From the NCBI GenBank assembly GCA_044070495.1, contig JBIPSI010000015.1, forward strand, positions 1 to 64,000: a DNA stretch of 64,000 bases, in the 5' to 3' direction. This document shows, piece by piece, positions 1 to 64,000 of this stretch (within the stretch, counting starts at the first letter, position 1; every line of letters starts with the position of its first letter). The translations under genes were made by a program, and so were the position numbers. The notes beneath the pieces are model-generated. The model searched no databases, was not told where the DNA came from, and worked only from the letters and a program-made list of their open reading frames with translations. The DNA is from Spirulina sp. (GTDB lineage: Bacteria > Cyanobacteriota > Cyanobacteriia > Phormidesmidales > Phormidesmidaceae).

Positions 1-165
1 CAAATCCTACCTATCCCAGTATACCCCATAAAAGGTCAAATGTTATCACTGCGAGTCCCTAGTGATATTTCCCAACTACCCCTAAAACAGGTTCTATTTG
101 GGTCTGGTATTTATATTGTACAGCTAGAGTTTCAAAGTCCCTCTCCCCGTGGGAGAGGGATTTAG
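1..165 (+). pseudogene. thiO: Truncated fragment of glycine oxidase ThiO-like gene
   Basis: Frame 1 reads QILPIPVYPIKGQMLSLRVP..LPLKQVLFGSGIYIV, resembling the ThiO PxKGQM...YIVPR segment. It then runs into a hairpin repeat and stops at TAG 163-165. The 5' part lies outside the window. Confidence 0.6.
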
Positions 166-236
166 GGTGAGGGCCAACGTCGTTGCCAAAAGCGGGTTGC
201 TAGCGATGGAAGCCTTTGGCTTATCCCAAACTCAGG
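138..236. repeat. CCCTCTCCC-n-GGGAGAGGG hairpin repeat (cyanobacterial dispersed repeat), left flank of DGR
   Basis: Hairpin 138-160 followed by AGGGTGAGGG. CCCAAACTCAGG at 225-236 recurs at 3394-3405. Related copies lie at 3278-3366 and 21846-21881. Confidence 0.7.
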
Positions 237-273
237 CTACAGTAGTAACCCTGCTGAACCCAAACATTCCTCC

Positions 274-615
274 ATGCCCGACGAACTCCCCATCATCCAG
301 AAAACCTACGACCTGATTAAGTGGATGGTGCCCATCATCGACCGCCTACCCAAGACCCATCGCTTTACCCTGGGCAACCGCATCACCGAAGAACTCTACA
401 ATTTGCTCGATGGCCTCATCACCGCCCGCTACGCCCGGTCTGGCAAACTATCCGCCCTGCAAGCCCTGAACACTCGCCTACAGGTGCTGCGCTACCAGTG
501 CCGCCTGCTGCTAGACTTTCAGCTTATTTCCATCAAGCGCTACGAATATGCCCATCGACAAATCGATGACATCGGCAAAGACTTGGGTGGATGGATCAAA
601 CAGCAAACCGCATGA
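274..615 (+). CDS. avd: DGR accessory variability determinant (Avd, four-helix bundle)
   Basis: 113-aa basic helical protein ([11 protein letters not shown]...[12 protein letters not shown]...IGKDLGGW). Its stop overlaps the RT start (ATGA 612-615). Confidence 0.92.
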
Positions 616-1748
616 AACGTTTTGGTAACCTTTGGCCCCAAATTATCGACTTTCAAAATTTGTGGCAGGCCGCCCGACAGGCCCAACGGGGCAAGCGCTT
701 TCGGCCCAATGTATTGGCCTTTAATCATCAGCTAGAGCAAAATCTGCTCCAGCTACAGCACGAACTACAAACCAAAACCTACCAACCTGGGGAATACCAT
801 ACCTTCGAGATTACCGACCCCAAGCCCCGGCTTATCTCCGCTGCGCCCTATCGAGACCGGGTGATTCACCATGCCCTGTGTAATGTGATTGTGCCCCTCA
901 TCGAGCGGTCATTTATCGACGACTCCTATGCCAATCGGATTGGGCGTGGCACCCATCGGGCCTTAAAACGAGCCGTTCACTTCGCCGGTTCGAGCCGCTA
1001 TGTGTTGCAGTGCGATGTTCAAAAATATTTCCCCAGTCTGGATCACAGCATTCTTAAAGCTCAGCTTAGGCAACGCATCAAATGCCGCGATACCCTCTGG
1101 CTGATCGACACCATCATCGACAACAGCAACCCCCAAACCAGCGCATTGACCTACTTCCCTGGCGATACGCTACTGACCCCCCTTGAACGCAGGGCAGGGC
1201 TACCCATCGGCAACCTCACCAGTCAGTTCTTTGCCAACGTCTACCTCAACGGGTTAGACCACTTCATCAAAGAGCAACTCCACATCCGCAAATACCTGCG
1301 CTATGTCGATGACTTTTTGCTGTTTGCAGAAGACCGGCAGCAACTCGTGGATGCCCGTGCTGCCATCAACACCTATCTGACCGAGCTACGGCTAAACCTG
1401 CACCCAGCTAAAACCCAGCTCTTTGAAACCCAGCATGGCCTTAACTTTGTTGGGTTTCGCCTTATGCCTATAGCTGGTGCCTACCCCCGCGAAGTTTATA
1501 TCCGCGTCCGCAACGACAACCTACAACGGGCCAGAAGGCGCTGCAAATACCTCCAGCAAGCGTATGCCAGCGGCGCTATCGACCTAAAACCCCTAGTACA
1601 ACGCTTACAAAGCTGGGAAGCCCACCTGATGCATGGCGATACCCACCGACTGCGACGGCGGATCTTTGACGAGTTGATCTTCCATCGAGAGGAGGCCGAA
1701 GGCAATCATCAGGAGACAGCAGCCAGGAGGTCAGAAAAGCCTGGTTGA
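612..1748 (+). CDS. DGR reverse transcriptase
   Basis: RT motifs [29 protein letters not shown] (DGR-type SQ motif) and RYVDD. Start ATG 612 is coupled to avd. Confidence 0.95.
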
Positions 1749-1870
1749 CTGACAAAACTTGCCAGAACCCAGATCCGTCGAAGGGTCAGGAGACCTGACC
1801 CCTACATGACCCTAATACGGTAGGGGCGCGGTTTCCGCGCCCGGTGCAGAATCTTTTGTCAGTCAACCAG
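1741..1870. mobile_element. MITE/REPIN-like element with 17-bp TIRs and a REP doublet
   Basis: CTGGTTGACTGACAAAA (1741-1757) and TTTTGTCAGTCAACCAG (1854-1870) form a perfect inverted repeat. Flanks CAGAAAAGC and CAGAAAAAC match 8/9. Two GTAG-type hairpins lie inside. Confidence 0.75.
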
Positions 1871-1941
1871 CAGAAAAACTCATCTCCTCCTAACACCTAA
1901 TTTCTGATCTCCTATATTCTTGAAAAGGGACAGGCAGCCAA

Positions 1942-2063
1942 ACGCGGCGGCTCTTGGAACAATAATCCCAGGAATTGCCGTTCCGCGTGTCGCAACAACA
2001 ATAACCCCGGCGACCGCAACAACAATATCGGTTTTCGAGTTGTTTGCGAGGCCCCAGCACTCT
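1942..2063 (+). ncRNA. DGR template repeat (TR)
   Basis: 122-nt AAC/AAT-rich copy of 2995-3116; internal mismatches to VR occur only at TR adenines. Confidence 0.95.
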
Positions 2064-2230
2064 TCTGAGCCAGAGTCGGCAGGTGGGAATCTGCCGAGCG
2101 TGCCAGCGAAGAGTCCAGACCTGTTCCAGCGATGCCCCGGCATCCAAAGATAAAACAGAGCCAGGGGGCTTAGTAGGGCTAGCCCGAACCTTCGCCTGGC
2201 TCACCCCTCGTCAGAAGGGCCTTATCGGTT

Positions 2231-3118
2231 ATGCAAAATCAGACAGCTCAAGTCGATTCGGTAACGGATCAGGCCAGTCAGGAGCACCTCAGCGCTATCC
2301 GGCGACCCCGTCGGGCGCAGTGCTTCACCGAACCCGCCATCAACCTTGATCTGATGCTCATCCCCGGCGGCACCTTCACCATGGGCTCCCCCCCTGAGGA
2401 GCTAGGGCGTTGGGATTACGAAGGGCCACAGCACGAAGTATCAATCCGCCCATTTCTGATGGGGCGCTACCCCATTACCCAGGCGCAATGGAAAGCCATT
2501 GCCGTCCGTAAAGATCTCAAGGTCAATGTCGATCTTGAGCCAGACCCATCTCGCTTTAAGGGCGACCACCACCCGGTTGAGCAGGTGAACTGGCATGAAG
2601 CAATGGAATTTTGTGATCGCCTCTCTCGCCTCACCAGCCACACCTACCGCCTACCCACCGAAGCCGAATGGGAATATGCCTGCCGGGCAGGTACCGAAAC
2701 CCCCTTCCACTTTGGCGAAACCATCACCACCGACCTGGCCAACTATTGTGGTGAAGACAGTGAGCGTGATCCTGAAAACTATCCTGGCCACTATGGCCGA
2801 GGGCCAAAGGGAATTTATCGCCAGACCACGACCCCGGTCAACCACTTTCACCCTGTCGCCAATGTCTTTGGCCTTTGCGATATGCACGGCAATGTGTGGG
2901 AATGGTGCCTAGACCACTGGCACGATAATTACGACGGGGCACCCACCGATGGCAGCGATTGGTTAACTGGCGATAAAGACGCAGCACGAGTGATACGCGG
3001 CGGCTCTTGGGACTATAGTCCCAGGAATTGCCGTTCCGCGTGTCGCTACTTCGATAACCCCGGCGTCCGCAACTACGGTATCGGTTTTCGAGTTGTTTGC
3101 GAGGCCCCAGGACTCTAA
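2231..3118 (+). CDS. DGR target protein, FGE-sulfatase (SUMF1-like, C-type lectin fold) domain
   Basis: Motifs IPGGTFTMGS, YPITQAQW, RLPTEAEWEYACRAG, DMHGNVWEWC and RGGSW...GFRVVC; the 3' end is the VR. Confidence 0.93.
   Translation: MQNQTAQVDSVTDQASQEHLSAIRRPRRAQCFTEPAINLDLMLIPGGTFTMGSPPEELGRWDYEGPQHEVSIRPFLMGRYPITQAQWKAIAVRKDLKVNVDLEPDPSRFKGDHHPVEQVNWHEAMEFCDRLSRLTSHTYRLPTEAEWEYACRAGTETPFHFGETITTDLANYCGEDSERDPENYPGHYGRGPKGIYRQTTTPVNHFHPVANVFGLCDMHGNVWEWCLDHWHDNYDGAPTDGSDWLTGDKDAARVIRGGSWDYSPRNCRSACRYFDNPGVRNYGIGFRVVCEAPGL
2995..3116 (+). repeat. DGR variable repeat (VR) with 3' IMH
   Basis: Aligns ungapped to TR with 11 A-to-N substitutions and one C/G difference near the 3' end. Confidence 0.95.
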
Positions 3119-3277
3119 TTTCCCTTTTCTCTTTTTCCCTCTTTCCCTCTATGCGAGCGAAGCGAGCTCGATTTTTTTTCTGGGTTAGGACTCCCTGGCC
3201 ACCACCAGCCCATACCCCCAACGAAACTAACAGAGCATGAAGTAAGGGCAGTCCAATGAATAAATCATCCAGACTGG

Positions 3278-3405
3278 CCCTCATCCCCCAACCCCTTCTC
3301 CCTAGGGAGAAGGGGAGCCGGATTCAGAACCCCTCTCCCTGAGGGAGAGGGGCAGGGGTGAGGGCTGCCAGGGCATAGGGCTACTGAATGTAACCCAAAC
3401 TCAGG
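3278..3405. repeat. Double-hairpin dispersed repeat, right flank of DGR
   Basis: CCCCTTCTCCCTAGGGAGAAGGGG and CCCCTCTCCCTGAGGGAGAGGGG hairpins, plus CCCAAACTCAGG shared with 225-236. Confidence 0.7.
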
Positions 3406-3503
3406 TTACGCTAGGGTGTTCTAGTACAAATCTTCTGCAGCTTCCAGTAAACCCCAGTACGGTCAAAGCCCTGTCATGACAGAGCCTCGGTCGTACTATC
3501 AAA

Positions 3504-3546
3504 ATGCCAGGAGGCGGGCTTGAACCGCCGACACGAGGATTTTCAG
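3504..3546 (-). repeat. att site (duplicated 3' half of tRNA-Phe)
   Basis: ATGCCAGGAGGCGGGCTTGAACCGCCGACACGAGGATTTTCAG, identical to 12769-12811. Confidence 0.95.
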
Positions 3547-3574
3547 CCCTTCTGGTATTAAGTATTTTTGAACT

Positions 3575-3901
3575 ATGGCGGAATACACCCTATCTGAAGT
3601 TTTTGGGGCAAATGCAACCCAGACGGCCACCGACCTGGTGATCAAAAAAGCAGACTTCCCCGGCCTGACGGCGGACGCGGCCAACACTGGAGAATCCCTG
3701 CTGGTGGCCCTGTTGCTGCACTGGCTAACCACCCTGACGGAGACTGCCAGAATTGCCGACGAAGCGAACCGCCAGATTGCCGTAACCAGTGCGGGGGTAG
3801 ATATCTACCAAGGCCCAACCAGGGATTATTTACGCCACTCCGTTGCGGTGATTCTCTACAACCCGTGGACTATCCCCACGATTGACCCGGATGATTACTA
3901 A
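3575..3901 (+). CDS. Hypothetical protein, first gene of putative structural operon
   Basis: 108-aa acidic, Ala/Thr-rich ORF; its stop overlaps the next ATG. Confidence 0.8.
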
Positions 3902-5643
3902 TGAGTTGCAAGTGTGGGAGTGAGCGCAAACAGAATCTCCCTTATCAGGCTGTCAAAATTTATGGAAACGATTTTATTCCCGTCAATTCAAACCTATTAG
4001 GGATAATTCTGGCTAGGCTCGGATTGAGAAGGGGGGCGAAAAGTTTTGCCAACAATCAAATAGATAATGCTTTGTCAATGCCTTATCTATTTGAGGACTC
4101 AATCTCTTTTTGCTCCTCCCCCGCAAGCGCCTGGTATGATCGCGCCACTCAATTCGGCTCGTTGATCAATCAATCCTATAACCAGGTTGTTGATATGCGC
4201 TGGCAGCAATTTTGCCAGTGCAAGGCGTGTCCTCCGCCGCCCGGTTGTGAGCTTCCGTTTACTGGGGGCCAGTGCGCTGGAATTTATATCTGCGAACTGT
4301 GGGATGAGGGGAGAAAAAGTTCCATTGAGATGTGGGGGCCAATCGGGGGCGTTTCCCCTGGGTCGCATTCTTGGCGGCCAGAGGGAGCATGGGGATTTAA
4401 AACCAATAATTTGCTCTACTACAATCCGCCCAGAGTTTTAGTTCCTTATCCCCCCATTTCGATAAATAAATCTGTTAGTGCCGTAGTTCGGAAAAAAACA
4501 GGAGTAGACAACTGCGGAAATCTAACCCTTCCGCCAGAGTGCTACCCGCCGCCGCCGCCGCCGCCGCCCCCCAAGCCCCCCGCCCGACCTAGACCAACGG
4601 AGGATCCAGACGTGAGAATCATCGTTGTTTGCGGCCCCCAAGGGCCACCGGGGCCACCCGGCCCCCCTGGTGCAAATGGTGCCCGTGGCGAGCGCGGCCA
4701 GGTGGGTGCCCGTGGGGAGAAAGGTGCCCGTGGCGAGCGCGGCCAGGTGGGTGCCCGTGGGGAGAAAGGTGATCGTGGCGAGCGCGGCCAGGTGGGTGCC
4801 CGTGGGGAGAAAGGTGATCGTGGCCCCCGTGGCCCGATGGGTTTTCCCGGCATTCCTATCCCGTTGCCGGGGCCGCCCGGTCTGCCAGGTTTGCCAGGTC
4901 TGCCCGGATTGCCGGGTAAGCCTGGGCCACGCGGCCCCGCTGGGCCTGCGCCTGTGCTGAGTGTGGGCTCCATTACGCCGCTAGAGCCAGGGGAACCGCC
5001 ACGGGTGCAAGTCGTGGCCCAAGGCCAAGGCCGCTACAGATTAGATTTCTGGTTACCAGAGGGGGCCAATGTGGAAATAAACGGAGAGCTGACGCTGATT
5101 GATTGTGTGGGTGAAGAAACCAAGGTGCCCTATGAGGATATGAATTCCTTTGGCGATGCGGTGGGTCAAGCCCTGCTGAATCTGATGAAGCGGCCCTGCT
5201 CTACGGAACTGGCTGTCCCTGAAACCTTCAATCTCAAGAAGTCGATCACGGTGGATCAACTGGTGATTGTGACTAAGCCCACGGTAGGCGGAATGCCGAC
5301 CTACAGGCGTAGTTTCACCATCCCCCACCCCCGCTATACCTCCCAAAAAGACATTAGCCGAATCAAGCGGTTTAGCTATCGGCGGGGCAGTTTTCAGGCC
5401 ACGATTCAGTTGTCGGATAATTCCTGCTGTGTGCTGAATTGCTACAGCAGGGCAGAGGCGAAACGGGTTGCTCAATATGTGCTTTCGCTGATGCAGAGTG
5501 CCTGGGCGAGAGAGGCAGTCATCAAGATTACCGAGAAGATTGGGATGGAAATAGACCCCGTTCCAGTCGAATTTCATGTTGCTAAGTATTACGGGAATAG
5601 CGACGGTCGATTCTTGCCCGTGTGGTCACTGAAGATCCCTTAA
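3901..5643 (+). CDS. Collagen-like (G-X-Y) protein, putative fibre/adhesin
   Basis: Cys-rich N-terminus, poly-Pro hinge, ~100 aa of G-X-Y repeats (three 45-bp [19 protein letters not shown] units at 4678-4812) and a globular basic C-terminal domain. Confidence 0.85.
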
Positions 5644-5747
5644 TCTGTTTTGGGTCTTAAACCCCAAAACGAGAACCTAGAAAAATGCCCCCAGAAACCT
5701 GTCTTTCTGGGATATAACGGGATTGTCTTTACTGAGAGAACCCCGTT

Positions 5748-5981
5748 ATGGCTGCTCCTGTCGCTTCTACTGCCACTTCAATTGAAGCCCAAGCTTTAGA
5801 AATCTCCACCGCTCTGAATGAGCTTGAAAAAGCCCAGTCTACCGATTTGGCCCCCCTCCAAAATGTTTCCATCGACCTGGACGCAGAAAACGGGCTGGCG
5901 AATATCACGATGTCCATCCCTGTGACTGTGACTGCCACCGCTACCGGGTTTTCCGTAGCCGCTGCCCCTTACCTGGCCTAG
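5748..5981 (+). CDS. Small acidic Ala/Thr-rich protein, candidate major virion protein
   Basis: 77-aa ORF preceded by GAGAG and followed by a terminator; function is inferred. Confidence 0.7.
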   Translation: MAAPVASTATSIEAQALEISTALNELEKAQSTDLAPLQNVSIDLDAENGLANITMSIPVTVTATATGFSVAAAPYLA

Positions 5982-6005
5982 TCCTAATCTGGGTCGTTGA
6001 TAGCA

Positions 6006-6038
6006 TGGCCCCGCTGCTAGGGGCCACCCGTTTTTTTT
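6006..6038 (+). terminator. Intrinsic terminator after the 77-aa gene
   Basis: TGGCCCC-7nt-GGGGCCA stem, then CCCG and T8. Confidence 0.7.
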
Positions 6039-6055
6039 AGTTTGAGGAACAGGCT

Positions 6056-6460
6056 ATGGGAACTGAACAGATTCGGTTAATCTCCGATGATATTGGAGGG
6101 GTAAAGCTTCGCTTTTCTGGGGCTAAGTACTTCTATGGAAACTCGAAAGTTTCAAAGATTATCGGGATTAACAAACTGACTGACCGCGACAACGCCAAGA
6201 ACAAGCTGAAAATGAAAACCCAGGACTATAAAAAGTACCTGGTACGCTTGACGGCCCTCTGCTCGGGCCAAGTCCTGGGCGGCGTTGGGACTGACCAATC
6301 GCAACGAGAAAACCAATTCCGAATCAATTTCTATTGCCACCCTGATCGGGCGGACAATGCGATTCTGGAATTGCCTGGGGTCAATGTTGACCGTGGGGCG
6401 GGAATTGGTAGCCTCAAAATCAATGAGGTCTATCGGCCCCGGAAGGTCAACTACGTCTAA
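6056..6460 (+). CDS. Basic hypothetical protein
   Basis: 134-aa Lys/Arg-rich ORF with a GAGGA ribosome-binding site; its stop overlaps the next start. Confidence 0.75.
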   Translation: MGTEQIRLISDDIGGVKLRFSGAKYFYGNSKVSKIIGINKLTDRDNAKNKLKMKTQDYKKYLVRLTALCSGQVLGGVGTDQSQRENQFRINFYCHPDRADNAILELPGVNVDRGAGIGSLKINEVYRPRKVNYV

Positions 6461-6645
6461 TGGTTTGGCGACCGCTGCTCACTCGGCCTGTTTTGGGCAC
6501 TCAGCAGGCCGTGAGTTTATCGCCCAAAGAGTGGGGCCGCCGCAATGGCTATTCGCCTAGCGGCGTGCTCTACTTGATTCGCTCGAACAAGCTCTACGCT
6601 TTTCGGCACGCGGGCCGCTGGTATATCCCGGTGAAAATGTTGTGA
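6460..6645 (+). CDS. Small winged-HTH (excisionase/AlpA-like) protein
   Basis: LSPKEWGRRNGYSPSGVLYLIRSNKLYAFRHAGRWYIP matches the HTH_17/Xis pattern. Confidence 0.7.
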   Translation: MVWRPLLTRPVLGTQQAVSLSPKEWGRRNGYSPSGVLYLIRSNKLYAFRHAGRWYIPVKML

Positions 6646-6974
6646 CCGACCAATGGCGATACATCGGAATGCTGGTTTTCCGCAAGGATGGGCCAAGGGA
6701 AGATCGGGTTTTTCCCCTGGTGATTGAGTCGCCTGTGGTGCGGGTGGAGGTTTCGCCTATGGTGCCGTGGTCGGAGTGGCCGGACTGGTATCGGGCTGGG
6801 TGGATTAGCCAGGTGGCTCTATTTGGCGCTAAGCAACTCATCCTTCCCTCCCAAGTGGTGCCGATGATTGCCCCGGCTGCAATGCCCATGAACACCGACC
6901 GCCCCTACAAAATCCGGTTCGAGCCTGTGGGCTGGTTACCGCCCTGCCGGATATTTTTCTATTACCTGCTCTAG
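6642..6974 (+). CDS. Hypothetical protein (beta-rich, Trp/Pro-rich)
   Basis: 110-aa ORF with a GTGA overlap to the previous gene. Confidence 0.65.
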   Translation: MTDQWRYIGMLVFRKDGPREDRVFPLVIESPVVRVEVSPMVPWSEWPDWYRAGWISQVALFGAKQLILPSQVVPMIAPAAMPMNTDRPYKIRFEPVGWLPPCRIFFYYLL

Positions 6975-6978
6975 GGCC

Positions 6979-7590
<612 letters not shown>

Positions 7591-7611
7591 CCTTAGCGTT
7601 TGGGCGGGGCG

Positions 7612-8001
7612 ATGAATAAGGGGCTGTGGGCATTGCTGGGGCTGATGGGCCTGGGCCTGGTGGGAATCGTGATTGAGGGGGGGGCTCACCCTCGGATTAC
7701 TACGATTGAGATGACTGGAGCAACGCCTTTATCAACACGCGAGCTGCAAATAACCTGTGCTCGGTTGCGAGCCGTCACGCTGTTCGATGTACCCGTTTCG
7801 ATATGGGATCTTGGCTCTACCCCTGGGAAATGCGCTGGAGTTGAAGATGAGGACGTTCTACCATTCCCGATCATGGGGCGAATCTTGCCGGACTGTCAGC
7901 ACCAGGGAGAGGGCCGCTACACCTGCCCCCCCAGTCGCGACCTTGAAAACTATTGGCGCTCTGAGAACAATTTGCCGTACATTCCACCAGAGACCCCATA
8001 A
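7612..8001 (+). CDS. Membrane-anchored/exported hypothetical protein
   Basis: N-terminal MNKGLWALLGLMGLGLVGIVI hydrophobic segment and four Cys residues. Confidence 0.65.
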   Translation: MNKGLWALLGLMGLGLVGIVIEGGAHPRITTIEMTGATPLSTRELQITCARLRAVTLFDVPVSIWDLGSTPGKCAGVEDEDVLPFPIMGRILPDCQHQGEGRYTCPPSRDLENYWRSENNLPYIPPETP

Positions 8002-8009
8002 AAAACCCC

Positions 8010-8055
8010 AACACAACAAAGCCCCCAGGCCATGGCCTGGGGGCTTTGTTGTGTT
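8010..8055. terminator. Perfect 46-bp palindrome, probable bidirectional terminator
   Basis: AACACAACAAAGCCCCCAGGCC-AT-GGCCTGGGGGCTTTGTTGTGTT between convergent genes. Confidence 0.75.
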
Positions 8056-8065
8056 TTGGGCTGGG

Positions 8066-8416
8066 CTAGTCGTCCTGGGCTTCCTGGTCTGCGAGCTGCT
8101 GGAGCTGCCTCAGGTTTTCCAGTTGTTTTTCATATTTCTCCTCAGCCCTTTGATACAAAGCGATGCACTCCCGTGCTTCGCTCAACTGGTCTTCCACCTG
8201 GGAGATCAGTTGAGCGACGATTCCCCCAAAGAGGCTGTTAGGCCCACCTCCCCACGCCCCAACCTCTCTAGCAACTCTGCCACAGAGATACTCAGGCTCT
8301 CCGCCGCTGTCTCCAGGCCGTCCTTGGCTGATGGTGTGACCCTCGCCCGAACCCAGGCCGTTTTTAGTTCCCCGTACTTCCCGTGCTCTGTCTTTGGTCT
8401 TCCCATGGCTTGTCAT
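8066..8416 (-). CDS. ORF with C-terminal coiled coil, overlapping the RHH gene in the -1 frame
   Basis: GGGGAG ribosome-binding site 6 nt before ATG 8416; the C-terminus GGIVAQLISQVEDQL...QLQQL has heptad character. Confidence 0.55.
   Translation of the reverse strand: MTSHGKTKDRAREVRGTKNGLGSGEGHTISQGRPGDSGGEPEYLCGRVAREVGAWGGGPNSLFGGIVAQLISQVEDQLSEARECIALYQRAEEKYEKQLENLRQLQQLADQEAQDD
8206..8406 (-). CDS. Ribbon-helix-helix (CopG-like) regulator
   Basis: MGRPK start, then a strand-helix-helix pattern (VRARVTPSAKDGLETAAESLSISVAELLERL); divergent from the replication operon. Confidence 0.65.
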   Translation of the reverse strand: MGRPKTEHGKYGELKTAWVRARVTPSAKDGLETAAESLSISVAELLERLGRGEVGLTASLGESSLN

Positions 8417-8429
8417 AGATAACTCCCCT

Positions 8430-8506
8430 AGATTGTATCCCTAATCGAAATGACAGATTACTGCAACAATCTTAGCCTCTCACTCACATTTGGGATACAA
8501 TCTTAG
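8430..8506. promoter_or_regulatory. Divergent promoter/operator region
   Basis: 12-bp inverted repeat AGATTGTATCCC (8430-8441) / GGGATACAATCT (8492-8503), each arm containing a TACAAT -10 box. A third ACAATCTTAG lies at 8466-8475. Confidence 0.6.
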
Positions 8507-8558
8507 GCGTAACAGATACCTCTGAGAGCGTGCCGGGTTAATCTCCCCCGGCTTTCTT

Positions 8559-8628
8559 GGGCGGCAGGGATGGTGTGGGGACAGCCTAGGGCACCACATC
8601 GCGGGTTCGACTCCCGCAACGCCCACCA
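8559..8628 (+). ncRNA. tRNA-like RNA (T-arm, acceptor stem, CCA; no canonical D/anticodon arms)
   Basis: T-arm GCGGG-TTCGACT-CCCGC (8601-8617); 5' GGGCG pairs with CGCCC (8620-8624), followed by A-CCA. Confidence 0.6.
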
Positions 8629-8647
8629 AACTCTCTAGGAGATACCC

Positions 8648-9133
8648 ATGGCCACATCACTAGAACGAATGGAAGACGACGTACAGGCAATGATCGACGG
8701 CATGGTTAAAGAGGCTCTATCCCGACTGGATCATCAAATCGTCTTGATAGATGACCGCGCCAAACTGCTTGAGCGAATCGAGAAGATTGAGCAGTTCATT
8801 ACCAACCTGGGGCCACTGGCCAAACTCTCCGAGCGTCTGGCCGAGTGTGAAAGACTGCTGACCTGCTGGAGCCTCGACACTGAGAAGAACGAGGCAAATG
8901 TAGAGGCGCTCATCAGCGAAACCAAGCTTATTAGCAAGCGCATCGAAGGGCTGGAGAACTTCGCCGAGCAACAAGCATTGAAAAATGCTGAGATCGTGGC
9001 CCAGCGAGACACCCTAGACGAGCAGGCCGAAATGTTGCTGTACCTAGAAGGCCGGATCGACACCATCCGTAACCACATCGCCGAGCCACCCGCCGAAACC
9101 GCCGCCATGGCCCTGTACGGAGGTGAACAGTAA
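8648..9133 (+). CDS. Coiled-coil hypothetical protein
   Basis: 161-aa Glu/Leu-rich helical ORF with an AGGAG ribosome-binding site. Confidence 0.8.
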   Translation: MATSLERMEDDVQAMIDGMVKEALSRLDHQIVLIDDRAKLLERIEKIEQFITNLGPLAKLSERLAECERLLTCWSLDTEKNEANVEALISETKLISKRIEGLENFAEQQALKNAEIVAQRDTLDEQAEMLLYLEGRIDTIRNHIAEPPAETAAMALYGGEQ

Positions 9134-9339
9134 TGACTGCTTTATATGGCCACACCACCACCCCCCAAGAACGATTACTCAGCGAGATTTTGCAACGGGC
9201 CGCACGGCTACCGCTAAAGGATTTGACATTCCTTTGCGAGACTGCCAACGCCCTGTATGAAAAGCGCATTGAAGCTGAGATGCGCGTGGCGGAATTTGCC
9301 ACCCAACAGCCCCCAGAACCAGACCCCCACGGGGTTTGA
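9133..9339 (+). CDS. Small hypothetical protein
   Basis: 68-aa ORF with a GGAGG ribosome-binding site and TAATG coupling. Confidence 0.7.
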   Translation: MTALYGHTTTPQERLLSEILQRAARLPLKDLTFLCETANALYEKRIEAEMRVAEFATQQPPEPDPHGV

Positions 9340-9350
9340 TTGCCCATTTC

Positions 9351-9377
9351 AAAAGAGCCTACCGAGGCTCTTTTTTT
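9351..9377 (+). terminator. Intrinsic terminator directly upstream of the replicase gene
   Basis: AAAAGAGCCT-ACCG-AGGCTCTTTTTTT. Confidence 0.75.
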
Positions 9378-9398
9378 GTTGTTTATTAAGGAAATCTA

Positions 9399-11699
9399 AT
9401 GGTTTTCAATATTGCTGAACACATCGAATTTGATGCCAAGGGCCGCGCCGCCTGCCCTAGTTGCGCCCTGGAGGGGAAAGCCAAAAACAAAAATTTGAGC
9501 TTGCTAGAAACTGGGGCATACAAATGCTTTAGGGGCTGTACTCCGAAGCAAATCAGGGAAGCCATGGGGGCGGGGCCAGTGCAGACGGTTCCACCGCCGC
9601 CAACCACCACCAAGGCGGCTAAGGCGACCGTCACCCCGCAAAAGGTAAAAGAGGCTACCGAGCGCCTGCTAAACCAGAGCACCCACGCCCTACGCTGGCT
9701 GACAGACCGGGGCATTTCCTCGGAGATGATCGAGCACTACCGCCTGGGCGTGGGGCGGCTGAAGGTGACGCACGAGGGGAAATCGGGCTACGTGCCCAGC
9801 ATCATCGTGCCGATTCCTACCGCAGACCGCACCGCCTATTACCAAAAGAAGCGCACCGCCCCCTGGGTGAAGGGCGACGAACGGCCCGACCATTGGCCCA
9901 CCTGGAGCCAGTACGGCATCCCCCAGATGGTGCTCACCACCCATCAGCCAGAAAGCCCTACTCAGACGTGGCTGTGTGAGGGGGAATGGGACGCGATCAT
10001 GCTGGGCTGGGCTGTACGTCATTCGAGCCTAAAAAATGACGTACAGGTCTCATGCTTCACCTGTGGGGCGGGGAATGTGCCCCCAGAAACCGAGCTGGCC
10101 AGACTAAAGGGGGATGTCATCACTTGGTATGACCGGGACGAAGCCGGGGCCAAGGGGGCGCATAAAGTGCAAGCCCGGTTAACCGAGCGCTGCAAGGTAG
10201 CCACCGTTCCCGCCGTCGATGCCCCTACCGGGTGGGATGTTTCTGACGCGATCAACGCGGGGCTATTCGAGCAATTCGCCGCCGCCGTCGTCGAGGCCGC
10301 GCCCTGGGAACCGCCCAAGCAGGATAATCCCCTCCGTGAGCGCCTGGTGAGTAACGATGACATGATCGCCCGCGCTGCCGACTACACCGACTGGCTAGTT
10401 GAAGACATTTTGACCACGGATGAGCTGTTTTTGTTGGCGGCCTCGCCCAGGGCCGGGAAGTCACTGCTTGCCCTCACCCTCACCCAGGCGGTGGCCACCG
10501 GAGGAAAATTCTTGGGCAGGCCCGTGGCCCAGGGCGCGGTGCTGTATATCCGCTGTGAGGATAGCGAATCCAAAACCAAGGAAAGGCAGCTCAAACAGGG
10601 CTGGGGTGAAGGCTTGCCCGTCTACTGGCTAGACCGCTTCAAACTGAGTGAGCTGAACCACCTAGAGCACCTGGTAGAGGAACTGAACATCAGTCTAGTG
10701 GTGTTCGACACCCTCAGCCGGGTAAGGGATGCCAACATCAGCGAATCATCCGCCGAAATGTCCCAGCTCCTAGAACCGCTTCAGGAGATGTGCAAGCGCC
10801 AACGGTGTTGCGGCATCCTGGTGCACCACACGGGCAAGGTGAGCACCGACAACGCAGGAACCATCAGCGTTTTCGACACCATCCGGGGCAGTAGCGCTAT
10901 CCGGGCCACCTGCCGGGGCGTGCTCATCCTCGCCGCTGACGACCGCTCCTATCGGCTGTACGTGGAAAACGGCTGGGGCAAGCTCGATCTACAAGTGCTG
11001 CTCGATGCCCACACCTTGCAATGGCGGTTGATCGGCAACTGGGTAGGGCCAAACGTGGATCTACCCCAGAAAGACCGGGTGTTGAATTACTTGGGCCAAG
11101 TGGGCAAAGCCACGATTGACCAGATTTCAGAGGCCACAAACCTGCCGAAACGCTCTCTATACGAGGTTTTGAAGCGTTTGCAGGCCGACGAGATGATCGA
11201 AAAGCACGGCTCAAGGCAAGCGTCAATTTACGTTAAGAGCGCAATTCAACAGATTCAACAGTTGAATAGCCTGTTGAATTGCCAGGATACAGACAGAGAG
11301 ATAATTTCAGCCTCTATTCAACAACTTCCTGAGAGTGCCTCACCCCCGGAAAAAGTGATCATCGAACCTGAAAGTGATCAAAAAAATGATCACTTTCCTG
11401 ATTCAACACCTACCCCCCACACCCAGGAAACTGTTGACAAATCCGCCCAAAACCAGGCACAGCAAGGCCTTTGGGATTCAACAGCAATTCAACACGATTC
11501 AACAACCCATTCAACAGGGCATTCAACAGGCACTATCCCCCCTGGGTTTGCAGTCGGTTGCATCGTGGGCAAGGCTGGTAAATTCGGCTGGCGGGGCAAG
11601 CTGACGGGCACCTTTAGCACCATGGCCCTGGTGCATTGGCATGGCGACCCCAAGGACTCCCCAGTGAGCTGGAATGAGCTAGAGGTACTGGAGGGATGA
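9399..11699 (+). CDS. Primase-helicase (Zn finger, TOPRIM, RepA/AAA_25 helicase, wHTH)
   Basis: CPSC...CFRGC; LCEGEWDAI and WYDRD; Walker A ASPRAGKS; Walker B LVVFD; VHHTGK and RGSSAI; HTH TIDQISEATNLPKRSLYEVLKRL. Confidence 0.88.
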   Translation: MVFNIAEHIEFDAKGRAACPSCALEGKAKNKNLSLLETGAYKCFRGCTPKQIREAMGAGPVQTVPPPPTTTKAAKATVTPQKVKEATERLLNQSTHALRWLTDRGISSEMIEHYRLGVGRLKVTHEGKSGYVPSIIVPIPTADRTAYYQKKRTAPWVKGDERPDHWPTWSQYGIPQMVLTTHQPESPTQTWLCEGEWDAIMLGWAVRHSSLKNDVQVSCFTCGAGNVPPETELARLKGDVITWYDRDEAGAKGAHKVQARLTERCKVATVPAVDAPTGWDVSDAINAGLFEQFAAAVVEAAPWEPPKQDNPLRERLVSNDDMIARAADYTDWLVEDILTTDELFLLAASPRAGKSLLALTLTQAVATGGKFLGRPVAQGAVLYIRCEDSESKTKERQLKQGWGEGLPVYWLDRFKLSELNHLEHLVEELNISLVVFDTLSRVRDANISESSAEMSQLLEPLQEMCKRQRCCGILVHHTGKVSTDNAGTISVFDTIRGSSAIRATCRGVLILAADDRSYRLYVENGWGKLDLQVLLDAHTLQWRLIGNWVGPNVDLPQKDRVLNYLGQVGKATIDQISEATNLPKRSLYEVLKRLQADEMIEKHGSRQASIYVKSAIQQIQQLNSLLNCQDTDREIISASIQQLPESASPPEKVIIEPESDQKNDHFPDSTPTPHTQETVDKSAQNQAQQGLWDSTAIQHDSTTHSTGHSTGTIPPGFAVGCIVGKAGKFGWRGKLTGTFSTMALVHWHGDPKDSPVSWNELEVLEG
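11244..11528. repeat. Iteron-like ATTCAACA cluster, putative replication origin
   Basis: Nine direct copies plus an inverted copy, and three AAAGTGATCA motifs. Confidence 0.7.
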
Positions 11700-12598
11700 A
11701 CCGCGCCGTATCCCTTCGGAGGTGGGTGAAGCTGTGGCAGCTCTATGCCGGATTCCGGCAAGGGCAGATCGCCCCCTCCACCTACCGAAGGGATTACCTG
11801 AAAATTGAGCGCAGACTGAAGAAACTGAAAAAAGACGCCCCCCACCTGGGGAACGCCATCGCCGTTAGGGATTATCTGATCGAGCACTACGCCGCCGATA
11901 CGGCCCGTAGGACGCTCCAACAACTCAACGCCTGTGGGAAGTGGGCCATGGAATCAGAGCTGGTTAAATCGAACCCCTGGGAAGGCATCCAGAAACACAT
12001 CAAGCGGCCACCCCCAGGGCCAGACAACTGGGCCGCCTTCACCGCCAAAGAGCGCGATCACATCATCGCCGCCTTCGAGGCGCGACACCCCCACCTAGCC
12101 CCATGGCCCAAATTCTTGTTCTGGACAGGTTGCAGGCCAGAGGAGGCCGCCGCCCTGCGGTGGGAGCATATCGCCGCCGACTACTCCGAAATCCAGTTTC
12201 GAGAGGCGCGGCCTGTGGATGTGGGAATCACCCAGGCCACCAAAAACCATCGGGTAACCCGCTTCCCCTGCAATGCCAGATTGCAAAAACTGCTGCAATC
12301 CCTCGCAGACGGCGGCGAAAATGACCGTAGCAGTTGGGTGCTGAAAGGCCCAAAGGGTGGGCCTTTCAGCTATCAAAATTTCCAGTCCCGCTACTGGCGA
12401 CCGCTGGTGCAAGACCTGGTGCAGAGCGGAGCCGTGGCCATTGAGCTAAGCCAATATCATTGCCGCCACACCTGGATCACCTTGGCCCTGGATCACCTAC
12501 CCCCCCAAGATGTGAGCTACCTGGCCCGGGTGAGCGTAGATGTGATCTACCGCCACTATGTTGGTCGGAACCGGGTGATCGTCATCCCAGAATTTTGA
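11696..12598 (+). CDS. Tyrosine recombinase/integrase
   Basis: FWTGCRPEEAAALRW, TKN, YHCRHTWIT and IYRHY motifs; adjacent to the att/tRNA. Confidence 0.9.
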   Translation: MNRAVSLRRWVKLWQLYAGFRQGQIAPSTYRRDYLKIERRLKKLKKDAPHLGNAIAVRDYLIEHYAADTARRTLQQLNACGKWAMESELVKSNPWEGIQKHIKRPPPGPDNWAAFTAKERDHIIAAFEARHPHLAPWPKFLFWTGCRPEEAAALRWEHIAADYSEIQFREARPVDVGITQATKNHRVTRFPCNARLQKLLQSLADGGENDRSSWVLKGPKGGPFSYQNFQSRYWRPLVQDLVQSGAVAIELSQYHCRHTWITLALDHLPPQDVSYLARVSVDVIYRHYVGRNRVIVIPEF

Positions 12599-12769
12599 CC
12601 GTGGACTAAGTCTGGACTAGCGGCCACAACTGGCACACAGCAAAACCCCCCGATCTAACCTTCCCCCAGGCCCTCAAAACCTGATTCCCTCGTTGAGTAG
12701 TTGCGTCACCATGCAACCAATCGTTACCCGGAATTTGGGAAAATCCGACAGGCGTAGGGGCTAGAATGA

Positions 12770-12842
<73 letters not shown>

Positions 12843-13046
12843 TTGGCTGTTTTTTCAGCGCTTACATAAGATAGCAAGCTAGGGTCATCCCTGACAAGAT
12901 CGTTTTTTCAAAAACATGAATTTTGTTGGCAAAGGGGCCGCATGGGGCAGGAAATCTCCGTTCTGTGCAACGAATTTGAGTCAGCCCTGATCTGGGTTGA
13001 GGAATCCCCATGCGGCCCCATCACCAGAGGGCATGACGGGGGCGAC

Positions 13047-13493
13047 CTAGGGCACTTCGCGCAGGCGAGCCACCTTGAGGAAAAAGCTACCTTCCCCCTG
13101 TCCGGCGTAGGCCCGAATGCGGACGGTGTAGGTGCCAGATTGGGTGATGCGGGCGAACAGCAGAGAGTTGGTGGTGCCGTCGGGGCCGTCGTCGTTTTCG
13201 CTAATGGTGGATCCGTCTGCGCCAATGAGGGCCACCATGGTATCAAACTCGTCGGACATCACATCGATGGCCACCTGATCGCCAGCCTCTAGGCGCACGG
13301 TGTAGTCCCTAGCGAAGCCGCCAAAGCCGGTGGGAATGTCGCGGTTGGAGAGGGTGTCGTTGATTTCCCGTGAGGCGGGTAGGGGAATGGGTGAATACAT
13401 CTGTTGGGCCTGGGCGCGGAGGCCAGTTCCGGCAATTAGGAAAACCGTGGCCGGAAGCAACAGGCTGTGGCGCAATAAAGAGGTGGCTCGCAT
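13047..13493 (-). CDS. PPC (pre-peptidase C-terminal) domain secreted protein
   Basis: Signal peptide; DYTVRLEAGDQVAID...ENDD...GTYTVRI. Confidence 0.85.
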   Translation of the reverse strand: MRATSLLRHSLLLPATVFLIAGTGLRAQAQQMYSPIPLPASREINDTLSNRDIPTGFGGFARDYTVRLEAGDQVAIDVMSDEFDTMVALIGADGSTISENDDGPDGTTNSLLFARITQSGTYTVRIRAYAGQGEGSFFLKVARLREVP

Positions 13494-13777
13494 AGCTTAA
13501 GGGTGTAAAGGGATGGAACTCTGGCAACAAGGGGTGTATTCCCGCTGATCACGTCTGCGATGCGCTCCACCGCAGGCATTCGGTGCAAAGGAGAGACCTT
13601 TGCTGCCCATTATGGCCTAGGTTTTGGGCGGTTTCCGGAAAAATCAAGGTGTTTGTTAGATTTCGCGACAGAAGGACGCCATAAGAGATTCTGGGGATCC
13701 TAGGGAACAGATCCCAGGGTTCTCCCTCAGCGGATGCCTCCAGGGTGGATTGTGGGCTTCAGCACCCTGAGATCGCC

Positions 13778-14005
13778 CTAGGCTTTGGGGGCGTCGGGTT
13801 TGTAGTAGTCGTTGGTTTGGGGAGGCTGGTTGCCGCCGGACGGGTTGATGCAGCCTGCCTTTTGCACGTACTGGCAGACACGGGCATAGAGTCTTGCACG
13901 GGTGCCGGGGGGGCCAGCGGAAAATAGGACGCGATCTCCGCCCACCACGCCAACTAAAATTTTGACACCACAGACCGGACAAGTTTGAGGATTGGGGCCA
14001 GCCAT
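13778..14005 (-). CDS. Small Cys-containing hypothetical protein
   Basis: QTCPVCGVKI...LYARVCQY...GCIN. Confidence 0.65.
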   Translation of the reverse strand: MAGPNPQTCPVCGVKILVGVVGGDRVLFSAGPPGTRARLYARVCQYVQKAGCINPSGGNQPPQTNDYYKPDAPKA

Positions 14006-14064
14006 CACCGAACTCCTGTCGAGCAACACCATGGAACACCATGGCCACGGTTATGGATCTTGCC

Positions 14065-15120
14065 CTAGGGGCCATGGACTGACTGCACCATAGCAAGATC
14101 TGGGTCGAACCTGATCGAGGTCTGGGGCAAATTCTCGGTCTGAGACTGGGGCGAAGGCTGGGCGAGGGTACTCAACCGTTGTCGCCATTGCCGTACTAGA
14201 GCTTGTAGCGGAGCCGAGAGCCAGTCGTCGTACCGGGGATAGACGGGCAAGCGAGGGCGCAGAGACCAGCCTGCGGGGCTAATAACCCGTTGCAGACCAT
14301 CGGCGGTGGGATGGTCGTAGTCGGGGTTGACTTCATCAATGGGGCTAAGGCCACCCAGATCCCGTGCTCCGGCGGCAAGGCAGGCCAGCAGATCGGCCCG
14401 ATTGACGAGATTCGGGGGAATTTGCAGGGCGATATCCGGCGGCAAAAGCTGTTTCGCCAAGGTCACCGCCCGGATCAACGCTTCCCCCACCAGGGCTTGG
14501 CCCTGCACAGACTGCCGCTGACCAGGGCTGTGGGGTTGCAAAATCACCTCTTGGATATGGCCGTAGCGCTGGTGCAGGGCCGCAATTGCCCGCAGAGACT
14601 CGACCCAGTCGGCCTCGGTTTCCCCTAGGCCCAGCAGCAGCCCCGTTGTAAAGGGAATGCCCAATTCTCCGGCCCAGGCCAGTTGTTGCAGGCGCACCTC
14701 TGGGCGTTTGCTGGGAGCGTGGCGATGCACCGTTTTCAGCAAAGCGGGGGTGATCTGCTCCACCATCAACCCCATGGATACATTCACCTGTCCCAACTGG
14801 GCCATTTCCTCGCGGAGGAGGGGGCCAGCATTGGTGTGGGGTAGCAGCCCTGCCTCTAGGGCCAGTTCACATATTTGGTAAATATGGCGAAACCAGGCCG
14901 CTCGCCGGGGGCTGTGGGGGGATACTTCGCCGCTCAGCACCAACACCTCGGCCACGCCGCGCCGATGCAGTTGGGGCAGCACATCTTGCACTGTATCTAG
15001 CCCTAGCCAGGGCGATGCCCCCGGATCTTGGCGAAAGTTGCAGTAGGTGCAGCGGTTAAAGCACTCGTAGGTGGGCACCAGGGTATGGGCGGGGCTGTAG
15101 GTGATGGGGTCAAGGGACAT
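14065..15120 (-). CDS. cofG: FO synthase subunit CofG (radical SAM)
   Basis: ITYSPAHTLVPTYECFNRCTYC, PHTNAG, PFTTGLL and EVILQP; start estimated. Confidence 0.9.
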   Translation of the reverse strand: MSLDPITYSPAHTLVPTYECFNRCTYCNFRQDPGASPWLGLDTVQDVLPQLHRRGVAEVLVLSGEVSPHSPRRAAWFRHIYQICELALEAGLLPHTNAGPLLREEMAQLGQVNVSMGLMVEQITPALLKTVHRHAPSKRPEVRLQQLAWAGELGIPFTTGLLLGLGETEADWVESLRAIAALHQRYGHIQEVILQPHSPGQRQSVQGQALVGEALIRAVTLAKQLLPPDIALQIPPNLVNRADLLACLAAGARDLGGLSPIDEVNPDYDHPTADGLQRVISPAGWSLRPRLPVYPRYDDWLSAPLQALVRQWRQRLSTLAQPSPQSQTENLPQTSIRFDPDLAMVQSVHGP

Positions 15121-15423
15121 CGTGATGCGGCGGCGGAGAGGAACAGGGGCGTAGAAGACGTTCATACCCAGAACAGGTGAGGAATCAAGGAATTGCGACC
15201 CATTGTGAGACATCACAACGGACAAAATCCGTGCAATCACAGAGGCTCGATCTGAATCATGGCGCAAAACAGCCTTAATTTCAGTGTATTCACCTGTGAT
15301 TCGTGCGTTCTTTCAGGGCATTCAAAGTCTAATGCTGCCATTGAAATAGCTGTTGTTCCATCGTTGTCGTTGCGTGATTCGCAGCAGCTATTTTTTAGGA
15401 TCGGCCTGGGGCCGAAATAGACA

Positions 15424-16050
15424 ATGAAATATTTTCTGAAGGTAGCGGCGATCAGTGTTTTGAGCACCGTCGGGCTAGCCATGGTGCCAGAAGCAGTGAC
15501 CGCCCAGGTTGCTGGTGCAGAAGAATGCGACAGCTTTAGCTACATGCAAACCGCCGATGGTACCTGCATTGATTTAACCTACATGAGTGCCAGCATTGAT
15601 CCCCTGCGATCTTCCCAAGGGATGGGATCTTCCCCATTAATTCGTCGTTTTATGGCTGCCCTCGACAGGTTGGATATTCCGGTTCAGCACAAAAACTGCG
15701 ATCCAGGTTTATACGGATCGTACAACTATGCCAGGAATGAAATGATGCTCTGTCAAAATAATCTTAAAAACAATGAGAGTGAGTATATTGCGACTCTAGC
15801 CCATGAATCTTGGCATCTTGTACAAGACTATATCGCAGGGATAGATAATGCCACGATTATCCCTGTAACGCTGGGATCGGGGGACTATGAGGTCTTTTCA
15901 GATATTGTTGCCAGTCTCGATTTTGACACAGTTGCCAATATTTTAGAAAGCTACGATGGCGAGGATCATCCCTTTGAGGTAGAAGCCTTTTTTATGGAAG
16001 ATCGTCCAGAATCCGTCGTGGAAGTGCTGGAGTCCTTTGCTGCCTTGTAG
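15424..16050 (+). CDS. Secreted HExxH zinc-metallopeptidase-like protein
   Basis: Signal peptide; TLAHESWHLVQD and a downstream EVEA; lower GC than neighbours. Confidence 0.7.
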   Translation: MKYFLKVAAISVLSTVGLAMVPEAVTAQVAGAEECDSFSYMQTADGTCIDLTYMSASIDPLRSSQGMGSSPLIRRFMAALDRLDIPVQHKNCDPGLYGSYNYARNEMMLCQNNLKNNESEYIATLAHESWHLVQDYIAGIDNATIIPVTLGSGDYEVFSDIVASLDFDTVANILESYDGEDHPFEVEAFFMEDRPESVVEVLESFAAL

Positions 16051-16133
16051 GCGACGGCCCACGGCAGGAGGCAAGCGAATCGCAAAGTTTTGTAACACAA
16101 TAGAGGGGTACCAACCAGATAGCGTGGAACACG

Positions 16134-17540
16134 ATGACGGCAACCCCCATCAAACCGGATGCTTTGTTGGCCCCAACCACTGAGGGTTTACCAGCGGGTG
16201 GGCCAGATCCAAACCGCTTTGAGGTGGCGGAGGCCTGGTATCCCGTGGCCTACGTGGAGGATTTGGACAAGGCGTTGCCCACCCGTTTTACGCTGCTAGA
16301 TCGGGGGATTGTGATCTGGTGGGATCCGAAGGGGGAGTGCTGGCGCGTGTTTGAGGACAAATGTCCCCACCGCCTTGCGCCGTTGTCTGAGGGGCGGGTG
16401 AACGAGGCGGGACGGTTGGAATGCCCGTACCATGGCTGGGCTTTTTCGGGCGATGGCACCTGTGAACACATTCCCCAGCAAGCTCCTGATACGGAAGCCC
16501 AGCGATCTCAACGGGCCTGTGCCCTCGCGCTTCCCGCTACGGTGAGGCAGGGGCTTTTGTTTGTGTACCCCGGCGATGCCAGCCGTGCGCCCCAGGTGGA
16601 GGTGCCGATCATTGGCCCTGTGGAGGACGAACCCGACGGTTGGGTGCTCCTCAACACCTTCCGAGACCTGCCCTACGATGCCCTCACCCTGCTCGAAAAC
16701 GTCCTAGATGCCAGCCATATTCCCTACACCCACCACAAAACCGTGGGCAATCGGGAGAACGCCGCACCCATGGAAATGGAGGTGATCGCATCCTCGAAAC
16801 AGGGGTTTCAGGGGCTTTGGCCAGAGGGGCCACGGAAAGGAAAATTGGGCACCCAACGCACCACCTTTGTTGCGCCCTGCCTGATGTACCACGACCTCAC
16901 CTCAAAGCAGTTTGGCCGCACCCTCACCGTGGTCTACGCCACCCCCATTCGCAAGGGAGAATGTCGGCTGTTTGCTCGGTTTCCCTTCAAGTTTTCCGCC
17001 AAGCTGCCGGGGCTGTTTATTAAGCTCACCCCCCGCTGGTTTAGCCACATCGGCAACAACGGCGTGCTAGAAGATGACCAAATTTTTCTGCACATTCAAG
17101 AGCGCGAACTGGAGAAGGCCGGAACCAAGCCCTACGCCCAGGCCTGCTATCTGCCCACCCAGGCGGATCGCTACGTGCTGGCCTACCGCAAGTGGTTGAG
17201 CGATTTCCAGGCCGATCCCTTCCCTGGGCAAACCCTGCCGCCAGAAATGACCAAGGCTGCTTTGTTAGATCGCTACCAGTCCCATACCCAGCATTGCCGC
17301 AGTTGTCGGGAAGCTCTGCAACGCATCAAGACCATCCGTACCGGGCTGATGATCACGAGTGCGGTCACCTGGTCGCTGATTCCCGTAACCATTGCCCTCG
17401 CCGGAAGCTTCTCCCCCCTCAGCGGCGCACTGTTAACGGGCCTTCCCCTCATCGCTGGAGGGCTGTGGCTCTGGCTAGGCCGTATCCAGCGCCAATTTTA
17501 CGAAGGCCGCGCCCTTCCACCCCGTAATCGCCCCAAGTAG
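16134..17540 (+). CDS. Rieske oxygenase, pheophorbide a oxygenase family
   Basis: CPHRLAPLS..CPYHGW, ENVLDASHIPYTH and a C-terminal HCRSC plus TM segments. Confidence 0.9.
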   Translation: MTATPIKPDALLAPTTEGLPAGGPDPNRFEVAEAWYPVAYVEDLDKALPTRFTLLDRGIVIWWDPKGECWRVFEDKCPHRLAPLSEGRVNEAGRLECPYHGWAFSGDGTCEHIPQQAPDTEAQRSQRACALALPATVRQGLLFVYPGDASRAPQVEVPIIGPVEDEPDGWVLLNTFRDLPYDALTLLENVLDASHIPYTHHKTVGNRENAAPMEMEVIASSKQGFQGLWPEGPRKGKLGTQRTTFVAPCLMYHDLTSKQFGRTLTVVYATPIRKGECRLFARFPFKFSAKLPGLFIKLTPRWFSHIGNNGVLEDDQIFLHIQERELEKAGTKPYAQACYLPTQADRYVLAYRKWLSDFQADPFPGQTLPPEMTKAALLDRYQSHTQHCRSCREALQRIKTIRTGLMITSAVTWSLIPVTIALAGSFSPLSGALLTGLPLIAGGLWLWLGRIQRQFYEGRALPPRNRPK

Positions 17541-17772
17541 GCGTAGGAGGCATTCGCGGCTACCCTCCTACATCGCCACGCCCTAATCGCGTTGATGAGC
17601 CGCAATGCACCAACAGGAGATTGAGAATAACCGCTCAGGACTGGGCATCAGAGCTACAAACGTAACGCCTTAGCAACGCTGGGCTTATCTAGCACTGAGG
17701 TTTTGGTAGTATGGACACCCAGCGCTTCGCAACCTCCGCGATGGCGCATTCCATCCTTGAGACCATTTTGCC

Positions 17773-19500
17773 TTGGCTGTTAAGTCTAAATCCTCCCTCC
17801 TCACCATCCTGTTACCGGGAATAGATCGGTTACGCCACTATCCCTCCCTGTGGTTCCGCTCGGATCTGATGGCAGGCATTACCGTTGCCGCCTACATGAT
17901 TCCTCAATGTATGGCCTACGGCGAGCTGGCCGGGGTTAATCCAGTCCAGGGCCTATGGGCGATGTTGCCCGCCATTGTCCTCTACGCGATGACAGGCTCG
18001 TCACCCCAGCTTTCGGTGGGGCCAGAGTCGCCGACAGCCATGATGACAGCGGCGGCGGTGGCTCCCCTGGTGTTGGCCTACGGCACCAGCCATGCCACCC
18101 TAGCGGCGGTGCTGGGCATGTTGGTGGGGATCGTTTGTTTAGTCGGCTATGTGGCTCGTTTAGGATTTTTAGCCAACCTGTTGTCTAAGCCGATTTTGAT
18201 TGGCTATATGACCGGGGTGGCGGTGATTATGATCATGGGTCAGCTCAGCAAGGTGAGCGGTGTCCCCATTGAGGCCCACACCATTGCTGGACAGGTGGCC
18301 GACTTTTTGGGCAACTTGGATCAAATTCATTGGCCCACCTTCGCCCTGTCCGGGTTTGTTCTGGTGCTGCTGTTTGGTGTGCAGGCCCGATTTCCTAGGC
18401 TACCAGGGCCATTGCTAGCCGTGCTTCTGGCTACAGCGGCGGTTAGTATCTTCCACCTCGACCAGTATGGGGTGGCGGTGGTGGGCACCATTCCAGCGGG
18501 GTTCCCCAGTTTTCAGGTGCCCATTGTGTCTCAGCAGGAGGCCTTTAGTTTGCTCTCGGCGGCGGTGGGTATCGCCATTGTGGGCTATTCCGACAATGTG
18601 TTGACCGCCCGCGCCCTAGCCGCCCGCAACCACTATTCCCAACTGATTGATGCCAACCAAGAACTACTGGCCCTCGGCGTTGCCAACCTGGGCACAGGGT
18701 TATTTCAAGGATTCCCGGTGAGCAGCAGCGGCAGTCGGGCCGCCATCGGCAACGCCATGGGCAGCAAAAGTCAGGTGTTTTCCCTGGTCGCCTTCGGTGT
18801 GGTGGTGCTGGTGCTGCTGTTTTTGCGGCCCCTGCTGGTGATGTTTCCCACTGCCGCCCTGGGCGCTTTGGTGATCTATGCCGCCACCCGCCTGGTAGAA
18901 CTGCCGGAATTTAGTCGGTTACAACGGTTTCGGCAAGGGGACTACGCCCTAGCCGTACTCACCACGTTAGGGGTATTGGCGACCGATCTACTCATCGGCG
19001 TCGCCATTGCCGTGGGGCTTTCGGTGATTGAGCTATTTGCCCGCATTGCCAGCCCCTACGATGCTGTGATGGGTAAAGTGCCTGATCTGCCCGGTCTGCA
19101 CGACATCGCCGATTGGACAGGGGCCACCACCATTCCAGGGCTGGTTCTCTACCGCTACGATGCCCCGATTTTCTTTGCCAATGTCAACAACTTTAAGCGC
19201 CGCGCCCTCGCCGCCATTGAGGCCGAAACCGATCCGGTGGAATGGTTTGTGCTGAATGCCGAAGCCATTGCCGAAATCGACATTACCGCCGCCGATATGC
19301 TCAACGAACTGTACGACGAGCTGGAGGCTAGGGGCATCACCTTCGCGATGGCGCGGGTCAAGCAGGACCTCTATGCCCAACTCAAACGGTCGGGGCTATT
19401 GAATCGCATCGGCGTGAACCACATCTACTTCACACTCCCCACCGCCATCGAAGGGTTTCACCAGCGCTTTCAGGAATCCAGCCCTGGGGAAGACCGCTAG
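17773..19500 (+). CDS. SulP/SLC26 anion permease with STAS domain
   Basis: DLMAGITVAAYMIPQCMAYG, NQELLALG and a C-terminal STAS (IFFAN, DITAA). Confidence 0.92.
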   Translation: MAVKSKSSLLTILLPGIDRLRHYPSLWFRSDLMAGITVAAYMIPQCMAYGELAGVNPVQGLWAMLPAIVLYAMTGSSPQLSVGPESPTAMMTAAAVAPLVLAYGTSHATLAAVLGMLVGIVCLVGYVARLGFLANLLSKPILIGYMTGVAVIMIMGQLSKVSGVPIEAHTIAGQVADFLGNLDQIHWPTFALSGFVLVLLFGVQARFPRLPGPLLAVLLATAAVSIFHLDQYGVAVVGTIPAGFPSFQVPIVSQQEAFSLLSAAVGIAIVGYSDNVLTARALAARNHYSQLIDANQELLALGVANLGTGLFQGFPVSSSGSRAAIGNAMGSKSQVFSLVAFGVVVLVLLFLRPLLVMFPTAALGALVIYAATRLVELPEFSRLQRFRQGDYALAVLTTLGVLATDLLIGVAIAVGLSVIELFARIASPYDAVMGKVPDLPGLHDIADWTGATTIPGLVLYRYDAPIFFANVNNFKRRALAAIEAETDPVEWFVLNAEAIAEIDITAADMLNELYDELEARGITFAMARVKQDLYAQLKRSGLLNRIGVNHIYFTLPTAIEGFHQRFQESSPGEDR

Positions 19501-19517
19501 CCAGCCGGAAGCCGGAT

Positions 19518-19919
19518 TTACCCCATCAAAATCACGTTGTCCAGCACATGGATGATGCCGTTGTCGGCTTCGATGTCGGCGGCGAGGACGGTGGCGTTTT
19601 TCACCTCAAAGCCCTCGGTGCCGTCGATGGGAATTGGCGCACCCTCCAAGGATTCAACGGTGCCCAGCTTGAGCAACTCGTCCTTGGTGTACTTTCCGGC
19701 GACAACATGGAACTTGAGGATACGGCCCAACTGGGGCGGATTTTGCACCAGGGTTTGCACGGTACCGGGGGGCAACTTGGCAAAGGCGGCATCGTTGGGC
19801 GCAAACACGGTGAAGGGGCCAGGGCTTTGCAGGGCTTCCACCAAACCAGCCGCCTGAACAGCGGCCACCAGGGTGGAGAACCCTTCGTTGTTAACGGCGA
19901 TATCGACGATGGTAGGCAT
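19518..19919 (-). CDS. cupS: Fasciclin-domain protein CupS
   Basis: [13 protein letters not shown] and DNGIIHVLD; immediately downstream of cupA. Confidence 0.88.
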
Positions 19920-19991
19920 AGGGGATGAAGGGGTGAAGGGGTTATGAGGGTTAGATCCCAGGGTTCTTAGAGAACCCTGGGATCTGGGCAA

Positions 19992-21287
19992 CTAGCGGTA
20001 CTCCTGGCGCTGGATGTCGCGCAGGCGGGCTTCGGGGCGCAGGAAGCGATCCATTTGGGCCTCGAAGAATTTGCGGTTGGCGGCGAGGTGGCGGGGGTTG
20101 GGGTCGTCCAGGGGATAGAGCAACGCTGTCCGCAGGGCTTGAATCACCGCCGAGGTGACGTTGTACATCGACCGCTGAAAGGTGATGCCGAGTTGGATTA
20201 GCATGTCATCTTCGCCGCGACAGTATTGTTCGTAATACTCCAGCAGGTAGGGCGGCAAAAAGTGCAGCATGTCCTGCATCAGCAGCGTGGGGGGAATCCC
20301 GGCACTGCCCACCGGAAACACGTCAGCATAGAGAATCCCGTAGTGGAAATCGTTTTGATCTTCGGGCACCTGACCCGCCTGGGCATTGTAGGATTTGGTG
20401 CCTCGGAAGGGGGCGGTGCGGTAAAAAACGGCCTCCACGTAGGGCAGGGCTGCTTCGTAGAGCCAGGTGAATCCACAGGATTTGGGAATGAGTTCAAAAC
20501 ACTCATCGCCAATGTAAACATGGTGGTAAATGGGCCGACCTGCCACCGCAAAAATGCCATTGACCAAGAAATTCATGGCATCGGGCACGCCCTTAAAGCC
20601 GCCTTCGTCGTAGATGTCCGACATTTCAAAAAAGACCGGAGCCATCACTTCCCAAAACAGACCCAGGTTGGAATAGTAGGACAGTTCCCGGCACTTTTCG
20701 TAGAACATCTCTGGGAACAGCTTGTGCAGCCCCAGCATCACCGGATTGCCCTTAAAGTAGGCTTTAATCGCCCGATCACAGGCCGCTTTATATTCGTCGG
20801 TATAGAGGTAGTCATTAAACCGACCGCCCATATCCTGATGCCAGAGCATCGCCGTCATACAGGCTTCGGCAAATTCCATATTCACTCGGTCGTGCCAGAG
20901 GTGATGGAAAAGTTTAGGCAGCTTGCGCTTCATTTCGCCCTTTTCCATAAACTCCAGCAGTTCGGGGTGAACGTTGGCTTCCCCTCGCCAAATGCGTAGG
21001 TCGGCGGTGTCGCCCGCGTAGTGGTTGGGCAGATCTAAATATTCCTGGGGCAGGAAGTATTTGAACGCCGGAATTGGGTTCAAAAACACCCGTTCGGCAA
21101 TATAGAGCAAATCCCGCCAGTAGAAATCCATCGGCACCGCATAGGCTTTGTAGATGCCGATGATTTGCATCAAGTTTTCCGGCGTATCCGGCAGCATCGA
21201 TCCACCTGCTTCCAAACGATGGATCACATCCGCGTGGGGATGGGTGGAGGGGGGGATTAGGGTTGGGGTTTCGGTGAGGGTAGGCAT
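19992..21287 (-). CDS. cupA: CO2 hydration protein CupA (ChpY)
   Basis: 431 aa; HLWHDRVNMEFAE, PFRGTKSYNAQA and GIPPTLLMQDM; operon context. Confidence 0.93.
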   Translation of the reverse strand: MPTLTETPTLIPPSTHPHADVIHRLEAGGSMLPDTPENLMQIIGIYKAYAVPMDFYWRDLLYIAERVFLNPIPAFKYFLPQEYLDLPNHYAGDTADLRIWRGEANVHPELLEFMEKGEMKRKLPKLFHHLWHDRVNMEFAEACMTAMLWHQDMGGRFNDYLYTDEYKAACDRAIKAYFKGNPVMLGLHKLFPEMFYEKCRELSYYSNLGLFWEVMAPVFFEMSDIYDEGGFKGVPDAMNFLVNGIFAVAGRPIYHHVYIGDECFELIPKSCGFTWLYEAALPYVEAVFYRTAPFRGTKSYNAQAGQVPEDQNDFHYGILYADVFPVGSAGIPPTLLMQDMLHFLPPYLLEYYEQYCRGEDDMLIQLGITFQRSMYNVTSAVIQALRTALLYPLDDPNPRHLAANRKFFEAQMDRFLRPEARLRDIQRQEYR

Positions 21288-21393
21288 GGTGGTTTGGGTG
21301 GTTATTCGTTATTGGTTATTGGGGGTGCCGTAGGATGGGCATTGTCCATTATTTAGACGGTGGGCTAACGTCGTTCGATGGGGGATGTCATCC

Positions 21394-21819
21394 ATGGGCA
21401 AAAAGCGGATTCGGCCAACGGCAATTTGTGTGTTGCGGCGGGGGGATGAGTTGCTGGTGCATGAGGGCTACGACCCAGTTCGGCAGTTTGGCTATGCCCG
21501 TCCGTTGGGGGGCGGCATTGAACTGGGGGAACATAGCGCGGCGGCGGCGGTGCGAGAAATTCGAGAGGAATTGGGGGCCGAGATTACCGAGGTGGCCTTG
21601 CTGGGGGTGGTGGAAAACATCTTTGAGTTCCATGGCGAAACGGCTCACGAAATCATGTTTGTCTACAGCGGGCGGTTTGTGGATGAGTCGCTTTATCAGC
21701 GGGATGTCCTCGATGGCTTGGAGGGCGATGAACCCTTTCAAGCGGTGTGGCGATCCCTAGCTGAGTTGCGCGATGGCCCCCATCAACTTGTGCCGCCCCA
21801 GCTTTGGGATCTCCTTTAA
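21394..21819 (+). CDS. NUDIX hydrolase
   Basis: Nudix box GGGIELGEHSAAAAVREIREELG. Confidence 0.88.
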   Translation: MGKKRIRPTAICVLRRGDELLVHEGYDPVRQFGYARPLGGGIELGEHSAAAAVREIREELGAEITEVALLGVVENIFEFHGETAHEIMFVYSGRFVDESLYQRDVLDGLEGDEPFQAVWRSLAELRDGPHQLVPPQLWDLL

Positions 21820-21895
21820 GCGTCCGTCGAGTGCATTAAGGCCAGCCCTCACCCCCAGCCCCTCTCCCCAAGGGAGAGGGGGGCCGGATCAGGGA

Positions 21896-23473
21896 TTAGG
21901 GCAGAAGGGTGGCGACGGGGAAGGGGATGGCCTCGGCGGGAGCGTTATCTATTGGGGGCATCTCCATCGGCAATTGTTCAATTACCTCATCGGCAACCAC
22001 TTCGGTTAGCACCATCGGCAGGTTGGCGACCATGGCAGTGGCGGTGGGTTCGCCCCATTTCACCAGCCAGTTGGGTTGAATGCCGAGGAAGAGAATCAGC
22101 CCAGCCAGGACGTAGGCGGGCAGCTTTTCCGAGAAGGTGACTTTGGGGAAGTAGGCGATGGCGTTATCCAGCTTGCCGAAGCAGGTGCGGTTCAGCAAAA
22201 TCACAAAGTACACCGCCGTTAACCCGGTGCCCACTACGCCCAGCAGGGTTTGGATGGGGTAGACCGCATAGCTGCCCTGGAACACCAAAAATTCCGTCAC
22301 AAAGCCCACCAGGCCAGGGATTCCGGCGCTGGCCATGCCGCCCAACACCAGCAGAGCGCTGACCATGGGTAGACCTCGCACGGGGTTCATCAGGCCGTTC
22401 AGCACGTCTAGCTCGCGGGTGCCCACCTTGGTTTCAATCACCCCGACGAGGTGAAAGAGGATGGCCAAAATCAGACCGTGGGAGACCATTTGGCTGACGG
22501 CTCCGGTGAGGGCCAAATCCGTCATGGCCGCACCGCCCAGCAGCACGTAGCCCATGTGCCCGATGGAGCTATAGGCCACCATCCGCTTGATGTCCTTTTG
22601 GGCAATGGCCGTGACGGCTCCATACATAATGCTCACCGCCGCCCACACCGCCAGGTAAGGGGAAAGCTGCGCCCAGGCATCGGGGAACAGACCCAGACCA
22701 AAACGAAATAGGCCATAGGTGCCCAGCTTGGCCAGTACACCCCCCAGCATCATCGCCACCGGGGTACTGGCGGAGACGTAGGTATCCGGCAGCCAGGTAT
22801 GGAAGGGTACCAGGGGAATTTTGATGCCAAAGGCCACCAGCAGCAGGCTCAGCAGGATAAGCTGCCACGTCATCGACAGGTCATGGCCCATCACCGCATG
22901 GTAGGTGAAGTCCTCGGCACCGCTGAGCCACACCACACCCAGAAATCCGGCCAGCATCAGTGCCCCAGAGAGGGCGGTATAGAGCAGGAACTTGGTGGCC
23001 GCATAGGTTTTTTGGCCGCCGCCCCAGATGGCAATCAGCAGGTACAGGGGCACCAGCTCAATTTCATAGAGCAGGAAGAACAGCAGCAGGTTATCCGCCA
23101 AAAACGCCCCCGCCACGCCGCTACTCACCAGCAGCAGCAAACTATAGAACAACCGAGGCCGCTCGGTTTCGGGGGAACTGCTCCAGATGGCAATCCAGGT
23201 GATCAGGCTGTTTAGACCCACCATCAACAGGGACAAGCCATCCAAACTGAGTTCGTAGTTCAGCCCCAGAAACGGCAGCCAGGGCACAAACTCCCGGAAC
23301 TGAAAGCCGCCAAAGGAGAGGTCAAACTGGGTAAACAGCCACAGCGTCCACAGCAGCGCCGCCCCCGATACCACCAGGGCACCCTGGCGCGACCGCTGAC
23401 TAGACAACCCCGGCCAGCAGCCGATGGCCACCGCGCCAATCAAGGGAATTAGGAGAAGGGGAGTGAGCAACAT
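21896..23473 (-). CDS. ndhD3: NDH-1 subunit D3
   Basis: NuoM-like multi-TM protein (KIPLVPFHTWLP, AYSSIGHMG); lies between ndhF3 and cupA. Confidence 0.9.
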   Translation of the reverse strand: MLLTPLLLIPLIGAVAIGCWPGLSSQRSRQGALVVSGAALLWTLWLFTQFDLSFGGFQFREFVPWLPFLGLNYELSLDGLSLLMVGLNSLITWIAIWSSSPETERPRLFYSLLLLVSSGVAGAFLADNLLLFFLLYEIELVPLYLLIAIWGGGQKTYAATKFLLYTALSGALMLAGFLGVVWLSGAEDFTYHAVMGHDLSMTWQLILLSLLLVAFGIKIPLVPFHTWLPDTYVSASTPVAMMLGGVLAKLGTYGLFRFGLGLFPDAWAQLSPYLAVWAAVSIMYGAVTAIAQKDIKRMVAYSSIGHMGYVLLGGAAMTDLALTGAVSQMVSHGLILAILFHLVGVIETKVGTRELDVLNGLMNPVRGLPMVSALLVLGGMASAGIPGLVGFVTEFLVFQGSYAVYPIQTLLGVVGTGLTAVYFVILLNRTCFGKLDNAIAYFPKVTFSEKLPAYVLAGLILFLGIQPNWLVKWGEPTATAMVANLPMVLTEVVADEVIEQLPMEMPPIDNAPAEAIPFPVATLLP

Positions 23474-23526
23474 AGCGAGAACCGGATAGGGAGTTGTGAT
23501 GGAGAAGACTGGCCCTCACCCCTTGG

Positions 23527-23727
23527 GCTACTGTGTACACACATCTTATTTTCATGTCGCAAGTCCTCGGAGATCCCCCTAAATCCCCCTTCCTAAGGGG
23601 GACTTTGATTCCGGTTGCCTCCTTAAGAAGGGGGACTTTGTTTCCGGTTCCCCCCTTCCTTAAGGGGGGCTAGGGGGGATCAACCCCAGGAACTCAGCGA
23701 GATAGAAACTTGTGTATAAGCGGTAGC
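23527..23727. mobile_element. MITE-like element (GCTAC...GTAGC ends, CCCCCTT..AAGGGGG hairpins)
   Basis: Homologous to 27254-27420; imperfect terminal inverted repeats. Confidence 0.7.
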
Positions 23728-23764
23728 CCTGTGGGAGAGGAATTTAGGGTCAGGGCAACGCGGC

Positions 23765-25633
23765 CTAAAACAGCGCAGTCAAGGACGACCAGCCCAGCAG
23801 AATGCCGATCACCGCCACGCCGACCGCAATGGTGAGCACATAGAACTGAAGCCGTCCGCTGTTGCCGTATTTGAGGGTTTCGCCACCAAAGAGAGAGGCC
23901 AGCCCGATGGCGTTGACCAAGCCATCCACCACGTAGCGATCTAGCCAGTCCGTCGCCCGCGAGAGCAAATCTACCCCCAGCACAAAGGTGTTGCGGTAGA
24001 TCTTGGGGGTATAGAAATCGTAGGCCAGCAGGTTTTGCAGGGGTTTTTGCACCAGTTTAGCGGGGCTTTCCAGCACCCGGTTGACGTAGAGTAGCGTCCC
24101 CACCGCAGCGCCCAAAATGCTCGACCAGGTGAGCAGCAGGGCCATATCCTTGCTGACCTCGGCCCAGTTGGGCAACAGGTTAAACTGCGCCATCACCAGG
24201 GGCAGGTGCAGGGTAAAGCCCGCCACCAGGGTCATGGGGATGGTCATCAGCCAGATGGGTTCTGGGGCGCGGATGGTCATCTGTTGGGTGTTGCCCGCAA
24301 AAATCAGGCCAATCATCCGGGCGAGGCTAAAGGCCACCAGCCAGTTCACAATCAGCACAATCGCCACCAGTAGCCCCCGCTGTTCTGCCCACAGGCCCGA
24401 CACCAGGGACAACATCGCCCAAAAGCCACCCAAGGGAGGCAGCGCCACCAAGCCAGCCGCTCCGGCCAGCATCGACATGGCCGTCACCGGACGCCGACCC
24501 CACAGGCCACCCATTTGGGTTAAATCTTGGGTGATAACGCTGAGAATAATGGAACCCGAACCCATCACCAGCGTGGCCATGCCGAGGGCATAAATCAGGG
24601 CCAGCAGCAGGGCCACATTGGGCAGATGGGCACCCACCGCAATGAACATTAGCCCCATGTAGGCACTGCTGAGGTAGGACAGCACCCGCTTAATATCCAC
24701 CTGGGCGGCGGAAATTAGCGTTGCCCCAATGGCCGTTACTGTGCCCACCGCAATGGCAAAGGCGCTGGCGGTGGAGGACAGGGCAATCACAGGTTCCAGT
24801 TTCACCAGAATCCACACCCCGGTTGTCACCACCACGGCATTCCGCAGAATCGTGCTGGGCAGCGGGCCTTCCATGGCCTCATCCAGCCACAGGTGCAGCG
24901 GGAACTGGGCGCATTTGCTCATGGGGCCAGCAATCAGGCCGATACCGATCAGCGTCAGCAGGCCCGGTTCAATCCCGGTTGCCGTCTGTGCCCAGGCCGC
25001 CAGTTCCCGAAAGTCCCAAGTATGGGTGAGGGGATAGATGGCGAGCACTCCCATCAGCAGCACCAGGTCGCCGACGCGCTTGGTCAAAAAGGCATCTCGC
25101 GCTCCCGTCACCACCAGAGATTGGTTGTACCAAAAGCCCACCAGCAGGTAGGTACCCAGGGTGAGGATCTCCAGCAGCATGTAGGAAAACAGCAGGGAGT
25201 TGCACAGCACCAGGGCGCACATCCCGGCCTCGAACAGGGCCATCATGGCGAAGAATCGGCCCCAGCCCCAATCCATCTCCAAATAACCTACCGCGTAGAT
25301 TTGGGCCAGCAGATTGAGGCTGGTAATCAGCACACAGGCCCCCAGGGTAATGGCGTCGGCCTCCAGGGGAATGGTCAGATCCAGCCCCGCCACATTCAGC
25401 CAGGGGGCAAAGAAAAACTGGGGCGATGACTTGCCCCAAAAGGCCATAAACGCCAGCAGACTGTGGGTTAACGCTAGGGCCGTCGTCACAATATTGATAT
25501 AGCCCGCCGGACGTGGCCCGGTACGGCGAATCATGGCAGGCGACCAGGGGATGGTGAGCAACGCCCCCATCAGGGGATAGAGCGGGATCAGCCAGCTCGT
25601 TTCGGCCAAGAGCGGTGTCAGGGACGGGGTCAT
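23765..25633 (-). CDS. ndhF3: NDH-1 subunit F3
   Basis: NuoL-like (RTGPRPAGY, AQFPLHLWLDEAMEGP); start estimated. Confidence 0.9.
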   Translation of the reverse strand: MTPSLTPLLAETSWLIPLYPLMGALLTIPWSPAMIRRTGPRPAGYINIVTTALALTHSLLAFMAFWGKSSPQFFFAPWLNVAGLDLTIPLEADAITLGACVLITSLNLLAQIYAVGYLEMDWGWGRFFAMMALFEAGMCALVLCNSLLFSYMLLEILTLGTYLLVGFWYNQSLVVTGARDAFLTKRVGDLVLLMGVLAIYPLTHTWDFRELAAWAQTATGIEPGLLTLIGIGLIAGPMSKCAQFPLHLWLDEAMEGPLPSTILRNAVVVTTGVWILVKLEPVIALSSTASAFAIAVGTVTAIGATLISAAQVDIKRVLSYLSSAYMGLMFIAVGAHLPNVALLLALIYALGMATLVMGSGSIILSVITQDLTQMGGLWGRRPVTAMSMLAGAAGLVALPPLGGFWAMLSLVSGLWAEQRGLLVAIVLIVNWLVAFSLARMIGLIFAGNTQQMTIRAPEPIWLMTIPMTLVAGFTLHLPLVMAQFNLLPNWAEVSKDMALLLTWSSILGAAVGTLLYVNRVLESPAKLVQKPLQNLLAYDFYTPKIYRNTFVLGVDLLSRATDWLDRYVVDGLVNAIGLASLFGGETLKYGNSGRLQFYVLTIAVGVAVIGILLGWSSLTALF

Positions 25634-25870
25634 AGGTGAACTACTCTCTGACAAAGAAACAGCAAGGGTGAGGGCAAGGATCTAAGGTCGCGATTAGCCT
25701 CCACCATCCCGAATTTCCTCCGTTTGGGGGAAATTTGCTACCGCCACCAAGGTTCCCAAGGCAACGAAACCAGGCTAGGGATAGGAGACCCCTTCCGCGT
25801 TGGAAGGCATGGGCAAAATCTAAGAAGATCCTAAAGTAAATTGACTAGCATCTATCAAAAATCAACTTCG

Positions 25871-25886
25871 ATAGACTTAAAGCTAT
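25871..25886. promoter_or_regulatory. Putative NdhR/CcmR site (ATAG-N8-CTAT)
   Basis: ATAG-ACTTAAAG-CTAT in AT-rich DNA upstream of ndhF3. Confidence 0.6.
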
Positions 25887-26183
25887 CTACCTTGGATAGA
25901 GTTTAACCAATGACAGACCCCAAACGGAAGGGCCAGATTGATTAACGGCAATTTGCTTTTTGTGTCGGATTGATAATTTTCAATAATCTATGCGGCCACC
26001 GATCCCATTTCCCTGTCCACCGAGGTCAGGGATGAACGCCAAGACGGGCTACCAAGCGGGGTTCGGTGAGTCAAGACAGCCACAATAGCTGGGCTTTCCA
26101 ATTTCCCATGGGTGCCCCTCTTACATGGGTGCCCCTCGAACGGATGCCCCTCGGACAGGTAAACCTTGGATTACTCCGCCCTG

Positions 26184-27170
26184 TCATGGATGTATTGATC
26201 TGACGCGGCCCACAATGGTGCGGTGGCGGGGGCTGTTTTGGGTAATGGTGGGAGGCTCAAAGCCAGCGGCCTCAAATTCGGCCACCATATCTAGGGCAAA
26301 GTACTCATCCAGGTAGGGTTCGGTGCTTTTCAACAGGGTGAGCACAAAGGCGGGCATTTGCTTGTACACCTCGGACTGGGGGTTCATGTCCATGATGGCG
26401 AAGTGACCGCCCGGTTTGAGCAGGCGACGGGCCTCTTGCAGAATGGCACGGGCGGCGGTTTGGGGCAGTTCGTGGAAAATCAGGCAGGCGGAGACCAAAT
26501 CATAGGAGGCATCGGGCAAACCCGTTTCCTCGGCAGCGGCGTGGTGCCAGGTTATGGCGTTGGTCGGGCGGGAATCGGCCTGTTCCTGCTGCTGCTCCTG
26601 CTGCCGATATTGGGCCACCGCCAAAAAGTAGGGCGACAGATCCACCCCGGTCACCTGGGCCTGGGGGTAGAGGGCTTGCAGGGTTTCGGTGCTCATGCCC
26701 ACGCCGCAGCCCAGATCCACAATGGCGGTGGGAGATTCCGGCAGTTGGGCCGTCAGCACATCGTGGTAGCTTTGGCGCAGTTGGGCATCGCCCGTGGCCC
26801 CCGCCCCCGGCCATAGCTTGGCATGGACAGCCTTTGCCGCCACCTCGACTTCCATGGCGGGTTGCCAGCCCAGGTTGCCTTCGTCGTAGGCATGGAAACT
26901 GGTGGTGTAGTAGGCGGGGTATGGCAGGCTGGGGTTTTGAATCGCCTCCAGGTCGGCCTGCCATTGGGGGGAGAGTTCCGGCGAAAGTTCCTTGGTGTCC
27001 TGACGAGATCGTAGTTCTGCCACCCTAGCCTGCCAGGGCACCCCAATGGTTTCGGCTCGTTTTACCATCATGGCGCGGGCGCGGCCCTTGGCGATGGCCC
27101 AGAGGGGCTTGATGGCCAGCACTTGGTTAACCAGGGCCGCCGTGAGGCTAGGGGCAGGAGTCGCAGTCAT
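26184..27170 (-). CDS. Class I SAM-dependent methyltransferase
   Basis: IVDLGCGVG, GVDLSPY and RLLKPGG. Confidence 0.88.
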   Translation of the reverse strand: MTATPAPSLTAALVNQVLAIKPLWAIAKGRARAMMVKRAETIGVPWQARVAELRSRQDTKELSPELSPQWQADLEAIQNPSLPYPAYYTTSFHAYDEGNLGWQPAMEVEVAAKAVHAKLWPGAGATGDAQLRQSYHDVLTAQLPESPTAIVDLGCGVGMSTETLQALYPQAQVTGVDLSPYFLAVAQYRQQEQQQEQADSRPTNAITWHHAAAEETGLPDASYDLVSACLIFHELPQTAARAILQEARRLLKPGGHFAIMDMNPQSEVYKQMPAFVLTLLKSTEPYLDEYFALDMVAEFEAAGFEPPTITQNSPRHRTIVGRVRSIHP

Positions 27171-27253
27171 AGGGAAGGAATAGGAAAATACTAAAGGCGT
27201 TGGTTTTTATTCTAGGGGGGAAGTTGCTGATCCTAGCTCCCCTCTCCCGGTGG

Positions 27254-27420
27254 GCTACTAAGTACACACATCTTGCTTTCATGTCGCAAGTCCTTGGAGA
27301 TTCCCCTAAATCCCCCTTAAAAAGGGGGACTTTGACTCCGGTTCCCCCCTTTTTAAGGGGGGCTAGGGGGGATCGATTCCCTGTATCGTCTACGTTAAGG
27401 ACTTATGTGTACTTAGTAGC
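27254..27420. mobile_element. MITE with TIRs and 9-bp target-site duplication
   Basis: Ends GCTACTAAGTACAC and GTGTACTTAGTAGC; TCCCGGTGG lies on both sides (27245-27253, 27421-27429). Confidence 0.85.
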
Positions 27421-27450
27421 TCCCGGTGGGAGAGCGGCTTGGGCTGAGGG

Positions 27451-28122
27451 CTAGGCTTGGGCCGAGACGGAGGTATCCACCGGGCTGGGATCGGCCTCTG
27501 GCAGTGGGGGGCGCAGGGCCAGGTAGAGGGCCGCCCCCAGCAACGGCAGGGCCAGCACGGCGGGGATAATCCACCGTTGATTGAGCCCTCGACGGGGTAG
27601 GTCATCCACCAAGAGGACGGGAAACAGCAGCCAGAGGGCACAGAAATCGAGCGACATCACATGGACGAAGCGGGAGGTCTGCCACTGCTGCCAGAGATCG
27701 GGCCAGTCGCCAGCGGAGAGGCCCCAAACCATCAGCACTAGAGCCGCAACGGCCAAACTCGCCCCCAACAGACGGCTACCCACCACCCGTAACAGGCGAT
27801 CCGTGGGGCCAGCCCAGGGAACCGGGGCACGCAGGGCGAGGTAGGGCAGCATCGCAAAGGCCCCCACCGCAAAGGAGGCCACCACAAAGGGCCAAGCCCA
27901 CAGCCGTTGCCCCCGACCATCTACCAGGACCACCGCTGCGTAGACCATGGGCCAGATTCCCATGGCATTAAACAGGGCAATTAGAGCGGGGTTGAGGCCA
28001 TCCCAGTCGCCCGTAGACAGGCGCAGAATCAGGTCGGCGGTATCCGGTTGATCGGGGGGAGAGAGTATAAATGCGTACCCGATGAATCCCAACCAAAGGA
28101 TGCCGAAAATAAGTCTTCCCAT
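27451..28122 (-). CDS. Integral membrane protein (DUF2834-like)
   Basis: Multiple TM helices; FVHVMSLDF. Confidence 0.75.
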   Translation of the reverse strand: MGRLIFGILWLGFIGYAFILSPPDQPDTADLILRLSTGDWDGLNPALIALFNAMGIWPMVYAAVVLVDGRGQRLWAWPFVVASFAVGAFAMLPYLALRAPVPWAGPTDRLLRVVGSRLLGASLAVAALVLMVWGLSAGDWPDLWQQWQTSRFVHVMSLDFCALWLLFPVLLVDDLPRRGLNQRWIIPAVLALPLLGAALYLALRPPLPEADPSPVDTSVSAQA

Positions 28123-28705
28123 GGTTTGATGACTGCTAAGTTTCACTCTGAAATATCAAACAAACTCAATATAGACTGACACTGCTATCAAAACCAACTA
28201 ACCTTTAGGCAGGAGGTTTAGGCCCTATCCGCCGCAAGTGTTAAAAGATATTTAATATTGATCTAAGTTGTTAATTTCCGATTTTTTTCAGTTTTTATTT
28301 GATTCCATGGGCCTAGTCCGCTCAAACCTTTTGAGGCTTCCACGCCCATCCTCAACCCAGGGAAGCACAGGGTGCCCAAGCTAATCCTCAGAAAAAATAG
28401 ATCTATGCTGAGTGCAGAAGTGATGGAAGTTGAAGGCGCAGGCTTGTTGAAATTAGAGGAAATAGCGTCCTAAGAACCTGCGTCCTAAGCTCTTTTTAAC
28501 TCCCATTAATAAAATATTAATCTTATCTGTTTGGTTGCCAGCGAAACGCCTGCTAATGCTCAGCGCTACCCCCCGCTAGCCCAGGCTCATCAAGCCACTG
28601 TGCAGCCCTAGGAGTCCCCCCTTCGCTGTCCTCATTTGGAACCCTACCGTGCCCACCTTCACCCTTCGTGAGTCCGGTATTGCTAGGACTTACCACCGCA
28701 GTACT

Positions 28706-29638
28706 ATGAATATCCAGTACTTTCTCGAACTGTACGAAGCTGGCTACCGAGATTTTGTCGGCATTCAGTTGGCTAGCGTGGACTTGACCCATCACATTTT
28801 GGTGGGGGTTAACCTCAGCCGCTCCAGCCTGAAGGGGGCCAACCTGAGCCGATCCTTTTTAACCCAGGCCAGCCTTGATGGGGCTAAGGCCAACTGGGCC
28901 AACTTTAGCTTTGCCAAAATGAGTGAAGCGAGCCTGGTGGGGGCCGATCTCACCAAGGTAAGTTTGCGGGGGGCGTTTCTGGTGCGGGCCGATCTTCGCC
29001 GTGCCCAGCTTAGCGGGGCCGATCTGTGCCATGTCAACCTTCGCAATGCCAACCTGGCAGGGGCGAACCTGTGCGGCGCAAACCTCAGTGGGGCCAACCT
29101 GCGCGGGGCCAACCTGCGGGAGGCCAACCTAGCCTGGGCCCACCTCAGCGGAGTACGCCTCAGCGGGGCTGATTTAGACCACACCTGCCTTGCCGCCGTT
29201 AACCTAGAGGGAGCCTGGCTCAACGGGGTTGACCTCAGTGGGCTGGATCTATCGGGCGTGAACCTCAAGGATGCCAAGCTGAATGGGGCCAACCTCGACC
29301 ACACGAATCTCAGTACCGCCAACCTGTCCCACACCACCATGCGCGGCGTTTCCATGGTGGGGGCCAATCTCTACAATGCCAACCTCACGGGGGCGGTGTT
29401 GTGGCATGGCAACCTCGATCAAGTCAACCTGTCCCGCGCCGACCTCACCCGTGCCCACCTAGGGGAGGCCTCCCTAAACTCAGCCTGTGTGGAGGGCACC
29501 GAATTCACCGAGTCGGTGCTGCCCGCCGAATCTAGGGCCTATCTCTACGCCGCCGTCCATGGCGAAACCCGCTGGACTCACCGTCCGGCCAAGGAAACCC
29601 TAGATCACTCCCTGTTTATCGACAAACTGCTGACCTAG
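28706..29638 (+). CDS. Pentapeptide repeat protein
   Basis: Long A(N/D)Lxx repeats after LELYEAGYRDF; start estimated. Confidence 0.9.
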   Translation: MNIQYFLELYEAGYRDFVGIQLASVDLTHHILVGVNLSRSSLKGANLSRSFLTQASLDGAKANWANFSFAKMSEASLVGADLTKVSLRGAFLVRADLRRAQLSGADLCHVNLRNANLAGANLCGANLSGANLRGANLREANLAWAHLSGVRLSGADLDHTCLAAVNLEGAWLNGVDLSGLDLSGVNLKDAKLNGANLDHTNLSTANLSHTTMRGVSMVGANLYNANLTGAVLWHGNLDQVNLSRADLTRAHLGEASLNSACVEGTEFTESVLPAESRAYLYAAVHGETRWTHRPAKETLDHSLFIDKLLT

Positions 29639-29677
29639 GGGTGTACGTCGGACAGGCTTCGGCTAGTCTAACTCCCT

Positions 29678-29794
29678 CTAAAGCAGGTGTTGACTGTGGA
29701 GAAAGAAGTAGGCTAAGCGGGCCAAGCTGAGGCCAATAAAGGCCATCAGGATAATGGCCGTAGCGACGCTGACAATCTCACGCAGGGTCTTCAT
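29678..29794 (-). CDS. Possible 38-aa single-TM small protein
   Basis: MKTLREIVSVATAIILMAFIGLSLARLAYFFLHSQHLL fills the intergenic gap. Confidence 0.4.
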   Translation of the reverse strand: MKTLREIVSVATAIILMAFIGLSLARLAYFFLHSQHLL

Positions 29795-29878
29795 CAAACT
29801 TGGTAAGGCGGTAGGGTGAACTGGTATGGTCTGAAGTGATATTGTCTCGTCTTTTGGGCGATTGCCTGCCCCTTGCCC

Positions 29879-31042
29879 ATGAATCGTCGCATTTTTTTAG
29901 CGAGTACCCTTGGCCTCACCCTGTCTAGTTTGGCCGCTGGGTGTCAGCGCCCCTGGTCGGGGGATTTAGGGATTGCCGCCCTAGCCGAATCCGTACCAGG
30001 GCAGCTCGTGCAAGCGTTTCAACGTCAGGCTCAGCAGGCCCAGGCGGGGCAAGTCTCGGTGGTGGCTAAGGACTCCCTGATCGACCTCTATCGGCTACTG
30101 CAAACGTGGCATCAGCAGGCCGAAAAATCCTCCGAGGAGGGCGCTTCGGACTCTCAAAACACGGCCTCCAGAACGGCCCAGTGGGTTACCCAGGCCGATA
30201 CCTGGCTAGCCCCAGCCATTCAACAGAGACTCCTTCAGCCCATTCCCACCGATGCCCTAGACCGCTGGCCCCAACTGCCCGAACCCTGGCCTGCCCTCGT
30301 GCGGCGCAATGCCCAGGGCCAAGCCGATAGCGGGGGCGATGTCTGGGGGATTCCCTACCGCTGGACGCCCCTGGCGATTCTCTATGACCAGCGCAGTCTT
30401 GGCGCAACTGCCGATCCCATTCAAGGGTGGGACGATCTGCGGCGACCGGAATGGAACCAGCGGCTGATGCTGCCCGACGACGAACGTCTGGTGATTGGCC
30501 TTGCCCTGAAGGCTCTGGGAACCTCGGCCAATGCCTCCGACCTTGCGGCGGTTTCGGGGTTAGAGGACTTCCTAGCCCAACTCCATCGCCAAGTGCGCTG
30601 GTACAACGCCACCCACACCCTCAAAGCCCTGGTGATCGGGGATGCCGCTGCTACGGTGGGGTGGCTCGATGCCCTGCTGCCCATCGCCCAACGGTATCGC
30701 CACCTGCGCTTGGTCATTCCCGACGAAGGCACCCTTGCCAGCGCCGATCTGTGGGTGAGGCCCAGCGTCGCCCCCGATCCTAGCCCTCTGGCTATGGATT
30801 GGCTCAACTTCTGCCTCAGCGAAACGTTTACCGAACAAATGGCCATCTACGGCCCAGGGCTAACCCCCTGGCACTGGGGCGCGGCGGCGGCGGATCTGCC
30901 ACCCACCTTTCAGCCAGCGGCGGGGCTGCTAGAGCGCACCACCGGGCTGGCCAACAGCGAATTTCTGCTTCCCCTCGATCCGTCTGCCCAAGCCCAATTC
31001 ACCGATCTTTGGCGGAGACTCCGCACCGGGGCAATGGGCTAA
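29879..31042 (+). CDS. PotD/PotF-like ABC substrate-binding lipoprotein
   Basis: MNRRIFL...LAAGC Tat/lipobox; WGIPYRW, GWDDL and IPDEGT. Confidence 0.8.
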   Translation: MNRRIFLASTLGLTLSSLAAGCQRPWSGDLGIAALAESVPGQLVQAFQRQAQQAQAGQVSVVAKDSLIDLYRLLQTWHQQAEKSSEEGASDSQNTASRTAQWVTQADTWLAPAIQQRLLQPIPTDALDRWPQLPEPWPALVRRNAQGQADSGGDVWGIPYRWTPLAILYDQRSLGATADPIQGWDDLRRPEWNQRLMLPDDERLVIGLALKALGTSANASDLAAVSGLEDFLAQLHRQVRWYNATHTLKALVIGDAAATVGWLDALLPIAQRYRHLRLVIPDEGTLASADLWVRPSVAPDPSPLAMDWLNFCLSETFTEQMAIYGPGLTPWHWGAAAADLPPTFQPAAGLLERTTGLANSEFLLPLDPSAQAQFTDLWRRLRTGAMG

Positions 31043-31045
31043 ATC

Positions 31046-31102
31046 CTGGTTGCCTGACCAAGGATTCTCCACTGGGCACGGAAACCGCGCCCCTACCGTA
31101 TT
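31046..31102 (-). repeat. Half copy of the 1741-1870 element
   Basis: Reverse complement AATACGGTAGGGGCGCGGTTTCCGTGCCC...GTCAGGCAACCAG matches 1814-1870. Confidence 0.75.
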
Positions 31103-31114
31103 GGAATTCTGGCC

Positions 31115-32047
31115 CTAGCTACCCGCCACCTTGGTTTCGATCACCTGGGTGAGGCTGACCCAGGTGCCCCGTTCGTCGTAGGTGCGAATCAGCCGATGGC
31201 GTAGGGTGGGGGTGATCAGCCAACCCAGTTCCAAAAAGAAGGGTTGCCCCGGCACGATGGCTGTGGGAAACGTGGCCGACGCACCACCGGGCAAAAGCAG
31301 CACGGTGACGGGCTGAGGGCCTTGGCTAAACTGAAGGGTGGATCCCACTCGCTGCCCCTGACTGCTCAAGGTGGGGCCAGGATGGAGGCTGAGGGTTTGG
31401 GTGACGGTGGTGGCATCGGCGGTGGCCAACACCAGGCGGCTGGAGAGGGAGGTATCCGGCTGATAGTCGGGGTAAACCGTTGTGACTTGGCCTTCCCAAG
31501 TTCCTAACAGTTGATCCACCGAGAGGGGAGAACGCAGCCCAGGCCGCTGCCCCTGTAAGTGTTCTCGGATCAGCGTTAGCGAACCTAAACTAGCCTGTCG
31601 AGGGAAAATCTGGGCAATCCGCAGCCGTTCGTGGCCGTAGATTAAGCCCAGTTCCGCCCCAAATTCGCTCACAGGACTCCACTGAATCGACCCCTGGGAA
31701 AAGGCTCCGTCCTCACAGAACAACACTCCTCGCCCTAGGGATCGGTATTCCAGCACGGTTTCCTGCATCGGCTGTCCTGGGGGCCACTTGCGGATCTCCT
31801 GGCGCATCTGGTTGCCGTCCTGCTGGGCAGTCAGGGACACCTCCGTTGGAACATCGTCCTGGAGGGCACCCGTCGGGGAAACCTGGGTAAACGACCCGAC
31901 CCATACGCCCTGATTCTTGAGTAATCGTTCCCACTGTGAGGCCAACGGTCTAGCTCCTTGCCTGTGTCTACGTTCTGGGGTGGACAGTTCTGGGGTGGAC
32001 AAATCTGGGGTGGATGTCTGGGATGGACAAAAGATCCGTAAAAACAC
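31115..32047 (-). CDS. DUF3598-like protein
   Basis: SQWERLLKNQGVWVGSFT...RLIRTYD; the true start may lie downstream. Confidence 0.75.
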   Translation of the reverse strand: MFLRIFCPSQTSTPDLSTPELSTPERRHRQGARPLASQWERLLKNQGVWVGSFTQVSPTGALQDDVPTEVSLTAQQDGNQMRQEIRKWPPGQPMQETVLEYRSLGRGVLFCEDGAFSQGSIQWSPVSEFGAELGLIYGHERLRIAQIFPRQASLGSLTLIREHLQGQRPGLRSPLSVDQLLGTWEGQVTTVYPDYQPDTSLSSRLVLATADATTVTQTLSLHPGPTLSSQGQRVGSTLQFSQGPQPVTVLLLPGGASATFPTAIVPGQPFFLELGWLITPTLRHRLIRTYDERGTWVSLTQVIETKVAGS

Positions 32048-32210
32048 CCATCAACTTTGGGGATGCTTTTCCCTGATTCCTTGGTTCACCCCTGCATATC
32101 CTAGTCAGAAGTGTCTAAGGTCAGAATCTTCGCCTGTGTTTTGGTCGAGGTTCTGCCCCTCCGGCCCATGCGCTGTGGCTTGTTATCCACAACCATAGGC
32201 CATATCCGGG

Positions 32211-34460
32211 ATGTCCACCACGCCCTCCAGCCCTAACGAGATGTTTGGTATGTCTAATCTTGATACCGGATCGCCAGATGTGACCGTCCCATTCCCCTTG
32301 TCCATGGCGGATCTACCGGGGGCCAACCCTGGCCTAGGACTCGAACCCAGGCATGACCTCCCTGGGGGATCCGAGGGGGCCTGGTGGGCGACGGAGGCAG
32401 CGGTGATTGTCCCGTCGCAAGTCTCACCCGTGGCCCTTGGGGAGGGTGTTCTGGCCGATTTCGTGAATTCATTTTCCTGGCTATCGCCCCTAGAGGGTCA
32501 GACCGATGATCAGGGGCTGGCTTGGGGGCTGTCCGCCGCCGAGGCGTTAGGTCAATCTCAGCTAACGATTCCAGCCGGACTAGCCCCAGCGGTTGATGCG
32601 GCCATCACCCATCTCGCCCAGTTTCGGCAAACGGATACCTGGGCCACCGATCTAACCCTGGCCTTTGGCGATGAGTGGGAGGTTGGCCACGCCGAGCACT
32701 GGTTGGATAGTCTTCTGCAAGCCTCCGCTTGGCCCACCATCACCCTGCTGCCCCTGGCCGATCTCAAGGCCTACGGGGCCTACGCCCCCGACCTAGATCG
32801 CCTGTTCCTAGCCCAGGAGGTGGTGGATTCTCCGGCCCTCCATTCCCTGGCGGTTGATGTGCTGCTGGAGGAGGTGGGGCACTGGCTGGATCATCGGCTT
32901 AACCCCACCGATTCCCCTGGAGATGAAGGGGAACGCTTCAGCGCCCTGGTTCAGCAGCGGGTTCTGCCACCCTCAGAAATCGCTCCCATCCAGGCCGAGA
33001 ACGACTGGGCTACCCTGGTTTGGCAGGGGCAGACCTGGGCTGTGGAACAATCGGCGGCCCCTGGAATCTTCACCGTCGGAGCCTCTGGCCAAGTGAATGT
33101 GGAGTTTCTCTTTGATAGCGGCGCGTACCAAGGGGAAGTGGGGATATTCAGCCTGACGGGCCTGGAGACCCTCGCACCTGGATCGCCAGAGTTCATTGCC
33201 GCCGCCGTGCAGCGTGCCCTCAGCAACTCTAGCCAGGGCCGTGTGGTGATTTCTACCGCTGGCGAAGGGGCCAGCCTGAGTGGCGAACTGGGGGAGCGCA
33301 ACTACAACGCGGGGACTTCCCTAGGGCCAAAGTCCTTCGCCTTTCAGCCCAACGATACCCTGGCGCTCATCTTGGTGCCCAATGGTACCTTCCAAGCCGT
33401 GGCCAGCAACCCCGCTGTTGAGGGTAATCTTCGCCCCCTCTTTTCCCTCGCCGCCGCCAATCCCCTCGGTCGCGATCACTACGGGGCGATGACCACCAAC
33501 GCCAACGGCCTAGTTCTGGGCCTTGAGGATCTACGCTTCGATGGCAACTCCGATGCCGACTTTAACGATGTCATCCTCAAAATCGAAGGCATCACGGGGC
33601 AGCTTCCCGCCCTCGATAGCCTGGTGCAAAGTCGCCAAACCTGGCTGACCAGCCCCCTCGGTCGCGATCTGTTTAGCATCACCCCCATCAATCCCGTTGA
33701 CCCTAGCGATCCTGGGACGCCTGATCCCCCTGGGACACCCCTGCCCCCGGTTGCTCCCCTACCGCCTACCCCTGGCCTCACCGTCGCCATCAATTCAGAG
33801 GTCGTGAAGTTCTCTCCTGGCGTTACCGAAGCCCAACTCATCGCCAGCGGGGCCGCCCGTATTAGCCTCGGTAGCCAAACCCTCTACATTGGTACGGATC
33901 AGGTCTCAGCCATTAATCAAAACCCGATCCTGGCCAGCTTCGATGCCGTGAACCCTGCCAACAACTGGATCCGCGCCGACTATGAAGCCACCGGAGCCGA
34001 TGGTCGCGGCAATGGCTTGGCCGTTACTCCCTCCGGGGAAGTCTATGCCTTCTTCTCCGTCGATGGCACCCAAGGCACTCCCGATCAAGATTTCCGTCGT
34101 GCCAGCACCGCCGCCGAACAAGCCTGGTTGCGGAGCTACGGCCAGGGCGGTGGGCCAAAGGTATCAGTGATTGGCAAAATTGATCCCGCCACGGGCAGCC
34201 TCGTCGCCGCCGCCTACCTGTCGGCCATCCTCAGCAATGGCAACAGCAACAGCCTCACGATCACCGGATTAGCGGTGCAGCCCAACGGCAATTTGCGAAT
34301 CAGCGCCCAGTCCTTCTTTGCCCCCCGGCAGCCCAATGGTCAGGCCATGATCCTAGACAGCGACCCCACCACCCCAGACACCTCTCCCTTCCCCTACTTC
34401 ATCGAGATCACCCCTGACCTCAGACGCGTGGTCAGCACCGCTGCCGTGGGGTGGATTTAA
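32211..34460 (+). CDS. Large protein with LLEEVGH metallopeptidase-like segment and DUF4114-like domain
   Basis: VLLEEVGHWLD..DSPGDEG and GLEDLRFDGNSDADFND; start uncertain. Confidence 0.7.
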   Translation: MSTTPSSPNEMFGMSNLDTGSPDVTVPFPLSMADLPGANPGLGLEPRHDLPGGSEGAWWATEAAVIVPSQVSPVALGEGVLADFVNSFSWLSPLEGQTDDQGLAWGLSAAEALGQSQLTIPAGLAPAVDAAITHLAQFRQTDTWATDLTLAFGDEWEVGHAEHWLDSLLQASAWPTITLLPLADLKAYGAYAPDLDRLFLAQEVVDSPALHSLAVDVLLEEVGHWLDHRLNPTDSPGDEGERFSALVQQRVLPPSEIAPIQAENDWATLVWQGQTWAVEQSAAPGIFTVGASGQVNVEFLFDSGAYQGEVGIFSLTGLETLAPGSPEFIAAAVQRALSNSSQGRVVISTAGEGASLSGELGERNYNAGTSLGPKSFAFQPNDTLALILVPNGTFQAVASNPAVEGNLRPLFSLAAANPLGRDHYGAMTTNANGLVLGLEDLRFDGNSDADFNDVILKIEGITGQLPALDSLVQSRQTWLTSPLGRDLFSITPINPVDPSDPGTPDPPGTPLPPVAPLPPTPGLTVAINSEVVKFSPGVTEAQLIASGAARISLGSQTLYIGTDQVSAINQNPILASFDAVNPANNWIRADYEATGADGRGNGLAVTPSGEVYAFFSVDGTQGTPDQDFRRASTAAEQAWLRSYGQGGGPKVSVIGKIDPATGSLVAAAYLSAILSNGNSNSLTITGLAVQPNGNLRISAQSFFAPRQPNGQAMILDSDPTTPDTSPFPYFIEITPDLRRVVSTAAVGWI

Positions 34461-34665
34461 AGCACCAGCCCTAACGCTACGGAATCACGACACCCCCTAG
34501 AATCCCTCGCCTTAGGCCACATCCGCACCCCAGACCTCCGATTCCCAAAAGGCAGGCTGTAGGCACGGCACAGTCTACACGGCTATACGTCGGCAACCCC
34601 CTGATCGGTGGGATGAGCCGCAAGGCACCGCTGGGGAATTGGGTGTAGCCAGGCCGGATTTCGTA

Positions 34666-36918
34666 TTAGAAATAGAGCAGTAGATTAAGGCCGGGGATGG
34701 TGCGGGAGAGCGTCCAGAGTAGTAGGGCGGTGTAGAGCAGCCCTAGGCCCCATTGATACCAGACCAAGGCGGTGACCAGACCGGGAACGTTTTGGTCGCG
34801 TAGGCGGATGTCGTTGAAGCCGAATTTGAGCCAGTTGTTGAGGCTGAAGTCGAGATAATTCAGCCAGTTCCAGCGGCGGTCTAGGAGGATGGGGGTGTAG
34901 CGATCTTTGAAAAAGGGAAATTTGGGAATCACAGGCAGGCGGGCGATCAGGAGGCGCAGTTGGCGCATACTGCCGTCTTCTAGCAGGTAGCTTTCGTGAA
35001 TTTGGTCGTGGAAGCGGCCTTGTTTGAGCAGGAGGGCGATCAGCAGCAGGGGCACCGGGAAGATCAGCAGCCCTAGGCATAGCAGGGTGAACTGGGGATA
35101 GTCGGCGGAACGCAGCAGGTTATTCAGTCCCAGGATCAGCAGCAGGCCACCGCTTCCGCCTAACCACAATCCTTCACTGAGGGGCGGCAGAATGGGAGTG
35201 GGCGTGCGACGACGGTAGCGATCCACAAACCAAACCATGGCGGCAAAGACGGGAATGGTCACTAGACCGATGCCGAAGATCAGCCCAAAGCTGGTGCCAT
35301 AGTGGCTAAGCACAATCAACACCGCTAGGATGACCCACCGTAGGGCAAGGGTCAATCGTCCCCCCAGGGCGTTTTGGCGGCGCGTTAGAACGTGGTCTCG
35401 CACCTTGACGTAGGCCGCGAGGTCGATACCTTTGACGTTCAGGATATCGTCCACCCCTAGAAAGGGTTTTTCCTGGCGATAGGCAATGAGGGCCGCTGCC
35501 TGGGATTCTTTAAATCCAGCCTTGATCAGGGCCGCTAGGGAGGCATGGTTGAGGTCGGCTCCGATCAGTTGGCGCTGCCAGTCCTTGAGGCGTAGGCGTT
35601 CGGTGGTGTAGGCGATGCGGTTGGCGTCGCTGATTTGTTCCAACTGGCGGAAGTTGCGCTCTAGGTTGCGCAGCAGGGTTTCGTTGCCAGCCAACTGCGG
35701 TACCGAAAAGGCTCGTCCGATGCGCCCTGGGCTGCCCAGAATGCGGGTCTGCTCGACGCTAAATTCCATCCCGGCCACATTGAGGTAGGCGGTGGGCTGA
35801 AACAGGGTATCGCCAAAGTCGGCCTCTGGCCCCAGCAGCACGTTACGCAGATTGACGGGAGCACCAAACCGAGCCTGACGCAAAATGAGCGGCGCTTCAA
35901 AGCGGGCCTCGGTAAAGAAGAGGGCTTGGTCGAAGCGATCCCGCAGGAAAAAGGCGGTGCCCTGCCAGAGGGTGCGGGCAAAGTCGGCGGTGCCCTGCCA
36001 CTGGATGCGGCTAAAGTTCAAATCTCCCATCAACTGGCTGCCGCTGAAGTTGGCGTTGGTCTTAAATTCTGCCCCCTGAAAGTTGGCCCCCTGGCGAAAG
36101 AATCCCTGATCAAACCGGGCTGGGGCAAAGAAAATGGCGCTTTTGGCCTGTACCCGCCCCCGAAAGTCGGCCCCGACGAGGTTCACCTCTCGGTTAAACC
36201 GCGCCCCAGAGAGGTAGACCTCCTGATTAAACACCGCCCCCTGGGCCAAAATGCGTCCCAAAACGTAGGTTTCACCCGCCGTAAAGCTCCCCTCAAACCG
36301 GGTTTGCACCGCCAGCAACGGCCCTCGAACCAGGTAAATTTCCTGGGGGGTACTGTCGGCCTGAATCAGCAGCGATTGGGATAGGCGGCTCAGTTGGGAC
36401 AACCGCTGCCGATCCCGCTTCAGTTGCGACAGCCCCTCTGGACTGAGCAGGGGGGCTAGGGTTTCGCCGTAGAGGGGTTCCCGCTGGCCCAGTTGTTGCA
36501 GGTCAAAATCGCCCTGCACAATGGCATAGCTGAGGTCGAGGACGGGGGGCGTGGCGGGCCGCTGGAGGCCGTTGCTCAGCAGCCGATAGAAACTGGTGGC
36601 AAAGTCTGGGTCGGTTTTGAGGTCGATGGTGAAGGAGCGCAGATCAATTACCGTGCGCCCCTCCCGCTGTAGAGGATTAGCCACCCGCTGCCGCAACACC
36701 TCCGCCGTCAATACCGGATGGGCCGAGACCCCATTGGCCGCCATCGCCACGGGCATGAATAGCATTTGCCCCAGCAAAATCGCCATCGCCCCAAGCCCCA
36801 TCAGTGCCCCCAGTCGTAGGGGGCACGTCCGCACAAAGCGCCTAGGAAACCACGGCAAACCTAGGGGGAAACCTTGGGGAAAAACGGACACAGCAACAGA
36901 ACCGCAACGGGTGCCCAA
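34666..36918 (-). CDS. Pentapeptide-repeat membrane protein with HhH segment
   Basis: AxF repeats, a ComEA-like DLNHAS..DILNVKGI segment and C-terminal TMs; start uncertain. Confidence 0.75.
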   Translation of the reverse strand: MGTRCGSVAVSVFPQGFPLGLPWFPRRFVRTCPLRLGALMGLGAMAILLGQMLFMPVAMAANGVSAHPVLTAEVLRQRVANPLQREGRTVIDLRSFTIDLKTDPDFATSFYRLLSNGLQRPATPPVLDLSYAIVQGDFDLQQLGQREPLYGETLAPLLSPEGLSQLKRDRQRLSQLSRLSQSLLIQADSTPQEIYLVRGPLLAVQTRFEGSFTAGETYVLGRILAQGAVFNQEVYLSGARFNREVNLVGADFRGRVQAKSAIFFAPARFDQGFFRQGANFQGAEFKTNANFSGSQLMGDLNFSRIQWQGTADFARTLWQGTAFFLRDRFDQALFFTEARFEAPLILRQARFGAPVNLRNVLLGPEADFGDTLFQPTAYLNVAGMEFSVEQTRILGSPGRIGRAFSVPQLAGNETLLRNLERNFRQLEQISDANRIAYTTERLRLKDWQRQLIGADLNHASLAALIKAGFKESQAAALIAYRQEKPFLGVDDILNVKGIDLAAYVKVRDHVLTRRQNALGGRLTLALRWVILAVLIVLSHYGTSFGLIFGIGLVTIPVFAAMVWFVDRYRRRTPTPILPPLSEGLWLGGSGGLLLILGLNNLLRSADYPQFTLLCLGLLIFPVPLLLIALLLKQGRFHDQIHESYLLEDGSMRQLRLLIARLPVIPKFPFFKDRYTPILLDRRWNWLNYLDFSLNNWLKFGFNDIRLRDQNVPGLVTALVWYQWGLGLLYTALLLWTLSRTIPGLNLLLYF

Positions 36919-36964
36919 TCAGGATAGGTCAAGAATAACGCTGTGCCTAGCTAGGAACGGAGTG

Positions 36965-38272
36965 CTAGGAACGGGGTTCCAGACGTACCAAGCGACCATT
37001 GGGATCGTCGGTGAGCACGTAAAGGAAGCCATCTGGCCCTTGGCGCACATCCCGAACCCGTTGACCGATGGGGATCTGGCTTTGCGCGATCACCTGGCCC
37101 TGATCATCCACCTCAAGGCGCAGCACCGATTGAGATACCAACCCCCCTGCAAACAGATGCCCCTGCCATTGAGGATAGCGATCTCCCCGATACACCGCTA
37201 GGCCAGAGGGCGCAATGGCGGGCGTCCAATAGAGAACGGGATCGACCATGCCGGGGCGCGATACTTCGCTGGAAATGGGGCCGCCAGAATATTCTTCGCT
37301 GTAGGTGACCACGGGCCAGCCAAAGTTGCCGCCCGCCTGCAAGCGGTTCAGTTCGTCGCCCCCGCGTGAACCGTGCTCGGTGCTCCACAGTTGCCCCGTG
37401 ACCGGATCCAGCGCTACGCCCTGAATGTTGCGGTGGCCATAGCTCCACAGGGCGGGGGCGGCATCGGTCTGATCTACGGGCTGATTTACAGCCTGATCGA
37501 CAAAGGGGTTATCCGCCGGAATGGTGCCGTCCTCCTGAATCCGCACAATGCTGCCGAGGTGGCTTTGCCGATTTTGGGCCTGGTGCCGAATCAGTTCGCC
37601 ATCCAGCCGTAGGGGAGGGTTGCCACCATCGCCAACGGCCACCAGCAGCGTGCCATCGGGCAACCACAGCAGCCGAGAGCCGAAGTGCTGCCCCTGCTCC
37701 TTGTCGCGGTTGGTTTCAAAAATCACCGTCCAATTGGTGAAGGTCTGATCCTCCAGCCGCGCCCGCGCCACCCGCAGCCGATTGGCTTCCCTGGTGCCGT
37801 GGGCGTAGGCGAAATAGACCCAGTTGTTGGCCTCAAACTGAGGGTGGATGGCGATATCCAGCAGCCCACCCTGGCGTTCGGCCAGCACCGGGGCTACCCC
37901 CGCCAAGGGCACCGGATCTAGCACGCCATTCCGCACCCGCCGCACCCGGCCAGGCCGCTCGGTAATTAGCATGGTGCCATCGGGTAGCCACGCCATACCC
38001 CAAGGACGCTCCAGTCCCTCTAGCACCGTCACAGGCTCGACTTCGGTGGATACCAGAGGATTGGGGTCAGCCGCGATGGTGATCGGCGTTGGAGATGCTG
38101 GATTCGTGGCGGACTCTGGAGTGGGACTGGTCTCAGGTTCAACTTCGGATGGAGCCGTAGAGGCCGTATCTTCCGCCGAATCCACGGCATTTAATCCAGG
38201 GAATGCACATCCCCCCAACAGCAGCGCTAGAGCCAGGGCAAACGCCCCTTGCTGCAACCCTCGATCCGTCAT
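36965..38272 (-). CDS. PQQ-dependent sugar dehydrogenase (GSDH) lipoprotein
   Basis: LERPWGMAWLPDG, GGLLD, YGHRNIQG, EHGSRGGDELN and RVRDV. Confidence 0.9.
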   Translation of the reverse strand: MTDRGLQQGAFALALALLLGGCAFPGLNAVDSAEDTASTAPSEVEPETSPTPESATNPASPTPITIAADPNPLVSTEVEPVTVLEGLERPWGMAWLPDGTMLITERPGRVRRVRNGVLDPVPLAGVAPVLAERQGGLLDIAIHPQFEANNWVYFAYAHGTREANRLRVARARLEDQTFTNWTVIFETNRDKEQGQHFGSRLLWLPDGTLLVAVGDGGNPPLRLDGELIRHQAQNRQSHLGSIVRIQEDGTIPADNPFVDQAVNQPVDQTDAAPALWSYGHRNIQGVALDPVTGQLWSTEHGSRGGDELNRLQAGGNFGWPVVTYSEEYSGGPISSEVSRPGMVDPVLYWTPAIAPSGLAVYRGDRYPQWQGHLFAGGLVSQSVLRLEVDDQGQVIAQSQIPIGQRVRDVRQGPDGFLYVLTDDPNGRLVRLEPRS

Positions 38273-38350
38273 CGCAGGCGCACATCGACATTTCACCATG
38301 GGAAGTACCGCAGATTATCAACAGACCGCCAACAGAGCATTAACGCTTGG

Positions 38351-38935
38351 CTAGAGGAGCTTGGCGGTGGTTTGGGCCAGGGTAGCCCCCAAATTTAGGA
38401 TAGCGTGCCGCTGGGAATCGTCCGTGAGGTGGCCGTTTTCGTTGAACACCTGGTAGGCATTGGGTACCGCCTGCTGAGCGGGAATCACCAGCACCCCTAG
38501 GCCCGTCAAAATTTGGCGCAGGTGATTCAGCCCCCGCAATCCCCCCAATCCACCGGGGGAGGTGGCCATAATTGCCGCCGTTTTGCCCCCAAAGCAGCTC
38601 AGGGCCAAGGGCGCTTCCCCATTGTCGGGACGGGATGCCCAGTCGATCATATTTTTTAAGGCTCCGGTGAGGGAACCGTTGTATTCCGGCGAGGCGATCA
38701 AAAAGCCGTCCGCCGCCTGCATGAGCGCCTTGAGTTTTAAGACCGATTCGGGAAAGCCATGCTCGTCAAACCAGTCTTGGTCGTAGAGAGGCATGGGAAA
38801 GTCCTTGAGGTGCAGCGTGGTAACTTCGGCCCCGGCCTGGGCGGCCCCAGCGGCGGCGACTTGCACCAGCAGCGCATTCAGGGATTTTTTCCGCAAACTG
38901 CCCGAAAATGCCAGTAACTTGGGTTGACGGGTCAT
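38351..38935 (-). CDS. NADPH-dependent FMN reductase
   Basis: FSGSLRKKSLN and ASPEYNGSLTGALKNMIDW. Confidence 0.92.
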   Translation of the reverse strand: MTRQPKLLAFSGSLRKKSLNALLVQVAAAGAAQAGAEVTTLHLKDFPMPLYDQDWFDEHGFPESVLKLKALMQAADGFLIASPEYNGSLTGALKNMIDWASRPDNGEAPLALSCFGGKTAAIMATSPGGLGGLRGLNHLRQILTGLGVLVIPAQQAVPNAYQVFNENGHLTDDSQRHAILNLGATLAQTTAKLL

Positions 38936-39086
38936 TGAGATCGTCTCCTAAGCGAGATTGCAATCGAGAGAACAGCAGGTCAACCTCCCACAACGGAGAT
39001 GCCCCTAATGGACAAAACTTTTGAACCCAATCCTGAATTACACCCTCTTAGAGAGGAACTGGGGGTGAAGGCAAAGCGCCTTGCAC

Positions 39087-39650
39087 CTACACAAACAATT
39101 GGGCCATGGTCACTTGAAAACCGGGCAGCAGTGGTGTTGTAAGCGTGTCTTCTATTAACAGAGTATTGACCAGACAGAGTTGGGCCTCGGTGCGGCAATA
39201 TCGCTCCAGGGTTTGATGTTGCCAATTGACAACCCAATATTCCTGCACGCCGTAGCGAGAATACAGCTTGAGCTTCACCTCTTTATCCCGCTGCTCGTTT
39301 AGGGATCCAGGGGAAAGCACTTCTACCATCAGTTCTGGGACAGTGATCAAATGCCCCGCCTCATCCAGACCATTTGCAAGCCGCCCGTGGCTAATCCAAA
39401 CGACATCGGGAATCACGGCATCGGTGGGCGTAAAAATCACTCCCGGAGCTTGAAACGGCTTTCCCAACTGAGTTTGCCGCGACCAAGCCTCTAGCTCAAA
39501 GTGAATGTTTCCGCCTACGCCCTGATGGCGAAGGTGCGGTGCCCTGGTCACGGAGAGTTCTCCGTCAATAATTTCGTAACGCTTCCAGCCGCCGTCATCG
39601 GGCATGGCATCGAGGTCTCGTGTTGTCCAGCGCAGGGAAGGGGAAACCAT
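39087..39650 (-). CDS. Uma2 family endonuclease
   Basis: RYEIIDGEL, PDVVW, VEVLSP and GVQEYW. Confidence 0.92.
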   Translation of the reverse strand: MVSPSLRWTTRDLDAMPDDGGWKRYEIIDGELSVTRAPHLRHQGVGGNIHFELEAWSRQTQLGKPFQAPGVIFTPTDAVIPDVVWISHGRLANGLDEAGHLITVPELMVEVLSPGSLNEQRDKEVKLKLYSRYGVQEYWVVNWQHQTLERYCRTEAQLCLVNTLLIEDTLTTPLLPGFQVTMAQLFV

Positions 39651-39763
39651 CGGTTTGGCAGGTCAGCGTACGCCTATTTTAGCCTCGGCTTGGGTTAAAC
39701 GCCGTGATCGGATACCCTAGCGGCTTAACGCGAACTGAGGCGACGAGAGCAAGGCCCAGAGAC

Positions 39764-40000
39764 CTACAACTTGGCGTGGGCACCATCGCAGAAGGGCGGA
39801 TTATTGGTACGCTTGCAGGCACAGAGCGCCACCTTTTTCTGGGCCTCTAGGGTGAACTTCATGGGGGTGAAGTCTGTGCCTTTGTGGCTCCCATCGCAAA
39901 AGGGCTGATTGTCGGATTGGCCGCAGCTACACCAGTAGTAATCGCCCGCTTCTAGGGTGGTGACCACGGGCTTGGTATCGGCAATAACGGGTTCAGACAT
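39764..40000 (-). CDS. CDGSH iron-sulfur domain protein
   Basis: Two motifs, CSCGQS..PFCDGSH and CACKRT..PFCDGAH. Confidence 0.93.
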   Translation of the reverse strand: MSEPVIADTKPVVTTLEAGDYYWCSCGQSDNQPFCDGSHKGTDFTPMKFTLEAQKKVALCACKRTNNPPFCDGAHAKL

Positions 40001-40135
40001 GGGTATTTTCCTCGGTTAAAAAACGTGATTCGACAACGCCACAATCGGGAGAGATTCCAGGTTTTTTCAGCCTTATAGCAACAACCTGCCCAAACGAGAT
40101 CCAAGGGTTCTTTAGCCTTGCAGCAACAACCTTAG

Positions 40136-40283
40136 CTGATTGCCTGACACATCTCCCATGTAGGTTGGGTGCAGCGGAGCGGAACCCAACACTCGCCGAG
40201 GATTTCGGGCTTGTTGGGTTCTGCTATCGCGCCACCCAACCTACGAGAGACAAGGGGTTTTCGGGATTGTGTCAGTCAGTCAG
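40136..40283. mobile_element. REP-doublet MITE-like element
   Basis: Imperfect TIRs CTGATTGCCTGACACA / TGTGTCAGTCAGTCAG; CCTTAG on both flanks; internal GTAGGTTGGG...CCCAACCTAC. Confidence 0.7.
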
Positions 40284-40435
40284 CCTTAGGACAGTGCCAA
40301 GGTAGAACCCTGGGATCTTGGCCTAAGGTAATCCGAGGGGTCGTTCCCCCACATCTCCCAAAAAGGTGGACTTTGGCCCCAATGCGACCTTTCTTAGGGA
40401 GGGCTAGGGCGGATTTCCCAGGGGGGGAGCTTGCC

Positions 40436-41140
40436 CTAGGCGGCCATATCAAACAGCAGGAACTCCGTTTCGGCGGCGGTGCTGACTAGGGTGAGATCTT
40501 GCAGGTCTTGGATGGCGGCCCCATCCCCGGCGGTTAGCGCTTGGCCATTGAGTTCCAGCGATCCCTGTGCCACCTGAAGCCACGCGATCCGCCCCTCAGC
40601 GAGGGTGTGGCTCACCTGGTCGCCTTCGCCCAGCAAGGCGCTGTAGAGGCTGACATCCTGGTGAATGGTCACCGATCCATCGCGGCCATCCTGGGAACCA
40701 ATCAGGCGCAGACGGCCCTGCTTTTCGGAGGGGTCAATATAAATTTGTTCGTAGCCCGGATCGATGCCGTTGGTGGCAGGAAGCAGCCAAATTTGCAGCA
40801 AATGCACCGGGTCGGTTTCCGAGGCATTGAACTCGCTGTGCATAATGCCCGTCCCCGCCGACATCCGCTGCACATCCCCAGGGCGAATGATGGATCCGTT
40901 GCCAATGCTGTCCTTGTGCTCCAGGGATCCGGCCAGCACGTAGGTGACAATCTCCATATCCCGGTGACCGTGGGTGCCAAAGCCTTGGCTGGGGCTAATT
41001 TTGTCTTCGTTGATCACCCGCAGCGGCCCAAACCCCATGTGCCGAGGATCGTAGTAATTGCTGAAGGAAAAAGAATGGCGAGTATCCAACCAGCCAAAGT
41101 TGGCCGCGCCTCGCTCGTTAGACGGACGGATCGTAATCAT
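40436..41140 (-). CDS. Pirin family protein (YhhW-like)
   Basis: [16 protein letters not shown] and [11 protein letters not shown]. Confidence 0.93.
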
Positions 41141-41235
41141 GACGACACCTCCTAAAAAAATTGGGGCGAATGTGTTTGCCCTGCTATTACCCTAGACTGA
41201 ATCCTCAAAAAAGACAATAATCAATTTTATGGACT

Positions 41236-41260
41236 AATTGTCTCTAAAATAAAGACAATT
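41236..41260. promoter_or_regulatory. Putative LysR operator
   Basis: AATTGTCT-N9-AGACAATT inverted repeat between the divergent pirin and lysR genes. Confidence 0.55.
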
Positions 41261-41334
41261 CTGTATTGGCCCTTCCCTGTACGGGCGCACAGCAGTGCGC
41301 CCCAACCATCCCCCATTCCCACGATCCAATCTCT

Positions 41335-42222
41335 ATGGACAAATTCGAGAGCATTCGCGCCTTTACCCAAGTGGTGGAATCCGGTGGCTTTGCCGCCGCC
41401 GCCCGCCAAATGGGCTTATCCCGTTCGGCGGTCAACAAACTGGTGATCAACCTAGAAGACGACCTACAAACCCAACTGCTGCACCGCACTACCCGGCGAG
41501 TTTCAACGACGGCGGCGGGGCGAGCCTTCTATGAGCGCTGCGTCAACATTCTGGCGGATTTGGAGGAGGCCGAACTGGCCCTATCCCGCTTGCAGGAGGA
41601 ACCCAGGGGAAACCTGCGGGTGAATGCGCCCATGACCTTTGGAACGCTCCACCTTGGCCCGCTTTTAGTGGACTTTATGGCTCAATATCCCGATTTACAG
41701 GTGGAACTGAGCCTCAATGACCGTTTCATCGACCCCATTGATGAGGGCTTTGATGTCACAGTCCGCATCGCCCCAGACCCCGGTGCAGTCAGCCTCATTG
41801 CCCACCCCCTGGCCCCCTGCCCCATGGTGATTTGCGCGGCCCCCACCTACCTCCAGCGATGGGGCACCCCAACCCAACCCACCGACCTCGAACACCACGC
41901 CTGCCTCCACTACGGCCATCGTTCCCAGGACAATGTGTGGACGCTGACAGATGCCCACCAGGGGCCAACGGTGGTGTCTGTCCATGGCCCCCTTTGCTGT
42001 AACAACGGTGAGGTGCTAACCCAAGCCGCCTTGGCAGGGTTAGGCATTGTGTTGATACCTCGGTTTATTGTGGAAAATGCCCTTCAACAAGGACAATTGC
42101 AGCCAATCTTGACGAATTTTTGCCCCCCAGCAAGCCAAATCTATGCCCTCTATCCCGTCAATCGGCACCTATCAGTCAAGGTAAAAGCACTGATTGAGTT
42201 TCTAAAGAAGCGGTTGGCCTAG
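41335..42222 (+). CDS. LysR family regulator (CrgA/DmlR-like)
   Basis: HTH GGFAAAARQMGLSRSAVNK...LLHRTTR plus a substrate-binding domain. Confidence 0.93.
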   Translation: MDKFESIRAFTQVVESGGFAAAARQMGLSRSAVNKLVINLEDDLQTQLLHRTTRRVSTTAAGRAFYERCVNILADLEEAELALSRLQEEPRGNLRVNAPMTFGTLHLGPLLVDFMAQYPDLQVELSLNDRFIDPIDEGFDVTVRIAPDPGAVSLIAHPLAPCPMVICAAPTYLQRWGTPTQPTDLEHHACLHYGHRSQDNVWTLTDAHQGPTVVSVHGPLCCNNGEVLTQAALAGLGIVLIPRFIVENALQQGQLQPILTNFCPPASQIYALYPVNRHLSVKVKALIEFLKKRLA

Positions 42223-42296
42223 AATCCTTAGCCGTCGTCCCCTAAGTTGAATAAGGTGAACTTTGCCCCATGGCATTCAGCTTTTAAGGACTGCTC

Positions 42297-42872
42297 CTAC
42301 CCCCAAACCTCCGTCAGGGAGAGGACAAAACCCGGCAGCACGTCCTCCCCAGAAAGATGTTCCGGCTGGTTGAGGTATTCTGTGGGTCGGCCAAAACGAT
42401 AGATTTGCACTCGTTTTTCTTGGGGATCAATCAACCAGCCCAGGCGCACGCCACAATCCCGGTATTCGGCCATTTTGCGCTCTAGGGTCATCAGCTTATC
42501 GGTAGCAGACCGTAGCTCAATCACAAAATCCGGGGCTAGGGGCAAAAACCGGGCCGGATCGGGGGCAATGGCCTCAATCCGGGATTTTTCCACCCAGGCC
42601 ACATCCGGTGAACGATCCGCCCCATTGGGCATCGAGAATCCGGTGGAAGAGTCGAACACGACGCCGAGCTGGGATTGGCGATTCCAAAGGGTGACGTTGG
42701 TCGTGAGGTCGGCGTTGCGTTTGCCAGATTCCCATCCGGTCGGGGGCATAAGGATCAACTCTCCGGTGCTGCTGCGTTCTAGGCGCAGGTCTTGGTTGAC
42801 TTTGCACAACTCATAGAACTGCTCATGGGTGAGCCGCACCACGGGGTCGAGGGTTAGGGTTAGGGTTGTCAT
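42297..42872 (-). CDS. Uma2 family endonuclease
   Basis: FDSSTGF, RSPDVAW, PDFVIELRS and GVRLGWLIDP. Confidence 0.93.
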   Translation of the reverse strand: MTTLTLTLDPVVRLTHEQFYELCKVNQDLRLERSSTGELILMPPTGWESGKRNADLTTNVTLWNRQSQLGVVFDSSTGFSMPNGADRSPDVAWVEKSRIEAIAPDPARFLPLAPDFVIELRSATDKLMTLERKMAEYRDCGVRLGWLIDPQEKRVQIYRFGRPTEYLNQPEHLSGEDVLPGFVLSLTEVWG

Positions 42873-42984
42873 GGCACCGAGGGCGCAAGGATATCCCTAA
42901 TCTAGCAAGCGGGATGGGGAAAAGCGTTACTATCAGCAGAGAACGGTTTGTCAGGGCTAGAATTTGAGGAAATAGAGGTGAAGC

Positions 42985-43230
42985 ATGGTTCAAGTCACCG
43001 TCAATGTGCCAGAAGAGTTTTTAGCCGACCGTGATGCCAACACCTTAGCTCAACAGATGCAACTCGCGGCGGCGATCTATTGGTATGCCCGTGGGGAAGT
43101 CTCTATGGGCAAAGCGGCTGAGTTTGCGGGGCTAGATCGTCCTCAGTTTCTGGATATCTTGGCCCACGAAAAAATCGATGTTTTTCAGGTTGACTTTGAT
43201 GACCTAGCCGAAGAGCTATCCTGTGACTAA
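42985..43230 (+). CDS. UPF0175 family putative antitoxin
   Basis: AIYWYARGEVSMGKAAEFAGL; overlaps the next gene. Confidence 0.85.
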   Translation: MVQVTVNVPEEFLADRDANTLAQQMQLAAAIYWYARGEVSMGKAAEFAGLDRPQFLDILAHEKIDVFQVDFDDLAEELSCD

Positions 43231-43723
43231 TGCCGCTTTACCGCCTGTTATTAACACCTCGCCCTTGATTTTCTTGACCAAGGCAGACCTACTCTCCCTG
43301 CTGCAAGTTCGATATGTCACGGTTTTGGTGCCCACCATCGTCGTTCAAGAGATCCAGCAATATGGGCCACTCGACACCACGGCCCAGACAATCCAAAGAA
43401 CGGACTGGCTGACTATCGTTGAAGCCCCACCGACTGCTTCCGCACTACAAGCCTGTAATCTTGATGCCGGAGAAGCCTCCGTATTAGCCTGGGCCTATAC
43501 CCATCCCACCACCGAGGCTATCTTGGATGATCTGGCAGGTCGCCGTTGCGCCAGCAAGCTCAACATCCCAATCCGGGGAACCCTCGGTCTAGTGCTAGCC
43601 GCCAAGCAGCAGGGGCAGATTGCAGAAGCGAAGCCCTTGATTCTCAAACTCCGGCAAACTGGCATGTACTTGAGTGATCGGGTGATTCAAAAAGCACTGG
43701 CTCTAGTGCAGGAGGCCCTGTAG
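43223..43723 (+). CDS. DUF3368 PIN-like putative toxin
   Basis: VINTSPLIFL, LDAGEA, ILDDLAGR and GTLGLV. Confidence 0.85.
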   Translation: MTNAALPPVINTSPLIFLTKADLLSLLQVRYVTVLVPTIVVQEIQQYGPLDTTAQTIQRTDWLTIVEAPPTASALQACNLDAGEASVLAWAYTHPTTEAILDDLAGRRCASKLNIPIRGTLGLVLAAKQQGQIAEAKPLILKLRQTGMYLSDRVIQKALALVQEAL

Positions 43724-44143
43724 TCTCCTACACTCTCGGCACACTTGCCATATTTAGACAGAGTGACCGTCTTTATTACCGTGGAGTTATATGCTTAGCC
43801 CTTTTGGGAGATGACCTATTGCCGATGCCCTCTGAGGCTACTTAAGCAAGTCACGCACACAATCATGCGTCCGTGTGCTAAGTTGAGATTGCTGGCAGAT
43901 AGTCAGCTACCGCTTACGCCATAACTCGGCAGCGTAACAACTTAACCAGTCAATCCGTTGTTAACGAGATAACGGCTGGCACAAGAGAGTGATGAGGAGT
44001 TTATCCTGCCTCTCGTCTTCACAAAGTGAAGCTACTTACGGGGAACCGTTGTCATTCGCTTAGTTTAATAAGCTTTGATTGGTTTTTTGCCTTTAAGGAG
44101 TGTGCCTATTAAAAAATAGGTTTGAATTTAATTTGTTTTTCTT

Positions 44144-44179
44144 AGCACTTTGTCTCGGCAAGGTGCTTTTTTATTTTTT
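44144..44179 (+). terminator. Terminator-like hairpin just before the RBS of an orphan ORF
   Basis: AGCACTTTGT-CTCG-GCAAGGTGCT followed by a T-rich run. Confidence 0.55.
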
Positions 44180-44193
44180 AAGGAGTTTAAGTC

Positions 44194-44409
44194 ATGGGAT
44201 ATTGCTCTTGTCAGGAAGATGCTGATTACTCAAAAGATGATTTCTTGAATAGTAATGGCTGGGAAACACGAGAGGAGAAGCAGGCTCGAATTAGCCAATT
44301 AGCTAGGGATTTATGTGCTCGAAATGAGAAGAAAAGAGGTGTTAACTTGAAAGCGTCATCATTTGGCAACATGCCTTCCTTTGATTCTTGGTCACAGAAG
44401 TGGTCATGA
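44194..44409 (+). CDS. Low-GC orphan protein
   Basis: 71-aa ORF with a strong TAAGGAG ribosome-binding site. Confidence 0.5.
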   Translation: MGYCSCQEDADYSKDDFLNSNGWETREEKQARISQLARDLCARNEKKRGVNLKASSFGNMPSFDSWSQKWS

Positions 44410-44596
44410 TCATGATGTAGTTACCCCTGAGGCTAGTGAGGTAAGTCGGTCGCATTGAAATCATGAGGTTTCTGCGCACTAGACTATACCTCACCAGGCA
44501 GGGAAAGGCTGTAGGCGCTGTTGGTTTTATATATCCTGTGATTGCACCCCAGTCTCTTGGCATACTAGAGGCGCTGGCGATTTGTGTTTCTGCCCT

Positions 44597-47197
44597 ATGG
44601 TGTCCGATCCGCAACCGACTTCACCCGACTGGGGGCGCTTGCAACGGGCGCTCTCGGTGGAGGCTGAGAGCGGCTTTAACGACCTGGTGGGCAAACAGCA
44701 GACCTTCAGCGAATTTTTGCGAGACAGTTTGCAACAGCCGCCGGGGGTGTTGCCGCCGGATCAGCAGCGATCTTGGCAGGATTTGGCCCAAAAGTATAGC
44801 GACTATGGGGATTTGGGCTTTGCCCAGCGGCAGCATTTGGTGGCGGAAACGCGGCGATTTTTGTATGGCACCCAGCGGTTGCTAGAGCAGTTCAGTAAGA
44901 CGAAGGCTCAGCGGGGGCGGGGAAGTGGGGTTGGTGAGGATGGTGAGGGGGGTGATGCGGCAGCGGGGGGGGCTAGATCGGGCGGAGTTTCTGCCCAGGT
45001 GGGATCGCGGCAATCGTCCACCACGGCGACTTCAGGGGCCAAACGTAGCCCTAAGACAGCCCAGGTGGCGGCGGCTAGTCCTAGCAGTTCTGGCTTTGGG
45101 TTGGATCAGCCCCTCACCTACCTGAAGGGCATCGGCCCCAAGAACAGCGAGCGACTGGCCAAACTGGGCCTGTTCACCGTGCAGGATGTGCTTTATTACT
45201 ATCCCCGCGACCACATCAACTATGCCCAGCAGGTCAAAATTCGCGACCTGGTGCCGGGGGAGACCGTGACCATTGTGGGCACGGTGCGGCGAGTGAATTG
45301 TTTTACCAGTCCGCGCAACAAAAAGCTGACCATTTTTGAGCTGCAACTGTCGGACGGCAGCGCCAGCCTAAAGCTGAATCGGTTTTACCCCGGCAACCGC
45401 TACGCTACGCCCAGTTGGCAGCAGCAGCAAAAGCGCCAGTATCCCCAGGGGGCGGTGGTGGCGGCATCGGGCCTGGTAAAGGAGGGCAAGTATGGCATGA
45501 CACTGGAGGATCCGCACCTAGAGGTGTTGGACAGCCTCAGCGACCGCATCGAATCCCTCACCATTGGGCGGCTGGTGCCCGTCTATGCACTGACGGAGGG
45601 GGTAACGGCTGACCTGGTGCGGAAGGTGGTGGTGGCCTCGTTGCCAGCGGTGCCGTTGTTGAAGGATCCGCTGCCTGTGGATGTGCGGCAGCGGCAGGGC
45701 TTGGTGGCGTTGGATAAAGCCATCGCCCAAATCCATTTCCCTGACGACGAAGAAAACCTGACCCAGGCCCGCCGCCGCTTGGTGTTTGACGAATTCTTCT
45801 ATCTGCAACTGGGCCTCTTGCGTCGTCGGCAGCAGCAGCGCCAGCAGCAAACCGCCATCACCCTAGCCCCCACCGGGGAGTTGATTGAACGGTTCTACGG
45901 CATCCTGCCCTTTAAGTTAACGGACGCTCAACAGCGGGTGGTGAATGATATTTTGGCCGACTTGCAGCAGCCCATCCCCATGAATCGCCTGGTGCAGGGG
46001 GATGTGGGTTCCGGCAAAACCGTGGTGGCGGTGGTGGCGATGTTGGCGGCGATTCAGGCGGGCTACCAGGCGGCGTTGATGGCCCCCACGGAAGTCCTCG
46101 CCGAGCAGCACTATCGCAAACTGGTGGACTGGTTCAACCAACTGCATTTGACAGTGGAACTGCTAACCGGATCGACCCGTGCCGCCAAACGTCGCAAGCT
46201 CCTGGGCGAACTGGCCACCGGGGAACTGAACGTCCTCGTCGGCACCCACGCCCTGATTGAAGACCCGGTGCAGTTCTGTAGCCTGGGCCTGGTCAGCATC
46301 GACGAACAGCACCGCTTTGGCGTACAGCAAAGGGCGCGACTGATGCAAAAAGGGGCCAATCCCCATGTGCTCACCCTCACCGCCACCCCCATCCCCCGCA
46401 CCCTGTCGCTGACCCTGCACGGGGATTTGGACGTGAGCCAGATCGACGAACTGCCCCCCGGACGCAAGGCCATCCAAACCACCCTGCTCACCAACCAAGA
46501 CCGCACCCACGCCTACGACCTAATGCGGCGAGAAATTGCCCAGGGTCGCCAGGTCTACGTGGTGCTGCCCCTGGTGGAGGAATCGGAAAAGCTCGACCTC
46601 AAATCCGCCGTGGACGAGCACCAGCGCCTTGCGGAGGCAATTTTTCCTGAGTTCACCGTCGGTCTGCTCCACGGCAAAATGTCCTCCGCCGAAAAGGACG
46701 CGGCCATCACCGCCTTCCGCAATCGGGAGACTCACATTCTCGTTTCCACGACCGTGGTGGAAGTGGGCGTAGACGTACCCAACGCCTCGGTGATGCTGAT
46801 CGAACACGCCGAACGGTTTGGTCTGTCGCAACTGCACCAGCTCCGGGGGCGGGTCGGTCGTGGGGCGGCGCAATCCTTCTGTTTATTGCTCAGCAGCAGC
46901 AAAAGTGAAAATGCCCTGCAACGGTTGCGGGTGCTAGAGCAATCCCAGGACGGCTTCTTTATTGCGGAAATGGATCTGCGTTTCCGGGGGCCGGGAGAAG
47001 TGTTGGGTACTCGTCAATCCGGCCTGCCTGACCTGGCCCTGGCGAGCTTGATCGAAGATCAGGACGTACTCATGCTGGCCCGTGAAGCGGCGGAAGCTTT
47101 ATTGAATGAAGATCCTACCCTTTCCCGCTGGCCTCGGTTGGCCCAGGAACTCCAACGCCGCTACGACAAATTTATGGGCGGGGCGATTATGACGTAA
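44597..47197 (+). CDS. recG: ATP-dependent DNA helicase RecG
   Basis: QGDVGSGKT, DEQHRFG, TATPIPR and QLRGRVGRG. Confidence 0.96.
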   Translation: MVSDPQPTSPDWGRLQRALSVEAESGFNDLVGKQQTFSEFLRDSLQQPPGVLPPDQQRSWQDLAQKYSDYGDLGFAQRQHLVAETRRFLYGTQRLLEQFSKTKAQRGRGSGVGEDGEGGDAAAGGARSGGVSAQVGSRQSSTTATSGAKRSPKTAQVAAASPSSSGFGLDQPLTYLKGIGPKNSERLAKLGLFTVQDVLYYYPRDHINYAQQVKIRDLVPGETVTIVGTVRRVNCFTSPRNKKLTIFELQLSDGSASLKLNRFYPGNRYATPSWQQQQKRQYPQGAVVAASGLVKEGKYGMTLEDPHLEVLDSLSDRIESLTIGRLVPVYALTEGVTADLVRKVVVASLPAVPLLKDPLPVDVRQRQGLVALDKAIAQIHFPDDEENLTQARRRLVFDEFFYLQLGLLRRRQQQRQQQTAITLAPTGELIERFYGILPFKLTDAQQRVVNDILADLQQPIPMNRLVQGDVGSGKTVVAVVAMLAAIQAGYQAALMAPTEVLAEQHYRKLVDWFNQLHLTVELLTGSTRAAKRRKLLGELATGELNVLVGTHALIEDPVQFCSLGLVSIDEQHRFGVQQRARLMQKGANPHVLTLTATPIPRTLSLTLHGDLDVSQIDELPPGRKAIQTTLLTNQDRTHAYDLMRREIAQGRQVYVVLPLVEESEKLDLKSAVDEHQRLAEAIFPEFTVGLLHGKMSSAEKDAAITAFRNRETHILVSTTVVEVGVDVPNASVMLIEHAERFGLSQLHQLRGRVGRGAAQSFCLLLSSSKSENALQRLRVLEQSQDGFFIAEMDLRFRGPGEVLGTRQSGLPDLALASLIEDQDVLMLAREAAEALLNEDPTLSRWPRLAQELQRRYDKFMGGAIMT

Positions 47198-47411
47198 TCC
47201 TAAATCCGGCTTGGTTGCCCCCGGCATCAGCGGACGAGGAAACCTCGCCCCTACGATTTGTCGGCTTGGGAATCGGGGGTTTCTGATTCGGATTTTGTAT
47301 GGGGCAAATTGCTACGACGAAGGAGAAAAACGACCACCCCAACGGTCTCAAGAACCGAGAAGATGGTCGTCCTGTGCTGCCTTGCAATCGGCGGCGATCT
47401 GCGGACGTGGC

Positions 47412-50400
47412 CTACTCCGGCTTTTGTTCCGGCATCATGCACTTGTCGGAGTCGCAGCCAGCGGGGCCAGCTTCAATCAGGTCTCCGGCATCGTACAGGG
47501 CCAGGGCCGAGTGGAAGTCTGCCGTGCCGCGACGGGCTTCCACCTTCTGACTTTCGGCCTCGTAGGTGGCCTTGTCAATCGGCTCGAAGGGCAGACGGGG
47601 GAAGGTTTGCAGGTCGTCGAACCGAGCCAGCAGCGCCGCCGAAATGTAGCCCTCGTCGTTTTGGATAGCCTGGTAGATCCGCTCGCCCAGGACTTCCAGT
47701 TCCGGCTCCCGAAATTCGATGGTGGCCGAGGTGTTGTGGGTGGTGTAGTGCTTCTGCACCTGCATGTAAAAGTCGAACTGGGCCGCCGCCGTGAATTTTT
47801 CGATGGCGATTTCGTCGGCACCGGGCAGGTTGGCCCAGGGCACTTCTACGGGAATTTCCACCAGCCACTCGGTACAGCGCGGGTCGAAGGGGTCGTTCAG
47901 CAGGTTGCCGTTCTCGTCCTTGTCGGACTGGGAGGGCACCACGGAATAGCCGTAATCAATACAGGCCATGGCCACCGGGTCATTCTTGCGGAAGGTGATC
48001 CGCCGCAAAAAGCGCTGGGCCTTGGGCGGGTGCCAGCCCGGAGATGCCCCCGTCAGCAGGGATTTTGTTCCCGCAGGCTGCACGGTGGTACAGCGGTTGG
48101 GCCGCTTCAGCCCGTGGCGGTCGCAATAGTCCCACACCACCCGATGAACGATGTCCTTCCAGCGGCTCAGGTAGGCTTGCTCCTTTTGCTTGAACTCCAG
48201 CCCTTGCATGGTGTCGGGACGGCCCGCCTCCCACCAGCGCAGCCAGTCTACGCCGAACGCCTGCACAAAGAAGTCGAACAGCCCGGTGAAGGACACGCCC
48301 ACAATCGGGTCTTCCAATCGCGACTGCTGGTAACGCGGCTCGTTAAATTGGTGATTCAACAGCACCGCCACCGACAGCGCCGCCGCCGTAAAGGCATCCT
48401 CTTGATCCTGAAGGTTGCTAGGATCAAGCTGGTTCAAATGTACCTCTGAAAGGTTGCAGTGAAAGTTGGATCCAAGAATCTCGCCGCAATTGTGAGCGAC
48501 TAGACCATTGGCATCGAACCGGGCAGGGCCAGGGACGGTACAGTCGTAGACCGCTTCCACGCCATCGGGCACAACGCTGGACACCGTAGCCGTAAACCGT
48601 TCCCGGTTGGGGCGACGCTTGTACTGCCCCAACACCTCAGCCAACTTTGCAGCCTTAGCGGGTTCTTGGAAACCGATTAGCTCGGCAAAAACCTGAAGGT
48701 TGTCGTTGGCGATCACCAATTCATGCTGAGTTTGGCAGAAATAGGGGGCAGGTTCCCGGTTGGCATCGGGCAGATCACGATAGCCCTCGGTTCGCCGCTC
48801 TTGGTAAAGCGTGGACACAATGCCCAAACGACCCAGCATCCGCTGTACCGCTTGCAGGTTAGCCAGATTGCTTTGGGCCAGCCGCACGCTAATCCCCTTA
48901 GCCTGACTACCCTGGACGCTGCCATCGGCATCAAACAACCCTTGCAAGAAGCCCTGGTAGAACTCGTAGCTGCCCTGTTCAACGGCGGTGGTGATCACCT
49001 TATGGCCGGGGGCAAGGCCAAATTCTGCCGCGAGGCTAGCCAATCCCGCCGAGTTCACCACCCGATGCTTGAGTTGGCGGTGATAGTGGGCCGCTGCGGT
49101 GCGGCGTTCGTAGCCCACGGTGGTTTGCAAGAGGGCAATGGCGTGCTCGCTCATCGCTTCCTGGGATTCCCCCCAGAAGCGCAGCAGGGCCGAGTCATTC
49201 CACTGGGTTTTGGCCAAGCTGCCGTCACCTACCAAATTCCCCAGCAACCAACCCGCTTCCCTGGTGCCTTGCCCGTCCCAGGGTTGTAGCCCCCGGTGGT
49301 TGTGCAGCAGGATGCGATCTCCCGGTTGAAGGGTTTCAGCTTCTACCCATTCGGTGTATTGAGCCTTTTGGGTTTGTGCCGTTACTTTCAGAACCTTGTG
49401 GTTCCCGGTCAAACGAAGGTTGTGCCCCTCGGCGGTGCTGAGCTTGAGGACAGGTTTGGTGCCGGAATAGAAGAAGCCCTCGGCGGTGGTGCTGAACAGT
49501 TCGCCATTGACGTAGGTACTGTGCTGCTGACCGATCAGCTCCTTCACCTGACGGGGGCCATCGCCCGTATGCACCCAGGTATCCGCCGTTACGCAGGGGT
49601 TCAGACCGTAGCGGTCATCGGCTCCGGCCCGCCGCTTGGCCTCCCCGGCCCACTGAATTGCGCCCTCGCCGGAATAAAACTGCTTCCGTACCGAGTCTAC
49701 ACAATCCTGAAGGCTAGGCTTTTCGTGGAAGACGCGGGTGTGATTGGCCATCCGCAGTACGTCTCGTTCGGGGTCGATGCGCCAGTTGCCCTCGGAATCC
49801 TGCTGCCAGAGGTTATCCTTGGCCCCAGCCGCTAGGTCGTCGCTGCTGTCGAATTGGCGCATCCCGGCACTGCGTCTGATGTTACCCGCCACCACACAGG
49901 CAGCGGCTTCATCAATCAGCAGACAGCATTCTACGGAATTGAGCTGGCGACCGAGGGCTTTGTTGAGGATATTGGCGCAGCGGTCGTACAGCAGCGATAG
50001 GCGGATGGGGTTGGCGACGCCACCGAAGCCCTTAAGTTTTTCGCCAGCGGGGCGCACGTCGCTGAGGTCGATGGTGACTTCGACGGTGTCGGTGAAGCGC
50101 TCGTCGGTAGAGAGTTCCAGCAGGGTTTGGTAAGACTGCACCCAGCCCTGGCGGCTGTCGCCTACTCGGATGTTGACCTGATTGCCGTCGATGGCAACTT
50201 CGGTGATTTCGCGACGGTCGGCGGCGGGGGTGGTGCCAATGTCGCCGCCCATGGTGACGTTGAGGCGGTTACGGATGGCGGGAATTTGGTTGATGTATTT
50301 GGGTTCTAGAATTGCCCCGGTGCCGCAGCCCATCATGGCCAAGTCCATCATCAGGCCAAAGGCGCGCCAGTCCACCACGTTGGTGCTGGTGCAGTTGTAG

Positions 50401-50702
50401 GCTCCCGAAAAATTCTCAGGCTGTTTGCTCCAGGCGGTGCCGCCCACCCACAGCCAACGCCCCGAAGGAAGGGCTTTTACCTGGCGCTGCATTCGGTTCA
50501 GCAGGGCCATCTCTTCGTCGGTGAGGTTGCCCAGTTCCTTCAGCCCCTCCAGGGTGCGGTCACAGACCTGATCCCAGGTTTCCCGTTGACCGGGCACCAC
50601 CTCGCCTCGACGGCTGTAGGTGCGATAGAACACCGGAAATGCGGCAGGTGCGGCTTCGGGAAACGGCCCTTGCTGCCGAATACGGGGGACTTCTTGAACC
50701 AT
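47412..50702 (-). CDS. nrdJ: Class II (B12-dependent) ribonucleotide reductase with intein
   Basis: PSGRWLW, YNCTS, VAGNIRRSA, NP|CGE split by the intein, TTVQPAGTKS and C-terminal GCDSDKC. Confidence 0.93.
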   Translation of the reverse strand: MVQEVPRIRQQGPFPEAAPAAFPVFYRTYSRRGEVVPGQRETWDQVCDRTLEGLKELGNLTDEEMALLNRMQRQVKALPSGRWLWVGGTAWSKQPENFSGAYNCTSTNVVDWRAFGLMMDLAMMGCGTGAILEPKYINQIPAIRNRLNVTMGGDIGTTPAADRREITEVAIDGNQVNIRVGDSRQGWVQSYQTLLELSTDERFTDTVEVTIDLSDVRPAGEKLKGFGGVANPIRLSLLYDRCANILNKALGRQLNSVECCLLIDEAAACVVAGNIRRSAGMRQFDSSDDLAAGAKDNLWQQDSEGNWRIDPERDVLRMANHTRVFHEKPSLQDCVDSVRKQFYSGEGAIQWAGEAKRRAGADDRYGLNPCVTADTWVHTGDGPRQVKELIGQQHSTYVNGELFSTTAEGFFYSGTKPVLKLSTAEGHNLRLTGNHKVLKVTAQTQKAQYTEWVEAETLQPGDRILLHNHRGLQPWDGQGTREAGWLLGNLVGDGSLAKTQWNDSALLRFWGESQEAMSEHAIALLQTTVGYERRTAAAHYHRQLKHRVVNSAGLASLAAEFGLAPGHKVITTAVEQGSYEFYQGFLQGLFDADGSVQGSQAKGISVRLAQSNLANLQAVQRMLGRLGIVSTLYQERRTEGYRDLPDANREPAPYFCQTQHELVIANDNLQVFAELIGFQEPAKAAKLAEVLGQYKRRPNRERFTATVSSVVPDGVEAVYDCTVPGPARFDANGLVAHNCGEILGSNFHCNLSEVHLNQLDPSNLQDQEDAFTAAALSVAVLLNHQFNEPRYQQSRLEDPIVGVSFTGLFDFFVQAFGVDWLRWWEAGRPDTMQGLEFKQKEQAYLSRWKDIVHRVVWDYCDRHGLKRPNRCTTVQPAGTKSLLTGASPGWHPPKAQRFLRRITFRKNDPVAMACIDYGYSVVPSQSDKDENGNLLNDPFDPRCTEWLVEIPVEVPWANLPGADEIAIEKFTAAAQFDFYMQVQKHYTTHNTSATIEFREPELEVLGERIYQAIQNDEGYISAALLARFDDLQTFPRLPFEPIDKATYEAESQKVEARRGTADFHSALALYDAGDLIEAGPAGCDSDKCMMPEQKPE
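48489..49595 (-). mobile_element. Intein with LAGLIDADG homing endonuclease (369 aa)
   Basis: Starts CVTADT and ends LVAHN before Cys; LLGNLVGDG and FLQGLFDADG motifs. Confidence 0.93.
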
Positions 50703-50897
50703 GGGAGTAGCCTTTTGGGGGTGGATTAACACGCTATGACCAGTGACTCATCATAGCGAATAATCCTCGGATATAGCGTGTCCCCACGATACAGAACCCT
50801 ACATGACGCTAAATCTAGCCCTTGCCAGCAGCACTATACGGGCGCACCGCAGTGCGCCCCAACCCTCGACTCTGATCCCATCCCCATCCCCTAGTCC

Positions 50898-51629
50898 CTA
50901 GACTCCCTGGGGCGTTTCTTGCCAGAGTTGGGTGGTTTGGCGCAGGCTGCGGTAGTCGCCGTTGCCGATGATCAAGTGGTCGAGGACGGGGGTGGCGAGG
51001 ATTTGTGCACCCTGGAGCAGTTGGCGGGTGAGGGAAAGGTCTTCAGGACTGGGGTCGAGGTTGCCGCTGGGGTGGTTGTGGGCGACGATGCAGCGCACCG
51101 CTCCGTGGCGGATCACTTCTTTGAAGATTTCGCGGGGGTGGGCGAGGGTTTCGGTGGCGGTGCCGATGGTGATCACTTTGGTGCCCAGCAGGCGGTGGCG
51201 GATATCCAAAAGCACCACGGCGAAGCGTTCCTGGGTTTGCCACATCAGGTCGTGGCTGAGGGCGGCGGCGGCAATGGCGGGGTCGTCTACCACGGTTTTT
51301 TCGGGGGGGATGGCCTGGAGGACTCGTTTACCCAGTTCGATGGCGGCGATGATGGTGGTTGCTTTGGCAGGGCCAACCCCGGAGATTTTTGTGAGGTCGT
51401 GGGCGGTCATGTCGCGCATGGCGGAGAGGGGATCCCGCTGGCTTTGGCCCATCTCCTGCAAAATTAACTGTCCTAGACCCACCGCCGAAAGTTTGCCGGG
51501 GCCTTGCCCGGTTCCCAGTAAAATAGCGAGTAGTTCTGCTGTGGATAGGCTTTTGGAGCCGTAGGACAACAGCCGCTCGCGAGGGCGGTCGCTGGACGGC
51601 ATATCCAATACTCGAACGTGGTAAGTCAT
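50898..51629 (-). CDS. radC: RadC (JAB domain) protein
   Basis: RPRERL, HPREIF, AHNHPSG and LDHLII. Confidence 0.93.
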
Positions 51630-51946
51630 ACTGAAGTGCACCTCTGATCCCTAGACCATGGGTGTTATGGCCCAAGGGTAGTCAGCCCAGATCCAGGGTT
51701 CAGGTCACCATTCAGGGGTTGAGGTTACGCCAATTGGCTAGCCTAATACCAAATCCGAATAGAAAACCCCCTAAACGAATTGAGGCTTCGACAAGCTCAG
51801 CCGGAGCGGGATCAGCATTTGAATCGGGGGTAACAACCAGGATTTGGTATAAAGCGTTATCTCGTCCGATTTACCGCTATTGAGACAACGACCAATTTGC
51901 ACGTCTTAGTGATTCATCTACCCCAGTTTCCATTACCGAGGACGCC

Positions 51947-52372
51947 ATGGTTGCCCCTGACCCCACCGCCACCGATATCACCGCGATTCGTAAGCGATTG
52001 AATCAATTTAGCTGCCTTAGAACGCCCCCCGAACTCAGCCCAGCGGAACGGGATCAGGTGTGCCAAGATTTGGCCACCTTCAACGATCTTTCCGATTACC
52101 AAACTCTGGGAATTTGTGCGGGTTCTTTAACCGAGGCCAAGACGGCAATGGAGGCATTTTTGAAGGCGTTAGGGGTCACCGTCAACTTAGATTTGCCCGC
52201 ACGGGAAGGGGCTGTTTACCTCAAGTTCAATACCCTCAAAGGGGCTTGGTATTTAGATGATTACAGCGGCCAGTCTCGCGGCGTGTTGATTACCTTCCAC
52301 AGTTCCGAACCCGAATACGAGGAACTGGTGGGCACCTACGGGCCTTTTTCCTTTAATCTGTTCGACGCTTAG
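51947..52372 (+). CDS. DUF1824-like protein
   Basis: SDYQTLGICA...VYLKFN...RGVLI. Confidence 0.75.
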   Translation: MVAPDPTATDITAIRKRLNQFSCLRTPPELSPAERDQVCQDLATFNDLSDYQTLGICAGSLTEAKTAMEAFLKALGVTVNLDLPAREGAVYLKFNTLKGAWYLDDYSGQSRGVLITFHSSEPEYEELVGTYGPFSFNLFDA

Positions 52373-52400
52373 CAGGGTTGAACGGCCTAGGGGCGCACAA

Positions 52401-53573
52401 TTAGGGGTGCACAATGCCGATCTCCACCCGCTGATTACGGGCCTCGGTGCCGGGGGCATCCCCCACCGCCAGGGGTCGAGTTTTGCCATAGCCCAGGGCC
52501 AGCCAGCGGCTATTGGTGTCCTCCAGTTGGGACGCTAGGTAAGCCTGCACCGCCAGCGATTGCTGAAAGGTCAACTGACGGGCTTCTTCGGCCCCCAGAT
52601 CGCCATCGGTGTGGCTACCCACTAAAAAGGTGACGGCCCCGTAGCGGCGTAGATCGGGCACGATGGCATCCAGCAGTTGTTGTCCGGCGGGGGTAAGCAG
52701 GCTGCCACCGGGTTCAAACAGCAGGGCGCTGGGCAGGGCAATCCGATCACTCACCAGGGGAAAGGGTGGCTCAGTATGGGGGGCGGCGGCATGACGACCT
52801 AGGCCATCGTTATCGGGCGGAGTCGTGGTTTCTGGCGTTGCTGGGTCAGCGGTGGTTGGATCGGGCGTTGCTTCACCAGTTGTTTCTGCGCCAGTCGTCC
52901 CTTCGTCAGCGGGGTCTGCGTCAGGATTTTCCCCATCGGGATTAGTCTCCGTCGCAGCATCAGGGGATGACTCCGTGGGGGCACCGTCGGCAATGGTCGG
53001 TTCTGGTTCCTGGGATGTGGCGGCTTGCTGGGCCAGTTGTTGCAGACGATCCGACAAGTCCCCCGTTCCCGTTTGGCCTGTTTGCTGCTCTAGTTCGGTG
53101 AGTCGATTCTCTAGACGGGTCAACTCCTGCTGAAGGGCGACCACCTCCTGGCTGAGGGCGGAGGGGATAGGTGGGGTGTCCTCTGGGGCTACGGTTTGGG
53201 TATCAGCAGGATCCGTGGGCGCATTGGGCACTGGAGCCACGGTCGTTTCTGTCCCCTGCCACCACTGGGGCAACTGTCGCACCTTACGCACCGTTTGGCT
53301 GGTTTGCCGCATTACCCGTTCCTGAATGGGGGGATTGGGGTTCCGGGAGGGCCACACCTGGGCCACTAGCAGGCCAGCAATCCAGCCTATGCTGATGCTC
53401 ATCCCCAAAATCAGCAGCCGTACTATCAGCGTCCACAACCGCTGAAGCAAACCAGGGGGGGACGGTTCTGGCGGGGGCGGGGCAGGCGTAGGGCTACCCT
53501 GGGCCGCCGCTGCACTGGGTGTCGATGGGGTCGGATCGGTGGCAGGTCGCGAGGTCTCGGAGGAATCGGTCAT
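52401..53573 (-). CDS. OmpA/MotB C-terminal domain membrane protein
   Basis: TM segment, coiled coil, acidic linker, GSHTD, GYGKTRP and RNQRVEI. Confidence 0.85.
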   Translation of the reverse strand: MTDSSETSRPATDPTPSTPSAAAAQGSPTPAPPPPEPSPPGLLQRLWTLIVRLLILGMSISIGWIAGLLVAQVWPSRNPNPPIQERVMRQTSQTVRKVRQLPQWWQGTETTVAPVPNAPTDPADTQTVAPEDTPPIPSALSQEVVALQQELTRLENRLTELEQQTGQTGTGDLSDRLQQLAQQAATSQEPEPTIADGAPTESSPDAATETNPDGENPDADPADEGTTGAETTGEATPDPTTADPATPETTTPPDNDGLGRHAAAPHTEPPFPLVSDRIALPSALLFEPGGSLLTPAGQQLLDAIVPDLRRYGAVTFLVGSHTDGDLGAEEARQLTFQQSLAVQAYLASQLEDTNSRWLALGYGKTRPLAVGDAPGTEARNQRVEIGIVHP

Positions 53574-53686
53574 ACCAGGGGGATCGGGTTGCAGCATGAA
53601 ACAGCTTAGCAAATGCCCTTCCCAGAATTTCCCTGGATTAGCGGTAGGGTAAACACCGCCCACCATCCCACAACCAAAGCCGATAC

Positions 53687-55213
53687 CTACTGGGGCCAGC
53701 CATCCCAGGGGCTGACTTCAATCACGCCATTGGAGGTGAAAACCACGCGAAAGTCGGCCTGATCTTCACTGGCGGCACGGGAGGAAACTAGGCTGGGTAG
53801 GGGGGTATCCTCGGCCAGCAGCAGGGCGTCGGTGTTAATGGCTTCGTAGCCTACCACGTTGCCCTCGGCATCCAACCGCACCTGATAGATCAAATCAGCG
53901 CTGGGGTTCGGCAGGTCGCTCTCGCTGAGCCGCGCCCGTAGATCTTGGTTCAGGCGGCGGATGCGATCTCCATTGGTGATTTTGTTGTCCAGGGTTTCTA
54001 GGGTTTGGGGGGCGCTATCCAATGCCGACCGGGGCTGGTTGCCTGCGGTCTCGGTTGACGCTGAATCGGCCTGATTAACTTCATCCTCCCCGTCATCGGT
54101 GGCGGCATTCTCTGGATTTCCATCCTCAGCGGGATCCCCCTCAGAACCTTCCGCCGCCTCGGTGGCGTTGTCTTCGGCAGTCGAGGGTTCGTCGGTGGAA
54201 CTGTCCTCAGCGGCCTGCCGTTCGTCCTCGGTGGCCAGGGCAGGATCCCAAACCTCTACCTCTACTTGGCCATCGGGGGTGAAGCGGGCGAGGAACTGGG
54301 CCACCGCCTGCCGAGGGGCTTCAGCATCCACCGCAGGCACGGCGAGACGCGCCAGGGGAGTGCTGTCCACAGCCTCTAGGGCAGCATCGTTTTCGTACTT
54401 GTAGCCTAGGACATCCCCGGTTTCTGAGACCACGACTCGGTAGATCAAGATGTCGCTGGGGGCGTTATCGGTAGACCAGCCCTCCTGTAACCGCTGCCGC
54501 AGTTGTCGCCGCAGGGTCGTCAGGGTTACCGCATCGGTGATGGCGGGGGAATCTGCCCAGGTGTCTGCCCCCTCGGCTGCGGCCTCAGCATCCAGAACCT
54601 CGGAGGTTTCACCACCGCGCTCAATGCGGCTGGGATCAAATTCGGGCGGGGGCACAAAGAACAGGGCCAACCCCGCCGCCACGAGGGCTGCGGCTCCTAC
54701 CACGGCGGGGGCCGACCGCTTGGCCATGGGTTCAGCGGGTTTCACCAGACGACGCGACACCGCCTGGAACTGGGCCTTCAGGTCGGGTAGGGTTTGGCTG
54801 TCGGCCAAGAGTTGATCCACGGCCTCCATCAGGTCGTAGAACTGCACCGTGGTCAGCGGAATATCCAACGGAGCCAAAGCCTCGGCCTCAACGGTGGGTT
54901 CGCCTCCGGGCTGCTGGCGCACAATCAGGTGATGCACGGAGCCTTCCCCCGGCTTCACATCCACCAGGGGTGCGTTGGCCGACGTAGGGCGGGGCACACC
55001 GCTGAGTAACTGCTGCCCGTAGGCGCTAACGGCGGCCACTAGGCCATCTAAAAACTCGCGCCCCCCGGTGAGGGTGGTATCGGTCACGCCCGGAAACTGG
55101 CATTCGGCGTTCATCAACACCGTCATAGGGGAGTAGGGATCGGTGGCAACGGATTCGATCCCCTCTAGCACCAGGTTGCAGTAGGGCAGGGTGTACTGAC
55201 GTTTAACGGTCAT
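53687..55213 (-). CDS. DUF4335 domain protein
   Basis: RQYTLPYCNLVLEG, GGREFL and TVQFYDL; duplicated C-terminal domain. Confidence 0.8.
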   Translation of the reverse strand: MTVKRQYTLPYCNLVLEGIESVATDPYSPMTVLMNAECQFPGVTDTTLTGGREFLDGLVAAVSAYGQQLLSGVPRPTSANAPLVDVKPGEGSVHHLIVRQQPGGEPTVEAEALAPLDIPLTTVQFYDLMEAVDQLLADSQTLPDLKAQFQAVSRRLVKPAEPMAKRSAPAVVGAAALVAAGLALFFVPPPEFDPSRIERGGETSEVLDAEAAAEGADTWADSPAITDAVTLTTLRRQLRQRLQEGWSTDNAPSDILIYRVVVSETGDVLGYKYENDAALEAVDSTPLARLAVPAVDAEAPRQAVAQFLARFTPDGQVEVEVWDPALATEDERQAAEDSSTDEPSTAEDNATEAAEGSEGDPAEDGNPENAATDDGEDEVNQADSASTETAGNQPRSALDSAPQTLETLDNKITNGDRIRRLNQDLRARLSESDLPNPSADLIYQVRLDAEGNVVGYEAINTDALLLAEDTPLPSLVSSRAASEDQADFRVVFTSNGVIEVSPWDGWPQ

Positions 55214-55815
55214 ACCACCTCTCCATCAAACAAACTACTCCACAGCCGCTGGGTGCCCAAAATGCCGGAGCAGAGCAGCAATTGTTCCAACAACTGCATG
55301 GCCAATTCATCCAGCCGCTCGTCGGTGCTGTAAACAATCACCCCGGCCCGACGCGGGTTCATGCGGGCGCGGAAGTGGGTGCGAAAGCGCTGGAGATAGT
55401 CGGCCAGCCGCAGATGATGATCGAGGGACAGCCCCCGGTCGCGCAACTGCTGATAGCCCGTGAGCAACTGCCGCATCAGCACCGTCAACCGTCGCGCTAG
55501 GTTACCAATGATGGCCACCATGGCCTTGGCTTCCTCTAGGGTCATGGGCCGACGCTGGCTGTAGCGGCGCATGGGATTGGTGCTACGCAGCAGCCACAGG
55601 TTCACCCGCCCCTTGACCACGGGATCCAAGCCCAGGTCTTGGGCCACCGCCAACATGGCTTCACTGCCACCCAAATCCAGCGCTTCAATGGCAAGCAGCA
55701 TCAGGTCAATCTGGGTGCGGGCGCGGCGGGGACATTCTTGGCTGGGCAACTCTGGGGTTGGCAGCGTGTCCAACATGAGGGGTAATGAGGATCCTGGCGG
55801 GCTATCTACTGGCAT
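55210..55815 (-). CDS. DUF3038 domain protein
   Basis: IDLMLLAIEAL...RLWSSLFDG; coupled to the DUF4335 gene. Confidence 0.8.
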   Translation of the reverse strand: MPVDSPPGSSLPLMLDTLPTPELPSQECPRRARTQIDLMLLAIEALDLGGSEAMLAVAQDLGLDPVVKGRVNLWLLRSTNPMRRYSQRRPMTLEEAKAMVAIIGNLARRLTVLMRQLLTGYQQLRDRGLSLDHHLRLADYLQRFRTHFRARMNPRRAGVIVYSTDERLDELAMQLLEQLLLCSGILGTQRLWSSLFDGEVV

Positions 55816-56146
55816 TCAGGTTTGCTCTGCACGTTACTTGAGTGAACTTAAGGAACACGTTAACCCGCCCACGGCATCGACACCGGACGGCTTAGCCCAA
55901 GGCTGTCAGCCAGCATTGTATCAAAACACGGTTTATCCCATAGCGCTGGGGTGATGGCTATCCTCAAACCTGGCTTATATCCAACCGCCCTACCATGGAC
56001 GTAACTACCCTCTCCAGGTTCCAAGGGGCATCGACCCATCTGCACGTAGAACAAATCCTGGCAATACCGATCCACAGATGTCCTAGGAAGCTTGATCCGG
56101 GGCAAAACTAGTGCCTCTGCCTTGCCCTCGGATGAACCAATCCTGG

Positions 56147-58603
56147 CTAGTTACCCGCTTGACTGCCCATCGCCTCGATGTACCACTGGCCATCCTGGCG
56201 GACGAGGGTGTATTCCATGGTGAGGCGGTCATCGTAGGAGGCCGTGGTATTTTCAACGCCATACTCAAATAGCCGAGCCGTTTCCTGTACCTCCGCCACC
56301 ACCTGAAGCCGATCCGCCGTGGGATCGTCGGGGGTGACGGACTGCACCTCAACGGCGTGCTCGTATTCCCAGTACCAATTTTCCTGGGGGGCAGCGGCGG
56401 CTCGACGTTGCCATTGGTTTAGCACGGGGCCAGTCAGGATCTCCGACAGGCCATCGGCCCGATAGTCTTGCCCCATGGCGGCTCGCTTGGTTTCTAGCCA
56501 GGTTTCAATCACCTGCTGGGCCATGCTGGCCACCCCAATCTGTTCATCGGGGCCGGGGGCGCTGGGAATCTCCACAGCGGGTTCCGCCAGGCTGAGTTCC
56601 AGCGGTCGGCCCTCCAGCCTAGGGCCTGCCATGGCCCCCGTCAGCCAGCCTACGGTGCGAGCCGTCGCAAATCCCAAGGCTCCCAAGCTGGCCAACCCCA
56701 CGAGTCCCACCAAGGCCAGCCGTCCCCAGCGGGGGGAAGACGACCGACGCGGGATAGGGTCAACCTGAGTCACCGTGGCCGAGGGATCCTCAGCCGTGAG
56801 GGCTAAGGCCGCCGCTGTGCTGGGCTTGGGTGGTTTAGACCGGGACGGCTTAGGGGGCGGGGAAGACGGCGGGGCCTTGGTGGAGGGCTGCAACTGACCG
56901 TCGGGGGAAAGCTGCGCCACACGCTCGGCCACGGAGGGTTCTCGATCCGTCGAGACAGACACCCGCTGGGCTGGGCTGGGGGAGGGAGAAACCGCAACCC
57001 TCGTCGGAGACGGATTGGCGGGCACCGCCCCCACCGAGGCCGCACCAACGGCCTTGACCACGGGGCGCGAACGACCATTGCGGGATGCCGGAACTGCGGC
57101 CCCCGCCGGACTGTGGCCATTGCGACTGTGGGCAGCGGTGGCAGGGGCACTAAACCCGTTCGTGGTAGGGGGCGGGACTGTACGGCTAGGGGACGTTGGG
57201 GTGGTTAGGGAAGGCGCATGGATGGGCAGAGAACCCTCCACCGTGGGGATGCCCGATCCAGCCTCGGCGGCGTCACGGCCTTCCCAGGCGGTTTCTGGCC
57301 CCGGCACCATCGCCTCCAGGTAGCTCTGAACTTGGGGATCGGCAAAGTAGTCCTTGAGCGTGGCCTCTTGATCTTTGAAATCCCGGAAATGGGGGAACAG
57401 TTCGTCCTTCAGCCAGCGCTCGGTGTAGAGACACAGACCGGGCAATAAATCGGGGGAATTGCGGGAATGTTCCCGGATGTAGGCCAAAGGTTCGTACTCT
57501 TGGCTGAACTCTAGGGCGCGGTTGGCCTCCTCGGTTTGGCCCAACAGCATGGCGCACACCGCCTGCTCCAAATGCACATCCTGCTGACTGGCGAGGCCCA
57601 TCAACAACTGCTTGGCACGGCGCACTAGGGCAGGTTGATGACGGGCAAACCCCCGTGCCAGCAGGGCATACACCGTTAAATAGGTGGCCACCGGGGAGGG
57701 CCGACGGGCCTCATGCTCGAATAATTCCTGCTGCTCGGAGGCGGTTAGATAATCCCGCAACTGCTGGATGAAACGCAGAAAATCGTCAATCCCCAGCCCT
57801 GAAAGGTCGTCTTCGGTACCCTCAATGCCGCCCCGATCCTCCAGCATGGATTTCAGGAGTTTCAATCCCTGCCGCCGTTCGCGGGTTTGATCCAGGGGGC
57901 GAGCCAGCAATTCTAGAATGCGGTAGGGACGAAGTTTGTAGAGTTCCGTCTGAATTTCAGCCCGCAACGTCGGAAAGCGATTTTCCTTAGCCAGCAGTTC
58001 ATGGCCCGTTTCTAAGGATTCCGCCGCCGTTTCGTACTGCCGCTGCTGCCACTGTTCGCGTCCCAGTTCCAGGCAGGCTAGGGCCAGGGTGAGCACCACA
58101 TCTCCCTGCACTAGAGTTGGGTCGCCAAGCTGGCCGTCGGCAAGGCTACCGCTGCCGCTGCTGAGGTAGGGCCGCCCCAGGTGAATCACTTGCTCATACT
58201 CACCCAGTTCCAGCAAAATCAGCAGCGCCCCTGCAAACTGATCCGGCTCAATTTCGATCTGGTTACCCGCTGCTTCCCCGGCCCCAGGCTCGGTGGCTAA
58301 GGAACGCAGCGCCGCTTCTCCTAAGTCAGAGCGAACCTCTAACCCCGCCGCTGGACTAGCCTCTAGGGCCGAATCAGCATAGGCGTAGGCCAAAAAACGG
58401 CTGTCGTAGTCGCGGCGATGGTTGGGATCGGACAACACCCCGTAGGCGTCGTCAATGAGCTGCTTTCGGGCCGCAATAGCCACCTCCGAAAACTCGCGCC
58501 GAGGAAGCTGCACACCCCGATCTCGGTGGGCTTGCTGGAGCTGATCAGCCGTGGCCTGGATCGGTAATCCTAGAATTCGGTAATAATCTAATGGAACGTG
58601 CAC
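56147..58603 (-). CDS. ftn2: Cell division protein Ftn2/ZipN (ARC6 family)
   Basis: N-terminal J-like PLDYYRILG, KLRPYRILELL, a TM segment and a C-terminal IMS/DUF4101 domain. Confidence 0.9.
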   Translation of the reverse strand: MHVPLDYYRILGLPIQATADQLQQAHRDRGVQLPRREFSEVAIAARKQLIDDAYGVLSDPNHRRDYDSRFLAYAYADSALEASPAAGLEVRSDLGEAALRSLATEPGAGEAAGNQIEIEPDQFAGALLILLELGEYEQVIHLGRPYLSSGSGSLADGQLGDPTLVQGDVVLTLALACLELGREQWQQRQYETAAESLETGHELLAKENRFPTLRAEIQTELYKLRPYRILELLARPLDQTRERRQGLKLLKSMLEDRGGIEGTEDDLSGLGIDDFLRFIQQLRDYLTASEQQELFEHEARRPSPVATYLTVYALLARGFARHQPALVRRAKQLLMGLASQQDVHLEQAVCAMLLGQTEEANRALEFSQEYEPLAYIREHSRNSPDLLPGLCLYTERWLKDELFPHFRDFKDQEATLKDYFADPQVQSYLEAMVPGPETAWEGRDAAEAGSGIPTVEGSLPIHAPSLTTPTSPSRTVPPPTTNGFSAPATAAHSRNGHSPAGAAVPASRNGRSRPVVKAVGAASVGAVPANPSPTRVAVSPSPSPAQRVSVSTDREPSVAERVAQLSPDGQLQPSTKAPPSSPPPKPSRSKPPKPSTAAALALTAEDPSATVTQVDPIPRRSSSPRWGRLALVGLVGLASLGALGFATARTVGWLTGAMAGPRLEGRPLELSLAEPAVEIPSAPGPDEQIGVASMAQQVIETWLETKRAAMGQDYRADGLSEILTGPVLNQWQRRAAAAPQENWYWEYEHAVEVQSVTPDDPTADRLQVVAEVQETARLFEYGVENTTASYDDRLTMEYTLVRQDGQWYIEAMGSQAGN

Positions 58604-59104
58604 AGTTCATATTCCCCAGCAGCGAATTCACCCGAAATAGTATCGAAAAAGCCTAGATTGCGATCCCCTCAGCCTTACCTTTGCCCAGTCCCCCATTGCC
58701 CCTTCCACGCTGACTCGAAACACCCAAGACACCACAGTTTAGACCCAGCCTAGCGTGTCTAGCGCTTACATCTATTAAAATCCGAAGTTTATATCATAGG
58801 CTCCGAATAATAGCTAGGGGTGATCACCCCTCTTTTAGCCCTTTCCAGGGCACATCGTCAACTCAGCAGCAGGCCCCCAAGCCCCCATCCTAATCCTGGA
58901 TTTGCCGCCAGTCAGGCTGGCAAGGCTCGCTAAGCGTAGCCAAGGAACAGGCTGAATTTGCTTTTAATGCGGTTCCCCCATCGGTATGATAGGAGCAGTT
59001 TTGGGCATCCCCTGGGCGCTGGCCCTCGCTAGGCCACTTTGTGGGGGTACCTTTTTCGGTATATTCAAGTGTTGGACATCGCAGCGTAGGACCCAGCAAA
59101 ACCC

Positions 59105-60133
59105 ATGGTTCAAGAACGGACATTACCCCAGTTTCAGGCTCCAGCGGCTTCTATCTCTAGCGAGGAAGGGCTGAGGCTGTACGAAGACATGATTTTGGGT
59201 CGCTTCTTTGAAGACAAGTGCGCCGAAATGTACTATCGGGGCAAAATGTTTGGGTTTGTCCACCTCTATAACGGCCAGGAAGCGGTGTCCAGCGGGGTGA
59301 TCAAGTCCATGCGCCCCGACGACTACGTGTGCAGCACCTACCGCGACCACGTCCACGCCCTCAGTGCCGGGGTGCCCGCCCAGAATGTGATGGCCGAACT
59401 GTTCGGTAAGGAAACGGGCTGTAGCCGGGGCCGGGGTGGTTCCATGCACTTATTTTCTGGGGAACACAACTTGCTGGGGGGCTTTGCCTTCATCGGCGAA
59501 GGGATTCCCGTCGCCCTAGGAGCCGCCTTCCAAACCCACTACCGCCGCGTCGCCCTAGGGGATGCCAGTGCCGACCAAGTCACCGCCTGCTTCTTTGGCG
59601 ATGGCACCACCAACAACGGCCAATTTTTTGAATGCTTGAACATGGCGGCGCTGTGGAAGCTGCCGATTCTATTCGTGGTGGAAAACAACAAATGGGCGAT
59701 TGGCATGGCCCACGAACGCGCCACCTCCCAGCCGGAAATCTACAAAAAAGCCTCGGTGTTTGGAATGCCCGGATATGAAGTAGACGGCATGGATGTGATG
59801 GCGGTGCGCTCCATTGCCCAAGAAGCCGTGGCCCGTGCCCGCGCTGGCGAAGGCCCCACCCTGATCGAAGCTCTCACCTACCGCTTCCGGGGGCACTCCC
59901 TCGCCGACCCCGACGAACTGCGCTCCAAGGCCGAAAAAGAAGAATGGCTGGCCCGCGACCCCATCAAGCGCTTTGAAGCCTACCTGCTAGAGCAAAACCT
60001 CGCCGACGAAGCCACCCTAAAAGGCGTACGGAATCGCATCCAAACCACCATCGACGACGCCCTCACCTTTGCCGAAGAAAGCCCCGAACCCAGCCCCGAC
60101 GATCTGTACAAGTACATCTTCGCCGACAGCTAA
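59105..60133 (+). CDS. pdhA: Pyruvate dehydrogenase E1 alpha
   Basis: [20 protein letters not shown] motif and YRFRGHS. Confidence 0.96.
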
Positions 60134-60139
60134 CCTCCC

Positions 60140-60239
60140 GTAGGGTAGGCAATGCCCACCTCTGAGCAGGCGTTTGGATTATGGGGGGCCGTGCCCACCC
60201 TACGATTATTGGATCATGGGGGGCCGTGCCCACCCTACG
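60140..60239. repeat. REP-like GTAG hairpin cluster
   Basis: GTAGGGTAGGCAATGCCCACC and two copies of ATGGGGG(G)CCGTGCCCACCCTACG. Confidence 0.65.
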
Positions 60240-60275
60240 TTTTTTTAACTTCACCCAAGCAACGACACCGAAACC

Positions 60276-61259
60276 ATGGCAGAAACTCTCCTATTTAACG
60301 CCCTGCGCGAGGCCATCGACGAAGAAATGGGCCGCGACGAAACCGTTTTTGTGCTGGGCGAAGATGTCGGCCAATACGGCGGTTCCTATAAGGTCACGAA
60401 AGACCTCTACGACAAGTACGGTGAATTTCGGGTGCTGGATACCCCCATCGCCGAAAACAGCTTTACCGGAATGGCCGTAGGTGCCGCGATGACCGGATTG
60501 CGACCCATCATCGAAGGCATGAACATGGGCTTTTTGCTGCTGGCCTTCAACCAAATTGCCAACAATGCCGGGATGCTGCGCTACACCTCCGGCGGCAACT
60601 TCAAAATTCCCATGGTGATCCGTGGCCCCGGTGGCGTGGGTCGGCAGCTAGGGGCCGAACATTCCCAGCGGCTCGAAGCCTATTTCCAAGCCGTACCTGG
60701 TCTCAAAATCGTGGCCTGCTCCACCCCCTACAACGCCAAGGGGCTGCTAAAATCCGCCATCCGCGACGACAATCCGGTGCTGTTCTTCGAGCACGTCCTC
60801 CTCTACAACCTGAAGGAAGACCTGCCCAACCACGAGTACCTGGTGCCCCTGGATAAGGCCGAAATCGTCCGCCCCGGCAAAGATGTCACCATCCTCACCT
60901 ATTCCCGGATGCGCCACCACGTCACCCAGGCGGTGAAGGGTTTAGTGGCCAAGGGCTTTGACCCAGAGGTGATCGACCTGATTTCCCTCAAGCCCCTAGA
61001 CTTTGAGACCATCGGCGCTTCCATCAAGAAAACCCACCGGGTGATCGTGGTGGAAGAATGTATGCGGACGGGCGGCATCGGTGCAGAAATCATCGCCTCC
61101 ATCAACGACCGTTTCTTTGACGAGCTAGATGCCCCGGTGCTGCGGCTGTCTTCCCAAGATATCCCCACCCCCTACAACGGCAAGCTAGAAAGCCTGACCA
61201 TCGTTCAACCCAAGCAAATCGAAGCCGCCGTTGAGAACATGCTGGCGCTGAAGGTTTAG
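60276..61259 (+). CDS. pdhB: Pyruvate dehydrogenase E1 beta
   Basis: [15 protein letters not shown] and GAEHSQ. Confidence 0.96.
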
Positions 61260-61344
61260 GCGCGGTTACGGCCCAGCCGTTGGCCCTCACCCCCAGGGAT
61301 GCTACCGCTGATCCGCAATCAGACCTATCCATACCAGCCTGAGG

Positions 61345-61453
61345 GATCCCCCTAAGTCCCCCTTAGAAAGGGGGACTTTGAAGCTAGTTCCTCCCTTTCT
61401 AAGGGGGACTTTGACTCCGGTTCCCCCCTTTCTAAGGGGGGCTAGGGGGGATC
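61345..61453. repeat. CCCCCTT..AAGGGGG hairpin repeat (core of the 23527/27254 MITE)
   Basis: GATCCCCCTAAGTCCCCCTT...GGGGGCTAGGGGGGATC. Confidence 0.75.
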
Positions 61454-61573
61454 AACACCCAGGTCAAATTAAGATAGAAACTGATGGATAAGCGACCATT
61501 CCCAGAAGGCTAGGAGCGCCGGAAAGACTCTCTATCTCCGAATTCCCCATTCGTCCTGTTACCCCCCTGATCC

Positions 61574-63034
61574 ATGGCAAAGTATCAAGCTTGGTTAGCA
61601 CTGATTTTGGCATTGGCCATCGGGGCCGTGACGCTGATTGCCAATTCGCTGCTGGCGGAAAATCCGCTGTTTCCAACGTCCCTGGGGTTAGACCTGCGCG
61701 GAGGCTCCCAACTCACCATTCAGGTACAGCCCACCGCCGCCATTCCCACTATCACCGAGCGAGAAATGGAAGCGGTGCAGAGCGTGGTGGAGGGTCGGGT
61801 CAACGGGCTGGGGGTTTCCGAGGCCATCGTGCAGCAGTTGGGTAACGATCAGCTTTTGGTGCAGTTGCCAGGGATTAACGACCCCCAGCAGGCAGAACGG
61901 GTGCTAGGCGGTACGGCCCAGCTAGAGTTCCGTGCCCAAAGCCCCGGCACCGAGCAGCAGCTTTTGGTGGAAACCGAAATTTTGCAGGAACACCTGGCTG
62001 ACCTGGCCCAAATCCAGGACAACCTGCCCCCCACCGGAGCCATTGACGACGACACCCAGGCAGAAATCGACGCCATCCAGGCCGACATCACCACCAGCGA
62101 AGCCGCCATCCTGGCTCTGTTTGAACCCAGCGAACTGAAGGGCGACAAGCTCACCGATGCCCTAGCCCGTCCCGGCAACGGCACCCAGTGGGAAGTGGTG
62201 ATTGAGTTCAATGCCGAAGGGGCGAATGACTTTGCTGAACTGACCAAATCCGTGGCAGGGACAGGCCGGGGGCTGGGGATTTTCCTGGATAACCGCCTGC
62301 TCAGCGCCCCACGGGTGGATGTGCAGTACGCCGAAACCGGGATCTCTGGCGGTAATGCGGTGATTTCCGGCAACTTTGATGCGGTGTCGGCCCGTGACCT
62401 GGAAATTCAACTGCGTGGCGGTGCCCTGCCCCTGCCTGTGGAAGTGGTGGAAAACCGCACCGTTGGCCCCACCCTAGGCCGCGACAGCATCCAGCGCAGC
62501 CTCTATGCCGCCCTGGTCGGTCTCGCTTTGGTGCTGGTGTATATGGCGGTGTACTACCGTCTGCCGGGGGTTTTGGCCGATATCGCCCTAGTGGTCTACG
62601 CCCTGCTCACCTGGGCGGCCTTCGTGATGCTGGGGGTTACCCTGACGCTGCCGGGGATTGCTGGATTTATCCTCAGCATTGGTATGGCGGTGGATGCCAA
62701 CGTGCTGATCTTTGAGCGCACCCGTGAGGAACTGCGCTCCGGCAAAACCCTGTATCGTTCTGTGGAATCAGGCTTTTATCGGGCTTTTTCCAGCATTCTC
62801 GACAGCAACGTCACCACGGTGATTTCCTGCTTGGCGCTGTTTTTCTTTGGGGCGGGCCTGGTCAAGGGCTTTGCCCTCACTCTGGGGCTGGGGGTGTTGG
62901 TCAGCATGTTCACAGCCTTTACCTGCACCCGCACCCTGCTGTTTGTGGCCCTAGGGATGCCCCAATTCCGCAAACCCGAATGGTTTTACCCCGGCATTAG
63001 CCGCCTGACTGCCCCCCGGAGCGCAACCCCATGA
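61574..63034 (+). CDS. secD: Protein translocase subunit SecD
   Basis: [14 protein letters not shown] and [13 protein letters not shown]. Confidence 0.95.
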
Positions 63035-64000
63035 ACCTACACATCAACCGACAACGCAAGCTGTGGTGGAGCCTCTCGGCCCTGGTGATTGGCCTAGGGA
63101 TCGTGGCCATGGCCATCTCCTGGCAGCAGTTTGGTGCGCCCCTGCGGCCCGGTCTGGATTTTGTCGGCGGCACCCGGCTTCAGCTCACCCACGCCTGCAC
63201 CCTCACCGAAAGCTGCACCGAGGAAATTTCCCTCGACGACGTGCGCCAGGTGTTGGCGGATCAGGGGCTAGAATCCAGCAGCCTGCAACTACTGGGGCAG
63301 GATCGACAAACCCTCTCCATCCGCACCAAAAACCTGAATGTGGACGAACGATCCACCCTGCAACGCAACCTCGAAGAGACCGTCGGCCCCTTCGACATCA
63401 ACTCCACCCAGATCGACTCGGTGGGGCCAGTGATTGGGCGGCAGCTTTTGGCCTCTGGGCTGCTGGCGTTGCTGGTGTCCTTTGCGGGCATCGTCGCCTA
63501 CCTGAGCCTGCGGTTTAAGCTCGACTACGCCGTTTTTGCCATCGTCGCCCTGGCCCACGATGTCCTGATTACCATGGGCGTGTTTGCCCTCCTGGGGTTG
63601 GTGTTGGGGGTAGAAATCGACAGCCTCTTCATCGTGGCCCTGCTCACCGTCGTGGGCTTCTCGGTGAACGATACGGTGGTGATCTACGACCGCATCCGCG
63701 AAAACCTGAAGCTGCACCCCGAACGGCACATCAGCGACGTGGTGGATGAATCGGTGAACCAAACCCTGGCCCGATCCGTCAACACCACCCTTACCACTAC
63801 CCTGCCCCTGTTGGCCATTGTGCTATTTGGGGGCCAAACCCTGAAATTCTTTGCCCTGGCGATGATTGTGGGCTTTTTGGCCGGGGTCTACTCTAGTATC
63901 TTTGTGGCCAGCACCCTGTTGACGCTATGGCGCGAACGCAGCGGCCAAGCCTACGGCAGCGGTGGAGACACCCCAACGGATGACGCCACCACCGACCCCG
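63031..64000 (+). CDS. secF: Protein translocase subunit SecF (runs off window end)
   Basis: ATGA overlap with secD; GLDFVGG, AHDVLIT and [16 protein letters not shown]. Confidence 0.93.

Follow-up and report, generated by a model that had tools for sequence, protein, structure and literature searches.

A tRNA-like RNA with an encoded CCA end precedes the rightward genes of a cyanobacterial integrative element and may serve as an RNA-processing cassette

Some RNAs are folded like tRNAs and take no part in decoding: mascRNA of MALAT1 and the tRNA-like parts of the TMERs of MHV68 are non-decoding mimics of this kind, and they serve as cleavage modules for RNase P and RNase Z. The CI RNA of phage P4 is likewise an RNase P product, and Hartmann et al. 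are said to have reported in 1995 on C4 RNA and RNase P. The M3 RNA of phage phi80 reportedly goes back to Bothwell, Stark and Altman in 1976, and the t-elements of plant mitochondria are said to go back to Hanic-Joyce et al. in 1990, who are cited for them by Forner et al. of 2007. These t-elements carry a conserved GGTTCRANYCC arm within mRNA leaders and direct cuts by RNase P and RNase Z; as this source describes them, the one at cox1 is 74 nt long and lies in the 5′ leader, and t-elements leave a small stable by-product (PMC1920247). RNase P cleaves other non-tRNA substrates as well, the phage M3 RNA and C4 RNA being among those that the source names (PMC11143913). The principle of shaping a message with the enzymes of tRNA maturation has precedents in plant mitochondria, in a few enterobacterial phages and among eukaryotic long non-coding RNAs; for bacterial integrative elements it is uncatalogued and not in Rfam, and a limited literature search found no such leader element described for cyanobacterial or other integrative elements.

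We analysed a stretch of 64,000 nt, referred to here as the window, which is the start of a contig (C15) of a cyanobacterial assembly whose gene relatives lie in Leptolyngbya, Nodosilinea and allied genera. It contains an integrative element of 9.2 kb, bounded by two direct copies, 47 nt long, of the 3′ part of a tRNA-Phe gene on the minus strand (Table 1). Besides a collagen-repeat protein, several small ORFs (among them one with a weak HTH_17 match and one for an FHA protein) and the leftward ORF116, the element encodes, rightward and in this order, ORF161, ORF68, a primase-helicase and a tyrosine integrase. ORF116, ORF161 and ORF68 matched nothing in Pfam or PHROG, and the leads to a function of ORF116 and ORF161 had Atlas scores below 0.9 and low-confidence models; that ORF116 is a repressor is only a guess, made from its position. 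ORF161 has four relatives among 5.8 billion proteins and a single weak match in 172 other genomes of the order. Outside the 9.2-kb element, at 591-3118, a reverse transcriptase, a pair of 122-nt repeats and a protein of the FGE-sulfatase fold form a diversity-generating retroelement.

Table 1. Coordinates of the tRNA-like RNA (the mimic), its leader and the integrative element, numbered by position in the window.
Feature	Position	Strand	Evidence or remark
attL	3504-3550	-	47-nt copy of the tRNA-Phe 3′ part; 98% identical to 12769-12815; exact 25-nt match
ORF116, leftward, divergent from the leader	8066-8416	-	ORF list
Divergent control region	8430-8503	.	inverted repeat, outer 12 bp perfect, TACAAT on each strand
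Rightward -10-like box TACAAT	8496-8501	+	sequence
Leader hairpin	8532-8552	+	6 GC-rich pairs, 9-nt loop containing AUCUCC
U-rich spacer UUUCUU	8553-8558	+	ends in the U at -1 of the RNase P cut that we propose
tRNA-like RNA (mimic), no anticodon	8559-8628	+	70 nt; sequence, RNAfold, genome descriptor
Acceptor stem of the mimic	8559-8563 / 8620-8624	+	5 Watson-Crick pairs
Linker of the mimic	8564-8571	+	8 nt
Substitute hairpin of the mimic	8572-8578 / 8594-8600	+	7 pairs (one G.U), loop 15 nt
T arm of the mimic	8601-8605 / 8613-8617	+	consensus, 5-bp stem, loop TTCGACT
A73 (discriminator) and encoded CCA of the mimic	A8625; 8626-8628	+	sequence
Shine-Dalgarno AGGAG (8637-8641) and ATG of ORF161 (at 8648)	8637-8650	+	sequence
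ORF161, first gene behind the leader, helical	8648-9133	+	ORF list
ORF68	9133-9339	+	DNA conserved in runs X1-X4
Intrinsic-terminator-like hairpin, 10 pairs (9351-9374), and T run	9351-9384	+	between ORF68 and the primase gene
Primase-helicase, 766 aa	9399-11699	+	AAA_25 9.9e-30, Toprim_2, DnaB_C; phrog_239 2.1e-42
Tyrosine integrase	11696-12598	+	phrog_1 1.3e-30; Phage_integrase weak
tRNA-Phe(GAA) with attR (12769-12815), right end of the element	12769-12842	-	ARAGORN, Rfam, repeat search

A first, sequence-only reading of this DNA had described a tRNA mimic ahead of ORF161, made up of a T arm, a 5-bp acceptor stem, a discriminator A, a CCA end and one stem-loop, and both the letters and the predicted fold bear this anatomy out. 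Three features define it: firstly, the five acceptor pairs are continued by two mismatched layers (8564/8565 opposite A8619/A8618, giving G.A and C.A), with which the mimic retains the seven-layer geometry of an acceptor; secondly, a single 7-bp hairpin occupies the place of the D and anticodon arms; thirdly, the T arm is that of canonical tRNAs (GTTCRANYC), whereas neither a cloverleaf nor a 7-bp acceptor stem is present. The minimum free energy structure that RNAfold gives for the isolated 70 nt is exactly the one described (-29.6 kcal/mol), and it survives when the whole leader (8509-8670) is folded. This energy is ordinary for the G+C-rich composition (z = -0.97; 37 of 200 shuffles equally good), and it is motif content, not fold energy, that makes the case against chance.

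For the whole genome of 5,313,730 bases, both strands were searched with a descriptor comprising a perfect 5-bp T stem, the loop TTCRANT and a 5-bp acceptor closing 0-2 nt after it. The 19 matches consisted of 18 tRNAs called by ARAGORN and the mimic, and once NCCA was added to the descriptor the mimic was the sole match genome-wide. The mimic is a real, non-random feature. Its encoded CCA is not a habit of the host: in all 36 tRNA genes that ARAGORN called, and in the tmRNA gene, CCA is missing behind the discriminator. On another contig (C7), two tRNA-fMet-like genes that are apparently intron-bearing end in ACCA too.

The longest stretch of the mimic found elsewhere in the genome is the 17 nt of its T arm. 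An attachment-site scar, or a site acting at the DNA level (an attB decoy or an origin), might be suspected in an element of this type, the 3′ halves of tRNA genes being the usual integration targets and tRNA-Phe the one used here; either is nevertheless exceedingly unlikely, as the att repeat has another sequence and lies on the opposite strand (3504-3550 and 12769-12815), and the mimic holds both acceptor strands and has no other copy in the genome longer than 17 nt.

ARAGORN and Rfam scans, which the sequence-only reading had proposed as checks, called neither a tRNA nor an RNA-family gene at 8559-8628. The sole tRNA that ARAGORN found in the window is tRNA-Phe (12770-12842); Rfam called no family at the mimic at gathering thresholds, and within 8300-8800 the tRNA family RF00005 did not match it even at E <= 10. 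The matches that did appear at E <= 10 were tRNA-Sec (15 bits, E 4.2) and tmRNA_permuted (10.5 bits, E 6.6), the latter over a 17-nt piece of the T arm only. When a covariance model of the mimic was run on the genome, the best non-self match was tRNA-Val(UAC) (18.3 bits, E 1.3), which has the same first five and last six acceptor letters and differs in the T arm and everything between.

The shared outer acceptor letters raise the possibility of a functionless relic, that is, a captured tRNA gene, perhaps of tRNA-Val by its acceptor, from which the D and anticodon arms were lost; as set out below, the mimic is also absent from most relatives of the element. Against a relic stand the lack of any tRNA-model match at E <= 10 beyond that of tRNA-Sec, a T arm unlike that of tRNA-Val and an encoded CCA that is foreign to the host's tRNA genes. 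The mimic is likely to descend from a tRNA. Simple decay of a tRNA gene, the finding that the sequence-only reading had named as fatal to it, is not likely: the tRNA family RF00005 does not match at E <= 10, and what is shared with tRNA-Val is confined to the outer acceptor letters.

In its layout of acceptor stem, short linker with GG, one helix, T arm and ACCA, the mimic resembles the tRNA-like domain of tmRNA, which likewise combines an acceptor stem, a T arm and ACCA with a reduced D region containing GG. A tmRNA-type domain without the coding part, able to be charged or to bind SmpB, is nonetheless very unlikely here. The 3:70 pair of the mimic is G-C by its sequence, not the G.U pair of alanine identity (G3:U70 in tmRNA), and the mimic has no mRNA-like part and no significant Rfam match, tmRNA_permuted reaching it by the T-arm piece only; moreover, the host has a tmRNA of its own (contig C31). 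The one further point in favour of this possibility is a weak Rfam tmRNA match (L077, 19.9 bits, E 2.4e-4) in one of the families of viral look-alikes described below.

We next turn to the surroundings of the mimic. The leader is ordered as -10 box, about 22 nt, hairpin, UUUCUU, mimic, 19 nt with AGGAG, and ATG, in agreement with the earlier placement of the mimic 3′ of a -10 box and a hairpin and 5′ of the ribosome-binding site of the ORF at 8648. The arms of the inverted repeat upstream (8430-8441 and 8492-8503) match perfectly over 12 bp and place the same -10 sequence on both strands, from which we infer a rightward promoter at 8496-8501; a consensus promoter scan did not call this box and found no -35 match. 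The leader hairpin has a predicted energy of -12.5 kcal/mol, and 9 of 200 shuffles were equally good. Folding of the whole leader also yields a long-range helix between 8530-8546, which includes AUCUCC, and the Shine-Dalgarno region at 8638-8648. Such a helix would bury the Shine-Dalgarno sequence until the RNase P cut proposed below. We rejected it: the complementarity of the flanks (-21.1 kcal/mol) was equalled by 20 of 300 shuffles, and the helix is missing in five of six viral look-alike loci.

The leader had been assigned to a replication operon. Genes for a primase-helicase and an integrase do lie rightward of it, but the primase gene is set off from ORF68 by a strong terminator-like hairpin, so that an effect on the replication genes is not assured. 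The genes demonstrably behind the leader are two small ones, ORF161 and ORF68.

Diverged copies were found in Logan contigs of four public DNA runs (X1-X4), which were aligned to 8000-9400. These variants are known from a table of differences, and the changes given here are among the differences listed (87 more exist); the placement of gaps in runs of G and C depends in part on the aligner. The X4 contig, 630 nt long, can be aligned with 8057-8228 and 8526-8635, with the intervening 297 nt of the same length and diverged. Over 8526-8635 it has 16 substitutions and 6 gap letters. The differences listed within the mimic include ten substitutions, eight of which fall in the 15-nt hairpin loop, and deletions at 8574, 8576, 8593, 8596 and 8598-8599. 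The lost U8574 and U8576 pair with the lost A8598 and A8596, meaning that two base pairs have gone from both arms and a G/C helix is left. The T arm carries one listed change, C8602>T, by which a C-G pair becomes U.G. After 8635 the contig continues with a different ribosome-binding site and ATG.

The X1 and X2 contigs, which stem from one sample, match 8547-8565 exactly, and the letters preceding this segment differ. These 19 nt comprise the 3′ arm of the leader hairpin, UUUCUU and the 5′ strand of the acceptor, in other words the cleavage junction proposed below. Past 8565 the X1/X2 contigs show a different linker that still has AGG, a run of six G's, the same layout and a different loop, and ORF68 follows 1261 nt further on, as against 574 nt in the window. 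The window, X4 and X1/X2 thus share the junction, a GG-containing linker (AGGG, AGGG and AGG), a helix of varying sequence and, where it is seen, the T arm, and outside the junction and T arm that they keep, the copies are at most about 80% alike. Since the downstream gene differs in X4 and X1/X2, the cassette is conserved independently of its cargo. By this comparison, which has two variant types to support it, the mimic is apparently maintained. The sequence-only reading would have been undone by a lack of structural conservation in related elements; a few diverged metagenome copies do keep the structure, while most related elements are without the mimic.

These copies weigh on several of the alternatives. 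A non-tRNA hairpin kept through two-sided changes, together with a junction and T arm kept in otherwise diverged copies, speaks against a functionless relic, and it is the two-sided stem changes and the exact conservation of the junction that make a relic the less likely origin; we regard it as unlikely. Were the mimic only a relic, it would be a minor curiosity.

The same copies also bear on a trans-acting regulatory or immunity RNA of the P4 CI or P1/P7 C4 type, which would be cut from the leader and whose loop would pair with a target and shut off early or replication genes. Like CI and C4, the mimic is a small RNA in the early or replication leader of a temperate element; P4 also has a primase-helicase and an integrase, and the mimic occupies the very place of CI, in the leader before the primase-helicase gene of a small integrase-bearing element. 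Its size of about 70 nt would suit such a role, both known RNAs are RNase P products, and the adjoining control region is strongly diverged in X4 (the 297 nt mentioned above), as immunity regions are. CI and C4 differ from the mimic, however, in acting by antisense pairing within the same leader and in having no consensus T arm. Apart from its early-leader position the mimic has none of the marks of the C4 class that we looked for, neither a covariance-model match (in 8300-8800 the C4 family of Rfam gave none at E <= 10) nor complementary targets. The best duplex of the 15-nt loop with the plus strand of the element (-24.7 kcal/mol) falls within the collagen-like ORF, is interrupted by a large internal loop and was equalled by 2 of 40 shuffled loops, and searches with loop and linker gave no standout target in the leader or at a ribosome-binding site. 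Finally, the hairpin loop is the least conserved part in the metagenome relatives (8/15 positions substituted in X4), although targets that change together with the loop are conceivable. The antisense or immunity role that had been offered as one option thus finds no support in a C4 match, a convincing target or a conserved loop, and we consider it improbable.

A second trans-acting role would be that of a decoy or sponge, a tRNA-shaped RNA that binds a host factor and so protects the element or a helper phage; candidate factors are a tRNA-targeting defence nuclease, a CCA-adding or repair enzyme, EF-Tu and a modification enzyme. The GG kept in the linker of all three variants sits where the GG of a D loop would contact the T loop, and the perfect T arm, A73 and CCA of a molecule that has no anticodon, and so cannot decode, are in keeping with such bait. 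A decoy would not, however, need to lie 19 nt before a start codon, and no defence or counter-defence gene was recognised alongside with Pfam or PHROG. This role too is quite unlikely.

Plant mitochondrial t-elements are, by analogy, the closest functional match to the mimic, which combines a conserved T arm with a non-canonical tRNA-like fold inside a putative mRNA leader. mascRNA and the TMERs stand further off, being eukaryotic nuclear or viral RNAs to which CCA is added after the cut. In the description that the source gives, t-elements likewise have a non-canonical tRNA-like fold and a perfectly conserved T arm and lie in mRNA leaders or trailers; they differ in that they belong to an organelle, have CCA-like letters added and had their ends mapped experimentally, while the mimic is known from its sequence alone (PMC1920247). 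The phi80 M3 RNA, a phage-induced non-tRNA small RNA and RNase P substrate, can be likened to the mimic by its description only (PMC11143913), and its host is an enterobacterium.

We tentatively favour, at somewhat less than an even chance, a reading in which the mimic is a cis-acting tRNA-like processing cassette in the 5′ leader of the rightward early transcript, cut by RNase P at 8558/8559. What recommends it is that the retained parts are those that bacterial RNase P reads, namely the acceptor and T stems, the T loop, G+1 and a U-rich leader. Bacterial RNase P prefers U at -1, which is the letter found there. A processing signal was one of three options raised by the sequence-only reading, and it fits best of the three in view of the sense-strand leader position and the conserved junction and T arm. 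The part that is maintained, the acceptor/T-arm top half with one substitute hairpin, would act as a handle for the tRNA-processing enzymes of the host. Transcription would start at about 8508, from the -10 box at 8496-8501; RNase P would read the stacked acceptor and T arm and cut between U8558 and G8559, and this cut would remove a 50-nt triphosphate leader together with its hairpin. Weighing against this reading are the acceptor of only five pairs with two mismatches, the unremarkable fold energy and the absence of the mimic from the related loci described below.

For RNase P, the encoded CCA is probably of no help in this host. When the host's RNase P RNA is aligned in Rfam, one consensus segment falls on a 4-nt gap, at a place of low alignment confidence; the gapped segment is one that we take to be the CCA-binding GGU, and its absence fits a host without encoded CCA in its tRNA genes. 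At the 3′ side, CCA and above all C74 are described as generally inhibiting RNase Z (PMC3161902), and by analogy C74 of the mimic may block that enzyme. Two outcomes can be envisaged: either C74 would block RNase Z at the discriminator, and the mimic would remain attached to the message and cap its 5′ end with a paired structure, or the CCA would mark the stop of 3′ trimming, releasing, 19 nt upstream of the start codon, a free RNA of about 70 nt that already ends in CCA. Under both, the cassette would determine where the ORF161-ORF68(-primase) message begins, and hence its stability or translatability.

If the RNA is cut as proposed, a mobile element uses the tRNA-maturation enzymes of its cyanobacterial host to shape its early message, and cyanobacterial genetics would gain a compact and portable part for RNA processing. 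An encoded CCA in a host whose tRNA genes have none would also offer a direct and cheap test of the part that C74 plays in 3′ processing in vivo.

The putative processing cassette is not a fixture of this type of element. We collected 45 related primase-helicase loci; none has the T-arm motif on the upstream sense strand, and neither BLAST nor tblastn found anything in them that resembles the leader, ORF116, ORF161 or ORF68. A covariance model built from the single sequence of the mimic gave nothing credible on 46 loci, the best match (16.1 bits, E 0.28) lacking the T arm. A minihelix-like hairpin at one of the loci (L020) was discarded because it is the end of a leftward HTH gene. With one mismatch allowed, the mimic pattern matched in 18 of 173 genomes of the order; on inspection, none of the 18 had the acceptor 3′ strand or CCA, and most matches lay in coding-like sequence. 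Among 401 genomes of the class, seven contained a match and none of these was a relative, five of the eight matched places (in five genomes) resembling intron-bearing tRNA. A BLAST search with 8420-9400 against the 173 genomes returned only two short matches at chance level. Being missing from all 45 related primase-helicase loci and from all other genomes searched, the cassette is not needed by the element family.

Exact searches of IMG/VR and the JGI metagenomes with the 35-nt and 26-nt 3′ parts of the mimic gave no match, nor did the 19-nt junction in IMG/VR; ORF68 used as bait in IMG/VR likewise found no copy. The only metagenome match to a pattern of junction plus T loop (L145) turned out to be a terminator followed by an unrelated palindrome, and we do not count it as a mimic.

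A looser pattern, made up of the 5′ letters of the mimic and its T loop, found 68 loci in IMG/VR (L077-L144), whose likeness in those parts is there by construction. Six overlap ARAGORN tRNAs and ten are miscellaneous, and the remaining 52 fall into three non-tRNA families, a, b and c, with 36, 9 and 7 loci. These look-alikes lack an anticodon arm and combine an acceptor and a T arm with an A-C-N-A end, and in the nine loci scanned ARAGORN called no gene. One locus of each family was annotated; there the look-alike shares its strand with the rightward early genes and lies 3′ of a leftward CI-like repressor gene and 5′ of a gene of phrog_16858, which at L077 is followed by a Mu-type transposase gene. 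Families b and c have a GC hairpin a few bases upstream of the look-alike. In family a, 11 sequences that are 89% alike include only one clean compensatory pair as well as mismatching intermediates. The viral look-alikes differ from the mimic in that their middle parts are built otherwise and their hosts are others, the relatives of family a coming from human fecal records. Their A-C-N-A ends retain C74 and leave position 75 free, in line with the idea that the mimic stays on as a cap, although kinship with the mimic is only putative.

A second mobile element of the same genome, on contig C3, carries six intercistronic copies of a 39-nt acceptor/T-arm minihelix (C3:42541-58739). It is conceivable, if doubtful, that the mimic, the viral look-alikes and these minihelices belong to one broad, uncatalogued class found in temperate phages and integrative elements of unrelated bacteria, in which tRNA mimics cut by RNase P stand before early or replication genes, C74 serves as a block to RNase Z and thereby as a protective 5′ cap, and the C3 minihelices are the minimal form; so conceived, the class would span cyanobacteria, represented by the mimic, and gut-associated Mu-like phages in IMG/VR. 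No such minihelix was found in 60 relatives. The genes of the C3 element encode a ParB-like protein, RadC, DUF3560 and LPD29 proteins, a Dam-like methylase and a Gp3-like RDF. The minihelices have a 17-nt T arm identical to that of the mimic, and each ends about 30 nt before the next ATG. That two unrelated mobile elements place tRNA top-half folds just upstream of genes favours a role at the RNA level in this host.

A T arm identical to that of the mimic, the anticodon-less tRNA-like RNA ahead of ORF161, recurs within the same genome in six copies of an acceptor/T-arm minihelix that include G.U variants, all in a second mobile element on contig C3 that encodes ParB-like, RadC, DUF3560, LPD29, Dam-like methylase and Gp3-like RDF proteins. 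Each copy occupies an intercistronic gap, beyond one ORF's stop codon and ~30 nt ahead of the AGAGG..ATG of the next ORF; a search of 60 relatives found no minihelix of this type.

Among the 68 IMG/VR loci, L077-L144, that match a pattern built from the mimic's own 5' letters and T loop, so that likeness in those parts is by construction, we found three recurring families of anticodon-less tRNA look-alikes (36, 9 and 7 of the 68) whose 3' ends read A-C-N-A. ARAGORN made no call on these look-alikes, while Rfam returned a weak tmRNA match (19.9 bits) for one family. In the single locus that was annotated for each family, the setting is an early region with a CI-like repressor and a phrog_16858 gene; at L077 a Mu-type transposase also lies nearby.

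The host genome also holds tRNA-fMet-like and tRNA-Leu-like 3' halves that carry T arms without an ARAGORN call and are probably parts of intron-bearing tRNA genes. ACCA is encoded at both places on contig C7, as compared to none of the 36 tRNAs that ARAGORN called. Separately, the 1-mismatch pattern retrieved a conserved stretch from other cyanobacterial genomes (loci L072, L073, L146 and L150-L152), with acceptor and D-arm letters upstream and a T arm downstream; it resembles a tRNA gene that an insert interrupts ahead of the T arm.

In the Rfam alignment of the host RNase P RNA, a 4-nt gap falls, at low alignment confidence, on the consensus segment around what we take to be the CCA-binding L15 GGU.

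Within the integrative element, a strong terminator-like hairpin lies downstream of ORF68; transcription of the primase gene may depend on read-through or on a promoter of its own. The palindrome, bidirectional in shape, is likely the terminator of leftward ORF116. Immediately outside the element lies a diversity-generating retroelement, whose reverse transcriptase matches phrog_1423 (2e-125) and whose target protein has an FGE-sulfatase fold.

Locations of features in the window, the host genome and IMG/VR
Feature	Location	Remark
Minihelices, 39 nt	C3 42541-42579, 53934-53972, 55842-55880, 56857-56895, 57660-57698, 58701-58739	all minus; L154
Example look-alikes	L077:2488-2568:-; L143:2500-2565:+; L090:2488-2569:-	IMG/VR
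Uncalled T arms	C7 ~175995, ~176910; C3 ~174292	C7 minus; C3 plus
Host RNase P RNA	C21 59374-59746	L161; 253.6 bits
Intrinsic-terminator-like hairpin	window 9351-9384	T run; separates ORF68 from primase-helicase gene
Perfect 23-bp palindrome	window 8010-8055	then T run on minus strand
Diversity-generating retroelement	window 591-3118	
Template/variable repeats, 122 nt	window 1942-2063, 2995-3116	90% alike
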